NCBI GenBank assembly: GCA_965237415.1
Contig: CBDEFM010000002.1
Location: forward strand, 960,001-1,024,000
Direction of reading: 5' to 3'
Length of the DNA stretch: 64,000 nucleotides
From: Alphaproteobacteria bacterium
GTDB taxonomy: Bacteria; Pseudomonadota; Alphaproteobacteria; UBA828
Shown: positions 1-64,000 of the stretch, piece after piece
Layout: every line of letters starts with the position of its first letter
Position numbering within the stretch: position 1 is the stretch's first letter
Program-made: the position numbers and the translations under genes
The notes under the pieces: generated by a model
Seen by the model: the letters and a program-made list of their open reading frames with translations, nothing else
What the model was told of the DNA's origin: nothing
The model's database searches: none

Positions 1-774
1 CCCCTCGGCCTCGAACGCATGGTAGAGGCCGGTCCGCCCCACACCCACCTTGACCTCGTCCACCACGATCAGGATGCCGTGCACCCGGCAGCGTTCCTCC
101 AGACCCTTGAGGAATCCGGCAGGCGGCACGATGACGCCGCCGTCCGATTGGATCGGCTCGATGAAGACGGCAGCGATCTCGTCGGGCCGAAGCTCGCTCT
201 CGAAGCGCCGGTCGAGGTCGTCCAGGGCTCCGGCGACCAGATCGGGGCCGAACTGAGGGCGGTAAGGGTCGGGATAGGGCAACCGGGTCAGGCCAGGTCG
301 CGCGGGCGCGTGTGTTTGGGAGCTGTGGCCGGACACCGACATCGAGGCCGCGCTGCCGCCGTGATAGGCGCCGACGAAGGAAAGGATACCGCGGCGGGGC
401 GACGCGGCCTCGAGCAGGCGTACCACGGCGTCGTTGGCGTCGGAGCCGGCGTGGCCGAACCAGACCCGCCGGTCGCGGCCGTCCGGAAAGTGCGCCAGCA
501 GGTCCTCTGCAAGTGCGACGGCGTGGCCGACGGCGCAAGAGGCGAGGCTCACCGCCCCCATGTCGCTCGCGGCCTTGCTCACCGCCTCGGCCACCGCCGG
601 GTGGCTGTAGCCGAGGCTCGCCGCACCCCACGAGGCGCTGAAGTCGAGCACGCGCCGGCCGCCCTCCTCAATCACGTAGGAGCCCGCACCCCCCACGGCG
701 GTTGCCGGAAAGAAGCGAAGCCGCTCGATATCGGCGATGGCACGCCCGTCGCGGGTCATCAGGTCCTGGGTCAT
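1..774 (-). CDS. Class III PLP-dependent aminotransferase (GabT/ArgD-like); 3' end runs off the window edge
   Basis: Not in the ORF track. Manual translation from ATG at 774 gives MTQDLMTRDGRAIADIERLRFFPATAVGGAGSYVIEEGGRRVLDFSASWGAASLGYSHP, the typical class III N-terminus (G+GSY...LDF...LG+SHP); AYHG, IQSDGG and DEVKVG motifs follow. Confidence 0.85.
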   Translation of the reverse strand, partial: MTQDLMTRDGRAIADIERLRFFPATAVGGAGSYVIEEGGRRVLDFSASWGAASLGYSHPAVAEAVSKAASDMGAVSLASCAVGHAVALAEDLLAHFPDGRDRRVWFGHAGSDANDAVVRLLEAASPRRGILSFVGAYHGGSAASMSVSGHSSQTHAPARPGLTRLPYPDPYRPQFGPDLVAGALDDLDRRFESELRPDEIAAVFIEPIQSDGGVIVPPAGFLKGLEERCRVHGILIVVDEVKVGVGRTGLYHAFEAEG

Positions 775-821
775 GGCTCGATCCTGGCGTTGCGTCTCAC
801 AGGCTCTCTTCGGCTCGCATT

Positions 822-2249
822 TCAAATCGGCGGGAGCACGTCCCGCCACGGACTAGCCGCTTCATAGGCCGCCGCGGCCTGGAAGACGCTCAGATCGTCG
901 TAGGTCCGCCCGACGATCTGAATCCCGGTGGGCAGGCCGGCGTCGGTCAGGCCGCTCGGCACCGCGATCACCGGGCACTGGCTTACCATGTTGAAGGGGT
1001 AGCAGAGGTTCCAGCCCAGATAGGCGTGAACCGGCTTGCCGTTGACGCGAAAATCCTCCGCGCCGCAGTCGTGCTCTGCGGCGACCGTCGGCACGGCGAG
1101 CGACGGGCAGACCAGCACGTTGCAGTCCTCGAGGATCGGGGCGAGCGAGCGGTACATCGCGCCGCGCACGATGTTGCAGCGGTAGAGAGTCTCCGCCGAG
1201 TGCGCCCGGCCGTTCTCGATGATGCGGACCATGTAAGGGTCCATCTCCTCGCGCCACTCGTCGAGCATGCCGCCGAGGCTCGCCGCCGCCATGCCCTCCC
1301 AATAGCGAAGATAGGGATGGGGCAAATCGAACCCGGACCAGTCGGGCCGCACCTCGCGGATGGTACAGCCGAGGCGGCGAAAGACCTCGACTGCCGCATG
1401 GGTGTTGCGGGCGACCTCGGGGTCGATCTCGAACATCCCCAGGTCCATCGAGAACCCGATCGTCCAACCCGCGATTGGCGGATAGCTCTCGGGCAGCTCC
1501 ACCCCTTCCCTGAGCGAGCACATGTCGTCGCCGTGCGCGCCCGACATCACGTTCTGCATGAGCGCGGCGTCGCCGACGCTCCGCGCCATCGGCCCATAGT
1601 GGAGCAGCGATTCGATAGGATGATCGCGGTCCAGGGGGTTGCGCCCGAACGGCGGCTTGTAGCCGACGACGTGGCAGGCTGCCGCCGGAATGCGCACCGA
1701 GCCGCCCGCATCGGTGCCGTCGGCGAGCATCGTCATACCCGCTGCGAGCGCTGCGCCGGCGCCGCCCGACGAGCCGCCGGGGGCGTGGTCCAGGCTCCAG
1801 GGGTTGCGCGTGACGCCCCACAGCGGGCTCGCCGTGATCGGCGCGTAGGCGAACTCCGGCGTGGTCGTGCGCGCGTGCATGATGGCGCCGGCATCGAGCA
1901 GGCGGGCGACGGTGGGCGCGGTATGCGTGGGCCTGTTGTCGGCGAAGGCCCTTGAGCCGAAGGTCGTGAGCTCGCCCGCCACCGGGTGAAAGTCCTTGAT
2001 GGCGACCGGAATACCTTCCAGAGGCCGCGCGCTTCCGCGCCTGTAGGCGTCCTCGGCCGCACGAGCCTGGTCGAGCGCACGCTCGCTATGGATCTCGGTG
2101 AACGCGTTGAGTGCCGGGTTGACGGCATCGATCCGCGCCAACGTGGCTTCCATGAGTGCGACCGGCGAGAGCGTCCCCGCCTTGAACGCGGCAACCGCCT
2201 CGGTGGCGGTCATGGTGGAGAGCTCTTGGGGGGTCAAGGCCACTCTCAT
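822..2249 (-). CDS. Amidase signature family protein
   Basis: IAIKD-type motif (PVAIKD), PGGSSGG, GTDAGGSVRIPAA and C-terminal GLPTGIQIVG. Confidence 0.92.
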   Translation of the reverse strand: MRVALTPQELSTMTATEAVAAFKAGTLSPVALMEATLARIDAVNPALNAFTEIHSERALDQARAAEDAYRRGSARPLEGIPVAIKDFHPVAGELTTFGSRAFADNRPTHTAPTVARLLDAGAIMHARTTTPEFAYAPITASPLWGVTRNPWSLDHAPGGSSGGAGAALAAGMTMLADGTDAGGSVRIPAAACHVVGYKPPFGRNPLDRDHPIESLLHYGPMARSVGDAALMQNVMSGAHGDDMCSLREGVELPESYPPIAGWTIGFSMDLGMFEIDPEVARNTHAAVEVFRRLGCTIREVRPDWSGFDLPHPYLRYWEGMAAASLGGMLDEWREEMDPYMVRIIENGRAHSAETLYRCNIVRGAMYRSLAPILEDCNVLVCPSLAVPTVAAEHDCGAEDFRVNGKPVHAYLGWNLCYPFNMVSQCPVIAVPSGLTDAGLPTGIQIVGRTYDDLSVFQAAAAYEAASPWRDVLPPI

Positions 2250-2270
2250 CGCCCGGCCATACCGTTCGGT

Positions 2271-3005
2271 CTAGCTGCGAGCCCCGCCGTAGCGCCGCTC
2301 ACGGCGCTGGAACTCACCGATCGCCTCGTCGAGGTGCTCGAGCGTGAAGTCGGGCCACAGCGTCGGCACGAACACAAGCTCCGTATAGGCCGACTGCCAC
2401 AGCAGGAAGTTGCTGAGCCGCTGCTCGCCGCTGGTGCGGATCACCAGATCGAGGTCCGGCAGGTTGCGGGTCTGAAGGTGGCGCTGGAACGTCTCTTCCG
2501 AGATTTGGTCGGCATCGAGGTCGCCGTCGCGGACCTGCTCGGCGATTCGGCGGACCGTATCGACGATCTCCTGCCGCCCGCCATAGTTGACGGCGACCGT
2601 GAGGGTGAGCGTCGCGTTATGCCGGGTGCTCTCCTCGGCCTCGGAGATAAGGGCGTTGATCTCCTTGCTCAGCCGTGAGCGGTCGCCGATGAAGGCGATT
2701 TGGACGCCGTTGCCGCGCAGGTCGGCGACCTCGCGCCGCAGGTAAAGGCGGAGTAGGCCCATGAGGTCCTCGACCTCGCCCACGGGCCGCTTCCAGTTCT
2801 CGGACGAGAACGCGTAGATGGTGAGATAGCGAATGCCGCGGCTCGAGCAGCCTTTGAGGATCTTTCGCACGACCTCGGCGCCGCGCCGGTGGCCCGCCGT
2901 TCTCGGCAGGCCCCGTGCCCGCGCCCAGCGCCCGTTGCCATCGAGGATGATGCCGACGTGCAGGTAAGGGTCCTGCCGGTCGGCGAAAGACCGCGCGAGC
3001 GCCAT
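2271..3005 (-). CDS. uppS: Undecaprenyl diphosphate synthase (cis-prenyltransferase)
   Basis: HVGIILDGNGRWA, YAFSSENWKRP and RTSGEQRLSNFLLWQ; lies directly after frr. Start taken at ATG 3005. Confidence 0.96.
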   Translation of the reverse strand: MALARSFADRQDPYLHVGIILDGNGRWARARGLPRTAGHRRGAEVVRKILKGCSSRGIRYLTIYAFSSENWKRPVGEVEDLMGLLRLYLRREVADLRGNGVQIAFIGDRSRLSKEINALISEAEESTRHNATLTLTVAVNYGGRQEIVDTVRRIAEQVRDGDLDADQISEETFQRHLQTRNLPDLDLVIRTSGEQRLSNFLLWQSAYTELVFVPTLWPDFTLEHLDEAIGEFQRRERRYGGARS

Positions 3006-3007
3006 GT

Positions 3008-3565
3008 CTAGACCTGCAAGATCTCGCGTTCCTTGGACTCGAACATCTCGGTCATTGTCTTGACGAACCCGTCGGTCATCTCCTGTATCTCGGTCGCCCA
3101 CAGCCGCGATTCGTCTTCGCTGAGGTCGCCCGCTTTTTCCATCTTCTTGAGCTGGTCCATGCCGTCGCGCCGGACGTTGCGCGCCGCGACCTTCGCCTGC
3201 TCGGTATACTTGGCGGCAACCTTGGCGAGTTCGCGGCGGCGCTCCTCGTTCAACTCCGGAATCGGGATTCGGAGCGACTGACCGTCGACGATCGGATTGA
3301 GCCCGAGATCGGAGGAGCGGATCGCCTTCTCGACTGCCTTCACCTGAGTCTTGTCCCAGACCTGGACCGAGAGCATGCGCGGTTCGGGGATATTGATTGT
3401 CGCGACCTGGTTAAGCGGCATCTTGCTCTCATAGGCCTCGACGACGATGGGCTCCAGCAGGCTCAACGACGCGCGCCCCGTTCGGAGCCCGCCCAACTCC
3501 TTCCGCAGGGCCTCGACGGCACCCTTCATCCGGCGTTCCAAGTCATCAAGATCAGGATCGGCCAT
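3008..3565 (-). CDS. frr: Ribosome recycling factor
   Basis: [24 protein letters not shown] and RNVRRD; pyrH-frr-uppS order. Start at ATG 3565. Confidence 0.97.
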
Positions 3566-3575
3566 CGCGACAGCC

Positions 3576-4295
3576 CTAGTCCGATATGATGGTGAAGGGT
3601 CCGTTCCCGTCCAGTACGGCGGCGAGCCCGCCCTTCTTGCGAATGGAGAATACCACAATCGGAATGCCGTTTTCCCGCGCCAGCGAGATCGCCGACGCAT
3701 CCATGGCCTTCAGGTCCTTCGACAGCACCTCCAGATAGGAGAGCCGCTCGAAGCGCTCCGCCCCGGCGACGACCTCGGGGTCGGCTGCATAGATGCCGTC
3801 GACCTTGGTGCCCTTGAGCAGCGCGTCGCACCCCATTTCCGCAGCGCGCAGCGCCGCGGCGGTATCGGTGGTGAAGAACGGATTGCCGGTGCCGCCCGCG
3901 AAAAGCACGATCCGTCCCTTTTCGAGGTGACGTTGCCCACGCCGGCGGATGTAGGGCTCGCAGACCGGCGCGATCGGGAGCGCGGAAAGTACCCGCGTCG
4001 CCTTGCCCAGCCGCTCCAGGGCATGCTGCATCGCGACCGCGTTCATCACCGTCGCCAGCATGCCGATATAGTCGGCGGTCGCCCGCTCCATGCCGGCGGC
4101 GGCGTCGGAGGAGCCGCGAAAAATGTTGCCGCCGCCGACGACGGCGCAGACCTCCACGCCGCTCTCTTGAACCTCGGCGATCTCGCCGGCGAGCCGATCC
4201 ACCGCCTCCCCGTCGATCCCGTAAGGCGCGTCTCCCCTCAGCGCCTCGCCGGATATCTTCAGGAGGATTCGCTTGTATCGGGGGGATGCGGTCAT
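3576..4295 (-). CDS. pyrH: UMP kinase
   Basis: [21 protein letters not shown] and [17 protein letters not shown]. Start at ATG 4295. Confidence 0.97.
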
Positions 4296-4323
4296 CGCGG
4301 GCTCAGGTGCATTAGGCAGACGA

Positions 4324-5250
4324 TCAGGACTCGAGTTGTGCGGCAACTTCAGCGGCGAAATCCTTGCTCTCCCGCTCGATCCCTTCGCCCAGCTGGTAGC
4401 GGACGAAACCGCTCACCGCGACGGATGTGTCGAGCGTGCCGGCATGCGACTCCAGCACTGATTTCACCCGGGTCTCGCCGTCGATCACCCAGGTCTGCTC
4501 CAGGAGGACGACCTCCTCGAAGAACTTGCGCAGTCTGCCCTCGATCATCTTCTCGATGATGTTCTCGGGCTTGCCCTCGGCCCGCGCCTGCTCTGCGAGG
4601 ACCCCGCGTTCGCGCTCGACCATTGTCTGATCGAGCGAGTCGCGCGAGACCGCCTGCGGGCTCGCGGCGGCGATGTGCATGGCGAGCTCATGGGCGGGGC
4701 GCTCTAGGCTCTCAGTGGGCGCAGGGGACTCCACGGCGACCAGCACGCCGAGCCGGCCCAGACCCTCGGCGGTCGGCATATGAATGTAATCGCCGACGAC
4801 ACCCGCCGGCGTGGAAAGAACGACCGTCCGCCGCAGCTGGATGTTCTCGCCGATGGTGGCGACGAGGTTGGTGATCTCTTCGGCAACGGTGCGGCCGGCC
4901 CCCGGATAGGACGCCGCCGACAGACGCTCGAGATCGCCCTCGCAGTCCAACGCGATCCTGGCGACCTCGCGCACCACCGCCTGGAAATCAGCGTTGCGTG
5001 CAACGAAATCGGTCTCGGCGTTGATCTCGACCATCGCCGCCTTGCCCGGCGCCGTCGCCATCCCGATCAGCCCTTCCGCGGCAGTGCGCCCGGCCTTGCG
5101 CGCGGCCTGGGCGAGGCCGCTCTTGCGCAACCAGTCGACCGCGGCCTCCAGCTCACCGTCGGTCTCTGTCAGCGCCTTCTTGCAGTCCATCATGCCGGCG
5201 CCGGTCTTGTCGCGCAGTTGCTTGACCAGCGCGGCCGTAATCTGAGCCAT
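4324..5250 (-). CDS. tsf: Elongation factor Ts
   Basis: [19 protein letters not shown] and NAETDFVA. Confidence 0.98.
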
Positions 5251-5279
5251 CGTCCTCTACTCCCCGGTCCGAGGCGCGG

Positions 5280-6233
5280 TCACGCGCCCGCCGCCTGTTC
5301 TTCGCCGCCGCCTTCAGCCGCCTCGGGCGCCGGTGGCGCCGCGCCAGCATCGGCGGTGGTATCGGCGGGGGCATTGGGGGCCGCGTCGCCATCGGCCGGC
5401 GCTTCCTCGGCCACCTCGGCCGCGTCGCCATCGACCGGCGCCTCCTCGGCCGCCTCGGTCGCCTCGGTCGCGTCGCCATCGACCGGCGGCAGATCCTCGG
5501 CCAGGCCCTCTTCGGCAGCGCCGATATCGGCGCCCGAGGCGGCGAGCTCCACCTGAAGACCGTCGATGACCGCGCGAGCGAACAGGTCGCAATAGAGGTT
5601 GATCGCACGGATCGCATCGTCGTTGCCGGGAACCGGGTGGGTGATGAGGTCGGGGTCGCTATTGCTGTCGATGATCGCAACGACCGGGATGCCCAGCTTG
5701 CGCGCCTCCAGAATCGCGATGTCTTCCTTGTTCGTATCGATGACCACGAGCACGTCCGGCACACCGCCCATGTCGCGAATACCGCCTAGCGCGAGCTCGA
5801 GCTTGTTGCGGCGGCGGACCAGTCGCAGCATCTCTTTCTTGGTCAGGCCGGCGGCTTCGTCGGCCAGCGTCGCTTCGAGATCGGCGAGTGTCTTGATCGA
5901 GCCGGAAATCGCCTTCCAGTTCGTCAGCATCCCGCCCAGCCAGCGGTGATTGACATAGTACTGGCCGCAACGGCGGGCGGTCTCCGCGATCGGCTTGGAG
6001 GCCTGCCGCTTGGTGCCGACGAAGAGGATGCGCCCGCCCCCTGCGGCGACGTCGCGCAGCGCGACGAGCGCCTGATGCAGCAGGGGAACGGTCTGCTCCA
6101 GATCGATAACGTGAACGCCGTTTCGCACGCCGAACAGATAGGAGCGCATCTTCGGGTTCCAGCGCCGCGTCTGGTGCCCGAAATGAACACCGGCTTCGAG
6201 AAGCTGGCGCATGCTGAATTCTGGCAGAGCCAT
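5280..6233 (-). CDS. rpsB: 30S ribosomal protein S2 with acidic Ala/Glu-rich C-terminal tail
   Basis: [28 protein letters not shown] and PGNDDAIRA. Confidence 0.98.
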
Positions 6234-6335
6234 TGGCTGTCCTTTCTCCGGTTCCTCCTCCGCGGATCATGCCCCCGGCTAGGCCGGGCACCGGACCGGC
6301 ACGCTCCTCTTGAGTGCCGTCTTCCGCGTGTGAAT
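6234..6335 (-). promoter_or_regulatory. Structured rpsB 5' leader (putative S2 autoregulatory element)
   Basis: The minus strand reads ATTCACACGCGG...GGCAC/GTGCC stem...TGCCCGGC-CTA-GCCGGGGCA stem...CCGCG ahead of the RBS (AAAGGA). Its position matches the known rpsB leader; the function is inferred. Confidence 0.5.
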
Positions 6336-6402
6336 TCCTGCCCAAGGCAGGTGAGCGCTTGATAACGCCGGCGCCCCCGGTGCGCAAGGCCCGAACCTGA
6401 AC

Positions 6403-9400
6403 TCAGACAGGCCGCACCGCCGGGAGTTCGCGAACGTCGGAGACACCGCCAAGCCCGCCGATCTCGGCGCTGAGAGAAGGGCTGAGCGCATAGGCAGTGG
6501 GTAGCTCGATCTCGACCGTGACGGCGTCGCCGGTCTCGACGAAAATCGCGATGCGCCCGCTGCCCTCTTGCCGCTTCGCGAGAATCGCGCTCAGTGGCGC
6601 AAGCACGTCCGTATGGTGCACGTGCACTGCAAGGCCGGTCAGGTTTCGCGAGAGCCTCGCATCGAGATCGTCGAAGCTCTGTGCGGAGAGCTTGACGTCT
6701 TCGCCCTCCATACGGGCCTGCGCGGTCACCAGCACAGGCTTGCCGGGCTCCAGCACGCCGCGTCCGTCGCCGTAGGTCTCACGGAAGGCCGCCACCTCGT
6801 AACTGCCGCTCGGGTCGGAGAGCTGGATAAAGGCGTAGCGCCGCGAACCCGGCCCCCGCTCCCTCACCGAAAGCACCACCCCTGCGAGGCGGAAGCGGGT
6901 GACGCCCGACGCAAGCTGCTGTGCCACCTGAGCCGACGGAGTGACCGAGAGCCCTTTGAGCGCATCCACGTAGGAATCGAGCGGATGGGCGGAGAGATAG
7001 AAGCCCACCGCCTCTTGCTCGGCTGCCAGCCTCTCGTTCAGGTCCCAATCCTCCTGCTCCGGCAGGCTCGGCCGCGGCGCGAGCGTCGCATCGGTATCGT
7101 CGAAGAGCGAAGCCTGCGTGCACGAGAGCCGGGCCGCGCTGGAAAAAGCAAGGAGGACCTCGGCGCCGTCGGCTAACTGCCGGCGGTTTGACGTGAGGCT
7201 GTCGAAGGCGCCGGCCTTGGCCAGGTTCTCGATCTGGCGGCGGTTGATCTGGTGCGGATCGATGCGGCCGGCGAAATCGAAGGGATCGCGATACGGCCCG
7301 CTCTCGGCCCGCTCGTCCGCCAGTGCCGTCATCGCCTGAACGCCGACATTCCTGATCGCGCCGAGCGCGTAGCGGATCGCCTTGGTGCCGTCGGCCAGCT
7401 GCTCGACCGAGAACGTCGCCCTGGACGCGTTGATGTCGGGCGGCAGCAGAGGAATCCCAAGCCGCTCGAGCTCCCGGCGGAACAATTCGAGCCGGTCGAC
7501 ATTGTTGATCTCCAGGCTCATCGAAGCGGCCAGGAACTCGACCGGGTGGTTGGCCTTGAGGTAGGCGGTCTGGTAGGCGACCAGCGCGTAGGCCGCTGCG
7601 TGGGACTTGTTGAAGCCGTAGCCGGCAAATTTCGCGACCAGATCGAAGATGCGGCTGGCGTCGGCCCGTGCAACGTCGTTGGCGAGAGCGCCTTTGACGA
7701 AGGTCTCCCGCTGAGCGTCCATCTCCGCCTTGATCTTCTTGCCCATAGCGCGGCGCAGCAGATCTGCGCCACCCAGGCTGTAGCCGGCGAGAACCTTGGC
7801 AATCTCCATCACCTGTTCCTGGTAGATGATGACGCCGAAGGTCTCTTTGAGAATGCCGGTCAGCTTCGGGTGCAGATAGTCCGGCTTCTCGCGGCCGTGC
7901 TTGCAGGCGATGTAACGGGGAATGTTGTCCATCGGCCCGGGGCGATAGAGCGCGACGAGCGCGATGATGTCCTCGATACAGTCCGGCTTGAGGCTGCGGA
8001 GCGCGTCCCTCATGCCTGCGCTTTCCAGCTGGAAGACGCCCATCGCAGTACCGCGGCCCAGCATCTCGTAGGTGGCCTCGTCGTCGAGCGGGACAGAGGC
8101 GAGGTCGATCTCGACCCCGGCCTCGCGCAGAATTTCGCTCGCATCGTCGAGCACGGTGAGCGTCTTGAGGCCCAGCAGGTCGAACTTCACGAGCCCGGAC
8201 ATCTCGGCGTACTTCATCGAGAACTGTGTCGCCGGCATCTCCGAGCGCGGATCGCGATAGAGGGGCACCAGCTCGCTGAGCGGCCGGTCGCCAATGACGA
8301 TGCCCGCAGCATGGGTCGAGGCATGGCGGTACAGCCCTTCGAGCTGGAGCGATATCTCGATCAGGCGGGCGATTGTCGAATCGTTGTCGCGTTCGGTCGC
8401 GAGCCGGGGCTCGGTGTCGAGCGCTTGCTGCAGCGTCACCGGATTGGCCGGATTGTAGGGAACCAGCTTGCACAGACGGTCGACGCGGCCGTAGCCGAGT
8501 CCGAGCACACGGCCTACATCGCGGAGCACCGCGCGGGCCTGAAGCTTACCGAAGGTGATGATCTGGGCGACCCGGTCCTTGCCATAGCGCCGGCAGACAT
8601 AGTCGATGACCTCGTCGCGGCGCTCCGGGCAGAAGTCGATGTCGAAGTCGGGCATCGACACTCGTTCGGGATTGAGGAAGCGCTCGAACAGCAGGCCGAA
8701 GCGGAGCGGGTCGAGATCGGTGACGGTCAGCGCCCACGCCACCACCGAGCCGGCGCCCGAACCCCGGCCCGGGCCGACCGGGATCCCCTCTCCCCGCGCC
8801 CAGCGCACGATGTCGGCGACGATGAGGAAGTAGCCTGCGAACTGCATCTCGATGATGACGCCGAGCTCGTAGGCGAGCCGCTCCCGATAAGCCGCCGCCG
8901 CCGCCCCGCAGGCCGCGCTGTCCATATCGTCGCGGTAGACTTCGGCTTCTAGGCGGCGCTCCAATCCCTCCTTGGCCTCGGCGCGCAGCGTTTCGGCCTC
9001 GCTAGTGTCGCCGGCGGTAGTGAACGCCGGCAGGATCGGCTTCCTCACCGGCGCCATGACGGCGCAACGGCGGGCGATTACGACGGTGTTGTCCACGGCC
9101 TCCGGCACATCGGCGAAGAGCGCCCGCATCTCCTCTGCCGGGCGGAAGAAGTGCCGAGGGGTCAGGCGGCGCCGGTTCTCGTCCTCGACGTGGCTGTTCT
9201 GAGCCACGCAGAGCAAGACGTCGTGGGCCTCGTGCATCTCGGAGCGGAGGAAATAGACGTCGTTCGTCGCAACCAGCGGTAGATCGAGCTTGTCGGCAAG
9301 CTCGATCAGGTGCGCCTCGATCTGCTCCTCCTCCGCGAGGCCGTGGCGCATGAGCTCGACATAGAGCCGGTCCGGAAAGATCTCGCCAAGTCGCGCCAAG

Positions 9401-9876
9401 AGGGCGCGCGCGGCCTCGACCTGACCGTCCAGGAGGAGCCGCCCGACCGGGCCGGCTGGCCCGCCCGTGAGCGCCAACAATCCCTCCGCCCGCGCGGCCA
9501 CCTCGTCCAAGGTGACGAGGGGCCGCCCGCCGGCGCCGCCCTGGATAAAGGCTTCGCTGGTCAGCGCCGTGAGGTTGCGATAGCCGGCTTCGTCCTGCGC
9601 GAGCAGCAGCAGCCACGATACCGCGCGGCTCTGTTGGCCGGGTTGGTCGGTGCGCGTGCCGATCGCGAGGTCGCAGCCGATGATGGGCTGCACGCCCCCC
9701 TCGCTGCACGCCTCCGAGAATGCCAGCGCACCGAACATGTTGCCGCGATCGGCGATGGCGCAGGCTGGCATTCGCCAGTCGCGGCACGTCTCGACGAGCT
9801 CGTCGAGCCTGACCGCACCCTCCAGCAGCGAATAGGCGGAGCGGACCCGAAGGTGGACGAAATCGGTGTGGGCCAT
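6403..9876 (-). CDS. dnaE: DNA polymerase III alpha subunit
   Basis: FVHLRVRSAYSLLEG, GPGRGSGAGS, RVSMPDFDIDF and YGFNKSHAAAY, with a C-terminal OB fold. Start at ATG 9876. Confidence 0.97.
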   Translation of the reverse strand: MAHTDFVHLRVRSAYSLLEGAVRLDELVETCRDWRMPACAIADRGNMFGALAFSEACSEGGVQPIIGCDLAIGTRTDQPGQQSRAVSWLLLLAQDEAGYRNLTALTSEAFIQGGAGGRPLVTLDEVAARAEGLLALTGGPAGPVGRLLLDGQVEAARALLARLGEIFPDRLYVELMRHGLAEEEQIEAHLIELADKLDLPLVATNDVYFLRSEMHEAHDVLLCVAQNSHVEDENRRRLTPRHFFRPAEEMRALFADVPEAVDNTVVIARRCAVMAPVRKPILPAFTTAGDTSEAETLRAEAKEGLERRLEAEVYRDDMDSAACGAAAAAYRERLAYELGVIIEMQFAGYFLIVADIVRWARGEGIPVGPGRGSGAGSVVAWALTVTDLDPLRFGLLFERFLNPERVSMPDFDIDFCPERRDEVIDYVCRRYGKDRVAQIITFGKLQARAVLRDVGRVLGLGYGRVDRLCKLVPYNPANPVTLQQALDTEPRLATERDNDSTIARLIEISLQLEGLYRHASTHAAGIVIGDRPLSELVPLYRDPRSEMPATQFSMKYAEMSGLVKFDLLGLKTLTVLDDASEILREAGVEIDLASVPLDDEATYEMLGRGTAMGVFQLESAGMRDALRSLKPDCIEDIIALVALYRPGPMDNIPRYIACKHGREKPDYLHPKLTGILKETFGVIIYQEQVMEIAKVLAGYSLGGADLLRRAMGKKIKAEMDAQRETFVKGALANDVARADASRIFDLVAKFAGYGFNKSHAAAYALVAYQTAYLKANHPVEFLAASMSLEINNVDRLELFRRELERLGIPLLPPDINASRATFSVEQLADGTKAIRYALGAIRNVGVQAMTALADERAESGPYRDPFDFAGRIDPHQINRRQIENLAKAGAFDSLTSNRRQLADGAEVLLAFSSAARLSCTQASLFDDTDATLAPRPSLPEQEDWDLNERLAAEQEAVGFYLSAHPLDSYVDALKGLSVTPSAQVAQQLASGVTRFRLAGVVLSVRERGPGSRRYAFIQLSDPSGSYEVAAFRETYGDGRGVLEPGKPVLVTAQARMEGEDVKLSAQSFDDLDARLSRNLTGLAVHVHHTDVLAPLSAILAKRQEGSGRIAIFVETGDAVTVEIELPTAYALSPSLSAEIGGLGGVSDVRELPAVRPV

Positions 9877-10059
9877 GGCGATGCCAACTCGAATCGATGC
9901 AGGACGCGGACGGCCGATAGATGCCACACGCCAGCGCGGCCGTCACGCTTCGCCGTGGCGAGCGCGGAACGCTATGAAACAAAGACGCAACGGAGATGGC
10001 TCTAAGAGCCGCGCTTTGCTAGGATCGCCGATCTGCCGATTGAATTGGGGCCCAGCGAC

Positions 10060-10710
10060 ATGGACGAGCACGGACAAGGACAGACTTATCGGGAAGAGAC
10101 CGCCCTGCGCGAGACCATGGGCGAGACCATGGAAATCTCGGAGAAGAAGTGCATCCCCTCGCTGGACAAGCACTGCAAGGCGTTCATCGAGCGCTCGCCC
10201 TTCCTCTGCATCGGCACCAGCCGCTCTGGCGGCCGCGCCGACGTGTCGCCGCGCGGCGACCCGCCCGGTTTCGTCCAGATTCTGGACGACAGCACGCTCT
10301 TCATTCCGGATCGGCCCGGCAACAACCGGCTCGATACGATGACCAACATCATCGAGAACCCGAATGTCGGCCTGCTCTTCCTGGTCCCCGGATTCGACGA
10401 CACGCTGCGCGTGAACGGCAAGGCGACGATCATCCGGGACGATGCGTTGGCACAGGCCACCGCGGTCAATGGCAAGGAGCCGAAGGTAGGCATCAAGGTC
10501 GAAGTCCAGGAGGCATTCCTGCACTGCGCCAAGGCGTTCAAGCGCTCGCGGCTCTGGGACGAAGAGAGCAAGCAGGACCGCCGCGAACTGCCATCGCTTG
10601 GCCGGATAATCCTGGAGCAGACGGCTCCGCCGGAAGAGCCGCCAACGGAAGAGACGGTCAAGGAGACCGACGAGTTCGTCGAGGAGAACTATCGCACCGA
10701 GCTCTATTAG
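10060..10710 (+). CDS. Pyridoxamine 5'-phosphate oxidase-like FMN-binding protein (MSMEG_1061-type)
   Basis: DVSPRGDPPGFV, PDRPGNNRLD, LRVNG and HCAKAFKRSRLW motifs. Confidence 0.85.
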   Translation: MDEHGQGQTYREETALRETMGETMEISEKKCIPSLDKHCKAFIERSPFLCIGTSRSGGRADVSPRGDPPGFVQILDDSTLFIPDRPGNNRLDTMTNIIENPNVGLLFLVPGFDDTLRVNGKATIIRDDALAQATAVNGKEPKVGIKVEVQEAFLHCAKAFKRSRLWDEESKQDRRELPSLGRIILEQTAPPEEPPTEETVKETDEFVEENYRTELY

Positions 10711-10774
10711 CCCGGAACCGAGACTCCGGCCTCACCGGCGCCGCGCGGTGCACGCCAGCAGCAGGAGCTTCGCC

Positions 10775-11317
10775 ATGATGGAACGGATCGACGTCACCCC
10801 CGAGTATATGGAGAGCGAGCGCGTCGCGCGCTTCAAGGACCTGAAGTCGAGCGCTCATGCGTTCGTCGATGCGCTGATCCCGGGCTATGAGCGGGACATT
10901 TACAACATCATCGGCCGCGGCGTGGTCGAGGATAAGGAGCTCAAGCCGCCGATCACCGACAACCGCGACTTCAATGTCGGCCTGATCAAGGCGGAGCCCG
11001 GCAAGGGCGCTTCGCTGCACATTCACGAGACCAACGAGGTGTTCATCCCGCTGACCGGCAAGTGGGGCATCTACTGGCAGAACAGCGACGGCCAGCGCCA
11101 CGAGGTCGTGCTCGAGCCTTACGACACCGTATCGGTTCCCATCGGCGCGAGTCGGGGCTTCCGCAACGCGGGCGACGGGACAGCGCTCATGCTCGCCGTG
11201 GTGGGCGGCACCGATCCGGGCAAGGTTCACTGGCCCGAGGAGACGATCGAGGAAGGGCAGCGCCACGGCATCGGCCTCGACGAAAACGGCGACCTCGTGC
11301 GGCTCGAAGAAACCTGA
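10775..11317 (+). CDS. Cupin domain protein
   Basis: GASLHIHETNEVFIPLTGKW followed by DTVSVPIGASRGFRN, the two cupin motifs; AGGAG RBS upstream. Confidence 0.8.
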   Translation: MMERIDVTPEYMESERVARFKDLKSSAHAFVDALIPGYERDIYNIIGRGVVEDKELKPPITDNRDFNVGLIKAEPGKGASLHIHETNEVFIPLTGKWGIYWQNSDGQRHEVVLEPYDTVSVPIGASRGFRNAGDGTALMLAVVGGTDPGKVHWPEETIEEGQRHGIGLDENGDLVRLEET

Positions 11318-11340
11318 TCGGTAGACCGGTAACGTGTGTG

Positions 11341-11369
11341 GCGGCGGGGCGCTGATGTATCCCCGCCGC
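11341..11369. repeat. GC-rich hairpin at the IS target site
   Basis: GCGGCGGGG (11341-11349) pairs with CCCCGCCGC (11361-11369) around an 11-nt loop. Confidence 0.75.
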
Positions 11370-12777
11370 TGTCGCTAGCAAGTGTATTTGTCCGGTTTTC
11401 GTAGCACATCATATGTCCGCTTCTGTTGTTGCGGTTTGCCCTGTGGACAAGTGGTCAGGCGCGGAGCGGCTGTCCACTTGTCCACAGGGCGCCGGCCGGT
11501 CGCGTCGAAGCGTCTCACGCGGCCTGCCGGGTTGGGGTTTCGATGGGCTCGCCGTTGGCGGTGTAGCGGGCGAGGCATCGGGGCCCGTGGAAGAGGGCGA
11601 GGGTTCCGTCCGGATACTCATGGACCCGGACCGTGGCCTTGACGTAGTGGTGTCTGGCCGGGGTAGCGGGGATCTGGAGGACGCGCCTTTCGTAGCGCAC
11701 GGTGTTGTCGCGGGCGACCGTGCGGTCTGTGCGGCGACAGAGGATGTCGTCGATCTGGCCGGGGTGTTCGAGGGGCACGAAGGCGCTGTCTTCGAGTTCG
11801 GGCGGGGTGGCGAAGCGGCGATTGTGGTCGGGCAGGTAGGTGTCTGCGATGAAGCGGTCGGCGGCTTTGACCGTCGCGATCCCCGCCAGCGCCAGTTCCT
11901 TGACGAGGCGGTCCTGGAGGGTGCCGAAGGCGCGCTCGGAGCGGCCGCGGGCCTCGGGCGAATAGGCAGCGATGTGCTCGATGCCGAGCTGATGGAGGGC
12001 GCGGCCGACCTGGGTGTGTTGATCCTTGGCGACCTTGCCGCCTGCCTCGGGGGTGTGGAAGTAGTGGCTGCCACGGTCGGTGTAGAGGCTGCTGGGCATC
12101 CCCTTGTCGGTGAACACCTGCTTCAGCGCCCGGAAGGTGGACGCGGTGCCTTCCTCCTCGACCAGGAAGGCCGAATAGATCTCTGAGGTGGCGTCGTCCA
12201 TGGTGACGATCAGGTCGCACGCCGCCTGGCCGGCCAGCCACTCATGGCGTGAGCCGTCCTGATGGAGCATCATGCCGACGCAGGGCTTGCGCGGGCGCCG
12301 GCGACGGTGGGCGCCGCGCCTGGGTGCCTTGGACACCAGGCCTGCGCGCTGCAAGGTGGTCTTGGTCCAGGTGTAGCTCCAGGCGAAGCCATGGTGGGCG
12401 CAGAGATGGTCGTGGAAGTGCTTGACCGTCCAGCCCGTATGGCGGGTTCGGTACTGCTCGAGCACCCATTCGATCCGGTCGGCCGGCACGCGGCGCGCGG
12501 ACGCCTTGTCGAGCCTTCGGTCGAACAATCCGTCGAGGCCATCGTCCTCGTAGCGGCGCCGGTAGCGGCGGAAGCTCCGCTCGCTCATCCCCAGCATCTC
12601 CGCCGCCTCCAGCGCAGACAGGCGTCGTGCCTGCCAGTGCCCCAGCACATTCTGAAACGTCTGCATCCTGCGTTCCTGTAGCAACGTCGTCCGGCTCATC
12701 GCGGTCCCTCCCCACGGAGACACCAAACCGGACAACTCGTGTGCTACCTAAACCGGACACATCATGTGCTAGCGACA
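11370..12777 (-). mobile_element. Complete insertion sequence, IS1202/ISNCY type (IS481-related DDE), 1408 bp
   Basis: Perfect 11-bp terminal IR TGTCGCTAGCA...TGCTAGCGACA; repeated subterminal TGTCCG(GTTT) and TAGCA(C) motifs at both ends; identical 17-bp flanking direct repeats TGATGTATCCCCGCCGC (11353-11369 and 12778-12794). Confidence 0.93.
11515..12699 (-). CDS. DDE transposase (ISNCY/IS1202 family)
   Basis: N-terminal HTH (EAAEMLGMSERSFRR) and integrase core with HQDGS, MDDAT, YTDRGS and SPEARGRSER. The ORF is intact. Confidence 0.93.
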   Translation of the reverse strand: MSRTTLLQERRMQTFQNVLGHWQARRLSALEAAEMLGMSERSFRRYRRRYEDDGLDGLFDRRLDKASARRVPADRIEWVLEQYRTRHTGWTVKHFHDHLCAHHGFAWSYTWTKTTLQRAGLVSKAPRRGAHRRRRPRKPCVGMMLHQDGSRHEWLAGQAACDLIVTMDDATSEIYSAFLVEEEGTASTFRALKQVFTDKGMPSSLYTDRGSHYFHTPEAGGKVAKDQHTQVGRALHQLGIEHIAAYSPEARGRSERAFGTLQDRLVKELALAGIATVKAADRFIADTYLPDHNRRFATPPELEDSAFVPLEHPGQIDDILCRRTDRTVARDNTVRYERRVLQIPATPARHHYVKATVRVHEYPDGTLALFHGPRCLARYTANGEPIETPTRQAA

Positions 12778-12794
12778 TGATGTATCCCCGCCGC

Positions 12795-12822
12795 TTGACA
12801 GCCTGTAACCACGCGGTAATGT
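12795..12822 (+). promoter_or_regulatory. Putative sigma70 promoter for rpmG
   Basis: TTGACA (12795-12800), 16-nt spacer, TAATGT (12817-12822), about 40 nt upstream of the rpmG ATG. Confidence 0.6.
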
Positions 12823-12861
12823 CGCCGCGTCCGTGACACTAGCAAGAGCCGAGCGTATCCG

Positions 12862-13029
12862 ATGGCCAAGGCCAACAGCATCATCATCAAGCTCGTCAGC
12901 TCGGCGGGCACGGGGTTCTACTACACGACGCGCAAGAACCCGCGCGGTCAGACCGAAAAGCTTTCGCTCCGTAAGTTCGACCCCGTGGCCCGCAAGCACG
13001 TGATCTTCAAGGAAGCGAAGATCAAGTAG
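12862..13029 (+). CDS. rpmG: 50S ribosomal protein L33 (non-zinc type)
   Basis: Below the ORF-track size cutoff. Manual translation: [55 protein letters not shown]. Confidence 0.97.
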
Positions 13030-13046
13030 AACCCGCAGGATCCGTC

Positions 13047-13532
13047 ATGCCATACGGGCGGCAACGCCGGCGCGCCGGCGTTGCAATCTCGGTCGCGTTA
13101 GCCGTGGGCCTGCTTCAGTCGCTCGTCCTCGCACCGGCTGCGGCGCGGGCGGATATGCAGGCCGGTTGGCAAGCGTACACGGCCGGCGACTACGAGACGG
13201 CGATCAGGGAATGGCAGCCGCTCGCCGAAGACGGCGACTATCAGGCCGCGTACGCGCTCGGCATGGCGTTTCAGATCAAAGGGGAGACCGCGAGCGCGGT
13301 GCCCTGGTACGAGCAGGCGGCCAGCGCCGGACTGGCCGAGGCGCAGATCCTGCTCGGTACGATCTATGCGCGGGGCAACGATGTGCCCCGCGACCTGGTG
13401 CGCGCGTACGCCTGGCTCTACCGGGCAGTCGAGAAGAACAGCCCGAATGCCCAGCTCATCCTCGAGTCCGTCGCGGGCCTGATGACCCCTGAAGAGATCG
13501 AGGCGGCGAAGGCGCTCAGCGCGACGCTTTAG
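13047..13532 (+). CDS. Exported Sel1-like repeat protein
   Basis: Signal peptide ending in AARA, then GDYETAIREWQPLAEDG and AQILLGTIYARGNDVPRDLVRAYAWL. Confidence 0.85.
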   Translation: MPYGRQRRRAGVAISVALAVGLLQSLVLAPAAARADMQAGWQAYTAGDYETAIREWQPLAEDGDYQAAYALGMAFQIKGETASAVPWYEQAASAGLAEAQILLGTIYARGNDVPRDLVRAYAWLYRAVEKNSPNAQLILESVAGLMTPEEIEAAKALSATL

Positions 13533-13850
13533 CGCTCGCTTTCCCTGCCGGTGCGGGCCCCTGACGGCTCCACCCCTTTCCCCGCATTCACGCTTTGCGA
13601 CGTCCCGAACGTGCTCGGCACTTGTGCGTTTTGGCAGCCGGTGGCCATCGATGCTATCCTGATTTGCGCCGACCGCGTCGAGAGTTGGCGGCGGTCGAGG
13701 CGCGGCGGAGAAGAAGAACGAGGCCACGTGCCGCACGGCGGCGACAATGCCGCCTGGGAGCACAAAGCATAGGAAGCGCGCACCCATCTCGAAGACATCT
13801 CGCGCTTACGCGGCCAAGGCCCGCGTCGGTGCGCATAGAGGGGAGAAGAC

Positions 13851-14897
13851 ATGATGGCAGCGAAGTTGCACAGAATGGCGTTGTCGGCGCTCGTAGCGAT
13901 CGGCCTGGCCGCAGTCGTCACCGGCGCACAGGCGCAGGAGATCGACACGATCGCGGTGCTGGTGCCTGAGCAGGGCACCGACTACGGCTGGAACCAGCAG
14001 GGCGTCGATGCGGCCAGGGCGGTCGGCGAGGCCATGGGACTCGAGGTGATTGCGGCCGAGGGCCTCGGCTACGGCGACGTGCGCCCGACGCTGCGCGAGC
14101 TTGCGGCGGAAGGCGCCGACCTGATGATCGCCCATGCCAGCGGCTACAACTCCGCCGCGCCGGAAGTCGCAAACGATACCAAGGTCGCGGTCGCGATCGT
14201 CGACGATCCCAACGCCGCGACGCCGGGCCTCGTCGCCGACTACACGGTGAGCGGGCATCAGGGCGCCTATCTCGCCGGCATGCTGGCGGCGCAGCTCTCG
14301 CGCACGGGCACGCTCGGCATCGTCGTCTCCGGCGAGCCGCCGTCGTGGAACTCGCAGTCCGCCGGCTTCGCCATGGGGGCCCGGGCGGCCAATGCCGACG
14401 TGAGTCTCGTCTACGCGGTGATCGGGCCGGCGGCCTATGCCGACGCGGCCGGCGGCAAGCGGGTCACGGAAGCAGTGATCGCCGCCGGCGCCGACATCGT
14501 CTTCGGCCAGGGCGACGGCTCCACCTTCGGCATGCTCCAGGCGGTCGAGACGGTGCCGGCCACAGACGGCGGCAAGGTGCTCTTCATCGACGTGATCGGC
14601 GACAAGACCGAGATCGACAAGGGGCATCTGCTCTCGTCGGTGGTCTGGAACCTGGTGCCGGTCTACACCGCGATGGTCGAGGACCTGAAGAGCGGCGCGT
14701 TCGGCACAGTGAACTATGCCATCCAGCTCGCCGATGACTCGGTACAGCTGCTGCGCACCGCGCACATCTCAGACGAGATGTGGAGTGGGCTGATGGATGC
14801 CCGGGCCAAGATCGTCGCGGGCGAGATCGAGGTGCCCGCGGTTTGGGAGGCCACGGACGTGCGCGCGATGATGTCGTCGGTCGAGGCGACTGAGTAG
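13851..14897 (+). CDS. BMP-family ABC transporter substrate-binding protein
   Basis: Signal peptide, DYGWNQQG and GAYLAGMLAA; leads a CUT2-type operon; strong RBS. Confidence 0.9.
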   Translation: MMAAKLHRMALSALVAIGLAAVVTGAQAQEIDTIAVLVPEQGTDYGWNQQGVDAARAVGEAMGLEVIAAEGLGYGDVRPTLRELAAEGADLMIAHASGYNSAAPEVANDTKVAVAIVDDPNAATPGLVADYTVSGHQGAYLAGMLAAQLSRTGTLGIVVSGEPPSWNSQSAGFAMGARAANADVSLVYAVIGPAAYADAAGGKRVTEAVIAAGADIVFGQGDGSTFGMLQAVETVPATDGGKVLFIDVIGDKTEIDKGHLLSSVVWNLVPVYTAMVEDLKSGAFGTVNYAIQLADDSVQLLRTAHISDEMWSGLMDARAKIVAGEIEVPAVWEATDVRAMMSSVEATE

Positions 14898-15019
14898 CGC
14901 ACGTAGAGAGCGCGGGCGGCGCCCGACGGCGGAGAGGCTCCGCACGCCGGGCGTCCCTGCCTCGTTTCCCGCGGCCGCCGCGGCGCCGCCCTAGCTGACC
15001 GGGAGCACGTGGCCTGACC

Positions 15020-16597
15020 ATGGCGTCCCGTCCTCTTGAGCGTGTCGCCGAAACGACCGAACCGGTCGTCGTGCTGCGGGATATCACGAAGCGCTTCCCC
15101 GGAGTCGTTGCCAACGACGAAATTTCGCTCGCCGTCTACCCGGGGGAGGTTCACGCGCTGCTCGGCGAGAACGGCGCCGGCAAGTCGACGCTGATCTCGA
15201 TTCTCTCGGGCATGCAGCGCCCGGATACGGGCACGATTGAGATTCGCGGCCGCGAGACCCGAATCGCGAGCCCGCGCACCGCGCTCGACCACGGCATCGG
15301 CACCGTCTATCAGCATCCGACACTGGTGCCGTCCTTGACCGTGCTCGAGAACCTGATGCTGGGTGCCTCGTGGCGTGCCCCCATGAACCGGACGGCGACC
15401 CGCGCAAGGCTGAGCGAGATCACCGCGTTGCTCGGCATCGCTCTGCCGGAGGACGCGCCGCTCGGCTCGCTCTCGCTCGGCCAGCAGCAGCTCGCCGAAA
15501 TCGTCAAGGCGCTCTGGCGGGGCGAGAGCGTGCTGATTCTCGACGAGGCGACCTCGATGCTCACGCCCCAGGGCGTCGAGGATCTGGGCCGGGTCATCGG
15601 GCGGCTGCGCGACGCCGGAATCGCCGTCCTCTTCATCACCCACAAGCTGCACGAGGCGGTGAGCTTCGGCGATCGGGTCACGGTGCTCCGGCAGGGACGC
15701 AAGGTCGGCTCCCTCGCGCCGGAAACGCTCGCCGGGCTCGCGCCGCAGGAGGCGATCGACCATATCGTCGATCTCATGTTCGGCGCTGCGGCCGACGGGA
15801 CTGTGCCGGAACGGAGCCGCGCAGGGCGGGAGGCCGCGCCGGGCAAACGTGTGGCGATCGAGGTGAACGGCCTCCGCCCGGCTGGCAGCCCGGCAGCGGC
15901 CGGCGATGGCGGTGTGAGCTTCGCGGTACGTGAGGGAGAAATCTTCGGAATCGCGGGCGTGGACGGCAACGGCCAGAAACAGCTTGCCGAGGCGATCGCC
16001 GGGCAGCGCCCCGCCGACGCCGGCAGCATCGTGCTCGACGGCGAGGCGATCGAGGGGCTGAGCGTGCGCCAGCGCCAGCACGCGGGCCTGCGCTACGTCA
16101 CCGACGACCGGCTCGGCGAGGGCACGGTGTCCGCCTTCCCGGTCGGCCTCAACCTGCTGTTGAAGCGCATCGGCGACGCGCCGTTCTGGCGCCACGGGAT
16201 CATCCGCAACGCCGAGGTTGAACGCCACGCGCGCGCGCTCATCGCCGAGCACGATGTCCGCGTGCCGGGTCCCGGAACCCCGCTGGGCCACCTCTCCGGC
16301 GGCAACGTGCAGAAGGCTCTGCTCGCCCGCGAGCTCGACAACCAGCCCATGGCCGTCATCTACAACAAGCCGACCTACGGGCTCGACCTGAACAATATCC
16401 GCCGCGCCCGGCTGGCGATCTGCGCGCGCGCCGACCAGGGGGTCGCGACGATCCTGATTTCGACCGACCTGGACGAGATCCTCGAGCTTGCGGACCGCAT
16501 CGGGGTCATGCTCGACGGCCGCATGGTCGGCATCGTGGAGAATGACGGCGACGCGGCGCGCCGGGTCGGCGAGCTCATGATCGGAGTCGGCACCTAG
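15020..16597 (+). CDS. ABC transporter ATP-binding protein (double NBD, nucleoside/CUT2 type)
   Basis: GENGAGKST, LILDE and LSGGNVQK. Confidence 0.93.
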   Translation: MASRPLERVAETTEPVVVLRDITKRFPGVVANDEISLAVYPGEVHALLGENGAGKSTLISILSGMQRPDTGTIEIRGRETRIASPRTALDHGIGTVYQHPTLVPSLTVLENLMLGASWRAPMNRTATRARLSEITALLGIALPEDAPLGSLSLGQQQLAEIVKALWRGESVLILDEATSMLTPQGVEDLGRVIGRLRDAGIAVLFITHKLHEAVSFGDRVTVLRQGRKVGSLAPETLAGLAPQEAIDHIVDLMFGAAADGTVPERSRAGREAAPGKRVAIEVNGLRPAGSPAAAGDGGVSFAVREGEIFGIAGVDGNGQKQLAEAIAGQRPADAGSIVLDGEAIEGLSVRQRQHAGLRYVTDDRLGEGTVSAFPVGLNLLLKRIGDAPFWRHGIIRNAEVERHARALIAEHDVRVPGPGTPLGHLSGGNVQKALLARELDNQPMAVIYNKPTYGLDLNNIRRARLAICARADQGVATILISTDLDEILELADRIGVMLDGRMVGIVENDGDAARRVGELMIGVGT

Positions 16598-16610
16598 CCC
16601 CGAAACCGCG

Positions 16611-17696
16611 ATGACGCAGGCGCCGACGGCACATGACGAGCGGCCCGCACCCAGCGTGACTGCGCTGCGTCGCTGGGCCGCGCCGGTCGCGACGGCGCTG
16701 TTGCCGATCGTGCTTGCGCTTGGCGTCGGCGCGCTGATCCTGCTGACTCTCGGCACCGATCCCGGTGCCTTCTACTACAACATCATCCGGCGCGGCCTGC
16801 TGAGCTGGATCGGTTTGCAGGACACGATCACCCGCTGCGCGCCGTTGCTCCTGCTCGGCGCGAGCCTGATCGTCGCCTTCCGCGCAGGCCTCTGGAACCT
16901 CGGTGTCGACGGGCAGTTCCTGCTCGCCGCCGTGATCGCCGCCGCGCTTGCGCCGGCTCTCGTCACGGTACTGCCGGTCTGGCTCGTGCTGCCCCTGGTG
17001 ATGGTTGTGGCGATGGCCGTGGGTGCCGTCTGGTCTCTGGTGCCGGCGGTGCTCAAGGCCTACCACGGCGTCAACGAGATCGTGACCACGCTGATGATGA
17101 GTTTCTTGGGCATCAGCGCGGCGAACGTCCTCATCAAGCTGCCCTTCGACGATCCCACCACCACCGTGCCGCAGACCGAGACCCTCGCGACCGACGACCG
17201 GCTGCCGCGACTCTTCGGCAGCACGATCAATGTCGGGGTGATCGTCGGCCTCGCGGTGATCCTTTTCATCCACTGGCTGATGACGCGGACGGCGTTCGGC
17301 CTGCGTCTGCGCGTCGTCGGCGCGAACCCGCGGGCGGCGGTGCACGTAGGGCTCCCGCTTGGCGCATTGATGGTTGCGGTGTTCGCGCTCAGCGCCGGCC
17401 TCGCGGGCCTCGCCGGTGCGGTCGAAATTCTCGGCGTCTGGGGCAATGTGCGGGCCGACTGGAACCCGGCCTACGGCCTGATGATCATCCCGCTCGTCTT
17501 CCTCGCCCGCTTCAACGGCATCGCCGTGATCGGCTTCGTTTTCTTCTTCGCCGTGCTCTCCATCGGCGGCGAGACCGCGTCGCGCAAGGCGGGGCTCCCC
17601 AACTACTTCATTCTGGTGCTGGTCGCGCTCATGCTGATCTTCCTGGCGCTGACCGAGTGGCTGGGCCAACGCCGCCAGATGGCAACGCGGGACTGA
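16611..17696 (+). CDS. ABC transporter permease
   Basis: FRAGLWNLGVDGQ and GVNEIVTTLM with many hydrophobic helices. Confidence 0.9.
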   Translation: MTQAPTAHDERPAPSVTALRRWAAPVATALLPIVLALGVGALILLTLGTDPGAFYYNIIRRGLLSWIGLQDTITRCAPLLLLGASLIVAFRAGLWNLGVDGQFLLAAVIAAALAPALVTVLPVWLVLPLVMVVAMAVGAVWSLVPAVLKAYHGVNEIVTTLMMSFLGISAANVLIKLPFDDPTTTVPQTETLATDDRLPRLFGSTINVGVIVGLAVILFIHWLMTRTAFGLRLRVVGANPRAAVHVGLPLGALMVAVFALSAGLAGLAGAVEILGVWGNVRADWNPAYGLMIIPLVFLARFNGIAVIGFVFFFAVLSIGGETASRKAGLPNYFILVLVALMLIFLALTEWLGQRRQMATRD

Positions 17697-17702
17697 CCGG
17701 CC

Positions 17703-18641
17703 ATGTCGCAGGGCCTGCTCAGCGACGCATTCCTGATCTCGCTGATTGCGGGCGCGGTCGCGGCCGGCCTGCCGCTGCTGCTCGCGGGGCTTGGCGAGCA
17801 GGTATCGGAGAAGGCGGGCGTCCTCAATATCGGCATCGAAGGGATGATGCTGTTCGGCGCCTACGCCGGCTTCGCCACCGCTTTCGGCACGAATTCGCTC
17901 TGGCTCGGCTTCCTCGCGGGCGCGGCGGCTGGCCTCGTGATGGCGATGCTGATGGCGCTTTTCTGCGTCCGCCTGGGGCTCAACCAGATCGTGATCGGGA
18001 TCGCCCTCACCCTCGGCGCGGACGGCATCACCGCCCTCCTCCACCACGTGCAGTTCAGCCGCACCTATCCGCGATTGCCACGGGTCGAGACCCTGGACAT
18101 TCCCGGGCTGAGCGAAATCCCGATCATCGGGCCCAGCCTCTTCTCCCGGCACCCGATGGTCTACATCGCGATCATTCTGGTCGTGGCGCTCGCCCTGCTT
18201 TTCCGCAGCACGAACGTGGGGCTCAACCTCCAGGCCGCCGGCGACAAGCCCGACGCGCTCGACGCGGCCGGGATCAGCGTGACCGCGACTCGCACGTGGT
18301 CGGTGCTCTTCACGGGCGTCATGGCGGGGATGGGCGGCGCCTACATGGCGATGGTCGGAGCCGGAATCTTCGTCCCCTTCATGACCGGCGGCGCCGGCTT
18401 CATCGCCATCGTGCTGGCCATGCTGGCGCGGGGGCGGCCGATCTGGGTGTTGATCGGCGCCGTCCTCTTCGGCGCGAGCCTCTCGCTCACCACTGCGCTG
18501 CAAGTGGGCGGCGTCAATGTGCCGACCGACGTCGTGCAGATGCTGCCCTTCCTCATGGTCATGATCGTGCTGGTGATATTCGCCCGGCGGGCGAGCCTGC
18601 CGGCGGCGCTCGGCCTGCCCTACGTGCGGGGGCAGCGTTAG
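17703..18641 (+). CDS. ABC transporter permease
   Basis: SEKAGVLNIGIEGMM and GFIAIV with many hydrophobic helices. Confidence 0.9.
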   Translation: MSQGLLSDAFLISLIAGAVAAGLPLLLAGLGEQVSEKAGVLNIGIEGMMLFGAYAGFATAFGTNSLWLGFLAGAAAGLVMAMLMALFCVRLGLNQIVIGIALTLGADGITALLHHVQFSRTYPRLPRVETLDIPGLSEIPIIGPSLFSRHPMVYIAIILVVALALLFRSTNVGLNLQAAGDKPDALDAAGISVTATRTWSVLFTGVMAGMGGAYMAMVGAGIFVPFMTGGAGFIAIVLAMLARGRPIWVLIGAVLFGASLSLTTALQVGGVNVPTDVVQMLPFLMVMIVLVIFARRASLPAALGLPYVRGQR

Positions 18642-18671
18642 ACTGGCCAGAGCAAGAGTGGGAGCGAGGCC

Positions 18672-19489
18672 ATGAAAGAGACGCGGGTCTACATTCTCGA
18701 CGGCGGCACACTGGTGATCGACGGCTTCCATATTACTGGAACCGGGGGCCGGCGGGTGAGGTGCGCTTCCCCGTCTACAGCGTGCTGATCGATCACGCCG
18801 ACGGGCTCTATCTCTTCGACACCGGCTTCGACTGCGACCACGTGAATGCGGTGCTGCCCTTCGAGAAGCCGCTGCAATCCGAGAAGCAGACCCTGCTGGG
18901 CGCGCTCGCGCTCGCCGGCTACCGGCCGCAGGACATCGACTACGTCGTCAACTCGCACTACCACTTCGACCATTGCGGCGGGAACCGCCACCTGCGCGAG
19001 GCCTGCACCGTCTGCCACGCGCTCGAATTCGCCCAGTGCAAGGCGCCCGCGCCCTTCGAGATGCTGGGCTACTCCGACATGAGCTTCCACGCCGACCTCT
19101 ATCGTGAGCGGCTCGCGCAAGAGGGACGCGCCGTACCGGATGATCCCGAGAGCGACATCTGGACTCCGCGGGTCGAGCTCGTCAGCGGCGATCAGGAAAT
19201 CGCCAAGGGTATGCAATTGATCGAGACGCCGGGCCACACGGCGGGCCACTACAGCCTGCTTGTCGAGCTTGCCGGGCGGCGGCCGATGCTCTTCACCGCC
19301 GATGCGGCGTACACGCGCAAGGGATTGGAGCAGGAGATCATCCCGAGCTTCCACCTGGACCCGGTGAAGGCCGTCGCCTCGATGAAGCGGCTCAAGGACG
19401 TGGCAGTCGAGCGGGATGCGGAAATCTTCGTCGGCCACGACGGCGACGCCTTCGCCGGCTACGCCACCGCGCCCGCCTACTACAGTTAG
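18672..19489 (+). pseudogene. 4-pyridoxolactonase-like metallo-beta-lactamase (AHL-lactonase family), frameshifted near 18733 (real or assembly error)
   Basis: ATG 18672 reads MKETRVYILDGGTLVIDGFHI and then leaves frame. The adjacent frame continues YWNRGPAGEVRFPVYSVLIDH...NSHYHFDHCGGN...TPGHTAGHYS. The joined sequence closely resembles Mesorhizobium loti 4-pyridoxolactonase as I recall it. Confidence 0.85.
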
Positions 19490-19490
19490 C

Positions 19491-19806
19491 CCGCATATCT
19501 CACCGGGATCATGGTCCAATTCCCTCTTCCGTCTCGGGCAGAGCAACAAATTTTAAAGCGGGATTCGCCGGGATTAAGTGGGATTAACTGGGATAAGTGG
19601 GATTAGGTGGGATTCCATGGGGCAAAGTCGCGCACGCCCGAGGCGCGCGCGCCTGTAGGTCACGCGTGCGTCACATAGGGTCGTGCGCGCGGAATGGGAT
19701 CGCGCGCGCCCGCCCCTGATCCCGCCCGCGGCGGTCCGCTCGCACACGCTCTTCATCGCGTGATCCTGACGCAGAAGGGGCGCGCCCTGCATCGCACCAT
19801 GGTCCG
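19491..19806. repeat. Dispersed intergenic element, copy 1, with six GGGAT-initiated 9-10 bp tandem units (19560-19618)
   Basis: Colinear similarity to 56368-56611, including an exact shared 16-mer ATCGCACCATGGTCCG. Confidence 0.8.
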
Positions 19807-19851
19807 GGGAATCGGGAATGGAGCGGCCCGGGCCGTCGTGAGAAGACGGGG

Positions 19852-20612
19852 CTAGAGGCTGCCGTCGATCAGCGCCCGGCCGAAGAAATCGACGACGCGC
19901 AGGTAATGCGTGTTCTGGGCTTCGGGTAGCAACACGTGACCCTCGCCCTTGTAGATGTGGACTTCCGGCCTACGCCCGGCAGCGCGCAGCCGCTTCGCAA
20001 GGCGCTGCGTGCGGTCGGCACCCCAAACGGCATCCTGCTCGCCGTGGCTGATGAACAAGGGGCCGTCGTACCGCGCTCGATCTCGATCTGTGAGCCAGGT
20101 GCGAGCGCGTCGGACTCGCCGCGCCAGCGCCATGCGCGTTCGGTCGGCTTCAGCGGCAAGAGGATGCCCGTTCGGACTTTTCTGGCACTGAACGCCCCGA
20201 CAATGGTGTCGGATGGGGCGTGGACGGCGGCGGCATCCGGCAGCCCGATACTGCCATCGCGAGCCATGAGGCTGGTGACGAGAAGGGCGTGTTCGGCGCC
20301 TCTCGACGTCCCGTACAAACCGACCTGTCCGCTCGTGATGCCGCTCTCCCGCATCCAGATCAGCATGGATTCGGTTTGGTCGAGATCGACGTCGAGAATG
20401 TCGCCCGCGTGCCAGGCGTCCCCACCGCGACTGTACCCCGGCGCGATGGTGCAAAACCCGCTGCCGGCCATGAGAAGGGCTACCCACTGGGACCAGCCGG
20501 CGCGACTTCCCTCGCTGCCGTGAAGAACAACGATACCCGGACATATGGCGCCGATCGGGACATATAGTTGATGCCCCCTCGGACCCTGCTCAATTTCAAT
20601 GTCGAATGCCAC
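19852..20612 (-). pseudogene. Alpha/beta hydrolase (acyl-CoA thioesterase/BAAT- or dienelactone hydrolase-like), frameshifted near 20073
   Basis: LHGSEG and the nucleophile motif GTSRG are in one frame (19869..20612); YDGPLFISHGEQD and YKGEGH (catalytic Asp/His) are in another (19852..). The junction ATCGAGCGCGGTACGAC has 2 extra nt. Confidence 0.8.
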
Positions 20613-20890
20613 GCGGGGTGCTATTCAAGAGAACCGAGCCATCACCGTTCGAGTTCGACGATAGCCCTAACACAGTTGGTTTACCATCGAATGCCGGCGA
20701 TTTCCGTCGTGGCGGAGGCGGCCAGCCGAACGGCGCTGATGACGCCTGCCTCCCGCCGCTCGTTGGAGCGCGACGATCTCCCGCTCGCCGTCGAGCTCGA
20801 CAGATACCTTATCGAGACGATGTCGGCGAATCGGGCGGAGCCATCATCAAGCAACGCCTGAAACCCGTCGGTCCGCCGGCGCGTCGCCCC

Positions 20891-22519
20891 TCAGTTCGTC
20901 GGAAGTTCGTGATCCCGAAACATCTCGCGCAGGCGCGATTTCTGCACCTTGCCGGTGGCGGTCAGCGGCAGCTCGTCGACCAGCACCACGTCGTCGGGCA
21001 GCCACCACTTCGCCACCTTGCCGGCGAGATAGGCGTTAATAGTGTCCCGATCCGGGCTGCGGCCGTCGCGCGGCACGACGACCATGAGCGGCCGCTCCTC
21101 CCACTTCGGATGGAAAACGCCGATGACGGCCGCCTGCTTCACGTCCGGGTGCCCCATCGCCGCGTTCTCGAGATCGATCGAGCTGATCCACTCGCCGCCC
21201 GACTTGATCACGTCCTTGTTGCGGTCGGTGATGCGCATGAAGCCGTGCTCATCGAGAGTGGCGACATCGCCGGTGGGGAACCAGCCGTCCTCGTCGAGCC
21301 GGTCGCCGCCCTCGCCCTTGAAGTAGCCGCTGGCCGCCCAGTTGCCGCGCACCCACATGTCGCCAAATGTCTTGCCGTCACGCGGGACACTCCCGCCGTC
21401 CTCGCCTGTGATCTTGAGTTCGAGGCCGAACTGCACGCGGCCCTGCTGGCTGAGCACCGCCTGCCGCTCTTCGGCGGAGAGCGCGTCGATGGCGGGTGTC
21501 GCCGTCGCCAAGGTGCCGAGCGGCGAGGTCTCGGTCATGCCCCAGAGCTGGTGCACCGTCACCCCGTAGGGATCGGCCAGCCGCTCGATCATCGAGCGCG
21601 GCACCGCCGAGCCGCCGATGGCGACCCGCTCCAGGCTGTCCACCTTCTTGCCGGTCTCGTCGAGATGGTCGATCAGCATGGTGAACACAGTGGGCACGCC
21701 GAGCGCGAAGGTCACTCCCTCGCCTTCGATCAGCTCCTGCAGGCTCTGCCCGTCCAGCTTCGTGCCGGGGAGCACCATGCCTGAGCCGGTGAGGCAGCCG
21801 AGATAGGGCAGCGACCAGGCGTTGCCGTGATACATCGGCGCGATCGGCATGATCACGTCGTGCGCCGAGATGCCCATGGCGCTGTTCTGGCAGGCGGCCA
21901 TGGCGTGCAGCAGGGTCGAGCGGTGGCTGTAGAGCACGCCCTTGGGATTGCCCGTCGTGCCCGAGGTGTAGCAGAGCGACGACGCGGCGCGCTCGTCGAA
22001 GAGAGGCCACGCATAGTCCTCGCTCTCGCCCGCCAACAGTGTCTCGTAGCAGAGGACGTTGGGCTGCGCGCTCGCGGGCATGTGCTCTTCGTCGGTCATC
22101 ACGATCACATGCTCGACCGTGGTCAGCTGATCTGCGATCCGCTCCACCAGCTCGACGAAGGTGAGGTCGACGAACAGCACCCGGTCCTCGGCGTGGTTGA
22201 TGATGTAGACGATCTGCTCAGTGAAGAGCCGGGGGTTCACGGTGTGCAGCACGGCGCCCATGCCCGAGACGCCGTAAAAAAGTTCCAGGTGGCGGTAGCC
22301 GTTCCAGGCGAGCGTGCCGACCCGGTCGCCGTGCCCGATGCCGAGCCGTGCCATGACGTTGGCGACGCGCCTCGCCCGGCGCTCGCATTCGGCGTAGCCG
22401 TAGCGGTGAATCGGCCCCTCGACGGTGCGCGAGACCACTTGGCGGTCGCCGTGATACTCCGCCGCATAGCGGATCAGCGACGAGATCATCAACGGGATCT
22501 CCTGCATCAGACCCTGCAT
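20891..22519 (-). CDS. Acyl-CoA ligase, DmdB (3-methylmercaptopropionyl-CoA ligase)/AlkK-like
   Basis: [26 protein letters not shown] and [10 protein letters not shown]; the N-terminus [16 protein letters not shown] is typical of this subfamily. Confidence 0.88.
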
Positions 22520-22684
22520 GGCTCCTCCTCTCACTCGGTCGGCCGGGGCCGCGCCCCTGCGCCATTATCGGCCGCCGCGGCGCCGGTCGAAAGACTTTCG
22601 CGTCTGCGGCTGATATTCTCGCCAAGCGCGCTGGACGCGGCATTCGTCCTGGCTGCGGTGTGAGAGACCGGGGAGGAGAGGATC

Positions 22685-23452
22685 GTGAGACTGGAGGGAA
22701 AGACTGCGCTTGTCACTGGGGGTTCCTCAGGCATCGGCGAGGCGATCGCGCTGAGATTCGCCGCCGAGGGAGCGCGGATCGCCGTCGCCGGCTCCTCGAG
22801 TCTGGCCAAGGCTCAGGGCGTTGTGGACAAAATCGAAGCGGCGGGCGGAGCGGCCCAGGCCTTTGTCGCCGACGTGCGCGATGTGAACGCGGTCAAGTCA
22901 TTGGTTGCCGACGTGAAGGCGGCCTTCGGGCGCATCGACATCCTGGTCAACTCGGCCGGCATCTTCGAGCCCAATTTCATCGGCGAGACGACCGAGAGCC
23001 AGTACGACGAGATGATGGACATCAACGTCAAGGGCTCCTTCTTCACCATCAACGAGGTCGCGCCCATCATGATCGAGCAGGGCGGCGGCAAGATCGTCAA
23101 CCTCTCGTCGGTGACGGGGATCATGGGGTTCAAGACCTTCTCCGTCTATTGCGCGACGAAGGCGGCGATCAACCTTCTCACCCGCTCGCTGGCGCTGGAG
23201 CTCAGCCCCCACAACATCGCGGTGAACGCGATCCTTCCCGGCAACACGGCGACGCCGATGAACGAGAAGATTCGCACCGAGCCGCAGTTCAAGGAGATGC
23301 TGGAGGGCATGAGCGCGGTGACGCCAAGCACGCGGACCTATTCGGATGCCGACGACATGGCCTCTGCCGCGCTCTTCCTCTGCTCCGAGGACGGCCGTGC
23401 CGCCCACGGTTCGCTCATGCTGCTCGACGAGGGCATCTCCTGCGGCGTCTGA
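22685..23452 (+). CDS. Short-chain dehydrogenase/reductase
   Basis: TGGSSGIG, VNSAG and YCATK. Confidence 0.93.
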   Translation: MRLEGKTALVTGGSSGIGEAIALRFAAEGARIAVAGSSSLAKAQGVVDKIEAAGGAAQAFVADVRDVNAVKSLVADVKAAFGRIDILVNSAGIFEPNFIGETTESQYDEMMDINVKGSFFTINEVAPIMIEQGGGKIVNLSSVTGIMGFKTFSVYCATKAAINLLTRSLALELSPHNIAVNAILPGNTATPMNEKIRTEPQFKEMLEGMSAVTPSTRTYSDADDMASAALFLCSEDGRAAHGSLMLLDEGISCGV

Positions 23453-23462
23453 GCGCCCGGCC

Positions 23463-24071
23463 GTGAATGCGCCTGCGGAGGAAGCCGTTCCGGCGGGCAA
23501 GCTGCGCTCGGTGGTGACTCATCTCGCGATGGAGGCGCTGCCGACGCAGGCGCTCCCTCCCCCGCCGGCGCCCGGCATGGCCATCGCCCGCCGGCAAGCC
23601 ATGTCGGCCGCCGATTACCTGCGTCTCTACCACGCGATCGGCGATGACTGGCTCTGGTGGAGCCGGTTGACGATGGACGAGCCCACGCTCACCGTCCATC
23701 TCGCGGAGGACGAGATGGAGGTCTATGTGGCGGAGGCCGACGGCGAAGAGATCGGCCTCATCGAGCTGAACCTACGGACATCGCCGGATATCGAGCTGCG
23801 TTACCTGGGCGTCATTCCCTCCCGGATCGGCACCGGGCTCGGCGGCTGGCTGCTCGCCTATGCGATCGCCGCCGCCTCGCGCCACCGGCCGCGCCGTATG
23901 ATCCTCAACACCTGCTCCCTGGATCACCCCGGTACCCTCGCCTTCTACCAGCGACACGGCTTCGCCATCACGCATAGCGAAGTCGAGATCGTCGACGACC
24001 CCAGGCTCGTCGGTCTCCTGCCCCGCGATGCGGCACCCCATGTTCCCTTGGCACGCCCAGCCGATGGCTGA
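23463..24071 (+). CDS. GNAT family N-acetyltransferase
   Basis: YLGVIPSRIGTGLGGWLL and LNTCSLDHPGTLAFYQRHGF. GTG start at 23463 inferred. Confidence 0.85.
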   Translation: MNAPAEEAVPAGKLRSVVTHLAMEALPTQALPPPPAPGMAIARRQAMSAADYLRLYHAIGDDWLWWSRLTMDEPTLTVHLAEDEMEVYVAEADGEEIGLIELNLRTSPDIELRYLGVIPSRIGTGLGGWLLAYAIAAASRHRPRRMILNTCSLDHPGTLAFYQRHGFAITHSEVEIVDDPRLVGLLPRDAAPHVPLARPADG

Positions 24072-24126
24072 TTGGGCGTCTGAGCGCCGCTTGTCGCCCA
24101 CAGCCTCCACTCGCTAGATTGGGCCT

Positions 24127-24918
24127 ATGACTGACACGAAAAGCGACGCGGCCGCACAGGCCATCTGGAAGGCCTGGAGCGGCCATCACCTGATCGACGG
24201 CCTGCCCGAGGCGTGCCGCCCAAGCACGACCGCCGAGGGCTACGCGGTGCAGGAGGCGCTCGCGCGCCTCGCCGGCGCGCAGCCGGTCGGCTGGAAGATC
24301 GCGGCCACGAGCGCGGCGGGCCAGAAGCATATCGGCGTGGACGGCCCCCTCGCCGGGCGCCTGTGGGAGAGCAAGCTCCACCAGAGCGGCACGAAGCTTC
24401 CGGCCGGCCACCTCCACATGGCGGTGGTCGAGGCGGAGTTCGCGTTCCGCTTAGGCCGGGACCTCCCTGGCGGCAACGGCGACTACTCTGTGGAGGCGGT
24501 GATGGATGCAGTGGCGGCGCTCCATCCGGCCATCGAGATTCCGGATTCGCGCTTCAGCGACTTCACGGTCGTGGGCGCCGCCCAGCTCATCGCCGACAAC
24601 GGCTGTACCGAATACTGCGTGCTCGGGCCGGAGGCGCCGGCAGGCTGGCGCGACATCGACCTCGCCGCCCATCCGGTCGTCGTCTCCATCGATGGCGAGG
24701 AGGCCGTCACCGGCAAGGGCGCGAACGCCCTCGGCGACCCGCGCATCGCGCTCACCTGGCTCGCGAACGACCGTGTCCGCCACGGTGTGCCGCTCGCAGC
24801 CGGCGACGTCATCATCACCGGCACCTGCATCGTGCCGGCGCCGATTGCGCACAAGAAGCACGTGCGCGCCGACTTCGGGGCGCTCGGATCGGTCGAGGTG
24901 GCGCTGGCTTCGTTCTAG
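24127..24918 (+). CDS. 2-keto-4-pentenoate hydratase-like protein (FAH superfamily)
   Basis: GWKIAATS, VEAEFAF, AIEIPDSRF, IADN and GDVIITGT. Confidence 0.88.
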   Translation: MTDTKSDAAAQAIWKAWSGHHLIDGLPEACRPSTTAEGYAVQEALARLAGAQPVGWKIAATSAAGQKHIGVDGPLAGRLWESKLHQSGTKLPAGHLHMAVVEAEFAFRLGRDLPGGNGDYSVEAVMDAVAALHPAIEIPDSRFSDFTVVGAAQLIADNGCTEYCVLGPEAPAGWRDIDLAAHPVVVSIDGEEAVTGKGANALGDPRIALTWLANDRVRHGVPLAAGDVIITGTCIVPAPIAHKKHVRADFGALGSVEVALASF

Positions 24919-25162
24919 CCGGGGTCCGTTCCAGCGGGCGCAGGCCGGCGGGCGCCGACGAGCCAGCCGAACAAGAGCGTCGCCAAGGCGCGATCGTCGG
25001 TCATGCTCATGCTTCGATTGTTCCCGAATTACCGAAATACACTTGTGACGCCTTTGTTGCGATTGCGTGACACCCCTTCCTCTTGCGCGTTCAGGACACC
25101 CGGTTTGACCCCCGCCCGCGGCGGTGAATAATCGGCGACGATCCAACCGGCAGGAGCACGCG

Positions 25163-27202
25163 GTGGGCCGACTGGCGACCGATATCGGCGGGACCTTTAC
25201 CGACCTCGTCTACTTCGATGAGGAGACCGGCGCGCTCAGCGTCGCCAAGGCTCTCAGCACGCCGGACGATCTCACGCGGGGCGTGCTGGATACCATCGAC
25301 CAGGCCGGGCTCGATGCGGGCGCCGTGGACTACTTCGTCCATGGCGGCACGACGGTGATCAACGCGATCACCGAGCGGACAGGCGCGAAGACCGCGTTGG
25401 TCACCACCGAGGGCTTTCGGGATGTGCTGGAGATCGCGCGCGGCAACCGCCCCGATCTCTACAATCTGCGCTACCGCAAGGAAGTCCCCTTCGTGCCGCG
25501 CCGGCTGCGCTTCGAGGTGCGCGAGCGGGTCGACGCCAAGGGCCGGGTCCGCGTGCCGCTGCATCTCGAAGACCTGGACCGCGTGATCGAGGTGTGCAGG
25601 GCCGAGGCGGTGGAGGCCATCGCCATCCAGTTCCTCCACTCCTACGCCGCGCCCGAACACGAGGAGAAAACCGCGGCCTATCTGCGGCAGCGACTCAATG
25701 GCGTCGCAGTCACCGCCTCCCACGAGATCACGCGCGAGTGGCGCGAGTACGAGCGTGCGAACACGGCCGTGCTCAACGCCTACGTGCAGCCCATCGTGCA
25801 ACGCTACTTCGACACGCTGGAGGCCGGCCTCGACGCCCTCTCCCTCGACTGCCCGATGATGGCGATGCAGTCGAACGGCGGGACCACGAGCTTCGGCTGG
25901 GCCAGGGAGCACCCGATCACGCTGCTGGAATCGGGCCCGGCGGCGGGCGTCAACGGTGCCGCCCTGATCGGGCGCCTCTGCAACGAGCCCAATGTGATCT
26001 ATCTCGACATCGGCGGCACGACAGCCAAGTGCTCCACCATCGAGGACGGCGAGCCCAAGATCACCACCGACTACCGGCTCGAAGCGACGCGCATCCGCTA
26101 CGGCTATCCGGTGCGGGTCCCGGTAATCGACATCGTTGAGATCGGCGCGGGCGGCGGCTCGATCGCCTGGTTCGACGAGGGCGGCACGCTCTGCGTGGGC
26201 CCCCGCAGCGCCGGTGCCGATCCCGGCCCCGCGTGCTATGGACGCGGCGGCAGCGAGCCCACCGTGACCGACGCCAAGCTCATCACCGGCGTGCTGAATC
26301 CTGCGAACTTCGCGGGTGGGCGGCTCTTGCTCGACATCGACCGCGCCCGCACCGCCATGGGCAAGGTCGCCGATGGCCTTGGCTGCAGCGTCGACGAAGC
26401 GGCGGTCGCCGTGATTCGCCTGGTCGATGCCAACATGATCAACGCGCTCAAGCTGGTGTCGATCCAGCGGGGCCACGACCCGCGCGACTTCGCGTTGATG
26501 GTGGGCGGCGGCGGCGGCGCCATGCACGGCGCGAGCCTCGGCCGCGAGCTCGGCGTGAAGGAGATCGCCGTGCCGCGCTTCCCCGGCCTCTTTTCGGCCT
26601 GGGGAATGCTGGCGACCGCGCCCCGCCGGGACTTCATGCGCACAGCGCTACAGCGCGCCGAGTCTCTCGAAATCGCTGACGTGCGCACCCTCTTCGCCGA
26701 GCTGCGCGAGGAGGCGGAACGCTATTTCCACTCGGAAGGCGGGCACGATACGTTCACCAGCGCCTGCCACATCGACATGCGCTATGCCGGTCAGGAGCAC
26801 GCGGTGACGGTGCCGATCGACCTCGACCGGACGACCCGCGACTCGCTCCTCGACTCATTCCACGCTGCGCACGAGCGCGCCTACACCTTCCGCCTCGCGG
26901 ACACGCCGGTCGAGCTTGTCACCTTCCGCCTCACCGCCACCGCCGACGTCGCCCGGCCGGAGCTTACGCCTTGGGCTGCGGAGGGCCGCTCCGCCCAAGC
27001 GGCGGCGCGCGGTATACGCTCGGTCGATTTCGGCGAGGAAGGCCGTCACGAGACCCGTGTCTACGACCGCGATCTGCTGCCGCCGGGATTCGAGGCGGAC
27101 GGTCCGGTCATCGTCGAGGAGCCGTCATCGACGACGCTGGTGTGCCCCGGCCAGCGCGTGCGGGTCGACGATCTGGGGTTTCTCAGGATTACCGAGACGT
27201 GA
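25163..27202 (+). CDS. Hydantoinase/oxoprolinase subunit A (HyuA-like)
   Basis: DIGGTFTD, ESGPAAG, IGAGGGSIA and GPACYGRGG. GTG start follows AGGAG. Confidence 0.92.
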   Translation: MGRLATDIGGTFTDLVYFDEETGALSVAKALSTPDDLTRGVLDTIDQAGLDAGAVDYFVHGGTTVINAITERTGAKTALVTTEGFRDVLEIARGNRPDLYNLRYRKEVPFVPRRLRFEVRERVDAKGRVRVPLHLEDLDRVIEVCRAEAVEAIAIQFLHSYAAPEHEEKTAAYLRQRLNGVAVTASHEITREWREYERANTAVLNAYVQPIVQRYFDTLEAGLDALSLDCPMMAMQSNGGTTSFGWAREHPITLLESGPAAGVNGAALIGRLCNEPNVIYLDIGGTTAKCSTIEDGEPKITTDYRLEATRIRYGYPVRVPVIDIVEIGAGGGSIAWFDEGGTLCVGPRSAGADPGPACYGRGGSEPTVTDAKLITGVLNPANFAGGRLLLDIDRARTAMGKVADGLGCSVDEAAVAVIRLVDANMINALKLVSIQRGHDPRDFALMVGGGGGAMHGASLGRELGVKEIAVPRFPGLFSAWGMLATAPRRDFMRTALQRAESLEIADVRTLFAELREEAERYFHSEGGHDTFTSACHIDMRYAGQEHAVTVPIDLDRTTRDSLLDSFHAAHERAYTFRLADTPVELVTFRLTATADVARPELTPWAAEGRSAQAAARGIRSVDFGEEGRHETRVYDRDLLPPGFEADGPVIVEEPSSTTLVCPGQRVRVDDLGFLRITET

Positions 27203-27227
27203 ACCGTCAGTGACCGACCCTGCCGGC

Positions 27228-28223
27228 ATGCGGGCCATGGTTTATCGCGGCGGCGGCCGTCCGCTCGCCATGGAGGAGAGGCCTGTTCCCGAGCCCGGCG
27301 CGGGCGAAGTTCTGGTCCGGGTTTCGGCCTGCGGTGTCTGCCGCACCGATCTCCACGTGGTGGACGGCGACCTCACCGAGCCCCGGCTTCCGGTCGTGCC
27401 GGGGCACGAGGTGGTGGGACGCATCGCGGCCCTCGGCGCCGGCGTCGAGCGGTTCCGCGAGGGCGAGCGCGTCGGCATCCCCTGGCTCGGCTGGACCTGC
27501 GGCACCTGCCGCTATTGTCGGAGCGGGCGGGAGAACCTGTGCCCGGACGCGCTCTTCACCGGCTACACGCGGGACGGCGGCTATGGCGACTACTGCATCG
27601 CCGACGAGCGCTACTGCCTGCCCGTGGGCGGCGACCGGAGCGATGCCGAGGCGGCACCGCTGCTCTGCGCCGGGCTCATCGGATACCGCGCGCTCTCGAT
27701 GGCGGGCAATGGCGAGCGCCTCGGCCTCTACGGCTTCGGCGCGGCGGCCCACATCATCGCCCAGGTCGCGCGCACCCAAGGCCGGCGGGTGTTCGCCTTC
27801 GTCCGGCCGGGCGACCGGGCGGCGATCGACTTTGCGCTCGGCCTCGGAGCCGAATGGGCCGGATCGTCTGACGAGGCGCCGCCGGAAGAACTCGACGCGG
27901 CGCTCCTGTTCGCGCCGGTCGGTGCCCTCGTGCCGGCAGCGCTCCGCGCGATCGCGCCCGGCGGCACCGTGGTCTGCGCCGGCATTCACATGAGCGACAT
28001 TCCCGCCTTCCCCTACGAGCTTCTCTGGCGGGAGCGAAGCATCGTCTCGGTCGCCAATCTCACGCGGCGCGACGGCGAAGAGTTCTTGGAACTCGCCGCG
28101 CGGACGGCGATCGAGATGCACGTCGAGCCCATGCCGCTTGCCGAGGCCAACACCGCCCTCGACCGCCTGCGCTCGGGCTGCCTCCAGGGCGCTGCCGTGC
28201 TCACGATGGACGAGCGCGTCTGA
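27228..28223 (+). CDS. Zinc-dependent alcohol dehydrogenase family protein
   Basis: CGVCRTDLH, GHEVVG, CGTCRYC...ENLC and GLYGFGAAAH. Confidence 0.92.
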   Translation: MRAMVYRGGGRPLAMEERPVPEPGAGEVLVRVSACGVCRTDLHVVDGDLTEPRLPVVPGHEVVGRIAALGAGVERFREGERVGIPWLGWTCGTCRYCRSGRENLCPDALFTGYTRDGGYGDYCIADERYCLPVGGDRSDAEAAPLLCAGLIGYRALSMAGNGERLGLYGFGAAAHIIAQVARTQGRRVFAFVRPGDRAAIDFALGLGAEWAGSSDEAPPEELDAALLFAPVGALVPAALRAIAPGGTVVCAGIHMSDIPAFPYELLWRERSIVSVANLTRRDGEEFLELAARTAIEMHVEPMPLAEANTALDRLRSGCLQGAAVLTMDERV

Positions 28224-28226
28224 AAC

Positions 28227-29102
28227 TCAGAGAGCGACCCCCATTTGGGCCATTACCGCCCGCGCGAGGTCGCTCTCAGGGTCGCGCAGCTGATCGGCCA
28301 TGGTGAAGTGATTGAAGCCGGGGAGCTCCAGCCGGCTGAGCGGATAACCCAACGCCTCCCACACCGCGGCCATGGCATCGGCCTGGCGCTCATATTCGTC
28401 GGACTCAATGTCGCCCGAGACCAGCATCAGCGGCGCAGCCACCGGGTAGCGCTGTGCAACGGGGCTGTTCCGCCGCGCTTCCGCCTCGTCCATGCCGACC
28501 TTGTCGTTGAGGTAGCAGAGCCGAATGGGCTCCAGGTCGTAGATACCCGAGATCGAAACCGCGCTCTTGACGAGGTCGGCAGGCAAGTCGGCACCGAAGC
28601 CCGGCCAGTCGGTCGCCAGCAGCATGGCAACGAGATGCCCGCCCGCCGACTGGCCGAGCGCGTGGATGCGGGCGGGATCGCCGCCGAAGGATGCGGCATT
28701 GCGCCAGACCCAGGCGGCAGCGGCGCGGTTCTGGCGCACGATCTCGTCCATCCGGTAGTCGGGGGCAAGGCCGTAATTGATGACGACGGTCGCCACCCCG
28801 TGAGGCCGGCAGCCTTCCGCCACGAAACTGTCGTGATGCTTGTCGAGCGAATACCAGTAGCCGCCGTGGATCATGATCAGGATCGGCGCTCCGGGATGCT
28901 CCGCCGGGAAGATGTCCAGCGTCTCGACGGGAAGATCGCCGTAGGGGACGTCCCGCGCGCCCGGCAGCGCTGCGCGGGTCTGCGCGCTCCAGGCCAGCCA
29001 GCGGTCGAAATAGTCGACATACTCGGGGATCCTCGCCCGGTTGTTGTACTGCGCGTCGAGCGCCGCCCGATCGTAGCCCCGATAGATCGCCTCTCCGCTC
29101 AT
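28227..29102 (-). CDS. Alpha/beta hydrolase, kynurenine formamidase/arylformamidase-like
   Basis: LDAQYNNR, IHGGYW, GQSAGGHL, SGIYDLEP and NHF. Confidence 0.85.
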   Translation of the reverse strand: MSGEAIYRGYDRAALDAQYNNRARIPEYVDYFDRWLAWSAQTRAALPGARDVPYGDLPVETLDIFPAEHPGAPILIMIHGGYWYSLDKHHDSFVAEGCRPHGVATVVINYGLAPDYRMDEIVRQNRAAAAWVWRNAASFGGDPARIHALGQSAGGHLVAMLLATDWPGFGADLPADLVKSAVSISGIYDLEPIRLCYLNDKVGMDEAEARRNSPVAQRYPVAAPLMLVSGDIESDEYERQADAMAAVWEALGYPLSRLELPGFNHFTMADQLRDPESDLARAVMAQMGVAL

Positions 29103-29220
29103 GCCGCCCTCCTGCCATCCGCGGGCACGGAGTGTACCCGGTTGGCGGCGAGGCCATCGACCGCGGCGGAGTGCCGCACTACATTAGGGACCACGAGAGT
29201 CGAGCGATTGGAGCGCGCCC

Positions 29221-29793
29221 ATGCAGCGCATAATCCGCACCGCGATCGCAGGCGCGGCCACCGTAGCGTTCGCCATCTTCCTTTGGACCGGGCTTCCCAC
29301 CGCGTGGGCCGCGGCCATCGGCGGCTCCTTCGAGCTGATCGACCACACCGGGCAGACGGTCACCGAGGAAAGCTTCGACGACCGCTATCTGCTGGTCTAT
29401 TTCGGCTACGCCTACTGCCCTGACATCTGCCCGACGGAACTGCTCATCATGGGCCAAGCCGTGGACGAACTCGGCGACCTCAGCGACGAGGTTCAGCCGC
29501 TCTTCGTCACGGTCGACCCGGCACGCGATACTGTGGCGGCGCTTGCCGAGTATGTGCCCGCGCTCCATCCCCGCCTGGTTGGCCTCACCGGAAGCGAAGA
29601 GCAGATCCACGACGCAGCCAAGGCCTACCGCGTGTATTTCCGGCTCAACGAGCCGGATGAAGACGGCGCCTATCTGGTCGACCACACGTCCTACATCTAT
29701 TTCATGGACCCGGACGGCGACTACTTGACCCACTTCGTCTTCGGCCAGGGGCCTGAGAAGATGGCAGAGGTCATGCGCAAGCACCTGGACTGA
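29221..29793 (+). CDS. SCO1/SenC copper chaperone
   Basis: FGYAYCPDICP, VDPARDT and YLVDH, with an N-terminal membrane anchor. Confidence 0.93.
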   Translation: MQRIIRTAIAGAATVAFAIFLWTGLPTAWAAAIGGSFELIDHTGQTVTEESFDDRYLLVYFGYAYCPDICPTELLIMGQAVDELGDLSDEVQPLFVTVDPARDTVAALAEYVPALHPRLVGLTGSEEQIHDAAKAYRVYFRLNEPDEDGAYLVDHTSYIYFMDPDGDYLTHFVFGQGPEKMAEVMRKHLD

Positions 29794-29815
29794 GCGGGCA
29801 GAGCTAGGCGGGCGA

Positions 29816-30964
29816 ATGGCGGATTCGGGAGACAGTGCCGCCACCATCGCCGCGGCGCGGGAGCGCGAGAAACGCCTGCGCTCGATAACCCGGACGGCAC
29901 CGGACGCCATCGTCATCATCGATGAGGCCGGCACCATCGATACGGTAAACCCGGCGGCGGAACGCCTCTTCGGCTATTCCGGCGCCGAGCTCGTCGGCCA
30001 GAATGTGAAGATCCTCATGCCCTCGCCCCATCGGGAAGCCCACGATTCCCACCTGGCCCGCTATCGCGAGACGGGCGAGAAGCGCGTCATCGGAATCGGC
30101 CGAGTCGTGGTCGGCAGGCGTAAGGACGGGACGACCTTCCCCGCGCGCCTCGCGATCGGGGAGATCGAGCTCGATCAGGGGCGGCTCTTCACCGGCTTCC
30201 TCCACGACATCACCGAGCGGGAGACCATCCAGCGGCGCGCCGGCATCCTCCAGCAGGAGCTCATGCACGCCTCCAGACTCTCTGCCATGGGCGAGATGGC
30301 GTCGGGGATCGCGCACGAGCTGAACCAGCCGCTGACGGCCGTCATGAACTACACGCGGGCAGCGCGGCGGCGGCTCGACCGTCCTGAAGCGGACCCCGCG
30401 CCCGTCGCAGACCTCGTCGACAAAGCCGGCAAGCAGGCGGAGCGGGCGGCAGAGATCATCAAGCGGCTGCGGCGCTTCATCAAGAAGGACGACAGTGGCC
30501 GCCGCCTCGAGCCCATCAACGCAGTTGTCGAAGAAGCCGCGGCGCTGGCGCTGATCGGTGCGAGCGACCGACACATCGAGTTGATCTTCTCCTTGGACGA
30601 CGCGCTCCCGCCTGTCCTGATGGATCGCATTGAGGTGCAGCAGGTCGTACTCAACATCCTGCGGAACGCCATCGAAGCGTTCGAAGGACATGGCGAGCGA
30701 AAGATCCGCATCTCGACCCAGGCGGTCGCACCTCAGCAGGTGCGGGTCGATATCCGGGACAACGGCCCCGGCCTCGCGCCGGGTATTGCAGACGACCCGT
30801 TCCGCCCCTTCCAGACCACCAAGGCGGACGGTATGGGCATCGGCCTCGCCATCAGCCGCACAATCATCATCGCCCACGGCGGCCGGCTCTGGGCCGAGAG
30901 CCCGCCGGACGGCGGCGCCGTCTTCCGCTTCTCGCTGCCGGCCGGAGGTAAATCCAATGGCTGA
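29816..30964 (+). CDS. fixL: Heme-PAS oxygen-sensor histidine kinase, soluble FixL-like
   Basis: PAS segment GQNVKILMPSPHREAHDSHLARY...IGIGR with the proximal His; H-box AHELNQPL; DNGPG and GMGIGL. Adjacent to fixJ. Confidence 0.88.
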   Translation: MADSGDSAATIAAAREREKRLRSITRTAPDAIVIIDEAGTIDTVNPAAERLFGYSGAELVGQNVKILMPSPHREAHDSHLARYRETGEKRVIGIGRVVVGRRKDGTTFPARLAIGEIELDQGRLFTGFLHDITERETIQRRAGILQQELMHASRLSAMGEMASGIAHELNQPLTAVMNYTRAARRRLDRPEADPAPVADLVDKAGKQAERAAEIIKRLRRFIKKDDSGRRLEPINAVVEEAAALALIGASDRHIELIFSLDDALPPVLMDRIEVQQVVLNILRNAIEAFEGHGERKIRISTQAVAPQQVRVDIRDNGPGLAPGIADDPFRPFQTTKADGMGIGLAISRTIIIAHGGRLWAESPPDGGAVFRFSLPAGGKSNG

Positions 30965-31583
30965 CGGGGGCGTCGTGGTCGCGGTCATCGACGATGACGA
31001 CGCCGTGCGCGATTCGCTGGGCGCGCTGCTGGAGGCGGAGGGTTACGACGTGGACACTTACGCCTCGGGCCCGGCTTTCCTGGAGGCCCTGCCGGACGCC
31101 CTGCCTGCCTGCGCTCTCGTCGATGTGCGGATGCCGGAAATGGATGGGCTGGAGTTGCAGCGGAGGCTGGCGGACGCCGCACCGGCGCTGCCGGTCATCA
31201 TCATCACGGGTCACGGCGACATCGCGATGGCGGTCAGAGCGATCAAGGCCGGCGCCGTCGATTTCGTCGAAAAACCGTTCCCGGATCGCGCAATTTTGGA
31301 CGGTATCGCGCAGGCGCTCGCCTCGCGTGAGGAAGCGCTCAACCGCGAGACGCGGCGTCTCGACATCCACCGGCGACTCGACCGGCTGACGGCGCGGGAG
31401 CGCGAGGTCTTCGAACGGCTGGCTCGCGGAAGCTCGAACAAGGCCGCCGCCCGCGACCTGGGCATCAGTCCGCGCACTATCGAGGTGCACCGCGCGCGGA
31501 TCATGGAGAAACTGCAGGCGCGCAATCTCGCGCATCTCGTGCGCATGGCGGTGATCGCGCAGGTGAACATGGGCGATATCTAA
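30957..31583 (+). CDS. fixJ: FixJ-type response regulator (REC + LuxR HTH)
   Basis: IDDD, DVRMPEMDG, TGHGDI, DFVEKP and ISPRTIEVHRARIMEKL; overlaps the fixL stop. Confidence 0.92.
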   Translation: MADGGVVVAVIDDDDAVRDSLGALLEAEGYDVDTYASGPAFLEALPDALPACALVDVRMPEMDGLELQRRLADAAPALPVIIITGHGDIAMAVRAIKAGAVDFVEKPFPDRAILDGIAQALASREEALNRETRRLDIHRRLDRLTAREREVFERLARGSSNKAAARDLGISPRTIEVHRARIMEKLQARNLAHLVRMAVIAQVNMGDI

Positions 31584-31641
31584 CCTTTCCGTTGCGCCGA
31601 TAGGCGCGGCACCGCCGCCAGAAGCTATGCCTGTCGCTCCC

Positions 31642-31657
31642 TAAGGGAATTCCCTTA
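31642..31657. promoter_or_regulatory. Perfect 16-bp palindrome, candidate FixJ operator
   Basis: TAAGGGAATTCCCTTA lies about 90 nt upstream of the fixK-like ATG. FixJ is the established activator of fixK. Confidence 0.65.
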
Positions 31658-31743
31658 CGCAACCGCCCTAATTGCGCGGCAGGGCGAAAAACACGAATTA
31701 CCCGTCCGGGAGGCCCGCAACGGTCGCGGGAAGGAAACTTACG

Positions 31744-32457
31744 ATGAACGTCGCCGCTAACAATCGGGCGGTGTATCCGGCCAGCGCCGGAGAGCCGTCC
31801 GCCGGATTCGACCGGCTCGACAGAATCGGCGCGATCAGACATCTCGCGCCGCACGAAACGCTCGCCCTTGAAGGCGACTCTGCCAACCGCTTCCATCGGG
31901 TGCTCAGCGGCACCATTGCCGGCTACAAGGCAACGGCGGACGGGCGCCGGCAAATCGTCGCGTTCTTCTTCCCGGGCGATCTGGTGGGTCTCACTACCGG
32001 CGAGCATTACGCTTACGGTGCCGAAGCAGTGGGCCGGGCAAGCGTCTGCTCGGTTCCCCGTGCCCGCATGCGAGAGCTCTCTCGGCAATCGCCGGCTTTA
32101 CATCAAGACTTGCTCCTGGCCCTCGATCGGGAGATTGCCGCAGCGCAAGAGCGGTTGTTGTGGCTCGGGCGCAAGACGGCGCGGGAGCGGCTCGCGTGCT
32201 TTCTGCTGGAATGCGCCGATCGCACGGGTGAGCCGGGAGAGGACGGCACGCAAACCGTTCCGCTACCGATGAGCCAGCTCGAAATCGGCGACTATCTTGG
32301 CCTCGCTTCGGAGACGGTGAGCCGAGCCCTCGCCTCGCTCGCTCGCGACGGCGCCATCGATGTCTTGCGGCCCTTTGCCGGGGTCGTCATCCGCGAGCGA
32401 CGGCGCCTCGAAGCCACGACAGACGAAGGCGCTCACCTGCCCCGCGCCTATTCGTAG
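31744..32457 (+). CDS. fixK: Crp/Fnr family regulator, FixK-like
   Basis: DGRRQIVAFFFPGD, LGRKTARERLA and HTH IGDYLGLASETVSR; lacks the FNR N-terminal Cys cluster; follows fixLJ. Confidence 0.8.
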   Translation: MNVAANNRAVYPASAGEPSAGFDRLDRIGAIRHLAPHETLALEGDSANRFHRVLSGTIAGYKATADGRRQIVAFFFPGDLVGLTTGEHYAYGAEAVGRASVCSVPRARMRELSRQSPALHQDLLLALDREIAAAQERLLWLGRKTARERLACFLLECADRTGEPGEDGTQTVPLPMSQLEIGDYLGLASETVSRALASLARDGAIDVLRPFAGVVIRERRRLEATTDEGAHLPRAYS

Positions 32458-32514
32458 CTTGGGCGTCCCAGCAGCTCGCTCGGGCCGCGCCCCGCCCAGT
32501 GGTATTCTCCGCCG

Positions 32515-33465
32515 ATGACCCGCCCGACGCTCCGGCTCGCCCGGCTGTTCTCGATCGCGGCGTGCCTGCTCATGCCGGTTACGGCCTCAGCGGAGCCGGA
32601 TACGTCTCCGACCGCTGCACCGGACATCGAACGCAGCGCCGCCATGGCCCATCGGCTTACGGCAACGCCCGGCGCCGGCGCGGAGGGCCGGTCGGTTCTG
32701 CTCAACATGGCGGTTCAGGGTCACGCATCGTCCCAATACTTGCTGGGGCTCATGCACCTCGAAGGGGCCGAACTACCTCTCGACCGTGCAGAGGCCATCA
32801 AATGGCTGGAGCGCGCCGCGGCCCAGCGCCATGAGGGCGCGCGCGTTCATCTCGGGGACATGGCGGCGCGCGGCGATGTGGCAGCTCATCTCGCCCTCGG
32901 CCTGATTGCGCGAGACGTTGCCGGCGACAACACGGCAGCCGCGCGACATTTGCGCGCTGCGGCCACGGCGGGTGATCCACAAGGGTTGCTCGCGCTCGGC
33001 GAACTCTACAGCGCAGGCGACGCAGTCGAGCGCGACGAGGCTTACGCCGCCATTCTGTTCCGATCCGCCACGGCAGCCGCCACGACGGCGGTGCTGCACG
33101 CGCGGCAGGGTGCGGCGGCCGGCATTCTCGGCCCCGGCTCCGACGGTTGGCTGAACAATGCCGTCGACCGCACGCGTTCCGCAAACGCCTCTCCGCCCGG
33201 TGACGATGCGAGCCGGCCGGAACTCTTCGCCCGCTACTGGATCGGTCTGACGCTTCTCGCCGGTGCCGGCACGGCGACCAACACGCCGCGCGGTCTCGCT
33301 CATCACCGCGCTGCTGCCGAGCGTGGCTTCGACCTCGCCGAATTCAGCATGGGCCTCCTCTACGAGCGCGGCCACGGCCTGCCCCGAAATCTCGACCTCG
33401 CACGCCAATGGTTTGAACGTGCCGCTGCCCACGGCCACCCGCCCGTCGCGAAAGTTTGGCCCTGA
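32515..33465 (+). CDS. Exported Sel1-like repeat protein
   Basis: Signal peptide plus several SLR units (SQYLLGLMHLEG, AEFSMGLLYERGHGLPRNLDLARQWFERAA). Confidence 0.8.
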   Translation: MTRPTLRLARLFSIAACLLMPVTASAEPDTSPTAAPDIERSAAMAHRLTATPGAGAEGRSVLLNMAVQGHASSQYLLGLMHLEGAELPLDRAEAIKWLERAAAQRHEGARVHLGDMAARGDVAAHLALGLIARDVAGDNTAAARHLRAAATAGDPQGLLALGELYSAGDAVERDEAYAAILFRSATAAATTAVLHARQGAAAGILGPGSDGWLNNAVDRTRSANASPPGDDASRPELFARYWIGLTLLAGAGTATNTPRGLAHHRAAAERGFDLAEFSMGLLYERGHGLPRNLDLARQWFERAAAHGHPPVAKVWP

Positions 33466-33492
33466 ATTGTTAAACACGTATGAGAATAATCG

Positions 33493-34461
33493 ATGACGTG
33501 GGCGCTCGGCCGTGAGGGTACGCACGAAGTGGTCTCCGAGACCGATCGTCATGGCAAACCGCTGCGAACCCTCATCTGCATGGAAACGGGGCTGGTACGC
33601 AACGACCCCGTACCCAGCGATGAAGAGTTGGCGCGGTTCTACGCCGACGACTATCGCATTGCCTACAAGGGTGCCGCGAAACCGCGTCGCCGCCAGGCTG
33701 TGCGCAATTTTCGGCGTGTGGCAACGTATTTGCGCATGTTTCGGGACGTGCTGGATCCCGCGACGCACGTGCTGGATGTGGGGGCAGGCTCGGGTGAGTT
33801 CGCTTATCTGATGACGCGGCTCGGCAAGACTGTGAAAGGAATTGAACCGAATTCTCGTTACGCCGCGTATTGTCGTGAGGCGCTCGGGTTAGATGTCCAA
33901 ACGGCCCATCTGTCGCCTGATCTTTTTGCTCCAAGTCAATTCGATCTGATTCGCCTGAATCACGTGTTGGAGCATTTGAACGATCCAATAAGGTATCTCG
34001 GTCAGATCGCTTGCTGGCTCACGCCAGGAGGCCTGCTTTATATTGAAGTTCCGAACATTGAAGCGTATTGCCGCGAAAAGTCACGCGGCCGCATGTTCCA
34101 CTATGCACACATCTTCAATTTCAATCCGTGGACCCTGCGCACGTGCGCCGGCCTAGCTGGCCTGACCGAAGCACCGGAAACCGCTCAGCGAACTTCGGGC
34201 ACCACAGGCGCATTCTTCAAACGCGATGCCTCGGCTGCTCAGTCGATCACGACCGAGAACCCACAAAACGCACAACATGTGCAGGCAATGATCGGGGCAC
34301 ACTACGCAGGCGCGTTCAGTCAGGGCCGCACGGGGAAGCCATTCGTCAAATTCGCCAGGCGGTTCGAGGAGACGCTGACGGGGCTTGCCCTAGGTTCGCC
34401 CGCCGCCATCGGCGAGAGCGTGGCGCGCAGCCTTCGTTCGGAGACGGACGGCGCAAGATAG
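33493..34461 (+). CDS. Class I SAM-dependent methyltransferase
   Basis: VLDVGAGSG, GIEPN, NHVLEHL and LYIEVPN. Confidence 0.88.
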   Translation: MTWALGREGTHEVVSETDRHGKPLRTLICMETGLVRNDPVPSDEELARFYADDYRIAYKGAAKPRRRQAVRNFRRVATYLRMFRDVLDPATHVLDVGAGSGEFAYLMTRLGKTVKGIEPNSRYAAYCREALGLDVQTAHLSPDLFAPSQFDLIRLNHVLEHLNDPIRYLGQIACWLTPGGLLYIEVPNIEAYCREKSRGRMFHYAHIFNFNPWTLRTCAGLAGLTEAPETAQRTSGTTGAFFKRDASAAQSITTENPQNAQHVQAMIGAHYAGAFSQGRTGKPFVKFARRFEETLTGLALGSPAAIGESVARSLRSETDGAR

Positions 34462-34476
34462 GGGGCGTGTCGGCCG

Positions 34477-34902
34477 TCAGCCGTCGCGGTGGGTGCGCTC
34501 GTGTCGCTCGTGGCGCTCCTGCGCCTCGACGCTGAGGGTCGCGATGGGGCGGGCCTCGAGACGGCGGATGCTGATCGGCTCGGCAGTTTCCTCGCAGTAG
34601 CCGTAGGACCCGACCTCAATCCGCTGCAGCGCCGCCTCGATCTTCGAGATGAGCTTGCGGGCGCGGTCCCGCGTGCGAAGCTGGACCGAGCGCTCCGCTT
34701 CGACGGCAGCGCGATCCCCCAGGTCCGCCTCGTGCCCGGTATCGAGCCTGAGCTTCTCCAGGGTCGCGTCCGTCTCGTCGAGGATGTCCTGCCGCCACAT
34801 TTCCAGCTTGCGCCGGAAATACTCATGCATCCGCGACGACATGAATTCTTCTCTGCTCGTTGGCCTGTACTTGGCCGGGAGCTCTACTCGCTTCTGCGCC
34901 AC
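34477..34902 (-). CDS. dksA: RNA polymerase-binding protein DksA (alphaproteobacterial single-Cys type)
   Basis: YRP...EYFRRKL, DLGDRA, RDRARKLISKI and YGYCEETAEPI...RLEARPIATLSVEAQERHE. Start codon uncertain. Confidence 0.93.
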   Translation of the reverse strand: MAQKRVELPAKYRPTSREEFMSSRMHEYFRRKLEMWRQDILDETDATLEKLRLDTGHEADLGDRAAVEAERSVQLRTRDRARKLISKIEAALQRIEVGSYGYCEETAEPISIRRLEARPIATLSVEAQERHERHERTHRDG

Positions 34903-35164
34903 TGCCCTGCCGGATCCCACCTCGAAATGGGCGCGGAGTATAAAAATGCACTGGCGCCTCGGCAAGCCATTCCGGCACATCGGCTGCACCAGGCCGAAGA
35001 CGTCCGCATGGTGTCAGTAATCTCGCTATTTCAATGCACTAGAATAATTCTACCGGATGGAGTCACGCGCCGCCGCACCCTGAAATAGTCGACGGAGCGT
35101 TGTGCGGCTATCATGCAGGACCGCAGGCGGGACGCCGGGGCGTCCGATTAGAGAGAGAAAGACG

Positions 35165-35365
35165 ATGGTCGAGGGCCTCGCGCCAGGCGATTGGGTCAGG
35201 AACCCGCTGGCGCCGGAATGGGGCCTCGGGCAGGTGCAGTCCGTCATCGGCGACCGCGTTACCGCCAATTTCGAGAACGCGGGCAAACGCCTCATAAACG
35301 CCGCCGTGGTCAGCCTGACTCGGGTGAAGCCGCCTGCGCCGCCGTCGGAGATGTGGCCCGAGTGA
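35165..35365 (+). CDS. DUF3553-like small protein
   Basis: PGDWVRNP..PEWGLGQVQSVIGDRVTANFENAGKRLIN. Confidence 0.8.
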   Translation: MVEGLAPGDWVRNPLAPEWGLGQVQSVIGDRVTANFENAGKRLINAAVVSLTRVKPPAPPSEMWPE

Positions 35366-35509
35366 ACCCGCCGCCGACTGGCGTAGCCGCTCGTCGAATC
35401 CGACATTCAAACTAGGTCTCGACCGTCGACCGGCTAGGTGTTACGCATCGGAGCCCATTGATCGCTTTGTTCGCCGATTTGGGCGAATCGGCATCGTCGG
35501 AGACCGCAG

Positions 35510-37210
35510 GTGGCTTTTTCGGGCGGAAATCAGAAACCCAGACACCCCGGTAGCGGCCGGCGCAAGGCGCGCTATACCGAAAAGGGCCGGCAAGTCGATC
35601 CCGCGGCGCGGGAGCAAATCCGCGACCTGCTGGGCGACGAGCCCAGGCGCCCCGACCTGCTGATCGAGCATCTGCACAAGATTCAGGACCGCTTCGGCTG
35701 CCTCGCGGCCCGCCATCTCGCGGCGCTCGCGGCAGAGATGCGCCTCGCCATGGCGGAAGTCTATGAGGTCGCGACCTTCTATGCCCACTTCGACGTGGCG
35801 ATGGAAGGCGAGAGCCCGCCGCCGCCGCTGACAGTCAGGGTCTGCGACAGCCTCACGTGCGAATGTTTCGGCGCGCCCGCGCTTTTGGGAGCACTCCCCG
35901 ACGCCCTAGGCGACAACGTTCGGGTGGTGCGGGCGCCCTGCATGGGCCGCTGCGAGGAGGCGCCGGTGGTCGAGGTCGGCCATCGCCACGTGACCCGGGC
36001 GACCGTGAAATCGATCCTCGCCTGCGTCGAGGGACCTGACCATGCACCGGCCATTCCGCCCTACGTGGATTTTGACGCCTATGTCGCGGGCGGAGGCTAC
36101 GAAACTCTCAAGGAGTGCCTGTCGGGCGCGCGGCAAGTCGACGACGTGATCGCCGCTCTGGAAGACAGCGGCCTCAAGGGCAAGGGCGGCGCGGGCTTCC
36201 CGACCGGGCGCAAGTGGCGCTTCGTCCGCGCCGAGACCGGCCCCCGGCTGATGGCCGTCAACGCGGACGAAGGTGAGCCCGGCACGATCAAGGATCGGGT
36301 CTACATGGAGCAGGACCCGCATCGCTTCCTCGAAGGCACGTTGATCGCCGGTTGGGCCGTCGAAGCCGCCGAATGCTACATCTATCTCCGCGACGAGTAT
36401 CCGGGCATCCGCGAGGTGCTGCTGGAGGAGATTGCGAAGCTCGACGCTGCGGGCCTCACGACACAAACCAAGCTTATCCTGCGCAGGGGCGCAGGCGCCT
36501 ACATCTGCGGCGAAGAGTCGGCGATGCTCGAGAGCATCGAGGGCAAGCGGGGCGAGCCCAGGCACAAGCCCCCCTTCCCCTCTCAGGTCGGCCTTTGGGG
36601 CCGGCCCACCCTCATTAACAATGTCGAGACGCTGCACTGGGTGCGCGACATTCTGGAGCGAGGCCCCGCCTGGTTTTCGGACGAAGGGCGCAACGGGCGT
36701 TCGGGCTTTCATAGCTTCTCGGTGTCGGGCCGGGTGAAGGAGCCGGGCGTCAAGCTCGCACCGGCGGGCATCACCATGAACGAGCTGCTGGCGGAATACT
36801 GCGGTGGCATGGCCGACGGGCACACCTTCCGCGCCTACCTGCCGGGCGGCGCCTCCGGCGGCATCCTGCCCGCCTCCATGGCCGACCTCCCGCTCGATTT
36901 CGGCACCCTCGAGTCTCACGGCTGCTTCATCGGCTCGGCCGCGGTCGTGGTGCTCTCGGATCAGGACGATCTCAAGGGTGCGGCACTCAACCTGATGCGA
37001 TTCTTCGAGGACGAGAGCTGCGGGCAATGCACGCCCTGCCGCGTCGGCTGCGAGAAGGCGGCGGTCCTGATGAGCAAGGATCGTTGGGATGCGCCGCTAT
37101 TGCGCGAGCTGAGCACTGCCATGGCCGACGCCTCGATCTGCGGTCTCGGGCAGGCGGCGCCGAACCCGCTGCTGTCCATCCTGCGCTATTTCCCGGAGGA
37201 GCTCGCATGA
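35510..37210 (+). CDS. NAD-dependent formate dehydrogenase beta subunit (fused NuoE/NuoF-like)
   Basis: N-terminal 2Fe-2S thioredoxin-like part (VCDSLTC, CMGRC), then GKGGAGFPTG, NADEGEPGT, YICGEE and ESCGQCTPCR. Confidence 0.9.
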   Translation: MAFSGGNQKPRHPGSGRRKARYTEKGRQVDPAAREQIRDLLGDEPRRPDLLIEHLHKIQDRFGCLAARHLAALAAEMRLAMAEVYEVATFYAHFDVAMEGESPPPPLTVRVCDSLTCECFGAPALLGALPDALGDNVRVVRAPCMGRCEEAPVVEVGHRHVTRATVKSILACVEGPDHAPAIPPYVDFDAYVAGGGYETLKECLSGARQVDDVIAALEDSGLKGKGGAGFPTGRKWRFVRAETGPRLMAVNADEGEPGTIKDRVYMEQDPHRFLEGTLIAGWAVEAAECYIYLRDEYPGIREVLLEEIAKLDAAGLTTQTKLILRRGAGAYICGEESAMLESIEGKRGEPRHKPPFPSQVGLWGRPTLINNVETLHWVRDILERGPAWFSDEGRNGRSGFHSFSVSGRVKEPGVKLAPAGITMNELLAEYCGGMADGHTFRAYLPGGASGGILPASMADLPLDFGTLESHGCFIGSAAVVVLSDQDDLKGAALNLMRFFEDESCGQCTPCRVGCEKAAVLMSKDRWDAPLLRELSTAMADASICGLGQAAPNPLLSILRYFPEELA

Positions 37211-39963
37211 GCGACGTCATCCGCTTCACCCTCGACGGCCGCGCCGTGACCGCGGAGCCGGACGAGACCATCTGGCAGGTCGCCAAGCGGAACGGGATCG
37301 ATATTCCCCACCTCTGCTACACGCCCGATCCGGGCTACCGGGCGGATGGAAACTGCCGAGCCTGCATGGTGGAAATCGAGGGTGAACGGGTGCTCGCGGC
37401 ATCCTGCATCCGCAAGCCGACCGAGGGAATGGAGGCCAGAGCCTCGGTGGAGCGCGCCGTGCGAGCCCGTGACATGGTGATGGAGCTGCTGATCGCCGAT
37501 CAGCCTCCGCCCGAATCCAGTCACGACCCGTCTTGCGAGCTGTGGGATTGGGCGGCCAGCATGGAGCGCACAACGAGCCGCTTCCCGGCTCGGCAGTCCC
37601 CGGCTCCCGACCTCAGTCACACGGCGATGGCGGTCAACCTCGATGCCTGCATCCATTGCACGCGCTGCGTGCGCGCCTGCCGCGAGGTGCAGGTCAACGA
37701 CGTGATCGGCATGGCAGGCCGCGGGGCGCGCAACAAGATCGTCTTCGACTTCGACGATCCCATGGGCGAGAGCACCTGCGTCGCCTGCGGCGAATGCGTG
37801 CAGGCCTGCCCGACCGGCGCCCTCATGCCGGCCAAGGAGGTCGGCAAGGAGACGCCGGCTAAGAAGGTGGAGAGCGTCTGCCCCTATTGCGGCGTCGGCT
37901 GCCAGCTCACCTTCAACGTCAAGGACAACAAGATCCTCTGGGTCGACGGCAAGGACGGCCCGGCCAATCACGGCAGGCTCTGCGTCAAGGGCCGCTTCGG
38001 CTTCGACTATGTCAATCACCCCCATCGATTGACGACGCCGCTGATCCGCAGGGACGATGCACCCAAGTCGGCCGATATCGACATCGACCCGGCCAGTCCC
38101 CTCACCCACTTCAGGGAAGCCAGTTGGGACGAAGCGCTCGATGCGGCGGCGGCGGGCCTCGGGCAAATCCGCGAGCGGCACGGCGCCGGAGCCCTCGCCG
38201 GTTTCGGCTCGGCCAAGGGCTCGAACGAGGAGGCCTACCTCTTCCAGAAGCTCGTGCGCACAGGCTTCGGCACCAACAATGTCGATCACTGTACGCGGCT
38301 CTGCCACGCCTCGTCGGTGGCGGCGCTGCTCGAATGCATCGGCTCCGGAGCCGTCACGGCGAGCTTCAACCAGGTCGAGCATTCAGACGTTATCATCGTC
38401 ATCGGCGCGCAGCCCACCACGAACCATCCGGTGGCCGCGACCTTCTTCAAGAACGCGGCGAAACGCGGGGCGAAGCTGATCGTCATCGACCCACGCGGCT
38501 CGGCGCTCGCCCGCCACGCGAGCCACTTCCTCCAGTTCAAGCCCGGCACGGACGTGGCGCTCCTCAACGCGCTGATGCACGTCATCGTCGAGGAAGAGCT
38601 TTACGACCGGCAGTATGTCTCGGCCCACACGGAGGGGTTCGAGCAGCTTCGAAGCCATCTCAAGGATTACGCACCGGAGGAGATGGGGCCGGTCTGCGGC
38701 ATCGAGCCCGATGTCCTGCGTGAGGTCGCGCGTCTCTACGGGCGTGCGGAAGCGGCGATCATCTTCTGGGGCATGGGAATTTCCCAGCACATTCACGGCA
38801 CCGACAACGCGCGCTGCCTCATCTCGCTGGCGCTGATCGCCGGCCAGGTGGGCCGCCCGGGCACCGGTCTCCATCCGCTGCGCGGGCAGAACAACGTGCA
38901 AGGCGCTTCCGACGCCGGTCTCATCCCGATGATGTATCCGGACTACCAGTCGGTGACCGATCCCACCCGGCGCGAAAAGTTTTCGGATTTCTGGGGGGCC
39001 GAGCTCGACCCGAACGCGGGCCTCACCGTGGTCGAGGTGATGAACGCCGCCCATGAGGGTGCCATCAAGGGCATGTACATCATGGGCGAAAACCCGGCGA
39101 TGTCGGACCCGAACCTGCGGCATGTGCGCGAAGCGCTCGCTTCGCTCGACCATCTCGTTGTCCAAGAACTCTTCCTCACCGAGACCGCGTGCTACGCCGA
39201 CGTGGTGCTGCCTGCCTCCGCATGGCCCGAGAAGGACGGCACGGTCACCAACACCAACCGCCAGGTCCAGATGGGCCGCACCGCTCTCACGATGCCTGAC
39301 GGCGCCAGGCAGGACTGGTGGATCATTCAGGAGATCGCACGCCGCATCGGGCTCGACTGGACCTATGGCGGCCCGGCCGATGTCTTTGCCGAGATGGCAG
39401 GCTGCATGCCCTCGTTCGACAACATCAGTTGGGAGAGGCTTCGCCGGGAAAGCGCCGTCACCTACCCCTGTAGCGACGAGGACGAGCCCGGCCACGACGT
39501 CATCTTCGAAGACGGCTATCCGACCCCGAGCAAGCGGGGCAAGCTCGTGCCCGCGGGAATCGTGCCGCCCGACGAATCGCCCGATGACGAGTTCCCGATG
39601 GTACTGACGACGGGCCGGATGCTCGAGCATTGGCACACCGGCGCAATGACCCGACGCGCCTCCGTGCTCGACCATCTCGAGCCCGAAGCCGTCGCCCATC
39701 TCGCGCCGGCCGAGCTCGAGCGCATGCAGATCGAGCCGGGCGCGCCGATTAAGGTCGAGACCCGGCGCGGCGCCATCGGGCTTCGTGCCCGCGCCGACGC
39801 CGGAGTTCCCGCAGGCGTCGTCTTCATCCCGTTCTGCTTTGCCGAAGCTGCCAGCAACATGCTGACCAATCCGGCCCTCGATCCCGTCGGCAAGATTCCG
39901 GAATTCAAGTACTGCGCCGCGCGCGTCACCCCGGCGGAAGTCCCTGCCGAAGCGGCTGAGTAG
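37207..39963 (+). CDS. fdhF: Formate dehydrogenase alpha subunit (Mo/W-bisPGD, Cys ligand)
   Basis: N-terminal Fe-S clusters, CPYCGVGC, active site CTRLCHASS and PLRGQNNVQG; ATGA overlap with the beta subunit. Confidence 0.93.
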   Translation: MSDVIRFTLDGRAVTAEPDETIWQVAKRNGIDIPHLCYTPDPGYRADGNCRACMVEIEGERVLAASCIRKPTEGMEARASVERAVRARDMVMELLIADQPPPESSHDPSCELWDWAASMERTTSRFPARQSPAPDLSHTAMAVNLDACIHCTRCVRACREVQVNDVIGMAGRGARNKIVFDFDDPMGESTCVACGECVQACPTGALMPAKEVGKETPAKKVESVCPYCGVGCQLTFNVKDNKILWVDGKDGPANHGRLCVKGRFGFDYVNHPHRLTTPLIRRDDAPKSADIDIDPASPLTHFREASWDEALDAAAAGLGQIRERHGAGALAGFGSAKGSNEEAYLFQKLVRTGFGTNNVDHCTRLCHASSVAALLECIGSGAVTASFNQVEHSDVIIVIGAQPTTNHPVAATFFKNAAKRGAKLIVIDPRGSALARHASHFLQFKPGTDVALLNALMHVIVEEELYDRQYVSAHTEGFEQLRSHLKDYAPEEMGPVCGIEPDVLREVARLYGRAEAAIIFWGMGISQHIHGTDNARCLISLALIAGQVGRPGTGLHPLRGQNNVQGASDAGLIPMMYPDYQSVTDPTRREKFSDFWGAELDPNAGLTVVEVMNAAHEGAIKGMYIMGENPAMSDPNLRHVREALASLDHLVVQELFLTETACYADVVLPASAWPEKDGTVTNTNRQVQMGRTALTMPDGARQDWWIIQEIARRIGLDWTYGGPADVFAEMAGCMPSFDNISWERLRRESAVTYPCSDEDEPGHDVIFEDGYPTPSKRGKLVPAGIVPPDESPDDEFPMVLTTGRMLEHWHTGAMTRRASVLDHLEPEAVAHLAPAELERMQIEPGAPIKVETRRGAIGLRARADAGVPAGVVFIPFCFAEAASNMLTNPALDPVGKIPEFKYCAARVTPAEVPAEAAE

Positions 39964-40002
39964 AGCTGGTTGGGGCGGGGCGCACCCGCCGGCGGTGTCA
40001 GG

Positions 40003-40743
40003 CTAAGCGGTGCTGCCGCGGCCGGAGAGCGGCACGACCGTCGTCGAAGCCTCCTCCGAGGCTTCCCCCTCCTCGGGTTCTTCGGTCGCGTCCACCGTGT
40101 CCCCACCCTCTCCCCCGAGAGGCAACTGAGCGGGGACCTCGCCCGCCCCTTCAGCCTGCGGACCGGCGCTTTCCAGGAGACCGGCAGCCTCCAGTTCGTC
40201 GACGCCGGGGAGGTCGTCGAGACTCTCCAGGCCAAAATGCTCCATGAACGCCGGCGTGGTGACCCACGTCACGGGCCGGCCCGGCGTGCGCCGGCGCCCC
40301 TTCGGCGCGATCCAGCCCGCCTCCAGCAACAGGTCGAGCGTGCCCCGCCCCAGGTGGACGCCGCGAATCTCCTCAACCTCCGCCCGCGTCACCGGCTGGT
40401 GGTAGGCGATGATGGCGAGCGTCTCCAGCGCCGCGCGCGAGAGGCGCCGGCGGACGACGCGATGCACGGTCAGGTGCTCCGCCAGATCGGGAGCGGTGCG
40501 AAACGTCCAGCCGCCCGCGACCTTCACCAAGTGGACTCCGCGGTGCTGGTAATGCGCCGCGAGCCTGGCAAGTCCCGCTTCGACATCGGTGCCTTCCGGC
40601 AACTGCGCCGCCAAAGTGGCGGCATCGACGGGCCGGCCCGCGGCGAAGATCACGGCCTCCATAATGCGGGAGGCGCGGGCGGCGCGCTCGTCGTCCTCGG
40701 TGGGTTCCACAGAGGGCGAAGTCTCTAGCGGATCGGTGGTCAT
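40003..40743 (-). CDS. scpB: Segregation and condensation protein B
   Basis: LSRAALETLAIIAYHQPVTRAEVEEIRGV and FGLESLDDLP. Confidence 0.95.
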   Translation of the reverse strand: MTTDPLETSPSVEPTEDDERAARASRIMEAVIFAAGRPVDAATLAAQLPEGTDVEAGLARLAAHYQHRGVHLVKVAGGWTFRTAPDLAEHLTVHRVVRRRLSRAALETLAIIAYHQPVTRAEVEEIRGVHLGRGTLDLLLEAGWIAPKGRRRTPGRPVTWVTTPAFMEHFGLESLDDLPGVDELEAAGLLESAGPQAEGAGEVPAQLPLGGEGGDTVDATEEPEEGEASEEASTTVVPLSGRGSTA

Positions 40744-41561
40744 GGTTCTTCCCGCCTCCGGCGAAGATAGATCGGGCCAAACGGCTCCAATTGGCGAATC
40801 TGCAGGCGGCCCTCGCGCGCGAGCTCCAGGGCCGCGGCCAGTGTGCTCGCCACGCCGGAGCGGGCCATCGCGTCGCTTTCGGCAGCAGTGCCGCGGGGCA
40901 AGAAGCGCGCCAGGGTCTCCCAATCCGGCGTGCTTCCCAGCAACTGCGACATGCGCCGGTACGCATCTTCCATAGCGTGATAGGCGCTGAGCTCGATCAG
41001 CAGGCGTCGGGGTTCGCGTCGGATGCGGTGGGCGGCATAGGCCCGCAGCAGCTCGCGGAGCGTACTTTCGTGAAGCGCCTCCTCGCGCACCGGCAGGCCC
41101 TCGGCCCTGCCGGCGGCGAACACATCCTGGCCGAGTTGCGGGCGGTCCATCAGGGTCGCTGCGGCATCGCGCATCGCTGCCAGTCGCCGCAGCCTGCGGG
41201 CGAGCGCCGCCGCCATCTCGGTGCCGCTCGGCTCCTCGGCGTCGGGTTCCTCGTCGGGCAAGAGCAGCCGCGACTTGAGGTAGGCGAGCCACGCCGCCAT
41301 GACCAGATAGCCGGCCGCGAGTTCGATGCGGAGCCGCCGGGCCTGTGTGACATAGGCCAGATACTGCTCGGCCAGCGCCAGTATGGAGATGCGCGCGAGG
41401 TCGACCTTCTGCGTGCGGGCGAGCGTAAGCAGCAGATCGAGCGGACCCTCGAAGCCGTCGAGATTGACGATCAGCTGAGACTCATCCTCGGCTGCACCGG
41501 GACGGGGCGAGGCTGTACCCCGCCGGCCGGCGTCGTCTTCTAGCGGCGTCAGATGGGCCAT
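40740..41561 (-). CDS. scpA: Segregation and condensation protein A
   Basis: FEGPLDLLL and YLVMAAWLAYLKSRLLLP. Confidence 0.95.
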   Translation of the reverse strand: MAHLTPLEDDAGRRGTASPRPGAAEDESQLIVNLDGFEGPLDLLLTLARTQKVDLARISILALAEQYLAYVTQARRLRIELAAGYLVMAAWLAYLKSRLLLPDEEPDAEEPSGTEMAAALARRLRRLAAMRDAAATLMDRPQLGQDVFAAGRAEGLPVREEALHESTLRELLRAYAAHRIRREPRRLLIELSAYHAMEDAYRRMSQLLGSTPDWETLARFLPRGTAAESDAMARSGVASTLAAALELAREGRLQIRQLEPFGPIYLRRRREEP

Positions 41562-42253
41562 GACACCAGTGCCTCCACGCCGAACAAATCGACGATCAGT
41601 TCGAAGCCCGCTGCCATCGGCGGCAGCACAATCTCGGCCAACGGGTTGAACGCGGTGCCGAACTCCGCCGCAATCAGCGGCACGACAAAGAATCCGACCA
41701 GCACCGCGATAATACCAAAGCGCTCGAGTCGCGCGAAACGTTCGGCTGAGCGCGGTGGGAGCAGCCCGTGTAACACGCGGCCGCCGTCCAGCGGCGGCAC
41801 CGGCAGCATGTTGAAGATGGCCAGCACCAGATTGATGGCGATGCCGAGGGTGAACGTCGCCCGCCACCACTCCGCGAACACCGGCGGAAAGACGGCCGCC
41901 GCGTGGAGCAGTAGTGCCGAGAGGCAGGCCAGAAGGATGTTCATCCCCGGCCCCGCCAGCGCCACCAGGACCATGCCGCCCCGCGGGTTGCGAAGCCTCG
42001 CCGGGTTGACCGGCACGGGTTTCGCAAAGCCGAATACGAACGGCGCGCCAAGCGCAATCAGGGTCCCGGGCAACAGGACCGTGCCCACCGGATGAACATG
42101 CTTGAGCGGATTGAGGGTAATGCGCCCGAGCCTCGCCGCCGTGTCGTCGCCCAGCTTGAGCGCAGCCCAGCCATGCGCGACCTCGTGCAGCGTGATTGCA
42201 AACAGCACCGGTATCACCCAAACCGATGCGGCGAGGAGCCATGCCTCGATCAC
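41549..42253 (-). CDS. Site-2 protease (M50) family membrane metalloprotease
   Basis: HEVAH, VALAGP and FNMLPVPPLDGG. Confidence 0.92.
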   Translation of the reverse strand: MIEAWLLAASVWVIPVLFAITLHEVAHGWAALKLGDDTAARLGRITLNPLKHVHPVGTVLLPGTLIALGAPFVFGFAKPVPVNPARLRNPRGGMVLVALAGPGMNILLACLSALLLHAAAVFPPVFAEWWRATFTLGIAINLVLAIFNMLPVPPLDGGRVLHGLLPPRSAERFARLERFGIIAVLVGFFVVPLIAAEFGTAFNPLAEIVLPPMAAGFELIVDLFGVEALVSWPI

Positions 42254-43284
42254 TGCGGCGTCACCTGAGCGAGCAAGGCATCCAACTCGCGGCGGCCATT
42301 GGCTTCGTCGAACGCATCGGGTGCCTGCCGCGCCGCGAGCATGCGGTCGAACCGCTCCCGCGCACGGCCGGCGAGCTTCGGCACTGCCGCCGCGACGTCC
42401 TCCATTTCGTCGCGTATGCCGTTGCAGTGAAGGGTCAAGTCGCAGCCGGCGGCGAGCGCGGCGGATGCGCGCTGGCCGACCGATCCGGTCAACGCTCCCA
42501 TGGACAGATCGTCAGTGATCAACAAGCCGTCGAACCCGATGGCGCCCCGCACCGCCTCTCCGATCACCTTAGGTGAGAGCGTGCCAGGCCGCTCGGGATC
42601 GAGCGCGGCGTAGCAGACATGCGCCGTCAAGCCCACGGGCGCGTCGCGGAGCGCGCGAAACGGCACAAAGTCACGGGCCCGCAACGCCTTGAGCGGCGCG
42701 TCTACTCGGGGTAGCACCGCGTGGCTATCGGCAGTCGCTCGGCCGTGGCCGGGTAGATGCTTTACGGCAGGGACGATTCCGCCGGCGCGCAAACCGTCCG
42801 CGACCGCGCGGCCGAGTCTCGCCACCAATCGCGGGTCGGCGCCGAACGAGCGATCGCCGACGACCTTGCTCGCGCCGGCGTAACGGAGATCCAGCGCCGG
42901 CACGCAGTTGACGGTAAATCCGAGCGCGAGCAGATCCACCGCCACCAGGCGCGCATTGAGCCAGGCAGCGCGAACGCCAGCATCCCCGTCGACTTCTGCC
43001 AACGCGCCGAGCAGCGCCGGCGCCGGCGGAGCGCGCCAGTGGGGAGGGCCGAGCCGGACCACGCGCCCCCCCTCCTGATCGATCAGGACCGGCGCGTCGG
43101 GGCGGCCCACCGCCTCGCGGAAGGCCCCGATCAAAGCCTGAGTTTGTGCCGGGCTCTCGCAGTTGCGCTTGAACAGGATGAAGCCCGCCGGATCGGCGTC
43201 GGCCAAAAAACGGCGTTCGCCATCGTCGAGCGCCTCGCCCGCGCAACCGAGAATCATCGCCCGCGGCGCGACACGCGCCGTCAT
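42250..43284 (-). CDS. nagZ: Beta-N-acetylhexosaminidase (GH3)
   Basis: DQEGGRV, KHLPGHG..DSH and ITDDLSM. Confidence 0.95.
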   Translation of the reverse strand: MTARVAPRAMILGCAGEALDDGERRFLADADPAGFILFKRNCESPAQTQALIGAFREAVGRPDAPVLIDQEGGRVVRLGPPHWRAPPAPALLGALAEVDGDAGVRAAWLNARLVAVDLLALGFTVNCVPALDLRYAGASKVVGDRSFGADPRLVARLGRAVADGLRAGGIVPAVKHLPGHGRATADSHAVLPRVDAPLKALRARDFVPFRALRDAPVGLTAHVCYAALDPERPGTLSPKVIGEAVRGAIGFDGLLITDDLSMGALTGSVGQRASAALAAGCDLTLHCNGIRDEMEDVAAAVPKLAGRARERFDRMLAARQAPDAFDEANGRRELDALLAQVTPQ

Positions 43285-43291
43285 GCCCACC

Positions 43292-44512
43292 TCAATCCCG
43301 CGGCACGAAGCACTCGAGCCCGCGCGTCTTGAGTTGCGTGCAGACCCGCCGCGCCGCACCCGCGTCGCTGAGAGGGCCGGCGCGCAGCCGGTAGGTAATA
43401 CCGCTGTCGCCGCTATCGACCGGCATGATCAGTGGGCTGAGGCCGACGAGCACGTCATTGTGACGGCGGCGCAGCATCTCCCAGTGGCCTTCCAGCGCGC
43501 TCCGGGAGTTGGCGGCGCCGAGCTGGACGTAGCGCCACGTGCGGGAAGAATCCGACTGCACCGGCTCTGGCGCAGCGTCCCGCGCTTTCGAAGCGGCATC
43601 GTCGACCGGCCGCTCGGCCGGCGCGGTCCGCGCGAGGCTAACCGGCTTGTGGACGGGGAGCGGCACCGAGCCTACGTACTCCTGCCGAGCGTACTCCTCC
43701 CGTGCAGGGGCTGAAGATGTCTCAGCCTCTCGCTGCAGAATTTCCTCGACCAGGGCCAGCGTCTCCGGATCCAGCTGCGGTATTTCTTCGACTGTGGTCG
43801 GTGTCTCAGGCTCATGCGGCGGCGCTTCTTCGACCATGGCCGGCTCATCGAGATCCGGCAGAGGCGTTACATCGATCCGAATAGCGGCCAGCGTTCCGGG
43901 TTTCGGTGGATGCGGCCTCACGACCGCCTCAACCATCGGCGCTTCGGGTTCCGTTGCTTGAGGCTCAATTGCCTCTGGTTCTGGTGTCGGCGCCTCCTCG
44001 ATCGGGGCGGCTGCCGGCTCGTCGACGCCGCCTGCGTCCGGTTGCAGCGCGGCGGGGTCTCTCTCTACACCCGATGCTGCGACCGCCAGCTCTTCGGCGC
44101 GGTCGGCTTCAGGTTGCGGTGGACTCATGGGCTCTTCCGGCGGCGGCAGGACCCGCTCGGGCGCTTCCTCGGGGTCGGCCGTCGTCAGCGTCTCGTAAAT
44201 CAACGTGCCCTGGTTTGGAATTTCCATTCCGCCCGGATCAGCGGGACGGACCTTCCATGGCTCGGTCGACGCGGTGATGAGCCGCACCGAGGCCTCGTCG
44301 GGAGCAGGCGGCCCGCTCCCCATGTGCTCGGTCACCGCCCAGGCGCCACCCGAGAGCACCGCGGCGCCGAGAAGTATCCACACAGGAAGCAGCCGGGGGC
44401 GCCCGCTCTCCGCCGCTTCCCCGACGGCAGGCTCTGCTGGTTCCTGCGGCGGCTCCGGGCTCGGCGACTCGGGCGCCGACGGAGTCTCGGGGCCGTCTTC
44501 GCCGCCGCTCAT
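43292..44512 (-). CDS. SPOR domain membrane protein (FtsN-like)
   Basis: Single TM helix, KVRPADPGG motif, long Pro/Glu linker and a C-terminal SPOR domain (YVQLGA...YRLRAGP...C..L....ECF); lies between argS and nagZ. Confidence 0.85.
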
Positions 44513-46263
44513 CGCATCTCCTGCACCGGCTCGACTCCGAACAGTGCCAGCCCCTCCGCAATAACGATCTTGACGGCGCTTATCAATGCGAGCCGGGCGC
44601 GTGTCTCCGCCGGCCGCTTGCCATCGACGATGCGAAGCCGCGGGTCGTCCTTGCCCCTGGTCCAGAGCAGATGAAAGGCGCCCGCAAGGTCATGCAAATA
44701 AAAGGCGATCCGGTGCGGCTCGTGGGCGAGCGCCGCGCCGGCCAGCACCCGTGGCCATTGGCAGAGCAGGCGGATCAGGTCGAGCTCGGACGGATCGTCC
44801 AGGCACGTGAGGTCGACGCGGGCGAGAGCGGCAAGCGCAAGCTCGGGCTCGGGCACGATCTCTGCCCCGCGGCGCAGCGCCGAGCAGGCCCTGGCATGGG
44901 CATACTGAACGTAGAAGACAGGATTGTCCCGCGACTGCTCGGTAACCCGGTTGAGATCGAATTCGAGTGGCGCATCGTTGCGGCGGGTCAGCATGATAAA
45001 GCGGACGACGTCGCGCCCGACCTCATCGACAACATCCCGCAAGGTCACGAAGCGCCCGGCCCGCTTCGACATCGCCACCGGCTCGCCGCCGTCGAGCAAC
45101 TTCACCATCTGACATATCTTCACGTCGAGGCTCGCCGAATCGCCGGAAAGCGCTGATACAGCAGCCTTCATCCGCTTGACGTAGCCGCCGTGGTCTGCGC
45201 CCCAGACGTCGATCAGGTCGGTGAAGCCGCGCTCGATCTTGTCGCGGTGATAGGCAATATCGGTGGCGAAGTAGGTCCAGGTGCCGTCCGACTTCCTGAG
45301 CGGCCGGTCCGTATCGTCGCCGAAGACGGTGGCGCGGAAGAGACTCTGTTCGCGCGGCTCCCAATCCTCGTCGCGCTTGCCCTTGGGCGGCTCCGGCACG
45401 CCGCGGTAAATGAGATCGGCGGCCTCCAGTGCGGCGTACGCGTCGTCGACGCGGCCCTCGTCGACCAGCGCGCGCTCCGAGCGAAACAGATCGTGGCTCA
45501 CACCCAGCGCTTCGAGATCGGCTCGCACGAGGTCCATCATGGCGTCGGTGGCGAAGCGGCGGACCTCCGGCAGCCAGACCGATTCGGGCTCCTCCAGCCA
45601 GCGGCGACCGTCACGGGCCGCAAGCGCCTCGCCGACGGGCACCAGATAGTCGCCCGGATAGAGCCCCTCGGGGATGGCACCGATCGTCTCGCCGCACGCC
45701 TCGCGGTAGCGGGCGTGGACCGAGCGGGCCAGCGTATCGACCTGCGCGCCGGCGTCGTTCACATAATATTCGCGCGTCACCGCGAAACCCATATGCGAGA
45801 GCAGGTTGGCGAGGGCATCGCCCACCACCGCGCCCCTGGCGTGCCCGACGTGGAGCGGCCCCGTCGGGTTGGTCGAGACGTATTCGACATTGACCGGCCG
45901 GCCACGGCCGAGGTCTGTGGCGCCGTACCCTGGGCCGGTCTGGAGCAGTTCCGCCAGCCGCGCCCACCAGAACTCGTCCGTGAGCCGGAGGTTGACGAAG
46001 CCGGGGCCGGCCACTTCGACGGCACGAATGTCCGCGCGCCCGTCCAACCGTTCAGCCAGATGCTGGGCGATTTCGCGTGGCTTGCGTCGCGCCTGCTTGG
46101 CCAGGACCAGTGCCGCATTGCACGCCGCATCGCCGTGCTCCGCCTCGCGCGGAGGCTCGACAGAGACAGCCGAGAGATCGAGCCCGCGAGGCAGCAGGCC
46201 AGCCCCGCTCATCGCCTCAATCTCGACCTGAATAACATCTGACAAGTAGCTGAAAACATTCAT
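44509..46263 (-). CDS. argS: Arginine--tRNA ligase
   Basis: [28 protein letters not shown] and YVQYAHAR. Confidence 0.97.
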
Positions 46264-47471
46264 CTCCACAGCACCGTATCGAAGAGATTGCGATGTTCCT
46301 GGATGGCGAAGCGATCCGTCATTCCAGCAACGTAATCGGCGACGACGCGCGCCGTCGTCACCGTTCGCGCGCCGTCGCACCGGCCCCACCACTCCTCGGG
46401 CAGGCATTGGGGCTCGTCGACGAAAAGCTCGAAGAGCTCGCGCACGGTCCGGCGCGCCTTGCTAGCCATCCGGTTGACCTTGTGATGACGATACATGCGC
46501 TCGTGCAGGAATGCCTTCAAGGCCTCTCCCTGGGCCTGCATGGTCGCCGAGAAAGCGATCAGCGGCGCACCATGCCCGCGCACGGCCTCCGCGTCACTCG
46601 GCCTCGCCTCCTCCAGGCGCTGCCGGCTCGTATCGATCACGTCCTCGACCATGGTTCCGATCATGCGGCGAACGGTCTCGTGAATGAGGCGGCCCTCGTC
46701 GCCACCCGGATGGTCGGCGATTGCGTCATCGAGAATCGCGCCCACGAGAGGGACGTCCCGCACGTCGTCGACGGTGAAGAGGCCGGCGCGCAGCCCGTCA
46801 TCCACGTCGTGGTTGTTGTAGGCGATATCGTCGGCCAGCGCCGCGATCTGGGCCTCTGGGCCGGCATGGGTGTGGAGTTCCAGGTCGTGCCGGGCCGAAT
46901 AAGACTCGATGTCGCCGGGCACGGCATCCGGCGGCCGTGGGCCATTGTGCTTCGCCACCCCTTCCAGGGTCTCCCAGGTCAGGTTCAGGCCGTCGAAGCC
47001 GTTATAGCGGTGCTCCAGGGACGTCAGGATGCGTACGGTCTGGGCGTTATGGTCGAAGCCGCCGTAGGGCGCCATCGCTTGATCGAGCGCCGCCTCCCCG
47101 GCGTGACCGAAAGGCGGGTGCCCAAGATCGTGGGCCAAAGCAAGCGCCTCGGCGAGGTCTTCGTCCACACCGAGGACGCGGCTGATCGAGCGCGCAATCT
47201 GCGCGACCTCCAGGCTGTGGGTCAGCCGGGTGCGGTAGTGATCCCCCTCGTGATAGACGAAGACCTGGGTCTTGTGCTGCAGGCGCCGAAAAGCCGTGCA
47301 GTGGATGATCCGGTCGCGGTCGCGCTGAAAGGCCGTCCGAGTGCGGCTTTCCGGCTCCGGATAGAGGCGCCCGCGGCTCTGCTCGGGGAGTGAAGCATAG
47401 GGCGCCGCGGCGCGCCGCGTCGCCGGCGCATCCTCGATCGCCTCACTGGCGCTCGCGTCGCTCACGGTCAC
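46260..47471 (-). CDS. dgt: Deoxyguanosinetriphosphate triphosphohydrolase (HD domain)
   Basis: [33 protein letters not shown] and ADDIAY. Confidence 0.95.
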
Positions 47472-47980
47472 ATCTCGCCTGCGGGCCCGCGGATTGCGTG
47501 GAGCCGCTTCGTCGGCAGCTGGATCGGTGGCGGCACCGCGTAGAACGTGTGGACTTCTGGCGTCTCCTCCTCGGACTCGGCTGAATCGTTGCCCGGTTCG
47601 GTCGAGCGGATTACCACGTCGTGGCCCGAACGCCGCGTCTCGCGCATGACCGACTGAAGCCGCTGGGCGGCTGCCTGATCCCAGGGCAACGCGTAGAATC
47701 GCGGCGTTCCCTCGACGGAAAGCCAGAGATAGATGGCTTCGTCCTCGCGCAGTGCGGCCGAGAGCACTCGTGCGCCCGCCACATCGTCCAATTCGGGGGA
47801 GAGCATCTTCGGCCGCGAGAGCAGCATGGAATAGCTGAAATAGCCGACCACGACGAGGGCAGCGAGCAAACCCACGGCGGCGGCCTTCCAGAGCGCCCGC
47901 CGCCGGGACCAGACCGCAATACTCGCGAGCGCTGCGCCTACCAGCGCAAGGGCGACATAGAGGTAGGCGAAGCTATCCAC
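47468..47980 (-). CDS. Hypothetical membrane protein (two N-terminal TM helices, soluble domain, Pro-rich C-terminus)
   Basis: Overlaps both neighbours (GTGA overlap with dgt); two hydrophobic helices, IYLWL and PRFYALPW. Start at 47980 or 47995. Confidence 0.75.
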   Translation of the reverse strand: MDSFAYLYVALALVGAALASIAVWSRRRALWKAAAVGLLAALVVVGYFSYSMLLSRPKMLSPELDDVAGARVLSAALREDEAIYLWLSVEGTPRFYALPWDQAAAQRLQSVMRETRRSGHDVVIRSTEPGNDSAESEEETPEVHTFYAVPPPIQLPTKRLHAIRGPAGEM

Positions 47981-48617
47981 CCGGCCGCACCTCACGGGAG
48001 CGCAGCTGAGACTGGGCGTATTCCCGTATCAGCGAGAGCCTGACGTCGTTGACGCTGCCGTGCACGAGCGCGCCCTTGCCGGTCAACGCGAAGCGAAACA
48101 CGGTCGTCTCGTGGCGCGGATAGCGCAGCTCGACCTCCTTTTCCAGGATCGGCGTCGGCCTGTTCTCGCCCTCGCGCTTGACGCTGACAACCACCTGCAC
48201 CTGTACCGGAACCGGCTGGATCGGATCCTCCAGGCGGTAGGCCTGGACATTGACGATCCATTCGCCAGGCACGATGCCCCGACTGTAGACAATCTCGTAA
48301 TTGATGTCGGTAAGGTCTTGAAACAAGCCGAGATCGTCGCGCAATAGATTGACCACCTCGTTGCCCTTGTTGGGGAAGCCGACCGGCAACCTGTCCGGCG
48401 CCTTGACCCAGAGATCGATATCGGCGTCGCGATCGGCCGCCCACACAAGCTCGATGATCACATTGCCGGGATCGCTGATCCCTTCGGCCTCGCTCTCGGC
48501 TTCGGCACCCGGATTAAGGAACGGCAACAGCATGAGCACCATCGCGACGAAGGCTGCGAGCGCCAACAGAGTGACATCGCGGAAGATCGTGCCGCTGTCG
48601 TCGTCAAACTCGTCCAT
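47973..48617 (-). CDS. Single-pass membrane protein with an ExbD/TolR/MotB-like TM aspartate and an uncharacterised extracytoplasmic domain
   Basis: IFRDVTLLALAAFVAMVLMLLPF helix, then IELVW...DADIDLWVKAPD and LLRDDLG; coupled to the upstream MotA/ExbB-like gene. Confidence 0.75.
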   Translation of the reverse strand: MDEFDDDSGTIFRDVTLLALAAFVAMVLMLLPFLNPGAEAESEAEGISDPGNVIIELVWAADRDADIDLWVKAPDRLPVGFPNKGNEVVNLLRDDLGLFQDLTDINYEIVYSRGIVPGEWIVNVQAYRLEDPIQPVPVQVQVVVSVKREGENRPTPILEKEVELRYPRHETTVFRFALTGKGALVHGSVNDVRLSLIREYAQSQLRSREVRPGG

Positions 48618-49197
48618 CGGCCGCGAGGAGCTCGCTGTAGAGGGTGGCGGTGCCGGTCGCCAGCATACGGTAGTTGACGGTGAGCCACAGGCCCAGCACG
48701 GCGCCCTCCAGGGTCGTGTAAAGCGCGACCGACATGCCGCTGATAAGGGTCGAAATCATCGGCTGTACGGCAGCGAGCGTGCCCGCATCCTCCGCCGAAA
48801 CCCCGGAGAGCGCGATGATGAAACCGGTCACGGTGCCGATCAGACCGAGCACGACGAGCGCGGAGGCGATCTGCCGCACCACCGCGATGCGGCTGAAGAG
48901 GCGTGCCTTGAGCGCCTCGGCCATAAACTCCGGGCGAACGGGCGTACGGGTCCAGGCCATCGGGAGGTCTACGGTCCCGTCTGCCTCCAGCCTGTTGAGG
49001 GCAGCGCTTGTCTTGAACAGACGGTATCCGCAGAGCGCGAGGCCCACCGCGAAGACGCCGAAGATGACGAAGACGAGGCCGGTGGGATCCGCCTCTACGA
49101 GCCGGGCAAGCCAGCCCTGTGCGCCCGCGAGCCCGAGCAGGGCTGCGCCCACGATATTGACGATAAGGAACCGGTAGAGGAGCAGGTAGCGGCGCAA
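48604..49197 (-). CDS. MotA/TolQ/ExbB proton channel family protein
   Basis: LVVLGLIGTVTGFIIAL and GMSVALYTTLEG channel-helix signatures; four hydrophobic segments; AGGAG ahead of a TTG start. Confidence 0.85.
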   Translation of the reverse strand: MRRYLLLYRFLIVNIVGAALLGLAGAQGWLARLVEADPTGLVFVIFGVFAVGLALCGYRLFKTSAALNRLEADGTVDLPMAWTRTPVRPEFMAEALKARLFSRIAVVRQIASALVVLGLIGTVTGFIIALSGVSAEDAGTLAAVQPMISTLISGMSVALYTTLEGAVLGLWLTVNYRMLATGTATLYSELLAADGRV

Positions 49198-49392
49198 CCG
49201 GTCGACTCCTGCGTCGTGACGGCGGCCGGCCCGCGCGGGCGCACCACGCCCGGAGCCTGTTTCGGACGGTCTATCGAACGCAGGCCCCTGTCAATGGCCG
49301 TGTCCCGATCAGGGCATTTGCGAGCGAGATCAACCAAAACGGCGTTGCGCGGTTTATCATGCCCGCGATCTCCCACGTCCGGAGGCATCTGA

Positions 49393-50532
49393 ATGATCGC
49401 GGCCGACGCCTTCCTGGAACCGGCGCAGGAACGGGGGTTCTCGTTCTACGCCGGTGTCCCCTGCTCGTTCCTGACCCCGCTGATCAACCGGGTGATCTCT
49501 GCCCCCGCGCTCAACTACGTCGGCGCGGCGAGCGAGGGCGAGGCCGTGGCGGTGGCGGCGGGCGCCTGGATGGCAGGGCGGCGCACGGTCGTGATGTGCC
49601 AGAACTCCGGCCTCGGCAATACCGTCAACCCGTTGACCTCCCTCAACCACCCCTTCCGCATCCCGACGCTCCTGATCGTCACCTGGCGCGGCCAGCCGGG
49701 GCTCAAGGACGAGCCGCAACACGAACTGATGGGCAAGGTGATGGGATCGCTCCTCGACACGATCGCCATCGGCCACGCCGGCTTCCCCAAGGAGGCCGAC
49801 GTCGTGGCGGTGGCGCTCGATCGGGCCGAGCGGGCCATGGCGGCGGACGAGTTGCCGTTTGCGCTGATCATGGAGAAGGGCAGCGTTCGCGACGACGGCC
49901 TCGATCAACCGGATCAACCGATCCACCCGCGGGGCGAGGTCGCGGACCTGCGTCAGGGTGGCGAACGGCCCGCGCGGATCGATCTGCTGCGCTGCGTTCA
50001 GGCGCTTGTGCCGGCGGCGGCCGCTGTCGTGGCGACCACCGGCAAGACGGGGCGCGAGCTCTTTACCTGCGAGGACCGCTCGCAGCAGCTCTATCAGGTG
50101 GGCTCCATGGGCTGCGCGTCGGCGATGGGCCTCGGCGTTGCCCTCAACACAGAGCGCCCGGTGGTGGTGCTGGACGGCGACGGCGCGGCGCTGATGAAGC
50201 TCGGTACCATGGCGACCATCGGCGCCCACGCGCCTGACAATCTGATCCATGTCGTGCTCGACAACGGCGTGCACGATTCGACCGGCGGGCAAGCGACCGT
50301 CTCGCCCAATGTGAATTTCGCGGCCGTCGCCCAAGCCTGCGGCTACCCGCGCAGCTTTCGCTGCGACAGCCAGGCAGGCTTCGCCCGCGCGCTGGAGACC
50401 GCCTTCGACGAAGGCCCGAGGCCAGTGCTGATTCATGCGTTGATCTCGCCCGGCTCCCTCGCCGAGCTGGGCCGGCCCACGATCGCGCCCCGCGACGTGG
50501 CACGGCGCTTCCGCTCCTTCTTGGCGGGATGA
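49393..50532 (+). CDS. aepY: Phosphonopyruvate decarboxylase-like ThDP enzyme (single chain)
   Basis: AGVPCSFL, SEGEAV, QNSGLGN, DEPQH, GSMG, DGDGAALM and NGVHDSTGGQ. Confidence 0.8.
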   Translation: MIAADAFLEPAQERGFSFYAGVPCSFLTPLINRVISAPALNYVGAASEGEAVAVAAGAWMAGRRTVVMCQNSGLGNTVNPLTSLNHPFRIPTLLIVTWRGQPGLKDEPQHELMGKVMGSLLDTIAIGHAGFPKEADVVAVALDRAERAMAADELPFALIMEKGSVRDDGLDQPDQPIHPRGEVADLRQGGERPARIDLLRCVQALVPAAAAVVATTGKTGRELFTCEDRSQQLYQVGSMGCASAMGLGVALNTERPVVVLDGDGAALMKLGTMATIGAHAPDNLIHVVLDNGVHDSTGGQATVSPNVNFAAVAQACGYPRSFRCDSQAGFARALETAFDEGPRPVLIHALISPGSLAELGRPTIAPRDVARRFRSFLAG

Positions 50533-50691
50533 CTCGGTTCGGCCTGAGCGGGGGAGCGCCAGACCCCCGTCGCCGAGGCGCGCCGATGCGCTGGAAAACG
50601 GGCGAAACCTTCGCGCCGAGATTCGACAGCATGTATATGGCCGCCATTGACGTGTATTATTTCGACATCGAAATCGCAGGGAGGACAAGTC

Positions 50692-51693
50692 ATGAAGCTT
50701 CTGAGACTCACGACGTGCGCGCTGGCCGCGGCGGCCCTCATGGGCCTGACCCTCGGCACCGCCGGCGAGGCGAGCGCGCAGGAGAAGAGGTTTATCTCCA
50801 TCGGTACCGGCGGCCCGACCGGCGTCTATTTCGTGGTCGGCAACTCGGTCTGCCGCATGGTCCACAAGGAGGCCGCGGAGGGCCGCAAGTCGGGCCGCAA
50901 GCACGGCATCCGCTGCGCTGCGCCGTCCACCGGCGGCTCCACCTACAACATCGGCCAGATCTGCCAGGGCGAGCTCGACTTCGGCGTCGCCCAGTCCGAC
51001 TGGCAGTTCCATGCGGTCAACGGCAGCTCCGAGAAGGTCACGAACTGCCCCGGCCTGCGCGCGGTTTTCTCCGTGCACGGCGAGCCCTTCCATCTGATCG
51101 CCGCCGACGGGTCGGAGATCGGTTCCTTCACCGACACCAAGGGCAAGCGTGTCAACATCGGCAACCCCGGCTCGGGCCAGCGCGGCACGACCGAGGTGCT
51201 GATGGAAGGCTACGGCATCACTGCCGACGACTTCGCGGTGGCGACCGAGCTGACCTCGACCGAGCAGTCCCAGGCGCTCTGCGACGGCAAGATCGACGCC
51301 TATGGCTACACCGTCGGCGTGCCGAATGCCGGCGTGTCCGTGGCGACGGACGGCTGCAGCGCCTACATCGTCAACCTCACCGGCGAGGTCGAACAGAAGC
51401 TGGTGGCGGACAATCCCTACTACGCCTTCACGACCATCCCCGCTGGCACCTACAAGACCACCGAGGCGGACGTGACGACCTTCGGCGTGATGGCGACCTT
51501 CGTCAGCCACGAGAACGTGCCCGAGGATGTGGTCTACGAGGTCACCCGTGCGGTGATGGAGAACCTGGAGGACTTCCAGAATCTGCATCCCGCCTTCGCC
51601 AACCTCGATCCGGCGAACATGATCAAGAACGGCCTCTCGGCACCGCTCCATCCGGGTGCGGCGAAGTACTACACGGAACAGGGCTGGATGTAG
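50692..51693 (+). CDS. TAXI family TRAP transporter solute-binding protein
   Basis: Signal peptide, IGTGGPTGVY, STGGSTYN, QSD, GNPGSG and PLHPGAAKYY. Confidence 0.92.
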   Translation: MKLLRLTTCALAAAALMGLTLGTAGEASAQEKRFISIGTGGPTGVYFVVGNSVCRMVHKEAAEGRKSGRKHGIRCAAPSTGGSTYNIGQICQGELDFGVAQSDWQFHAVNGSSEKVTNCPGLRAVFSVHGEPFHLIAADGSEIGSFTDTKGKRVNIGNPGSGQRGTTEVLMEGYGITADDFAVATELTSTEQSQALCDGKIDAYGYTVGVPNAGVSVATDGCSAYIVNLTGEVEQKLVADNPYYAFTTIPAGTYKTTEADVTTFGVMATFVSHENVPEDVVYEVTRAVMENLEDFQNLHPAFANLDPANMIKNGLSAPLHPGAAKYYTEQGWM

Positions 51694-51705
51694 CCCTCCG
51701 GTCCT

Positions 51706-51739
51706 GGCGGCCGGCATCCCGCAACGGGTGCCGGCCGTT
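51706..51739 (+). terminator. Intergenic stem-loop after the TAXI gene (terminator or mRNA stabiliser)
   Basis: GGCGGCCGGCATCC pairs with GGGTGCCGGCCGTT, followed by a weak T-rich tail. Confidence 0.5.
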
Positions 51740-51801
51740 AGCTTTCTGACTGTCCCGAGGCGGGCGGCACGAGGGGACGAACGCGCCGGAATGGGGCGCC
51801 C

Positions 51802-54180
51802 GTGACGAATAGCGATCCCAGCGCGGCGGCCACAGCTGCCGATGTCGACAAGACCCTGGAGAAGGTCGAGTACCAGGGGCGTCGGCAGGGGCCGCGGCTG
51901 GCCATTGTCGTCAGCCTGCTGTGCTTCCTGTGGTCGATCTATCAGCTCTGGATCGCCTCTCCCCTCCCCTTCATGCTCGATTTCGCCATCATCGGCGATG
52001 TCCGCGCGCGCGGCATTCACCTCGCGTTCGCGCTGCTGCTCTGCTTCCTGATGTATCCGCTCTCGCGCCGCTGGGGCGAGCGGGGCCTGCCGCCCTGGGA
52101 CATCGCCTGCGCCGCGGTCGGCTGCCTCGCCGCCTTCTACCTGTTCATCGGCTGGGACGGCCTGGTCTCGCGCCACGGCATCCTCTACGTCTGGAACGGC
52201 ATTCCGGTGGAAGCCATCCTCGGCGGCGTCGGCATGCTGCTGCTGCTCGACGCCACGCGGCGGGCGATCGGCATTCCGCTGGTCGCCGTCTGTGCGGTCT
52301 TCCTGGTCTATTCGATCTTCGGCCAGTCGATGCCGGATATCGTGTCCCACAAGGGGCTGAGCCTGAACCGGCTGATCGGCTACCAATGGCTGACCGGTGA
52401 AGCGGTCTTCGGCATCCCCATCAGCGTCTCGGTCAGCTTCGTGTTCCTGTTCGTGCTGTTCGGCGCGCTGCTCGACAAGGCCGGCGCCGGGAAATATTTC
52501 CTCGCCCTCTCCTTCGCCATGGTGGGGCGTTACAGCGGCGGGCCGGCCAAGGCGGCGATCCTGGCGTCCGGCATGACCGGCATGATCTCCGGCTCCTCGA
52601 TCGCCAATGTCGTCACCACCGGCACCTTCACGATCCCCGTCATGCGGCGGATCGGCATGCCTGCGGTGAAGGCTGGCGCCATCGAGGTCGCGGCCTCGAC
52701 CAACGGCCAGCTCATGCCGCCGATCATGGGAGCCGCCGCCTTCATCATCGCCGAGTTCATCGGCATCTCGTATTTCGAGGTGGTCGCGGCCGCGGCGATC
52801 CCCGCCGCGCTCAGCTATATCGCGCTGCTCTACATCTCCCATCTGGAGGCGAAGAAGCTCGGCCTCTCCGGCCTGCCCCGCGCGGAGATCCCGCCGCTGC
52901 GCACGACCTTCCTCAGCGGCGCGCACCACCTGATCCCCATCGTCATCCTGGTCTATTTGTTGATGGTCGAACGCTGGAGCGCGCACAGCGCGGTCTTCTA
53001 CTCGATCCTCTCGGTGATGGCGATCATCGTCGCCCGGCGGATCGTCGCGTCCGTCCGCGGCGGCGGCCAGCCCCTGGGCGAGGCGCTGCGCGACGGCTTC
53101 ACCGAAATCTATGTCGGCATGGTGGCGGGCGCGCGCAACATGGTGGGAATCGCCGTCGCCGTGGCCGCCGCCGGCATCATCGTCGGCGCCGTCTCCTCGA
53201 CCGGCCTCAACAACGCCATGGTCGGCGTGGTCGAGGCGATCGCCGGCGGCAACGTCTACATCCTGCTGGGGCTGACCGCGATCCTCTGCATCGTCCTCGG
53301 CATGGGTCTGCCGACCACCGCCAACTACCTGGTGGTCGCCTCCCTGCTGGCGGGCGTGCTGGTCGAGCTGGGCAACGCATCGGGACTGGTCCTGCCGCTG
53401 ATCGCCGTCCACCTCTATGTCTTCTATTACGGTCTGCTGGCGGATTCGACGCCACCCGTCTGCCTTGCCGCCTTCGCGGCCTCGGCCATATCCAGGGCCG
53501 ACCCGCTGAAGACCGGCGTGCAGTCCTTCATGTACGACATCCGCACGGCCATCCTCCCGCTGGTCTTCCTGTTCAACACGGAGCTGCTGCTGATCGGCAT
53601 CGAGAGTATCTGGCAAGGCGCCCTGGTGGTTGTCATGTCGCTGCTCGCGATCCTCGCCTTCAGCTCGCTCACCCAGGGCTGGATGTTCGTCAAGGTGCGC
53701 TGGTACGAGGCGGTGCTGCTCGCGGCGGCCTGCTTCATGCTGTTCCGCCCCGACTTCTTCATGGACGAGATCGCCCCGCCCTTCCAGCCGATCGCATTCG
53801 AAGCCTTCGCCTCCGGCGAATTCACGCCAGAGCCCGGCCGCTCCGTCCGCCTGCACGTGACGCGCGAGACCAACTACGGCGAGCGCTTCAAGCTGTTCGT
53901 GCTGGAGACCCCGGCGGCGCAGGCGGCAACGCCGGCGGCGACCTTCGGGGTCGGGCTCGCGCGCGAGGACGACGGCCGCTATGCGGTGGTGGACATCGCC
54001 TTCGAGGGGTTGGGGGAGAAGGCGGGCATCGACTGGGGCGACTATGTCACCGGCGTCGACGTGGAGCAGGTCGACCTGCCGCCCAAGGAGCTCATCTATC
54101 CCGCCGGCCTGGCGGTGCTGGGCCTGGTCTTCTTCTCGCAGCTCATGCGCGGCCGGCGCGCGGCCCGCGCGTCGCCGTGA
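51802..54180 (+). CDS. TRAP transporter fused 4TM/12TM permease
   Basis: GGPAKAA, SGSSIANVVTTG, PPIMGAAAF, GMGLPTTANY and TPPV. Confidence 0.93.
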   Translation: MTNSDPSAAATAADVDKTLEKVEYQGRRQGPRLAIVVSLLCFLWSIYQLWIASPLPFMLDFAIIGDVRARGIHLAFALLLCFLMYPLSRRWGERGLPPWDIACAAVGCLAAFYLFIGWDGLVSRHGILYVWNGIPVEAILGGVGMLLLLDATRRAIGIPLVAVCAVFLVYSIFGQSMPDIVSHKGLSLNRLIGYQWLTGEAVFGIPISVSVSFVFLFVLFGALLDKAGAGKYFLALSFAMVGRYSGGPAKAAILASGMTGMISGSSIANVVTTGTFTIPVMRRIGMPAVKAGAIEVAASTNGQLMPPIMGAAAFIIAEFIGISYFEVVAAAAIPAALSYIALLYISHLEAKKLGLSGLPRAEIPPLRTTFLSGAHHLIPIVILVYLLMVERWSAHSAVFYSILSVMAIIVARRIVASVRGGGQPLGEALRDGFTEIYVGMVAGARNMVGIAVAVAAAGIIVGAVSSTGLNNAMVGVVEAIAGGNVYILLGLTAILCIVLGMGLPTTANYLVVASLLAGVLVELGNASGLVLPLIAVHLYVFYYGLLADSTPPVCLAAFAASAISRADPLKTGVQSFMYDIRTAILPLVFLFNTELLLIGIESIWQGALVVVMSLLAILAFSSLTQGWMFVKVRWYEAVLLAAACFMLFRPDFFMDEIAPPFQPIAFEAFASGEFTPEPGRSVRLHVTRETNYGERFKLFVLETPAAQAATPAATFGVGLAREDDGRYAVVDIAFEGLGEKAGIDWGDYVTGVDVEQVDLPPKELIYPAGLAVLGLVFFSQLMRGRRAARASP

Positions 54181-54217
54181 CGGGCGTGCACGGCGAGGCA
54201 GCCCCCTCACCCTTCGG

Positions 54218-56233
54218 CTAAAGCGTGCGGCACAGGCGGAACGCGTCGAGCACCGCGGCGTAGATGTTGCGGCTGGAGACCGCGTCCCCGATGCGGAAAA
54301 GCCGGAAGCCATCATCCGCCGCCTCCGGCTGCGGCGCGCCCGCGAGCAGAGCCTGCTGATCGACGGCGCCCCGGTTCGAGGAGCGATCCACGAGGCCGTG
54401 AAAGAGCGCGTCGGCCGGGCGCGTCCCGTGCTCGACCACGATGCGGCCGGTCTCGTGCTCCTCCGCCTCGTCCGTAAGCTCGTTGCGGAACGTCACGCGC
54501 AGCCGGTTGCCCTCGCGCGCGATACGCTCCAGGCGCCGGTCGAGCCTGGGCTCGATGCCGATCTCGTAGGTTCGCCGCCGCCAGACGACCTGCTCTGCGT
54601 AGGACATCTCCATCGCGAGATGCCCGTCGAGGCCGAAGAACTCGACCCCTCCGCCCGCCTGCCTGATCGCCTCCGCCGCCGTGAGCGCCGCGTGGCGGCC
54701 GGTCCCGTCGTAGACGATCGAGTCCTCGCCCGCGCTCACCGCGCCCGTGAGCACATCCCAGACGCTGGTGCAGTGCGCGGCGCCATCGATCCAGTCGAGA
54801 TCGGGGACTCCGCCGGTCGCGACGATGACGACATCGGCCTGCTCCGCGCCGATCGAGTCGGGCTCAACGCGCGAACTAAGGCGAACCTCCGCCCCAAGCC
54901 GCTCCAGCTCACGGGCACGCCATTCGACGATGCCGGTGAGCTCGCTCCGCCAGCTTGCCTGCGCGGCCAGCAGCACCTGCCCGCCGAGCCTTTCCGACGC
55001 TTCGCAGAGCCGCACGTCGTGGCCCCGCTCGGCGCACACCCGCGCGGCCTCCAGCCCGGCCGGCCCGCCGCCCGCGACCAGCACGCGGCGCTTCTTGCCG
55101 GCGCGCTCGATCGCGTGCGGCAACGCCGCCTCGTGGCCGGTGGACGGATTGTGAATGCAGGTGGGGCGCTGCGGGCTCATGCAATGGGTGGCCCCCACGC
55201 AGGGGCGCACGCGCTCTTCCTCCCCACTCGCGAGCTTGGCCACCAGATCAGGGTCCGCGATGTGCGCGCGGGTCATCGCCACCATGTCGAGCAGGCCCTC
55301 GCGGATCGCGTGCCGCGCCGTCTCCAGCGACGTGATGCGCGTCGCGTGAAAGACGGGCAGCCCCACCGCCTGCTTGAAGGCCCCGGCGCGCGCCAGGAAC
55401 GGCGCCTCGGCTGAGGCCATGCCCGGCATGCAGTCCACGGCGAGCTTGAGCTCCGTGTCGATGCGTCCGTAGATCGCGTTGAAGAAGTCGATGGTGCCCG
55501 ATGCCTCGAAGATGGCGGCGATCTTCAGGCCGTCCTCGAAGGTGATGTGGTGCGGGCCGGCCTCATCGATGAGGAAGCGCATGCCGACGATGAAGTCCTC
55601 GCCCACGCGCTTGCGGATCGCCTCGTGCACCATCAGCCCGAAGCGGCAGCGGTTCTCGACCGAGCCGCCGAACTTGTCGCTGCGGCGATTGGTCGCCGGC
55701 GAGAGGAATTGGCCGATGAGGTGCGCGCCGGCGAAGGTCTCGATGCCGTCGAGCCCGCCCTCCTTGCACCGCGCCGCCGCCTCGGCGAAGTCGGCCACGA
55801 CGCGCGCGATGTCGCGCTCGTCCATTTCCCTCGCGAAAGCCCGATGCAATGTCTCGCGTACGGGCGAGGGACCGATGGGCGCGAGCGCCGCGCCCGCATA
55901 GGGCTCGCCCCGCCCGCCGACATGGCTTACCTGGCACATGAGACGTGCGCCGTGGGCGTGGATGCGCCGCGAGAACCGCTGGAAGCGCTCGACGACTCGC
56001 TCGTCGTAGAGGTTGATCTGCGGCAGTTGCCACGCGGACTCGGGCGAGACGTTGGACGAGCCGCCGAACATGGTGAGCGCGATCCCGCCCTTCGCCTTCG
56101 TCTCGTGATAGCGCTGGTAGCGCTCGCTCGGCATGCCGCCCTCGGCGAGACCGCAGGCGTGGCTCGTGCTCATGATGCGGTTCTTGAGGGTGAGGTGCTT
56201 CAGCCTGAAGGGCCGGAGCAGCGGATCGCTCAC
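54218..56233 (-). CDS. NADH:flavin oxidoreductase (OYE-like plus Rossmann domain), N-methylproline demethylase-like
   Basis: DPLLRPFRLKHLTLKNRIMSTSH, GQFLSP..NRRSD.FGGS, RPCVGATHC...CIHNP and GGGPAGLEAA. Start at GTG 56233 or 56284. Confidence 0.88.
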   Translation of the reverse strand: MSDPLLRPFRLKHLTLKNRIMSTSHACGLAEGGMPSERYQRYHETKAKGGIALTMFGGSSNVSPESAWQLPQINLYDERVVERFQRFSRRIHAHGARLMCQVSHVGGRGEPYAGAALAPIGPSPVRETLHRAFAREMDERDIARVVADFAEAAARCKEGGLDGIETFAGAHLIGQFLSPATNRRSDKFGGSVENRCRFGLMVHEAIRKRVGEDFIVGMRFLIDEAGPHHITFEDGLKIAAIFEASGTIDFFNAIYGRIDTELKLAVDCMPGMASAEAPFLARAGAFKQAVGLPVFHATRITSLETARHAIREGLLDMVAMTRAHIADPDLVAKLASGEEERVRPCVGATHCMSPQRPTCIHNPSTGHEAALPHAIERAGKKRRVLVAGGGPAGLEAARVCAERGHDVRLCEASERLGGQVLLAAQASWRSELTGIVEWRARELERLGAEVRLSSRVEPDSIGAEQADVVIVATGGVPDLDWIDGAAHCTSVWDVLTGAVSAGEDSIVYDGTGRHAALTAAEAIRQAGGGVEFFGLDGHLAMEMSYAEQVVWRRRTYEIGIEPRLDRRLERIAREGNRLRVTFRNELTDEAEEHETGRIVVEHGTRPADALFHGLVDRSSNRGAVDQQALLAGAPQPEAADDGFRLFRIGDAVSSRNIYAAVLDAFRLCRTL

Positions 56234-56367
56234 GGCTTGACGGGATGAAGTCTCGCTCTGGGGCACGCGTCTTGCCTCCGACAACAGGGCGACCGGCGCG
56301 GGTTCATCCGCCCGATCGCCGCTCAGGATAGTCGCGGGGCGGACAAAAAGCAGCCGGCGGGTCCAGT

Positions 56368-56611
56368 CCGCATTTCTCGCCAGGGCCGCGGTCCGGTTTC
56401 GTCTTCCACCTCGGACGGAATTTAATCTTGAAGCGGGATTCGGTGGGATTAAGTGGGATAAGTGGGATTCGGCAGAACAGGCGGCTGCCTTGCGGCACGC
56501 GACCCTGGTGAGAGCTGCGGGCTATCGCCCCTGCCGTGGCCTGTTCGCTCGTGCGCTGCATGGCGCGATCCTGGTGCAGAGTCCGTGCACCCTCTATCGC
56601 ACCATGGTCCG
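56368..56611. repeat. Dispersed intergenic element, copy 2, with four GGGAT-initiated units (56435-56473)
   Basis: Colinear similarity to 19491-19806. Confidence 0.8.
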
Positions 56612-56838
56612 TGGCGTCAGCCCGATTTCGCTTGCGATTGTTGCGGCGGGGCCACGGCGTTACACTGCGCCTCGCGACCGGGGTGCATCCGGGGATTCGG
56701 CTCAATCGGCTGGTGGGTGCGGTTCTGCGCGATCCACCGGCGTGGGGCGCAGGCGAAACGGGACACCGGCACCAACAATAAGAAGACGAGTCGCGTGTTC
56801 GCCGCGTGCGCCGGACGATTGGGCGAGAGGGGGCGACC

Positions 56839-58140
56839 ATGACTCAGACGCTGTTCACCAACATCATGATCTTCGATGGCTCCAGCAAGAAGTCGTACCG
56901 GGGCGAGGTTCTGGTTCAGGGCAACCGCATCAAGAAGGTGGCCAAGGGCAAGAAGCGGATCGAACGGAACGGCGCGGAGGTGGTCGACGGCGGCGGGGCG
57001 ACGCTCATGCCCGGCCTCATCAACGGTCACTCCCACATCGGCTATTCCGAGGAAGGGACGAACCTCTACTCGCTCGGCGACACGCCGCCCGAGGAGAACA
57101 CGCTCATCACCATGCGCCATGCCCACATCCTGTACGACCACGGCTTCACCGCCCTGGTCTGCGCCGCGACGGGCAGGGCCCGCATGGACATCGTGATCCG
57201 CAACGAGATCGCCGCCGGCAGGATCACGGGCCCGCGCGTGTTGGCCGCCTCGCCGGAGCTGACGGTCACCGGCGGCCTCGGCGATGCGCGCCAGCTCCAC
57301 ATGTATCACGGGGCATTCTCGATCATCTGCGACGGCGCGGAGCAGTTCCGTCAGACGGCGCGGATGCTGTGCCGCGAGGGCGTGGATATCCTCAAGATCA
57401 TGCCGTCGGGCGACGAGTTCATTTACCCCTACGGCCGGGGCGACACCACCGTCATGACCGAAGAGGAGGTGGCGGCGGTCTGCGAGGTCGCCGGGCAGCG
57501 GAACCGGCGCGTCGGCGCCCACGCGCGGACTTCGGAGTCGGTCCGGCTCTGCCTGAAGTACGGGATCAACATCATTCACCACGCGACCCACGCCGATGAC
57601 GAGACCATCGACATGCTGGTGGAGGCCAAGGACGAAGTCTTCGTCGTACCGGCGATCGGCATCACCCACAACACGGCCTACGAGTCCGCGGAATTCGGTA
57701 TGCCGCCGGAGAGCGAGATCGCGCTCAGGCACCACCGCGAGCTCGCCATCGTCAGCGAGACGATCAAGAAGCTGCACGCGCGCGGCGTGCGCGTCCTGCC
57801 GTTCGGCGACTATGCCTTCGCCTGGGTGCCGCACGGGACGGACGCGCGGGACTTCGAGCACTTCGTCAACTACTTCGACTTCACCCCGGCCGAGGTGCTG
57901 CACGCCGCCACGAAGCTCGGCGGCGAGCTTTACGCCTACGCCAACGCGCAAGGGACCGGCATTCCCGATATGGGCGAGGTCAAGGAAGGCTATCTCGCCG
58001 ATCTCATCATGATCGACGGCGATCCGCTGGCGGATCTCTCGCTGTTCCAGGATCCGGACAACATCATCATGGTCATGAAGGACGGCGCGTACCACAAGAC
58101 GCCCCAGCCCCGCCGCCGGGTGGCAGCGGCCGCAGAATAG
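56839..58140 (+). CDS. Metal-dependent amidohydrolase (Xaa-Pro dipeptidase-like subgroup)
   Basis: MPGLINGHSH, LKIM, GAHA, IHHAT and ADLIMIDGDPL. Confidence 0.88.
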   Translation: MTQTLFTNIMIFDGSSKKSYRGEVLVQGNRIKKVAKGKKRIERNGAEVVDGGGATLMPGLINGHSHIGYSEEGTNLYSLGDTPPEENTLITMRHAHILYDHGFTALVCAATGRARMDIVIRNEIAAGRITGPRVLAASPELTVTGGLGDARQLHMYHGAFSIICDGAEQFRQTARMLCREGVDILKIMPSGDEFIYPYGRGDTTVMTEEEVAAVCEVAGQRNRRVGAHARTSESVRLCLKYGINIIHHATHADDETIDMLVEAKDEVFVVPAIGITHNTAYESAEFGMPPESEIALRHHRELAIVSETIKKLHARGVRVLPFGDYAFAWVPHGTDARDFEHFVNYFDFTPAEVLHAATKLGGELYAYANAQGTGIPDMGEVKEGYLADLIMIDGDPLADLSLFQDPDNIIMVMKDGAYHKTPQPRRRVAAAAE

Positions 58141-58306
58141 TCCCCGAACGGACGCAGGCGAGGGGCGCGACTGGCCCCGCGCCCCCTCTCGCCGGTCAGT
58201 TCCCGAAGCACGGCCATCACCGGGCGGCGACGGATTGCGCCCGCTCTCCTCGCGCCTGCCGATTGCCGCTGTGTAAGATGCGCTGCGCATGCAGGGAACG
58301 ACCGGC

Positions 58307-59650
58307 ATGGACAGATATCTTCCGAGCCTCGGAGCCGCCGCCTTTCGGGACGTGCCGGCGTTCGGCCACTACGACGTGGTCGTCGTTGGCGGCGGCCCGG
58401 CCGGCATCGCCGCGTCGACCACCGCCGCCGAGCTGGGGCACAAGACCCTTCTGATTGAGCGGCTCGGCTATTGCGGCGGCGCTGCGGTCTCCGGCATGTC
58501 GGGCACAATCTGCGGGCTCTACCTGACGGTCGAAGAGCCGCGCAGAACGCAGCCTCAACAAGTCATCTTCGGTTTCGCCGAGCGCTTTCGCGCCGCGCTC
58601 GAGGCGGCGGGTGGCGTCACCCGCCCGCAAATTTACGGTCGTACATGGGTGGTGACGCACGACTGCGCTACCTACAAGAGGGTCGCCACCGATCTCGTGC
58701 GCGCCGCCGACGTGGATGCCCTCTACCACACGCAAGTGATCGACGTGGTCGTGGAGGACGAGGCGCCTCGCGCACTCGTGCTCCACACCAAGTCGGGTTT
58801 CGCCAAGGCGAGCGGGACTCGGATCATCGACGCCAGCGGCGATGCGGACGTTGTCTTCAAGTCCGGGCTGCGAACGACCAAGGGGAACAACGGCGTCGTT
58901 CAGAACCCGACGATGATGTTCAAGATCGGCAATGTCGATGTCCCGCGTTATCTCGACTACTGGGGCGAGGATACGATTTCCCCGCCCAAGGTCATCTCCA
59001 TGCTGGAAGCGCGCGACGAGCTCGTTCGCAAGAAGGTGTGGCTGTTCCCCACCGTGAATCCGCGCGAAATGCTGGTCAACGCGACCAAGATAACCGGCTT
59101 CGATGGACGCGCGCTCGACGTAACCGACCCTGTCGATCATACCGAAGCGGAGCAGTTCTCGATCTATCAGGCCCGCGCCTTCTTTCAGTTCCTGAAGGAT
59201 AATATTCCGGGCTGCGAGAACGCCTATTTCATCGACTATGGCGCTGAGGTCGGCGTGCGTCAGACCCGCTCCATCGACGGGATGGAGCGACTTATGAATG
59301 CTGATGTCGTCGGCAAGCGCAAACGGCCTGACTGCATCGCCCGTTCGAGCTGGCCGATCGAGCTTCATTACGGCGCCAAACCGAAGACGGAGTGGCTGAT
59401 CGACGACTACTACGAAGTGCCTTTCGGCACCCTCGTGCCTAAGGAAGGCCGCAACATCATCGTCGCCGGCCGTTGCCTCAGCGCCGAACACGAGGCGCTG
59501 GCGAGCTGCCGTGTGACCGCGCAGTGCTTCGAGTACGGTCGCGCGGCCGCGCTCGCGACCGACATGTCGATCAAGGAAGACGTGCCCTTTCAGGAGATCG
59601 AGGGCGTCGTCATCGCCGAGCATATGAAGACGCAGGGCGGCTCGGGCTGA
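58307..59650 (+). CDS. FAD-dependent oxidoreductase
   Basis: DVVVVGGGPAG, IDASGDAD, GVRQTR and VAGRCLSAEHEALASCRV. Start at 58289 or 58307. Confidence 0.88.
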   Translation: MDRYLPSLGAAAFRDVPAFGHYDVVVVGGGPAGIAASTTAAELGHKTLLIERLGYCGGAAVSGMSGTICGLYLTVEEPRRTQPQQVIFGFAERFRAALEAAGGVTRPQIYGRTWVVTHDCATYKRVATDLVRAADVDALYHTQVIDVVVEDEAPRALVLHTKSGFAKASGTRIIDASGDADVVFKSGLRTTKGNNGVVQNPTMMFKIGNVDVPRYLDYWGEDTISPPKVISMLEARDELVRKKVWLFPTVNPREMLVNATKITGFDGRALDVTDPVDHTEAEQFSIYQARAFFQFLKDNIPGCENAYFIDYGAEVGVRQTRSIDGMERLMNADVVGKRKRPDCIARSSWPIELHYGAKPKTEWLIDDYYEVPFGTLVPKEGRNIIVAGRCLSAEHEALASCRVTAQCFEYGRAAALATDMSIKEDVPFQEIEGVVIAEHMKTQGGSG

Positions 59651-59748
59651 CGGGCGGGCAACGACACGTGCCCCAATTCGGACCAAAGTATAACCTGTCT
59701 ATTACAGTGTGTTGTATGAGATATCTAAATCAGAAAATGGGATAATGA

Positions 59749-60873
59749 ATGGTTGTCGTCACCGTCGACAGAATCGAGCTGCTGGCGATCGGCCCCGACG
59801 GTGAGAAGGTCACGTGGTCCTCTTATCTCGGCGCCATGCACCAGGCGTTGGTCGTTGCGCGGCTGTTTCTCTCCAACGGTGTGGAGGCCGTTGCCGGAAC
59901 CACCACCTACACCGAGCACGAGTTCGACAGGACGGTGTTTTCTGCCGCATCCCTCATGGCGCCGTTCGTGTTGGGTGGCGATGCGTTCGACATCCGCGCG
60001 GCCTATGCGGACATGCGGAAGCGCTACGTGCCCCTCGGGCATATCGCGACATCGCTCTTCGATATCGCGTTGCATGACGGCAAGGCCAAGACGTCAGGTC
60101 AGCCGATTTACCGAATGCTCGGCGCATCGCGGGAAGAAATCCGCGCCTACGCGTCGAGCCCATTGCTATCATCAGATCAAGCCTACGTCGACTACTGTTG
60201 GCAGATGTACGAGCAAGGCTTTTGTGCAGTCAAGATACATCCCTACTGCGTATTCGATGACGACATGCGTCTGGTCCGAACTCTTGTCGAGACGTTCGCC
60301 GAAAGAAGCATTGGTTGGAGTTTGGATGTCGACGGAATGTACACGTTCGATCAGGCGCTTCGTATGGGACAAATCCTGGATTACGCCGGTTGGGAATTCT
60401 TCGAGGCGCCGCTCCCCGATGCGGATTTAGGCGGCTACAAGGCGCTCACCGACGCACTTGATCTCGACGTGATCTGCAGCGGAAACACCCTCCCCAACCC
60501 GCAGCTGATTGAGTTCGCGCTGCAGATGGGCGCGTGGGATCGAAGCCGCTTCGATGTGACCGGCATCGGCGGTTTCACCGGTGCGGGCGAGGTCGTTGCG
60601 GCCACCCGAGCCCACGGCAAGACCTGCGAAGTGCAGAGCTGGGGATACACCCTCACGCAGGCGGCGAACCTGCACCTGATGCTCGCTCATTCGATCTGCC
60701 GCGGCTTCGAGCAGGCCACACCCGTCGAGATGTACGAATTCGGTGCAAAGCAGGTCATACGGCCGGACGCGGACGGCTTCGTCCGCCCAAGCGGCCTGCC
60801 CGGGCTGGGGGTCGAGATGGACTGGGAGCGGATCGAGCCCTGCGTCTACGCGCGGCGCTCCTTCCCGACATGA
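59749..60873 (+). CDS. Mandelate racemase/muconate lactonising enzyme family protein
   Basis: DIALHD..AK, RAYAS, LDVD, FFEAP and PGLGVE. Confidence 0.85.
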   Translation: MVVVTVDRIELLAIGPDGEKVTWSSYLGAMHQALVVARLFLSNGVEAVAGTTTYTEHEFDRTVFSAASLMAPFVLGGDAFDIRAAYADMRKRYVPLGHIATSLFDIALHDGKAKTSGQPIYRMLGASREEIRAYASSPLLSSDQAYVDYCWQMYEQGFCAVKIHPYCVFDDDMRLVRTLVETFAERSIGWSLDVDGMYTFDQALRMGQILDYAGWEFFEAPLPDADLGGYKALTDALDLDVICSGNTLPNPQLIEFALQMGAWDRSRFDVTGIGGFTGAGEVVAATRAHGKTCEVQSWGYTLTQAANLHLMLAHSICRGFEQATPVEMYEFGAKQVIRPDADGFVRPSGLPGLGVEMDWERIEPCVYARRSFPT

Positions 60874-62027
60874 CGGTCAGGATCGAGCGGGTGGAGGTGG
60901 TGTGCCTCCAGGACCCGCAGACCCCCTACTACCGCTTCGAGGGCAGCTATCGGAACGTCGTCGTTATCGTCCAGGGCGACAACGGGCTCACGGGCATTGG
61001 CGAAAGCGACGCACCGCCCGAAATCGTCAAGGCGGCGATCGAGATGGCGCCTTACAACAATCTGGCCGAGGGGCTTGGCGCCATCGTGACCGGGCAGGCG
61101 GTGGACGACCCGCCTCGCCTGTGGGACGAGATGTATTCCCGGACGCAATGGTTCGGCCGTCGGGGCGCGGCAATCTGCGCGATCAGCGCGCTCGACATCG
61201 CCATCTGGGATCTATTCGCCCAATCGAAGGGCGTCCCGGTCGGTGAGGCGTTGGGCGGAGCGCGTCACGCGCGCTTGCCCGCCTACGCGACGATCTATCC
61301 GCTGGAATCGGAACCCGCGGGCATCGACGCGCAGGTCGCGCCGCTTCTGGAGCAAGGCTTCCGCCATCTCAAGGTCTGCGTTGAGCCTTGGTGGGCGGAG
61401 CCCGCGCGGGTGCGGCGAAACCTGACTCATTTGCGCGATCTTGTGGGGCAGGACCGCGGCCTGATGCTCGATGTCGCGCAGGAGTTCGCGCGCCTCGATC
61501 AATTGGCGCCCTACCTCGATTTGCTGGCCGATCTGAATTTCGCGTGGATCGAGGCGCCGTTCTCTCTCGATGATGTGGGCGAGCACGCGCGCCTCCGCGC
61601 CGCCACGTCCATTCCCATCGGCGTCGGCGATCTGGGCCTTACCACCTGCAGGGAGTTCGAGCCTTTCGTCGCGGCCGACGCCTTCGACATCGCACAGCCC
61701 GACCTCACGATGTTCGGTGGATTCACCGAGACGCTACGCCTCGCGCGGATGCTGGAAGGCACCGGCCGGCGCATCGTGCCCCACGCCTACAACACCGACA
61801 TCACCATCGCGGCCAACCTTCACTTCTTGGCCACGCAGCAGGAGATGGGCCTGGTCGAGTATTCGACGAGCCTGTCACGCCTGCGGCGGGGCCTCGTTCG
61901 CGGTCTCCCGCCCGTCGGAGAGGATGGGAATATCGCGGTGCCTGACGGCCCCGGCCTCGGCGTCACCTTGAACGTCGACGCGGTCGCAGAATTCGCGATC
62001 AGTCGCGCCGCTGAAGCATCCCGTTGA
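60870..62027 (+). CDS. Mandelate racemase/muconate lactonising enzyme family protein
   Basis: SALDIAIWDL, MLDV, WIEAP, QPD, VPHAY and PGLGV; ATGA overlap with the upstream gene. Confidence 0.88.
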   Translation: MTVRIERVEVVCLQDPQTPYYRFEGSYRNVVVIVQGDNGLTGIGESDAPPEIVKAAIEMAPYNNLAEGLGAIVTGQAVDDPPRLWDEMYSRTQWFGRRGAAICAISALDIAIWDLFAQSKGVPVGEALGGARHARLPAYATIYPLESEPAGIDAQVAPLLEQGFRHLKVCVEPWWAEPARVRRNLTHLRDLVGQDRGLMLDVAQEFARLDQLAPYLDLLADLNFAWIEAPFSLDDVGEHARLRAATSIPIGVGDLGLTTCREFEPFVAADAFDIAQPDLTMFGGFTETLRLARMLEGTGRRIVPHAYNTDITIAANLHFLATQQEMGLVEYSTSLSRLRRGLVRGLPPVGEDGNIAVPDGPGLGVTLNVDAVAEFAISRAAEASR

Positions 62028-62796
62028 TCGTGAGACCCACCGCCAGGATGATGCCGCCCAGCACGACCGTGATGAGCCCGACTGCCGGCACCATCGGCGT
62101 GTAGCCGCCGATCATCTTGCCGTAGAGCCATTCGGGCACGGTGACGTCGGCGCCACTGGTGAAGTAGGAGAGCGGGAAGTTGCCCCAGGACAAGAGCACC
62201 GCGAAGAGGAAGCCGGCGAAGATGCCGGGCCCGAGCAGGGGCAGTGTGATGGTTCGGAAGATCTGCCAGCGCGAGGCGCCGAGGTCGTAGGCCGCCTCCT
62301 CCACCGCCGAATCGTATCCGTAGGCCTGGATCGCGACCACCAGCGTGACGATGGGCACGATCCAGACGAGCTGGGCGAACACCGTCGACTGCCAGGACAT
62401 CTGGATGCCCATGGAGTTGAACCAGAGCTGGAGCGCGAGTCCCAGCACCGCCTGGGGGAAGAAGACCGGGATCAGCAGCACCTGCTGGAAGAGCCTGCGC
62501 CCGCGCCAGTCGTAGCGGGCATAGGCAAGCGCGCCGAAGAAGGCCAGGATCACCGAGATCAGCGCCACGCAGACGGCGACCGTGAGCGACGTGAGGAAGC
62601 TCTCGTGTATCTGCAGCGAGTCCCACGTCATCTCGTACCACTTGGACGAGGTTCGCCGCATGGGGAAGAGGAAGAAGCGCGACTTGGAGACCGATGCCAG
62701 CCCAACAATCACCATCGGGATGTACATGATCACCAGAATGACGGCGATGTAGGCGGCGAGCAGCCGGCGGGTGAGCGGCCTGTCGATAGTGCCCAA
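61999..62796 (-). CDS. ABC transporter permease (PotC-like)
   Basis: EEAAYDLGASRWQIFRTITLP EAA loop and hydrophobic helices. Confidence 0.9.
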   Translation of the reverse strand: MGTIDRPLTRRLLAAYIAVILVIMYIPMVIVGLASVSKSRFFLFPMRRTSSKWYEMTWDSLQIHESFLTSLTVAVCVALISVILAFFGALAYARYDWRGRRLFQQVLLIPVFFPQAVLGLALQLWFNSMGIQMSWQSTVFAQLVWIVPIVTLVVAIQAYGYDSAVEEAAYDLGASRWQIFRTITLPLLGPGIFAGFLFAVLLSWGNFPLSYFTSGADVTVPEWLYGKMIGGYTPMVPAVGLITVVLGGIILAVGLTINGMLQRRD

Positions 62797-62799
62797 GGC

Positions 62800-63705
62800 C
62801 TAGCGTTTTCCCAGCATGCGGTCGAGGTTCACCCGCCGCATCGCGAGCCACACGGCGGACCCAGCCAGCACGATCATCAGCACCGAGAGCGCGGAGCCGC
62901 GCGGCCAGTTCTGCCCGAAGGTGAAGGCGGATTCGATGTCCTGCGCGATGGTGACGATTACGCCCTTGCCGAGGAACTTGGCCTCGTTGAAGGCACCGAG
63001 CGAGATCACGAAGCAGAGCAGCGAGCCGATCAGAATTCCGGGCATCGCCAGCGGCAGCTCGATGTCGCGGAACACCCGCCAGCGCGACCCGCCCAGGTCA
63101 TAGGCCGCCTCCCGCGCCTCCCTCGGCACGTTGCCGAGCCCCAGCAGGATCGGGAACAGCATGAAGGGCAGGTAGATGTAACAAATGCCGAAGACGATGG
63201 CCGGCACGTTGTTGACCAGGCTCCCGGTCTCGAGACCCGTCACCACCTTGAGCGCGCCGTCGAGGAAGCCGCTCTTGTCGAAGAAGAGCACCCAGCCCTG
63301 CAGCCGGATGTTCTCGGCGACGAAGAGCGGCGCCACGATCAGCAGCGTGAGCAGGTGGGACCGGCGTCCCTTGATCCGCCTCAGCGCGATCGCCAGCGGA
63401 TAGCAGACGATCAGCAGGATTACGACGCTGATGAATGCGAGGAAGAGCGACCAACCGAAGGAGATGTAGAAGTTCTGCTCGACGATATCGACATAGTTCT
63501 CCAGTGACGGCGTCTCCGTGACGGAAAAGCTGCCGCGTGGCATGAAGCTGTAGACCAACACCAGCACCATCGGCCCGGCGAAGCCGATGATAAGCAGGAT
63601 GATGATGGGCAGCGCGGCGACGAAACCCTCGGAGACCTTCCACGGCATGATCTTGCGCCGCGGGCGCTCCGGCATCTCCGTGAGCGTCTCGACCGCCTCG
63701 GTCAT
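62800..63705 (-). CDS. ABC transporter permease (PotB-like)
   Basis: YIYLPFMLFP, EAAYDLGG and NWPRGSALS. Confidence 0.9.
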   Translation of the reverse strand: MTEAVETLTEMPERPRRKIMPWKVSEGFVAALPIIILLIIGFAGPMVLVLVYSFMPRGSFSVTETPSLENYVDIVEQNFYISFGWSLFLAFISVVILLIVCYPLAIALRRIKGRRSHLLTLLIVAPLFVAENIRLQGWVLFFDKSGFLDGALKVVTGLETGSLVNNVPAIVFGICYIYLPFMLFPILLGLGNVPREAREAAYDLGGSRWRVFRDIELPLAMPGILIGSLLCFVISLGAFNEAKFLGKGVIVTIAQDIESAFTFGQNWPRGSALSVLMIVLAGSAVWLAMRRVNLDRMLGKR

Positions 63706-64000
63706 TCAGGGAAGACCATCGAATCGCCCGGTTGCCAGGAGAGCGTCACCTTGTCGCCCGGCAGGCGCGTGACGGCGTCGGCGCGCAGCTCCTCGATGAG
63801 GAAGACCATCGCGCCGCTCCGCACCTGGTACTGGATGCGGGAGCCGAGCAGATATTCGTTGAAGAGCTCGCCCCGGATCGCTTTGTCGCCCGCCTCCGTC
63901 GCCGCGCTATCGGAGATCGCGACGTTCTCCGGACGCACGATCAGAACGCCGCGGCTGAAGCCCGGCGGCATCCCGGCAGGCGGCTCGAAGCTGGCGTCGA
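63702..64000 (-). CDS. ABC transporter ATP-binding protein (PotA-like), C-terminal TOBE part; 5' end outside the window
   Basis: VRPENV and EYLLGSRIQYQV, with an ATGA overlap onto the permease. Confidence 0.75.
   Translation of the reverse strand, partial: DASFEPPAGMPPGFSRGVLIVRPENVAISDSAATEAGDKAIRGELFNEYLLGSRIQYQVRSGAMVFLIEELRADAVTRLPGDKVTLSWQPGDSMVFPE

What the first reader, a model, noticed from the sequence alone, without database searches (positions are those of the whole stretch)
47468..49197. Uncharacterised three-gene ion-driven membrane motor (MotA/ExbB-like + Asp-bearing partner + third membrane protein) coupled to dgt-argS
Seen in sequence: three overlapping minus-strand genes. 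Gene 1 carries the Thr-containing channel helices of MotA/TolQ/ExbB (LGLIGTVTG, ALYTT). Gene 2 has one N-terminal TM helix with an Asp at its start (FRDV). Its extracytoplasmic part is neither a short ExbD/TolR domain nor a recognisable OmpA-like domain, and has an L-x-W...D-I-D-L-x-V-x-x-P motif reminiscent of YfaP/DUF2135-type domains. Gene 3 has two TMs and a Pro-rich tail. No tonB, tolA/tolB/pal or flagellar genes are nearby. Established: in MotAB, ExbBD, TolQR and ZorAB the B-subunit TM Asp is the ion-binding residue of a 5:2 rotary motor. Inference: this is a separate motor class, with gene 3 as the TonB/TolA-equivalent transducer, possibly acting in envelope processes given co-transcription with SPOR, nagZ and the M50 protease.
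Basis: partly seen in the sequence, partly recalled or inferred. Interest (0 to 1): 0.8.

Follow-up and report, generated by a model that had tools for sequence, protein, structure and literature searches.

The report
Undescribed three-gene MotA-like membrane motor
Three overlapping genes encode a stripped-down relative of the ion-driven motors behind flagella and Ton/Tol transport, plus two partner proteins of no curated family; the same trio is conserved in hundreds of bacterial species and in phages, and its job is unknown.

Summary
Three overlapping minus-strand genes (g1 48604-49197, g2 47973-48617, g3 47468-47980/47995) are real and conserved.

- g1 is a 197-aa, 4-TM member of the MotA/ExbB superfamily (Pfam 37.3 bits, cut-off 22.9). 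It falls far below every TolQ, ExbB, MotA/PomA and ZorA model cut-off.
- g2 has one TM helix with an invariant Asp. Its periplasmic beta-sandwich has no Pfam hit but aligns with a DUF2135-bearing protein (hhalign 96.5%).
- g3 is a 2-TM hairpin with an OB-like periplasmic domain and a Pro-rich tail. It shows no likeness to TonB or TolA.

The g1-g2-g3 order is kept in 77 of 80 genome loci, in distant versions outside the class, in rhizobiophages 16-3 and RHph_X2_25, and in 38 of 54 viral contigs. Linkage to dgt-argS-SPOR-nagZ is local: 16 of 80 loci.

Most likely this is a self-contained ion-driven motor of the 5:2 kind with a periplasmic output, shared between bacteria and phages. Stoichiometry, g3's role and the biological function remain untested. 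Five literature searches found no description. I rate it a new variant of a known kind.

The parts
48604..49197 (-). g1: 197-aa minimal MotA/ExbB-superfamily protein (A-subunit-like). It has four predicted TM helices, a cytoplasmic loop of about 45 aa, and conserved LGLIGTVxGF (TM3) and GMSVALYTTL (TM4).
   Evidence: The ORF is. Pfam MotA_ExbB gives E 2.6e-9, 37.3 bits, residues 94-185. NCBIfam tolQ scores 18.8 against a cut-off of 221, exbB 12.2 against 206.2, PomA 10.6 against 341, and ZorA_2 19.3 against 100. T122, T162 and 25 other columns are invariant in 21 rows. Hydropathy gives three strong helices; the fourth (about 150-175) is inferred from homology only.
47973..48617 (-). g2: 214-aa B-subunit-like protein. 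It has an acidic N-terminus, a single TM helix (15-33) preceded by invariant R13-D14, and a periplasmic beta-sandwich with the motifs DxDLWV..P and NLLRDDLG.
   Evidence: The ORF is. No family matches. The AF2 model has pLDDT 75.4 and shows a helix plus beta-sandwich; residues 85-106, which hold the most conserved motif, are below pLDDT 50. hhalign against a VIT-TPR-DUF2135 protein gives probability 96.5%.
47468..47995 (-). g3: third membrane protein, with a probable start at 47980 (170 aa). It has a TM hairpin (5-23, 36-54) with a basic cytoplasmic turn, a conserved LLSRPKP motif, a periplasmic beta-beta-beta-alpha-beta-beta (OB-like) domain, and a Pro-rich tail.
   Evidence: The ORF is. The AF2 model has pLDDT 80.6. 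Foldseek's best matches are OB folds at weak E-values (eIF5A C-domain 0.045; AB5 toxin B subunits 0.048-0.5, fold likeness only). The loop at 24-35 has 4 K/R and 0 D/E.
49198..49392 (.). Intergenic region between g1 and the divergent TPP-enzyme gene (49393-50532, + strand). This is the presumed promoter region of the operon that begins with g1.
   Evidence: ORF layout is and the TPP enzyme. No sigma-70-like site was found, so the promoter is inferred from gene layout only.

Best explanation
The three genes encode a self-contained inner-membrane machine of the MotA/ExbB ("5:2 motor") kind, from a family that has no curated model and, as far as I could find, no description.

Shown:
- g1 is a minimal 4-TM MotA/ExbB-superfamily protein.
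- g2 carries one TM helix with an invariant Asp at its cytoplasmic end and a DUF2135-related beta-sandwich outside.
- g3 is a TM hairpin with a periplasmic OB-like domain.
- The trio is inherited as a unit in bacteria and phages.

Inferred by analogy with MotAB, ExbBD, TolQR and ZorAB:
- g1 forms a pentameric ring around a dimer of g2 helices.
- Protonation and deprotonation of the g2 Asp, next to the conserved Thr residues of g1's TM3 and TM4, turns ion flow into rotation or a power stroke.
- g1 has almost no cytoplasmic domain, and the phage versions delete the loop altogether. The work must therefore be delivered in the periplasm, through the g2 heads.
- g3 probably sits at the edge of the ring as an accessory or adaptor subunit.

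Biological role (speculative): an envelope-level function that is useful to both hosts and phages, for example altering or guarding the envelope during phage infection. The link to dgt-argS in this genus is a local gene arrangement, not a functional coupling.
For: - g1 is in the MotA_ExbB family but is distinct from the canonical ones. NCBIfam scores are 10- to 30-fold below cut-offs.
- A profile search of the PDB gives MotA 8gqy (E 1.5e-4) and 8vvn (E 0.009) as best hits. No ExbB or TolQ chain is among the 10 hits at E<=10.
- A g1 HMM scores family members at 251-298 bits, one distant relative at 61, and the other PF01618 paralogues of five genomes at 27.4 or less.
- In the tree, the 23 g1-type rows sit on one side of a branch and the 22 paralogues on the other. 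Ten of the 22 were named as TolQ, ExbB, MotA or PomA-like.
- The g2 Asp is invariant and is kept as F-x-D-[LVM] in 8 of 9 distant or phage relatives. It aligns onto the Asp of this genome's TolR helix.
- Synteny: 77 of 80 genome loci have g1-g2-g3. The order is kept in L017 and in 4 of L103-L107 (g3 was not detected in L103), including genomes outside the class. It is also kept in phages 16-3 and RHph_X2_25 (hhalign 94.5-99.9%) and in 38 of 54 viral contigs. One viral contig has the trio between the portal and major head genes.
- The phage g1 lacks the cytoplasmic loop.
- Products with a PF01618 part joined to a g2 part exist: P0273, P0276 and P0277.
- No other gene is shared across the divergent loci. 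The next clusters are found in 14 or fewer of 64 loci.
- Contigs from four RNA libraries of two studies cover the trio and bridge the g1/g2, g2/g3 and g3/dgt junctions.
Against: - Nothing here shows a complex, a stoichiometry, ion flow or rotation.
- The Pfam match of g1 is modest (37 bits). Its fourth helix falls below my hydropathy threshold.
- The branch separating g1 from the canonical families has weak support (SH-aLRT 65). The paralogues come from only five genomes.
- The TM3 Thr is replaced by Lys or Asn in distant and phage relatives.
- The likeness of the g2 helix to TolR covers 18 columns and is not significant (E 0.059, probability 0.9%).
- g3 has no detectable likeness to any known motor accessory.
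- The fold matches of g2 (VIA Z <= 6.5) and g3 (Foldseek E >= 0.045) are generic.
- The fused g1-g2 products are one- or two-member clusters and could be assembly frameshifts.
- RNA-library contigs cannot prove a single transcript, and DNA carry-over was not controlled.
Confidence: 0.6

Rival explanations
1. The trio is a phage-conflict module, either a superinfection-exclusion or a Zorya-like defence device. A membrane motor senses or blocks envelope breach by incoming phage. The bacterial copies are domesticated or exchanged phage genes. This rival concerns the biological role and could be true together with the motor mechanism.
For: - g1's best subfamily-level matches are ZorA models (PADLOC 27.6 bits; NCBIfam ZorA_2; PDB 8vvn and 8qyh).
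- g2 relatives occur in 9 cultured rhizobiophage records and 54 viral contigs.
- Distribution is patchy: 42 of 301 genomes sampled from the class and 17 of 401 from the phylum.
- Tandem duplications and lone extra g2 copies exist.
- Neighbourhoods vary.
- In phages the trio sits among early and DNA-metabolism genes.
Against: - No effector domain (nuclease, NTPase and so on) travels with the trio.
- g1 lacks the long ZorA tail: it is 197 aa in all.
- g2 has no peptidoglycan-binding domain hit.
- PADLOC has no match to g2 or g3.
- g2 is unusually well conserved, about 50% identity across orders.
- In this genus the trio is stably fixed at the head of a housekeeping operon (16 loci).
Confidence: 0.2
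2. It is a divergent Ton- or Tol-type energiser. g1 would be ExbB/TolQ, g2 ExbD/TolR and g3 TonB/TolA, and the system would power an outer-membrane transporter or tether.
For: - The layout is three genes, each with one membrane anchor type.
- g1 against this genome's TolQ gives hhalign E 6e-5, probability 65%.
- The g2 helix resembles the TolR helix at motif level.
- g3 has a Pro-rich tail.
Against: - The tolQ and exbB equivalog scores are 18.8 and 12.2 against cut-offs of 221 and 206.
- No ExbB or TolQ chain appears among the PDB profile hits.
- g1 has a 4-TM, N-in layout by hydropathy and charge, unlike the 3-TM ExbB/TolQ layout (recalled).
- g2 has no ExbD domain.
- g3 has two TM helices, no conserved His and no likeness to TolA.
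- No TonB-dependent receptor, Pal or TolB is consistently nearby.
- Phages carry the trio.
Confidence: 0.07
3. It is not a motor. The three small membrane proteins would form a passive channel or a holin/spanin-like lysis or membrane-permeabilising set of phage origin, and the MotA/ExbB likeness of g1 would be structural only.
For: - The phage versions of g1 are only about 140 aa with four helices.
- g2's layout, an N-terminal anchor plus a periplasmic domain, resembles an i-spanin layout (recalled).
- The trio is carried by many phages.
Against: - The TM Asp and the channel-helix motifs are conserved across bacteria and phages.
- The trio is stable at the head of a housekeeping operon, and RNA-library contigs cover it in environmental samples.
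- Among the genes examined next to the trio, none was an endolysin.
- In phages it lies among early genes rather than in a lysis cassette.
Confidence: 0.08

Closest known systems
TolQ-TolR-TolA and ExbB-ExbD-TonB (Tol and Ton motors)
   Same: Both have three inner-membrane proteins encoded together. Both have an A subunit of the MotA/ExbB superfamily with Thr-bearing channel helices, and a B subunit with one TM helix carrying an Asp near its cytoplasmic end. In both, the output is expected in the periplasm.
   Different: g1 scores far below the TolQ and ExbB models and appears to have four TM helices. g2's head is a DUF2135-related beta-sandwich, not an ExbD/TolR domain. g3 is a TM hairpin with an OB-like domain, with no SHLS/His motif and no TonB/TolA C-domain. 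No outer-membrane partner travels with the trio.
MotAB / PomAB flagellar stator units
   Same: The best solved-structure sequence match of the g1 profile is a MotA (8gqy, E 1.5e-4). Both have a 4-TM, N-in topology (the MotA topology is recalled).
   Different: g1 has no large cytoplasmic torque-generating domain; its loop is about 45 aa and is absent in phage versions. g2 has no plug, linker or OmpA-like peptidoglycan-binding domain. Of the two PF01618 hits in this genome, one is TolQ; I did not search for other flagellar genes.
ZorA-ZorB core of Zorya anti-phage systems
   Same: g1's best subfamily-level matches are ZorA models. Both are associated with phage-host conflict in the broad sense, since this trio is carried by phages.
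   Different: All scores are far below the ZorA cut-offs (19.3 against 100). g1 has no long cytoplasmic tail. There are no ZorC/D/E-type effectors nearby. g2 and g3 have no PADLOC match.
TolQ-like pentamers with 'trans-pore-helix' vWA proteins (Williams-Jones et al. 2025, PMC12204202; section 8 read)
   Same: The concept is the same: a MotA/ExbB-type channel gene without any tolR/exbD gene, whose partner carries a TolR-like helix with the conserved Asp joined to an unrelated periplasmic head.
   Different: The head there is a vWA fold and the partners come in heterologous pairs. Here the head is a DUF2135-related beta-sandwich, and the second partner (g3) has no Asp-bearing helix. The paper does not mention this family in the section I read. 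Its supplements could not be seen.
GldL-GldM / PorL-PorM (type IX secretion and gliding motor)
   Same: In both, the B-type subunit has an N-terminal TM helix and periplasmic beta-sandwich domains, and the output is periplasmic. This is recalled knowledge; only search listings of the GldLM papers were seen.
   Different: No sequence match to GldL or GldM appeared in any search here. GldL has two TM helices, and the charged residues are arranged differently (recalled).
DUF2135 (Pfam PF09906) C-terminal domain of VIT/TPR proteins (YfaP-like)
   Same: The g2 profile aligns with residues 945-1026 of P0278 (hhalign 96.5%, E 8e-10). The shared motifs are D-I-D-L-W-V..P....VGYSNK and GEY.V.V.LY. Pfam places DUF2135 at residues 999-1046 of that protein.
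   Different: g2 itself does not reach the Pfam DUF2135 model (no hit at E<=1). DUF2135 has no known function, so the likeness names the fold family and not an activity.

Membership tests
MotA/ExbB/TolQ superfamily (Pfam PF01618) | Domain match above the gathering score | tested here: met
   g1 scores 37.3 bits against a cut-off of 22.9, E 2.6e-9. The genome search gives 38.5 bits.
MotA/ExbB/TolQ superfamily (Pfam PF01618) | Conserved Thr on the two channel-lining helices | tested here: met
   T122 and T162 are invariant, and T161 is kept in at least 90% of rows, in 21-23 rows. In distant and phage relatives the TM3 Thr is Lys or Asn.
TolQ (NCBIfam TIGR02796 equivalog) | Score at or above the curated cut-off (221 bits) | tested here: not met
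   g1 scores 18.8 bits. This genome's real TolQ scores 273.5.
ExbB (NCBIfam TIGR02797 equivalog) | Score at or above the curated cut-off (206.2 bits) | tested here: not met
   g1 scores 12.2 bits.
Flagellar MotA/PomA (NCBIfam NF006527, NF005237) | Score at or above the curated cut-offs (341 and 373 bits), plus a large cytoplasmic torque domain | tested here: not met
   g1 scores 10.6 and 9.3 bits. The loop between TM2 and TM3 is about 45 aa.
ZorA (NCBIfam NF033915; PADLOC ZorA models) | Score at or above the cut-off (100 bits), plus a long C-terminal cytoplasmic tail | tested here: not met
   NCBIfam gives 19.3 bits and the best PADLOC score is 27.6 bits. g1 ends about 22 residues after its last helix.
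ExbD/TolR or MotB (B subunits) | Single N-terminal TM helix with a conserved Asp near its cytoplasmic end | tested here: met
   g2 D14 is invariant in 22 and 21 rows and is kept in 8 of 9 distant relatives. The helix is at residues 15-33.
ExbD/TolR or MotB (B subunits) | ExbD/TolR periplasmic domain or OmpA-like peptidoglycan-binding domain | tested here: not met
   g2 has no Pfam or NCBIfam match at E<=1. hhalign against this genome's TolR aligns the helix only (18 columns, E 0.059). The fold is a beta-sandwich.
TonB/TolA (force transducers) | Single N-terminal TM helix with an SHLS-type motif and conserved His | tested here: not met
   g3 has two TM helices. No His is among the invariant or near-invariant columns.
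TonB/TolA (force transducers) | TonB/TolA-type C-terminal domain | tested here: not met
   No Pfam or NCBIfam hit above cut-off. hhalign against this genome's TolA finds nothing. The model shows an OB-like beta3-alpha-beta2 unit.
5:2 rotary motors (as a structural class) | A5B2 stoichiometry with the B helices inside the A ring | not testable with these tools
DUF2135 (Pfam PF09906) | Match to the family model | tested here: inconclusive
   g2 has no direct Pfam hit. However, hhalign gives 96.5% against a protein whose residues 999-1046 are DUF2135. The ESM Atlas nearest named clusters are DUF2135 (0.83) and PPC (0.82), which are leads only.

The most novel reading that the evidence does not exclude
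The trio is a new, minimal class of ion-driven rotary motor that bacteria and phages exchange. The A subunit has no cytoplasmic face at all. The axle protein carries a DUF2135-type, probably metal-binding, head. The third subunit carries an OB-fold domain that may itself form a periplasmic ring. Phages would deploy it early in infection to remodel or guard the host envelope, for example to exclude superinfecting phages. This would give DUF2135 its first functional context.
Probability: 0.3. Interest if true: 0.8.

Novelty: new variant of a known kind. Interest (0 to 1): 0.62.

Why it matters
Ion-driven 5:2 motors power flagella, Ton and Tol transport, gliding and type IX secretion, and Zorya defence. 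Each new branch has revealed a new way of coupling membrane energy to work outside the cytoplasm.

This trio is among the smallest versions seen. It has two partner proteins without any curated family. It is widespread: at least 577 species-level genomes, 1940 clusters at 50% identity, and at least 54 viral contigs.

It is also carried by the classical model phage 16-3 of Sinorhizobium and by a cultured Azospirillum. That makes it directly testable by genetics and cryo-EM. Working out its target would assign a role to a large family of 'hypothetical' membrane proteins and to a DUF2135-type domain. It would also show why phages carry their own membrane motor.

Tried and rejected
- **Complex prediction.** I sent g1+g2+g3 at 1:1:1 with alignments and g3 as the partner. 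The verdict was 'no answer' (score 0.00). This is no evidence either way.
- **Fold search of g2.** Foldseek's best hit was MmpS5 at E 0.016. VIA-align wide gave Z <= 6.5 to assorted beta-sandwiches, including TerD, subtilisin C-domains and PLAT. These are generic and name no family.
- **Fold search of g3.** In the VIA-align wide search the TM hairpin filled the list (Z <= 8.0), so the periplasmic domain was barely tested.
- **PDB sequence search with the g2 profile.** Only chance-level rows came back (E >= 0.095).
- **PHROGs.** No match for the window's three proteins or for 16-3 p038, p040 and p042.
- **tblastn of g3 against phages.** No match. The phage g3 was found only by profile comparison.
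- **Promoter and terminator scan, 41-50 kb.** No promoter-like site was found. The two terminator-like sites inside argS are fewer than the shuffles give.
- **Search for a conserved fourth gene.** None was found. The next clusters are lineage-specific housekeeping genes: an ABC-F ATPase, malate synthase G, an SDR, and a BON-LysM protein.
- **Trypsin-like protease link.** It lies directly upstream in 11 of 54 viral loci and in both cultured phages examined. Among the 80 bacterial loci only 3 have a homologue, and that is on the other strand. It is therefore not part of this window's module.
- **Longer forms of g3.** The only one is a g3-dgt read-through product.
- **Uncovered stretches in the RNA-library contigs.** For example beyond about 49306. 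I drew no conclusion from these.
- **Earlier scan notes by place and by sequence.** Nothing was found.
- **Literature.** Five searches found no description of the trio. The AP-16-3 paper does not mention p036-p042, MotA or transmembrane proteins.


Full report
**1. What is there**

One search confirms three overlapping ORFs on the minus strand.
- g1: 48604-49197, 197 aa.
- g2: 47973-48617, 214 aa.
- g3: 47468-47995, 175 aa. Relatives start at the GTG at 47980, giving 170 aa.

g1 and g2 overlap by 14 nt. g2 and g3 overlap by 8-23 nt. g3 overlaps dgt by 4 nt.

Downstream on the same strand lie dgt (HD + HD_assoc), argS, a SPOR protein, a GH3 NagZ, an M50 peptidase and ScpB. Upstream, a TPP enzyme gene runs in the opposite direction. 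GC content dips mildly over the trio: 0.636-0.642 against 0.66-0.70 in the flanks.

**2. The three proteins**

*g1* matches Pfam MotA_ExbB (37.3 bits, cut-off 22.9). Every curated subfamily model is missed by a wide margin:
- tolQ 18.8 against 221
- exbB 12.2 against 206.2
- PomA 10.6 against 341
- ZorA_2 19.3 against 100

The best PADLOC hit is a ZorA model at 27.6 bits. A profile of 23 family members finds a MotA (8gqy, E 1.5e-4) and 8vvn (E 0.009) in the PDB. No ExbB or TolQ chain appears at E<=10.

Hydropathy and charge indicate an N-in, four-helix layout with a basic loop of about 45 aa between helices 2 and 3. The fourth helix is weakly hydrophobic and rests on homology. LGLIGTVxGF and GMSVALYTTL are conserved; T122 and T162 are invariant.

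*g2* has no Pfam, NCBIfam, PADLOC or PHROGs match.
- It has an acidic N-terminus and one TM helix (15-33).
- R13 and D14 are invariant just before that helix.
- The AF2 model (pLDDT 75.4) is a helix plus a beta-sandwich. The most conserved motif, NLLRDDLG, lies in a segment below pLDDT 50. That fits a loop which becomes ordered only with a ligand or partner; this is inference.
- Structure searches give only generic beta-sandwiches.
- A search for longer relatives found a 1064-aa VIT-TPR-DUF2135 protein. The g2 profile aligns to its residues 945-1026 (96.5%, E 8e-10), sharing D-I-D-L-W-V..P....VGYSNK and GEY.V.V.LY. Pfam places DUF2135 at 999-1046.

*g3* is a two-helix hairpin with a turn of 4 K/R and 0 D/E. 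This puts both ends, and the C-terminal domain, in the periplasm by the positive-inside rule (inference).
- A conserved LLSRPKP motif follows the hairpin. After it come a beta3-alpha-beta2 unit and a Pro-rich tail.
- Foldseek's best matches are OB folds at weak E-values (0.045 and above).
- There is no conserved His, no likeness to this genome's TolA and no curated family.

**3. Is the trio a unit?**

Yes.
- Among the 80 loci kept, 77 have g1-g2-g3 in that order.
- The three exceptions are two short contigs (L072, L097) and L077, where only g2 was seen.
- No fourth gene is shared. The next most common neighbours occur in 14 or fewer of 64 divergent loci and are lineage-specific housekeeping genes.
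- The dgt-argS-SPOR-nagZ linkage is confined to 16 close relatives (L020-L034 and L037).
- Some genomes have tandem trios or an extra lone g2.

Distribution in samples:
- 28 of 41 near relatives.
- 42 of 301 genomes of the class, which is 35 of 248 genera.
- 17 of 401 genomes of the phylum, including five outside the class.

Distant versions (L017, L103-L107) keep the gene order; g3 was not detected in L103. They also keep an F-x-D-[LVM] start to the g2 helix. The representative library holds 1940 g2-type clusters at E<=1e-3, nearly all 185-235 aa long. Three longer products join a PF01618 part to a g2 part. This fits physical association, but they are one- or two-member clusters and could be frameshift artefacts.

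**4. g1 is not a canonical paralogue**

This genome has only two PF01618 genes: g1, and a true tolQ (273.5 bits) followed by tolR and tolA. A g1 HMM scores family members at 251-298 bits, a distant relative at 61, and the other PF01618 paralogues of five genomes at 27.4 or less.

In a quick maximum-likelihood tree of 45 rows, the 23 g1-type rows lie on one side of a branch. These include phage and out-of-class versions. The 22 paralogues lie on the other side. Support is weak (SH-aLRT 65). Ten of the 22 paralogues were named by NCBIfam as TolQ, ExbB, TolQ/ExbB-like, MotA or PomA-like.

**5. Phages**

tblastn of g2 hits nine rhizobiophage records.

In phage 16-3:
- p038 matches g1 (94.5%, E 8e-8).
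- p040 matches g2 (99.9%, E 1e-36).
- p042 matches g3 (97.3%, E 1.6e-11).
- The three lie in the same order, with small ORFs between them.

In RHph_X2_25, a 141-aa protein matches g1 (98.8%) and reaches Pfam MotA_ExbB (23.2 bits). The phage g1 proteins lack the cytoplasmic loop.

IMG/VR gave 54 loci. My HMMs find all three genes in 38 of them, g1+g2 in 8, g2+g3 in 6, and g2 alone in 2.

These are real phage contexts:
- One trio sits between portal and major head genes.
- Others sit beside exonuclease or SbcD-like genes, a methyltransferase, a protease and a DNA-transfer gene.
- A trypsin-like protease lies directly upstream in 11 of 54 viral loci and in both cultured phages. Among the 80 bacterial loci, only 3 have a homologue, on the other strand.

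**6. Expression**

Contigs from four metatranscriptome libraries of two studies cover the trio at 95% identity or more. They bridge the g1/g2, g2/g3 and g3/dgt junctions. This is weak support. Contigs cannot show one transcript or its strand, and no silent-stretch control for DNA carry-over was laid.

**7. Mechanism**

Shown:
- a MotA/ExbB-superfamily channel-type protein;
- a partner with a single helix bearing an invariant Asp;
- a strictly co-inherited third membrane protein.

Inferred by analogy with solved MotAB, ExbBD, TolQR and ZorAB complexes (established knowledge):
- a g1 pentamer surrounds two g2 helices;
- the Asp cycles protons next to the TM3 and TM4 Thr residues.

Because g1 has essentially no cytoplasmic domain, and the phage versions none at all, the work must be done in the periplasm by the g2 heads, with g3 as an accessory.

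The closest published concept is the 'trans-pore-helix' vWA proteins paired with TolQ-like genes (PMC12204202, section 8 read). That family has a different head. The FIT/GIT survey of MotAB relatives (PMC12505986, sections 6 and 14 read) does not describe this family in the parts I read.

The biological role is open. Patchy distribution, phage carriage and duplications point to phage-host conflict. High conservation, the lack of an effector, and fixation in a housekeeping operon point to an envelope function. I put the motor reading at 0.6, and a conflict role as the leading guess at about 0.2-0.3.

**8. Novelty**

Five full-text searches and a term search of the AP-16-3 paper found no description. 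Supplements were closed and could list the family.

Earlier notes of this scan report what look like the same or similar trios in other genomes and in a rhizobial phage. They are unchecked AI notes. I confirmed independently only the 16-3 and rhizobiophage part.

**Verdict:** a real, widespread new variant of a known kind of machine. Its function is unknown, and it is directly testable in phage 16-3 and Azospirillum.

Noticed in passing
P0272 (relative of window 46260-47980): A 569-aa product in a close relative (82% identity to g3) joins g3 to the HD and HD_assoc domains of dgt. It is either a read-through or frameshift at the 4-nt overlap or a real fusion.
   Followed up: partly
P0273, P0276, P0277: These products of 378-490 aa have a PF01618 (g1-type) part followed by a g2 part. 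They are one- or two-member clusters, so they may be fusions or assembly frameshifts.
   Followed up: partly
L013/L075 (G028), L014 (G027), L041, L018 (G026); L065, L071, L086, L089, L091, L099: Some genomes carry tandem trios or an extra g2. In several marine-type contigs a lone g2 paralogue lies a few kb upstream of a full trio.
   Followed up: no
L100 2160-3059; L101 2589-3236; 11 of 54 viral loci (for example L150 3924-4673): In phages, a trypsin-like (periplasmic-type) protease gene often lies directly upstream of the g1-like gene. An earlier scan note reports a bacterial g3 fused to such a protease. No such gene lies next to this window's trio.
   Followed up: partly
L141 2685-9172: In a 62.8-kb viral contig the trio lies between the portal gene (phrog_145) and the major head gene (phrog_212). 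This differs from the early-gene position seen in 16-3-like phages.
   Followed up: no
window 49225: All four RNA-library runs show one extra C after this position, in the intergenic region upstream of g1. This may be a strain difference or a homopolymer error in the assembly.
   Followed up: no
window 49357-54315 (-): A 1652-aa ORF lies antisense to the TPP-enzyme gene (49393-50532) and to two further long + strand ORFs (50647-51693 and 51802-54180) that were not scanned against any family. Its translation is low-complexity and rich in Arg, Gly and Asp. It is very probably a spurious open frame of high-GC DNA.
   Followed up: no
window 44509-46407 (-): The longest argS ORF overlaps the end of dgt by about 148 nt. 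The Arg_tRNA_synt_N domain begins at residue 57, so the true start is probably further downstream.
   Followed up: no
L110 (G000:C2:1425714-1429028): The genome's only canonical MotA/ExbB-type system is a tolQ-tolR-tolA cluster. No ExbB or flagellar MotA was found with PF01618.
   Followed up: partly
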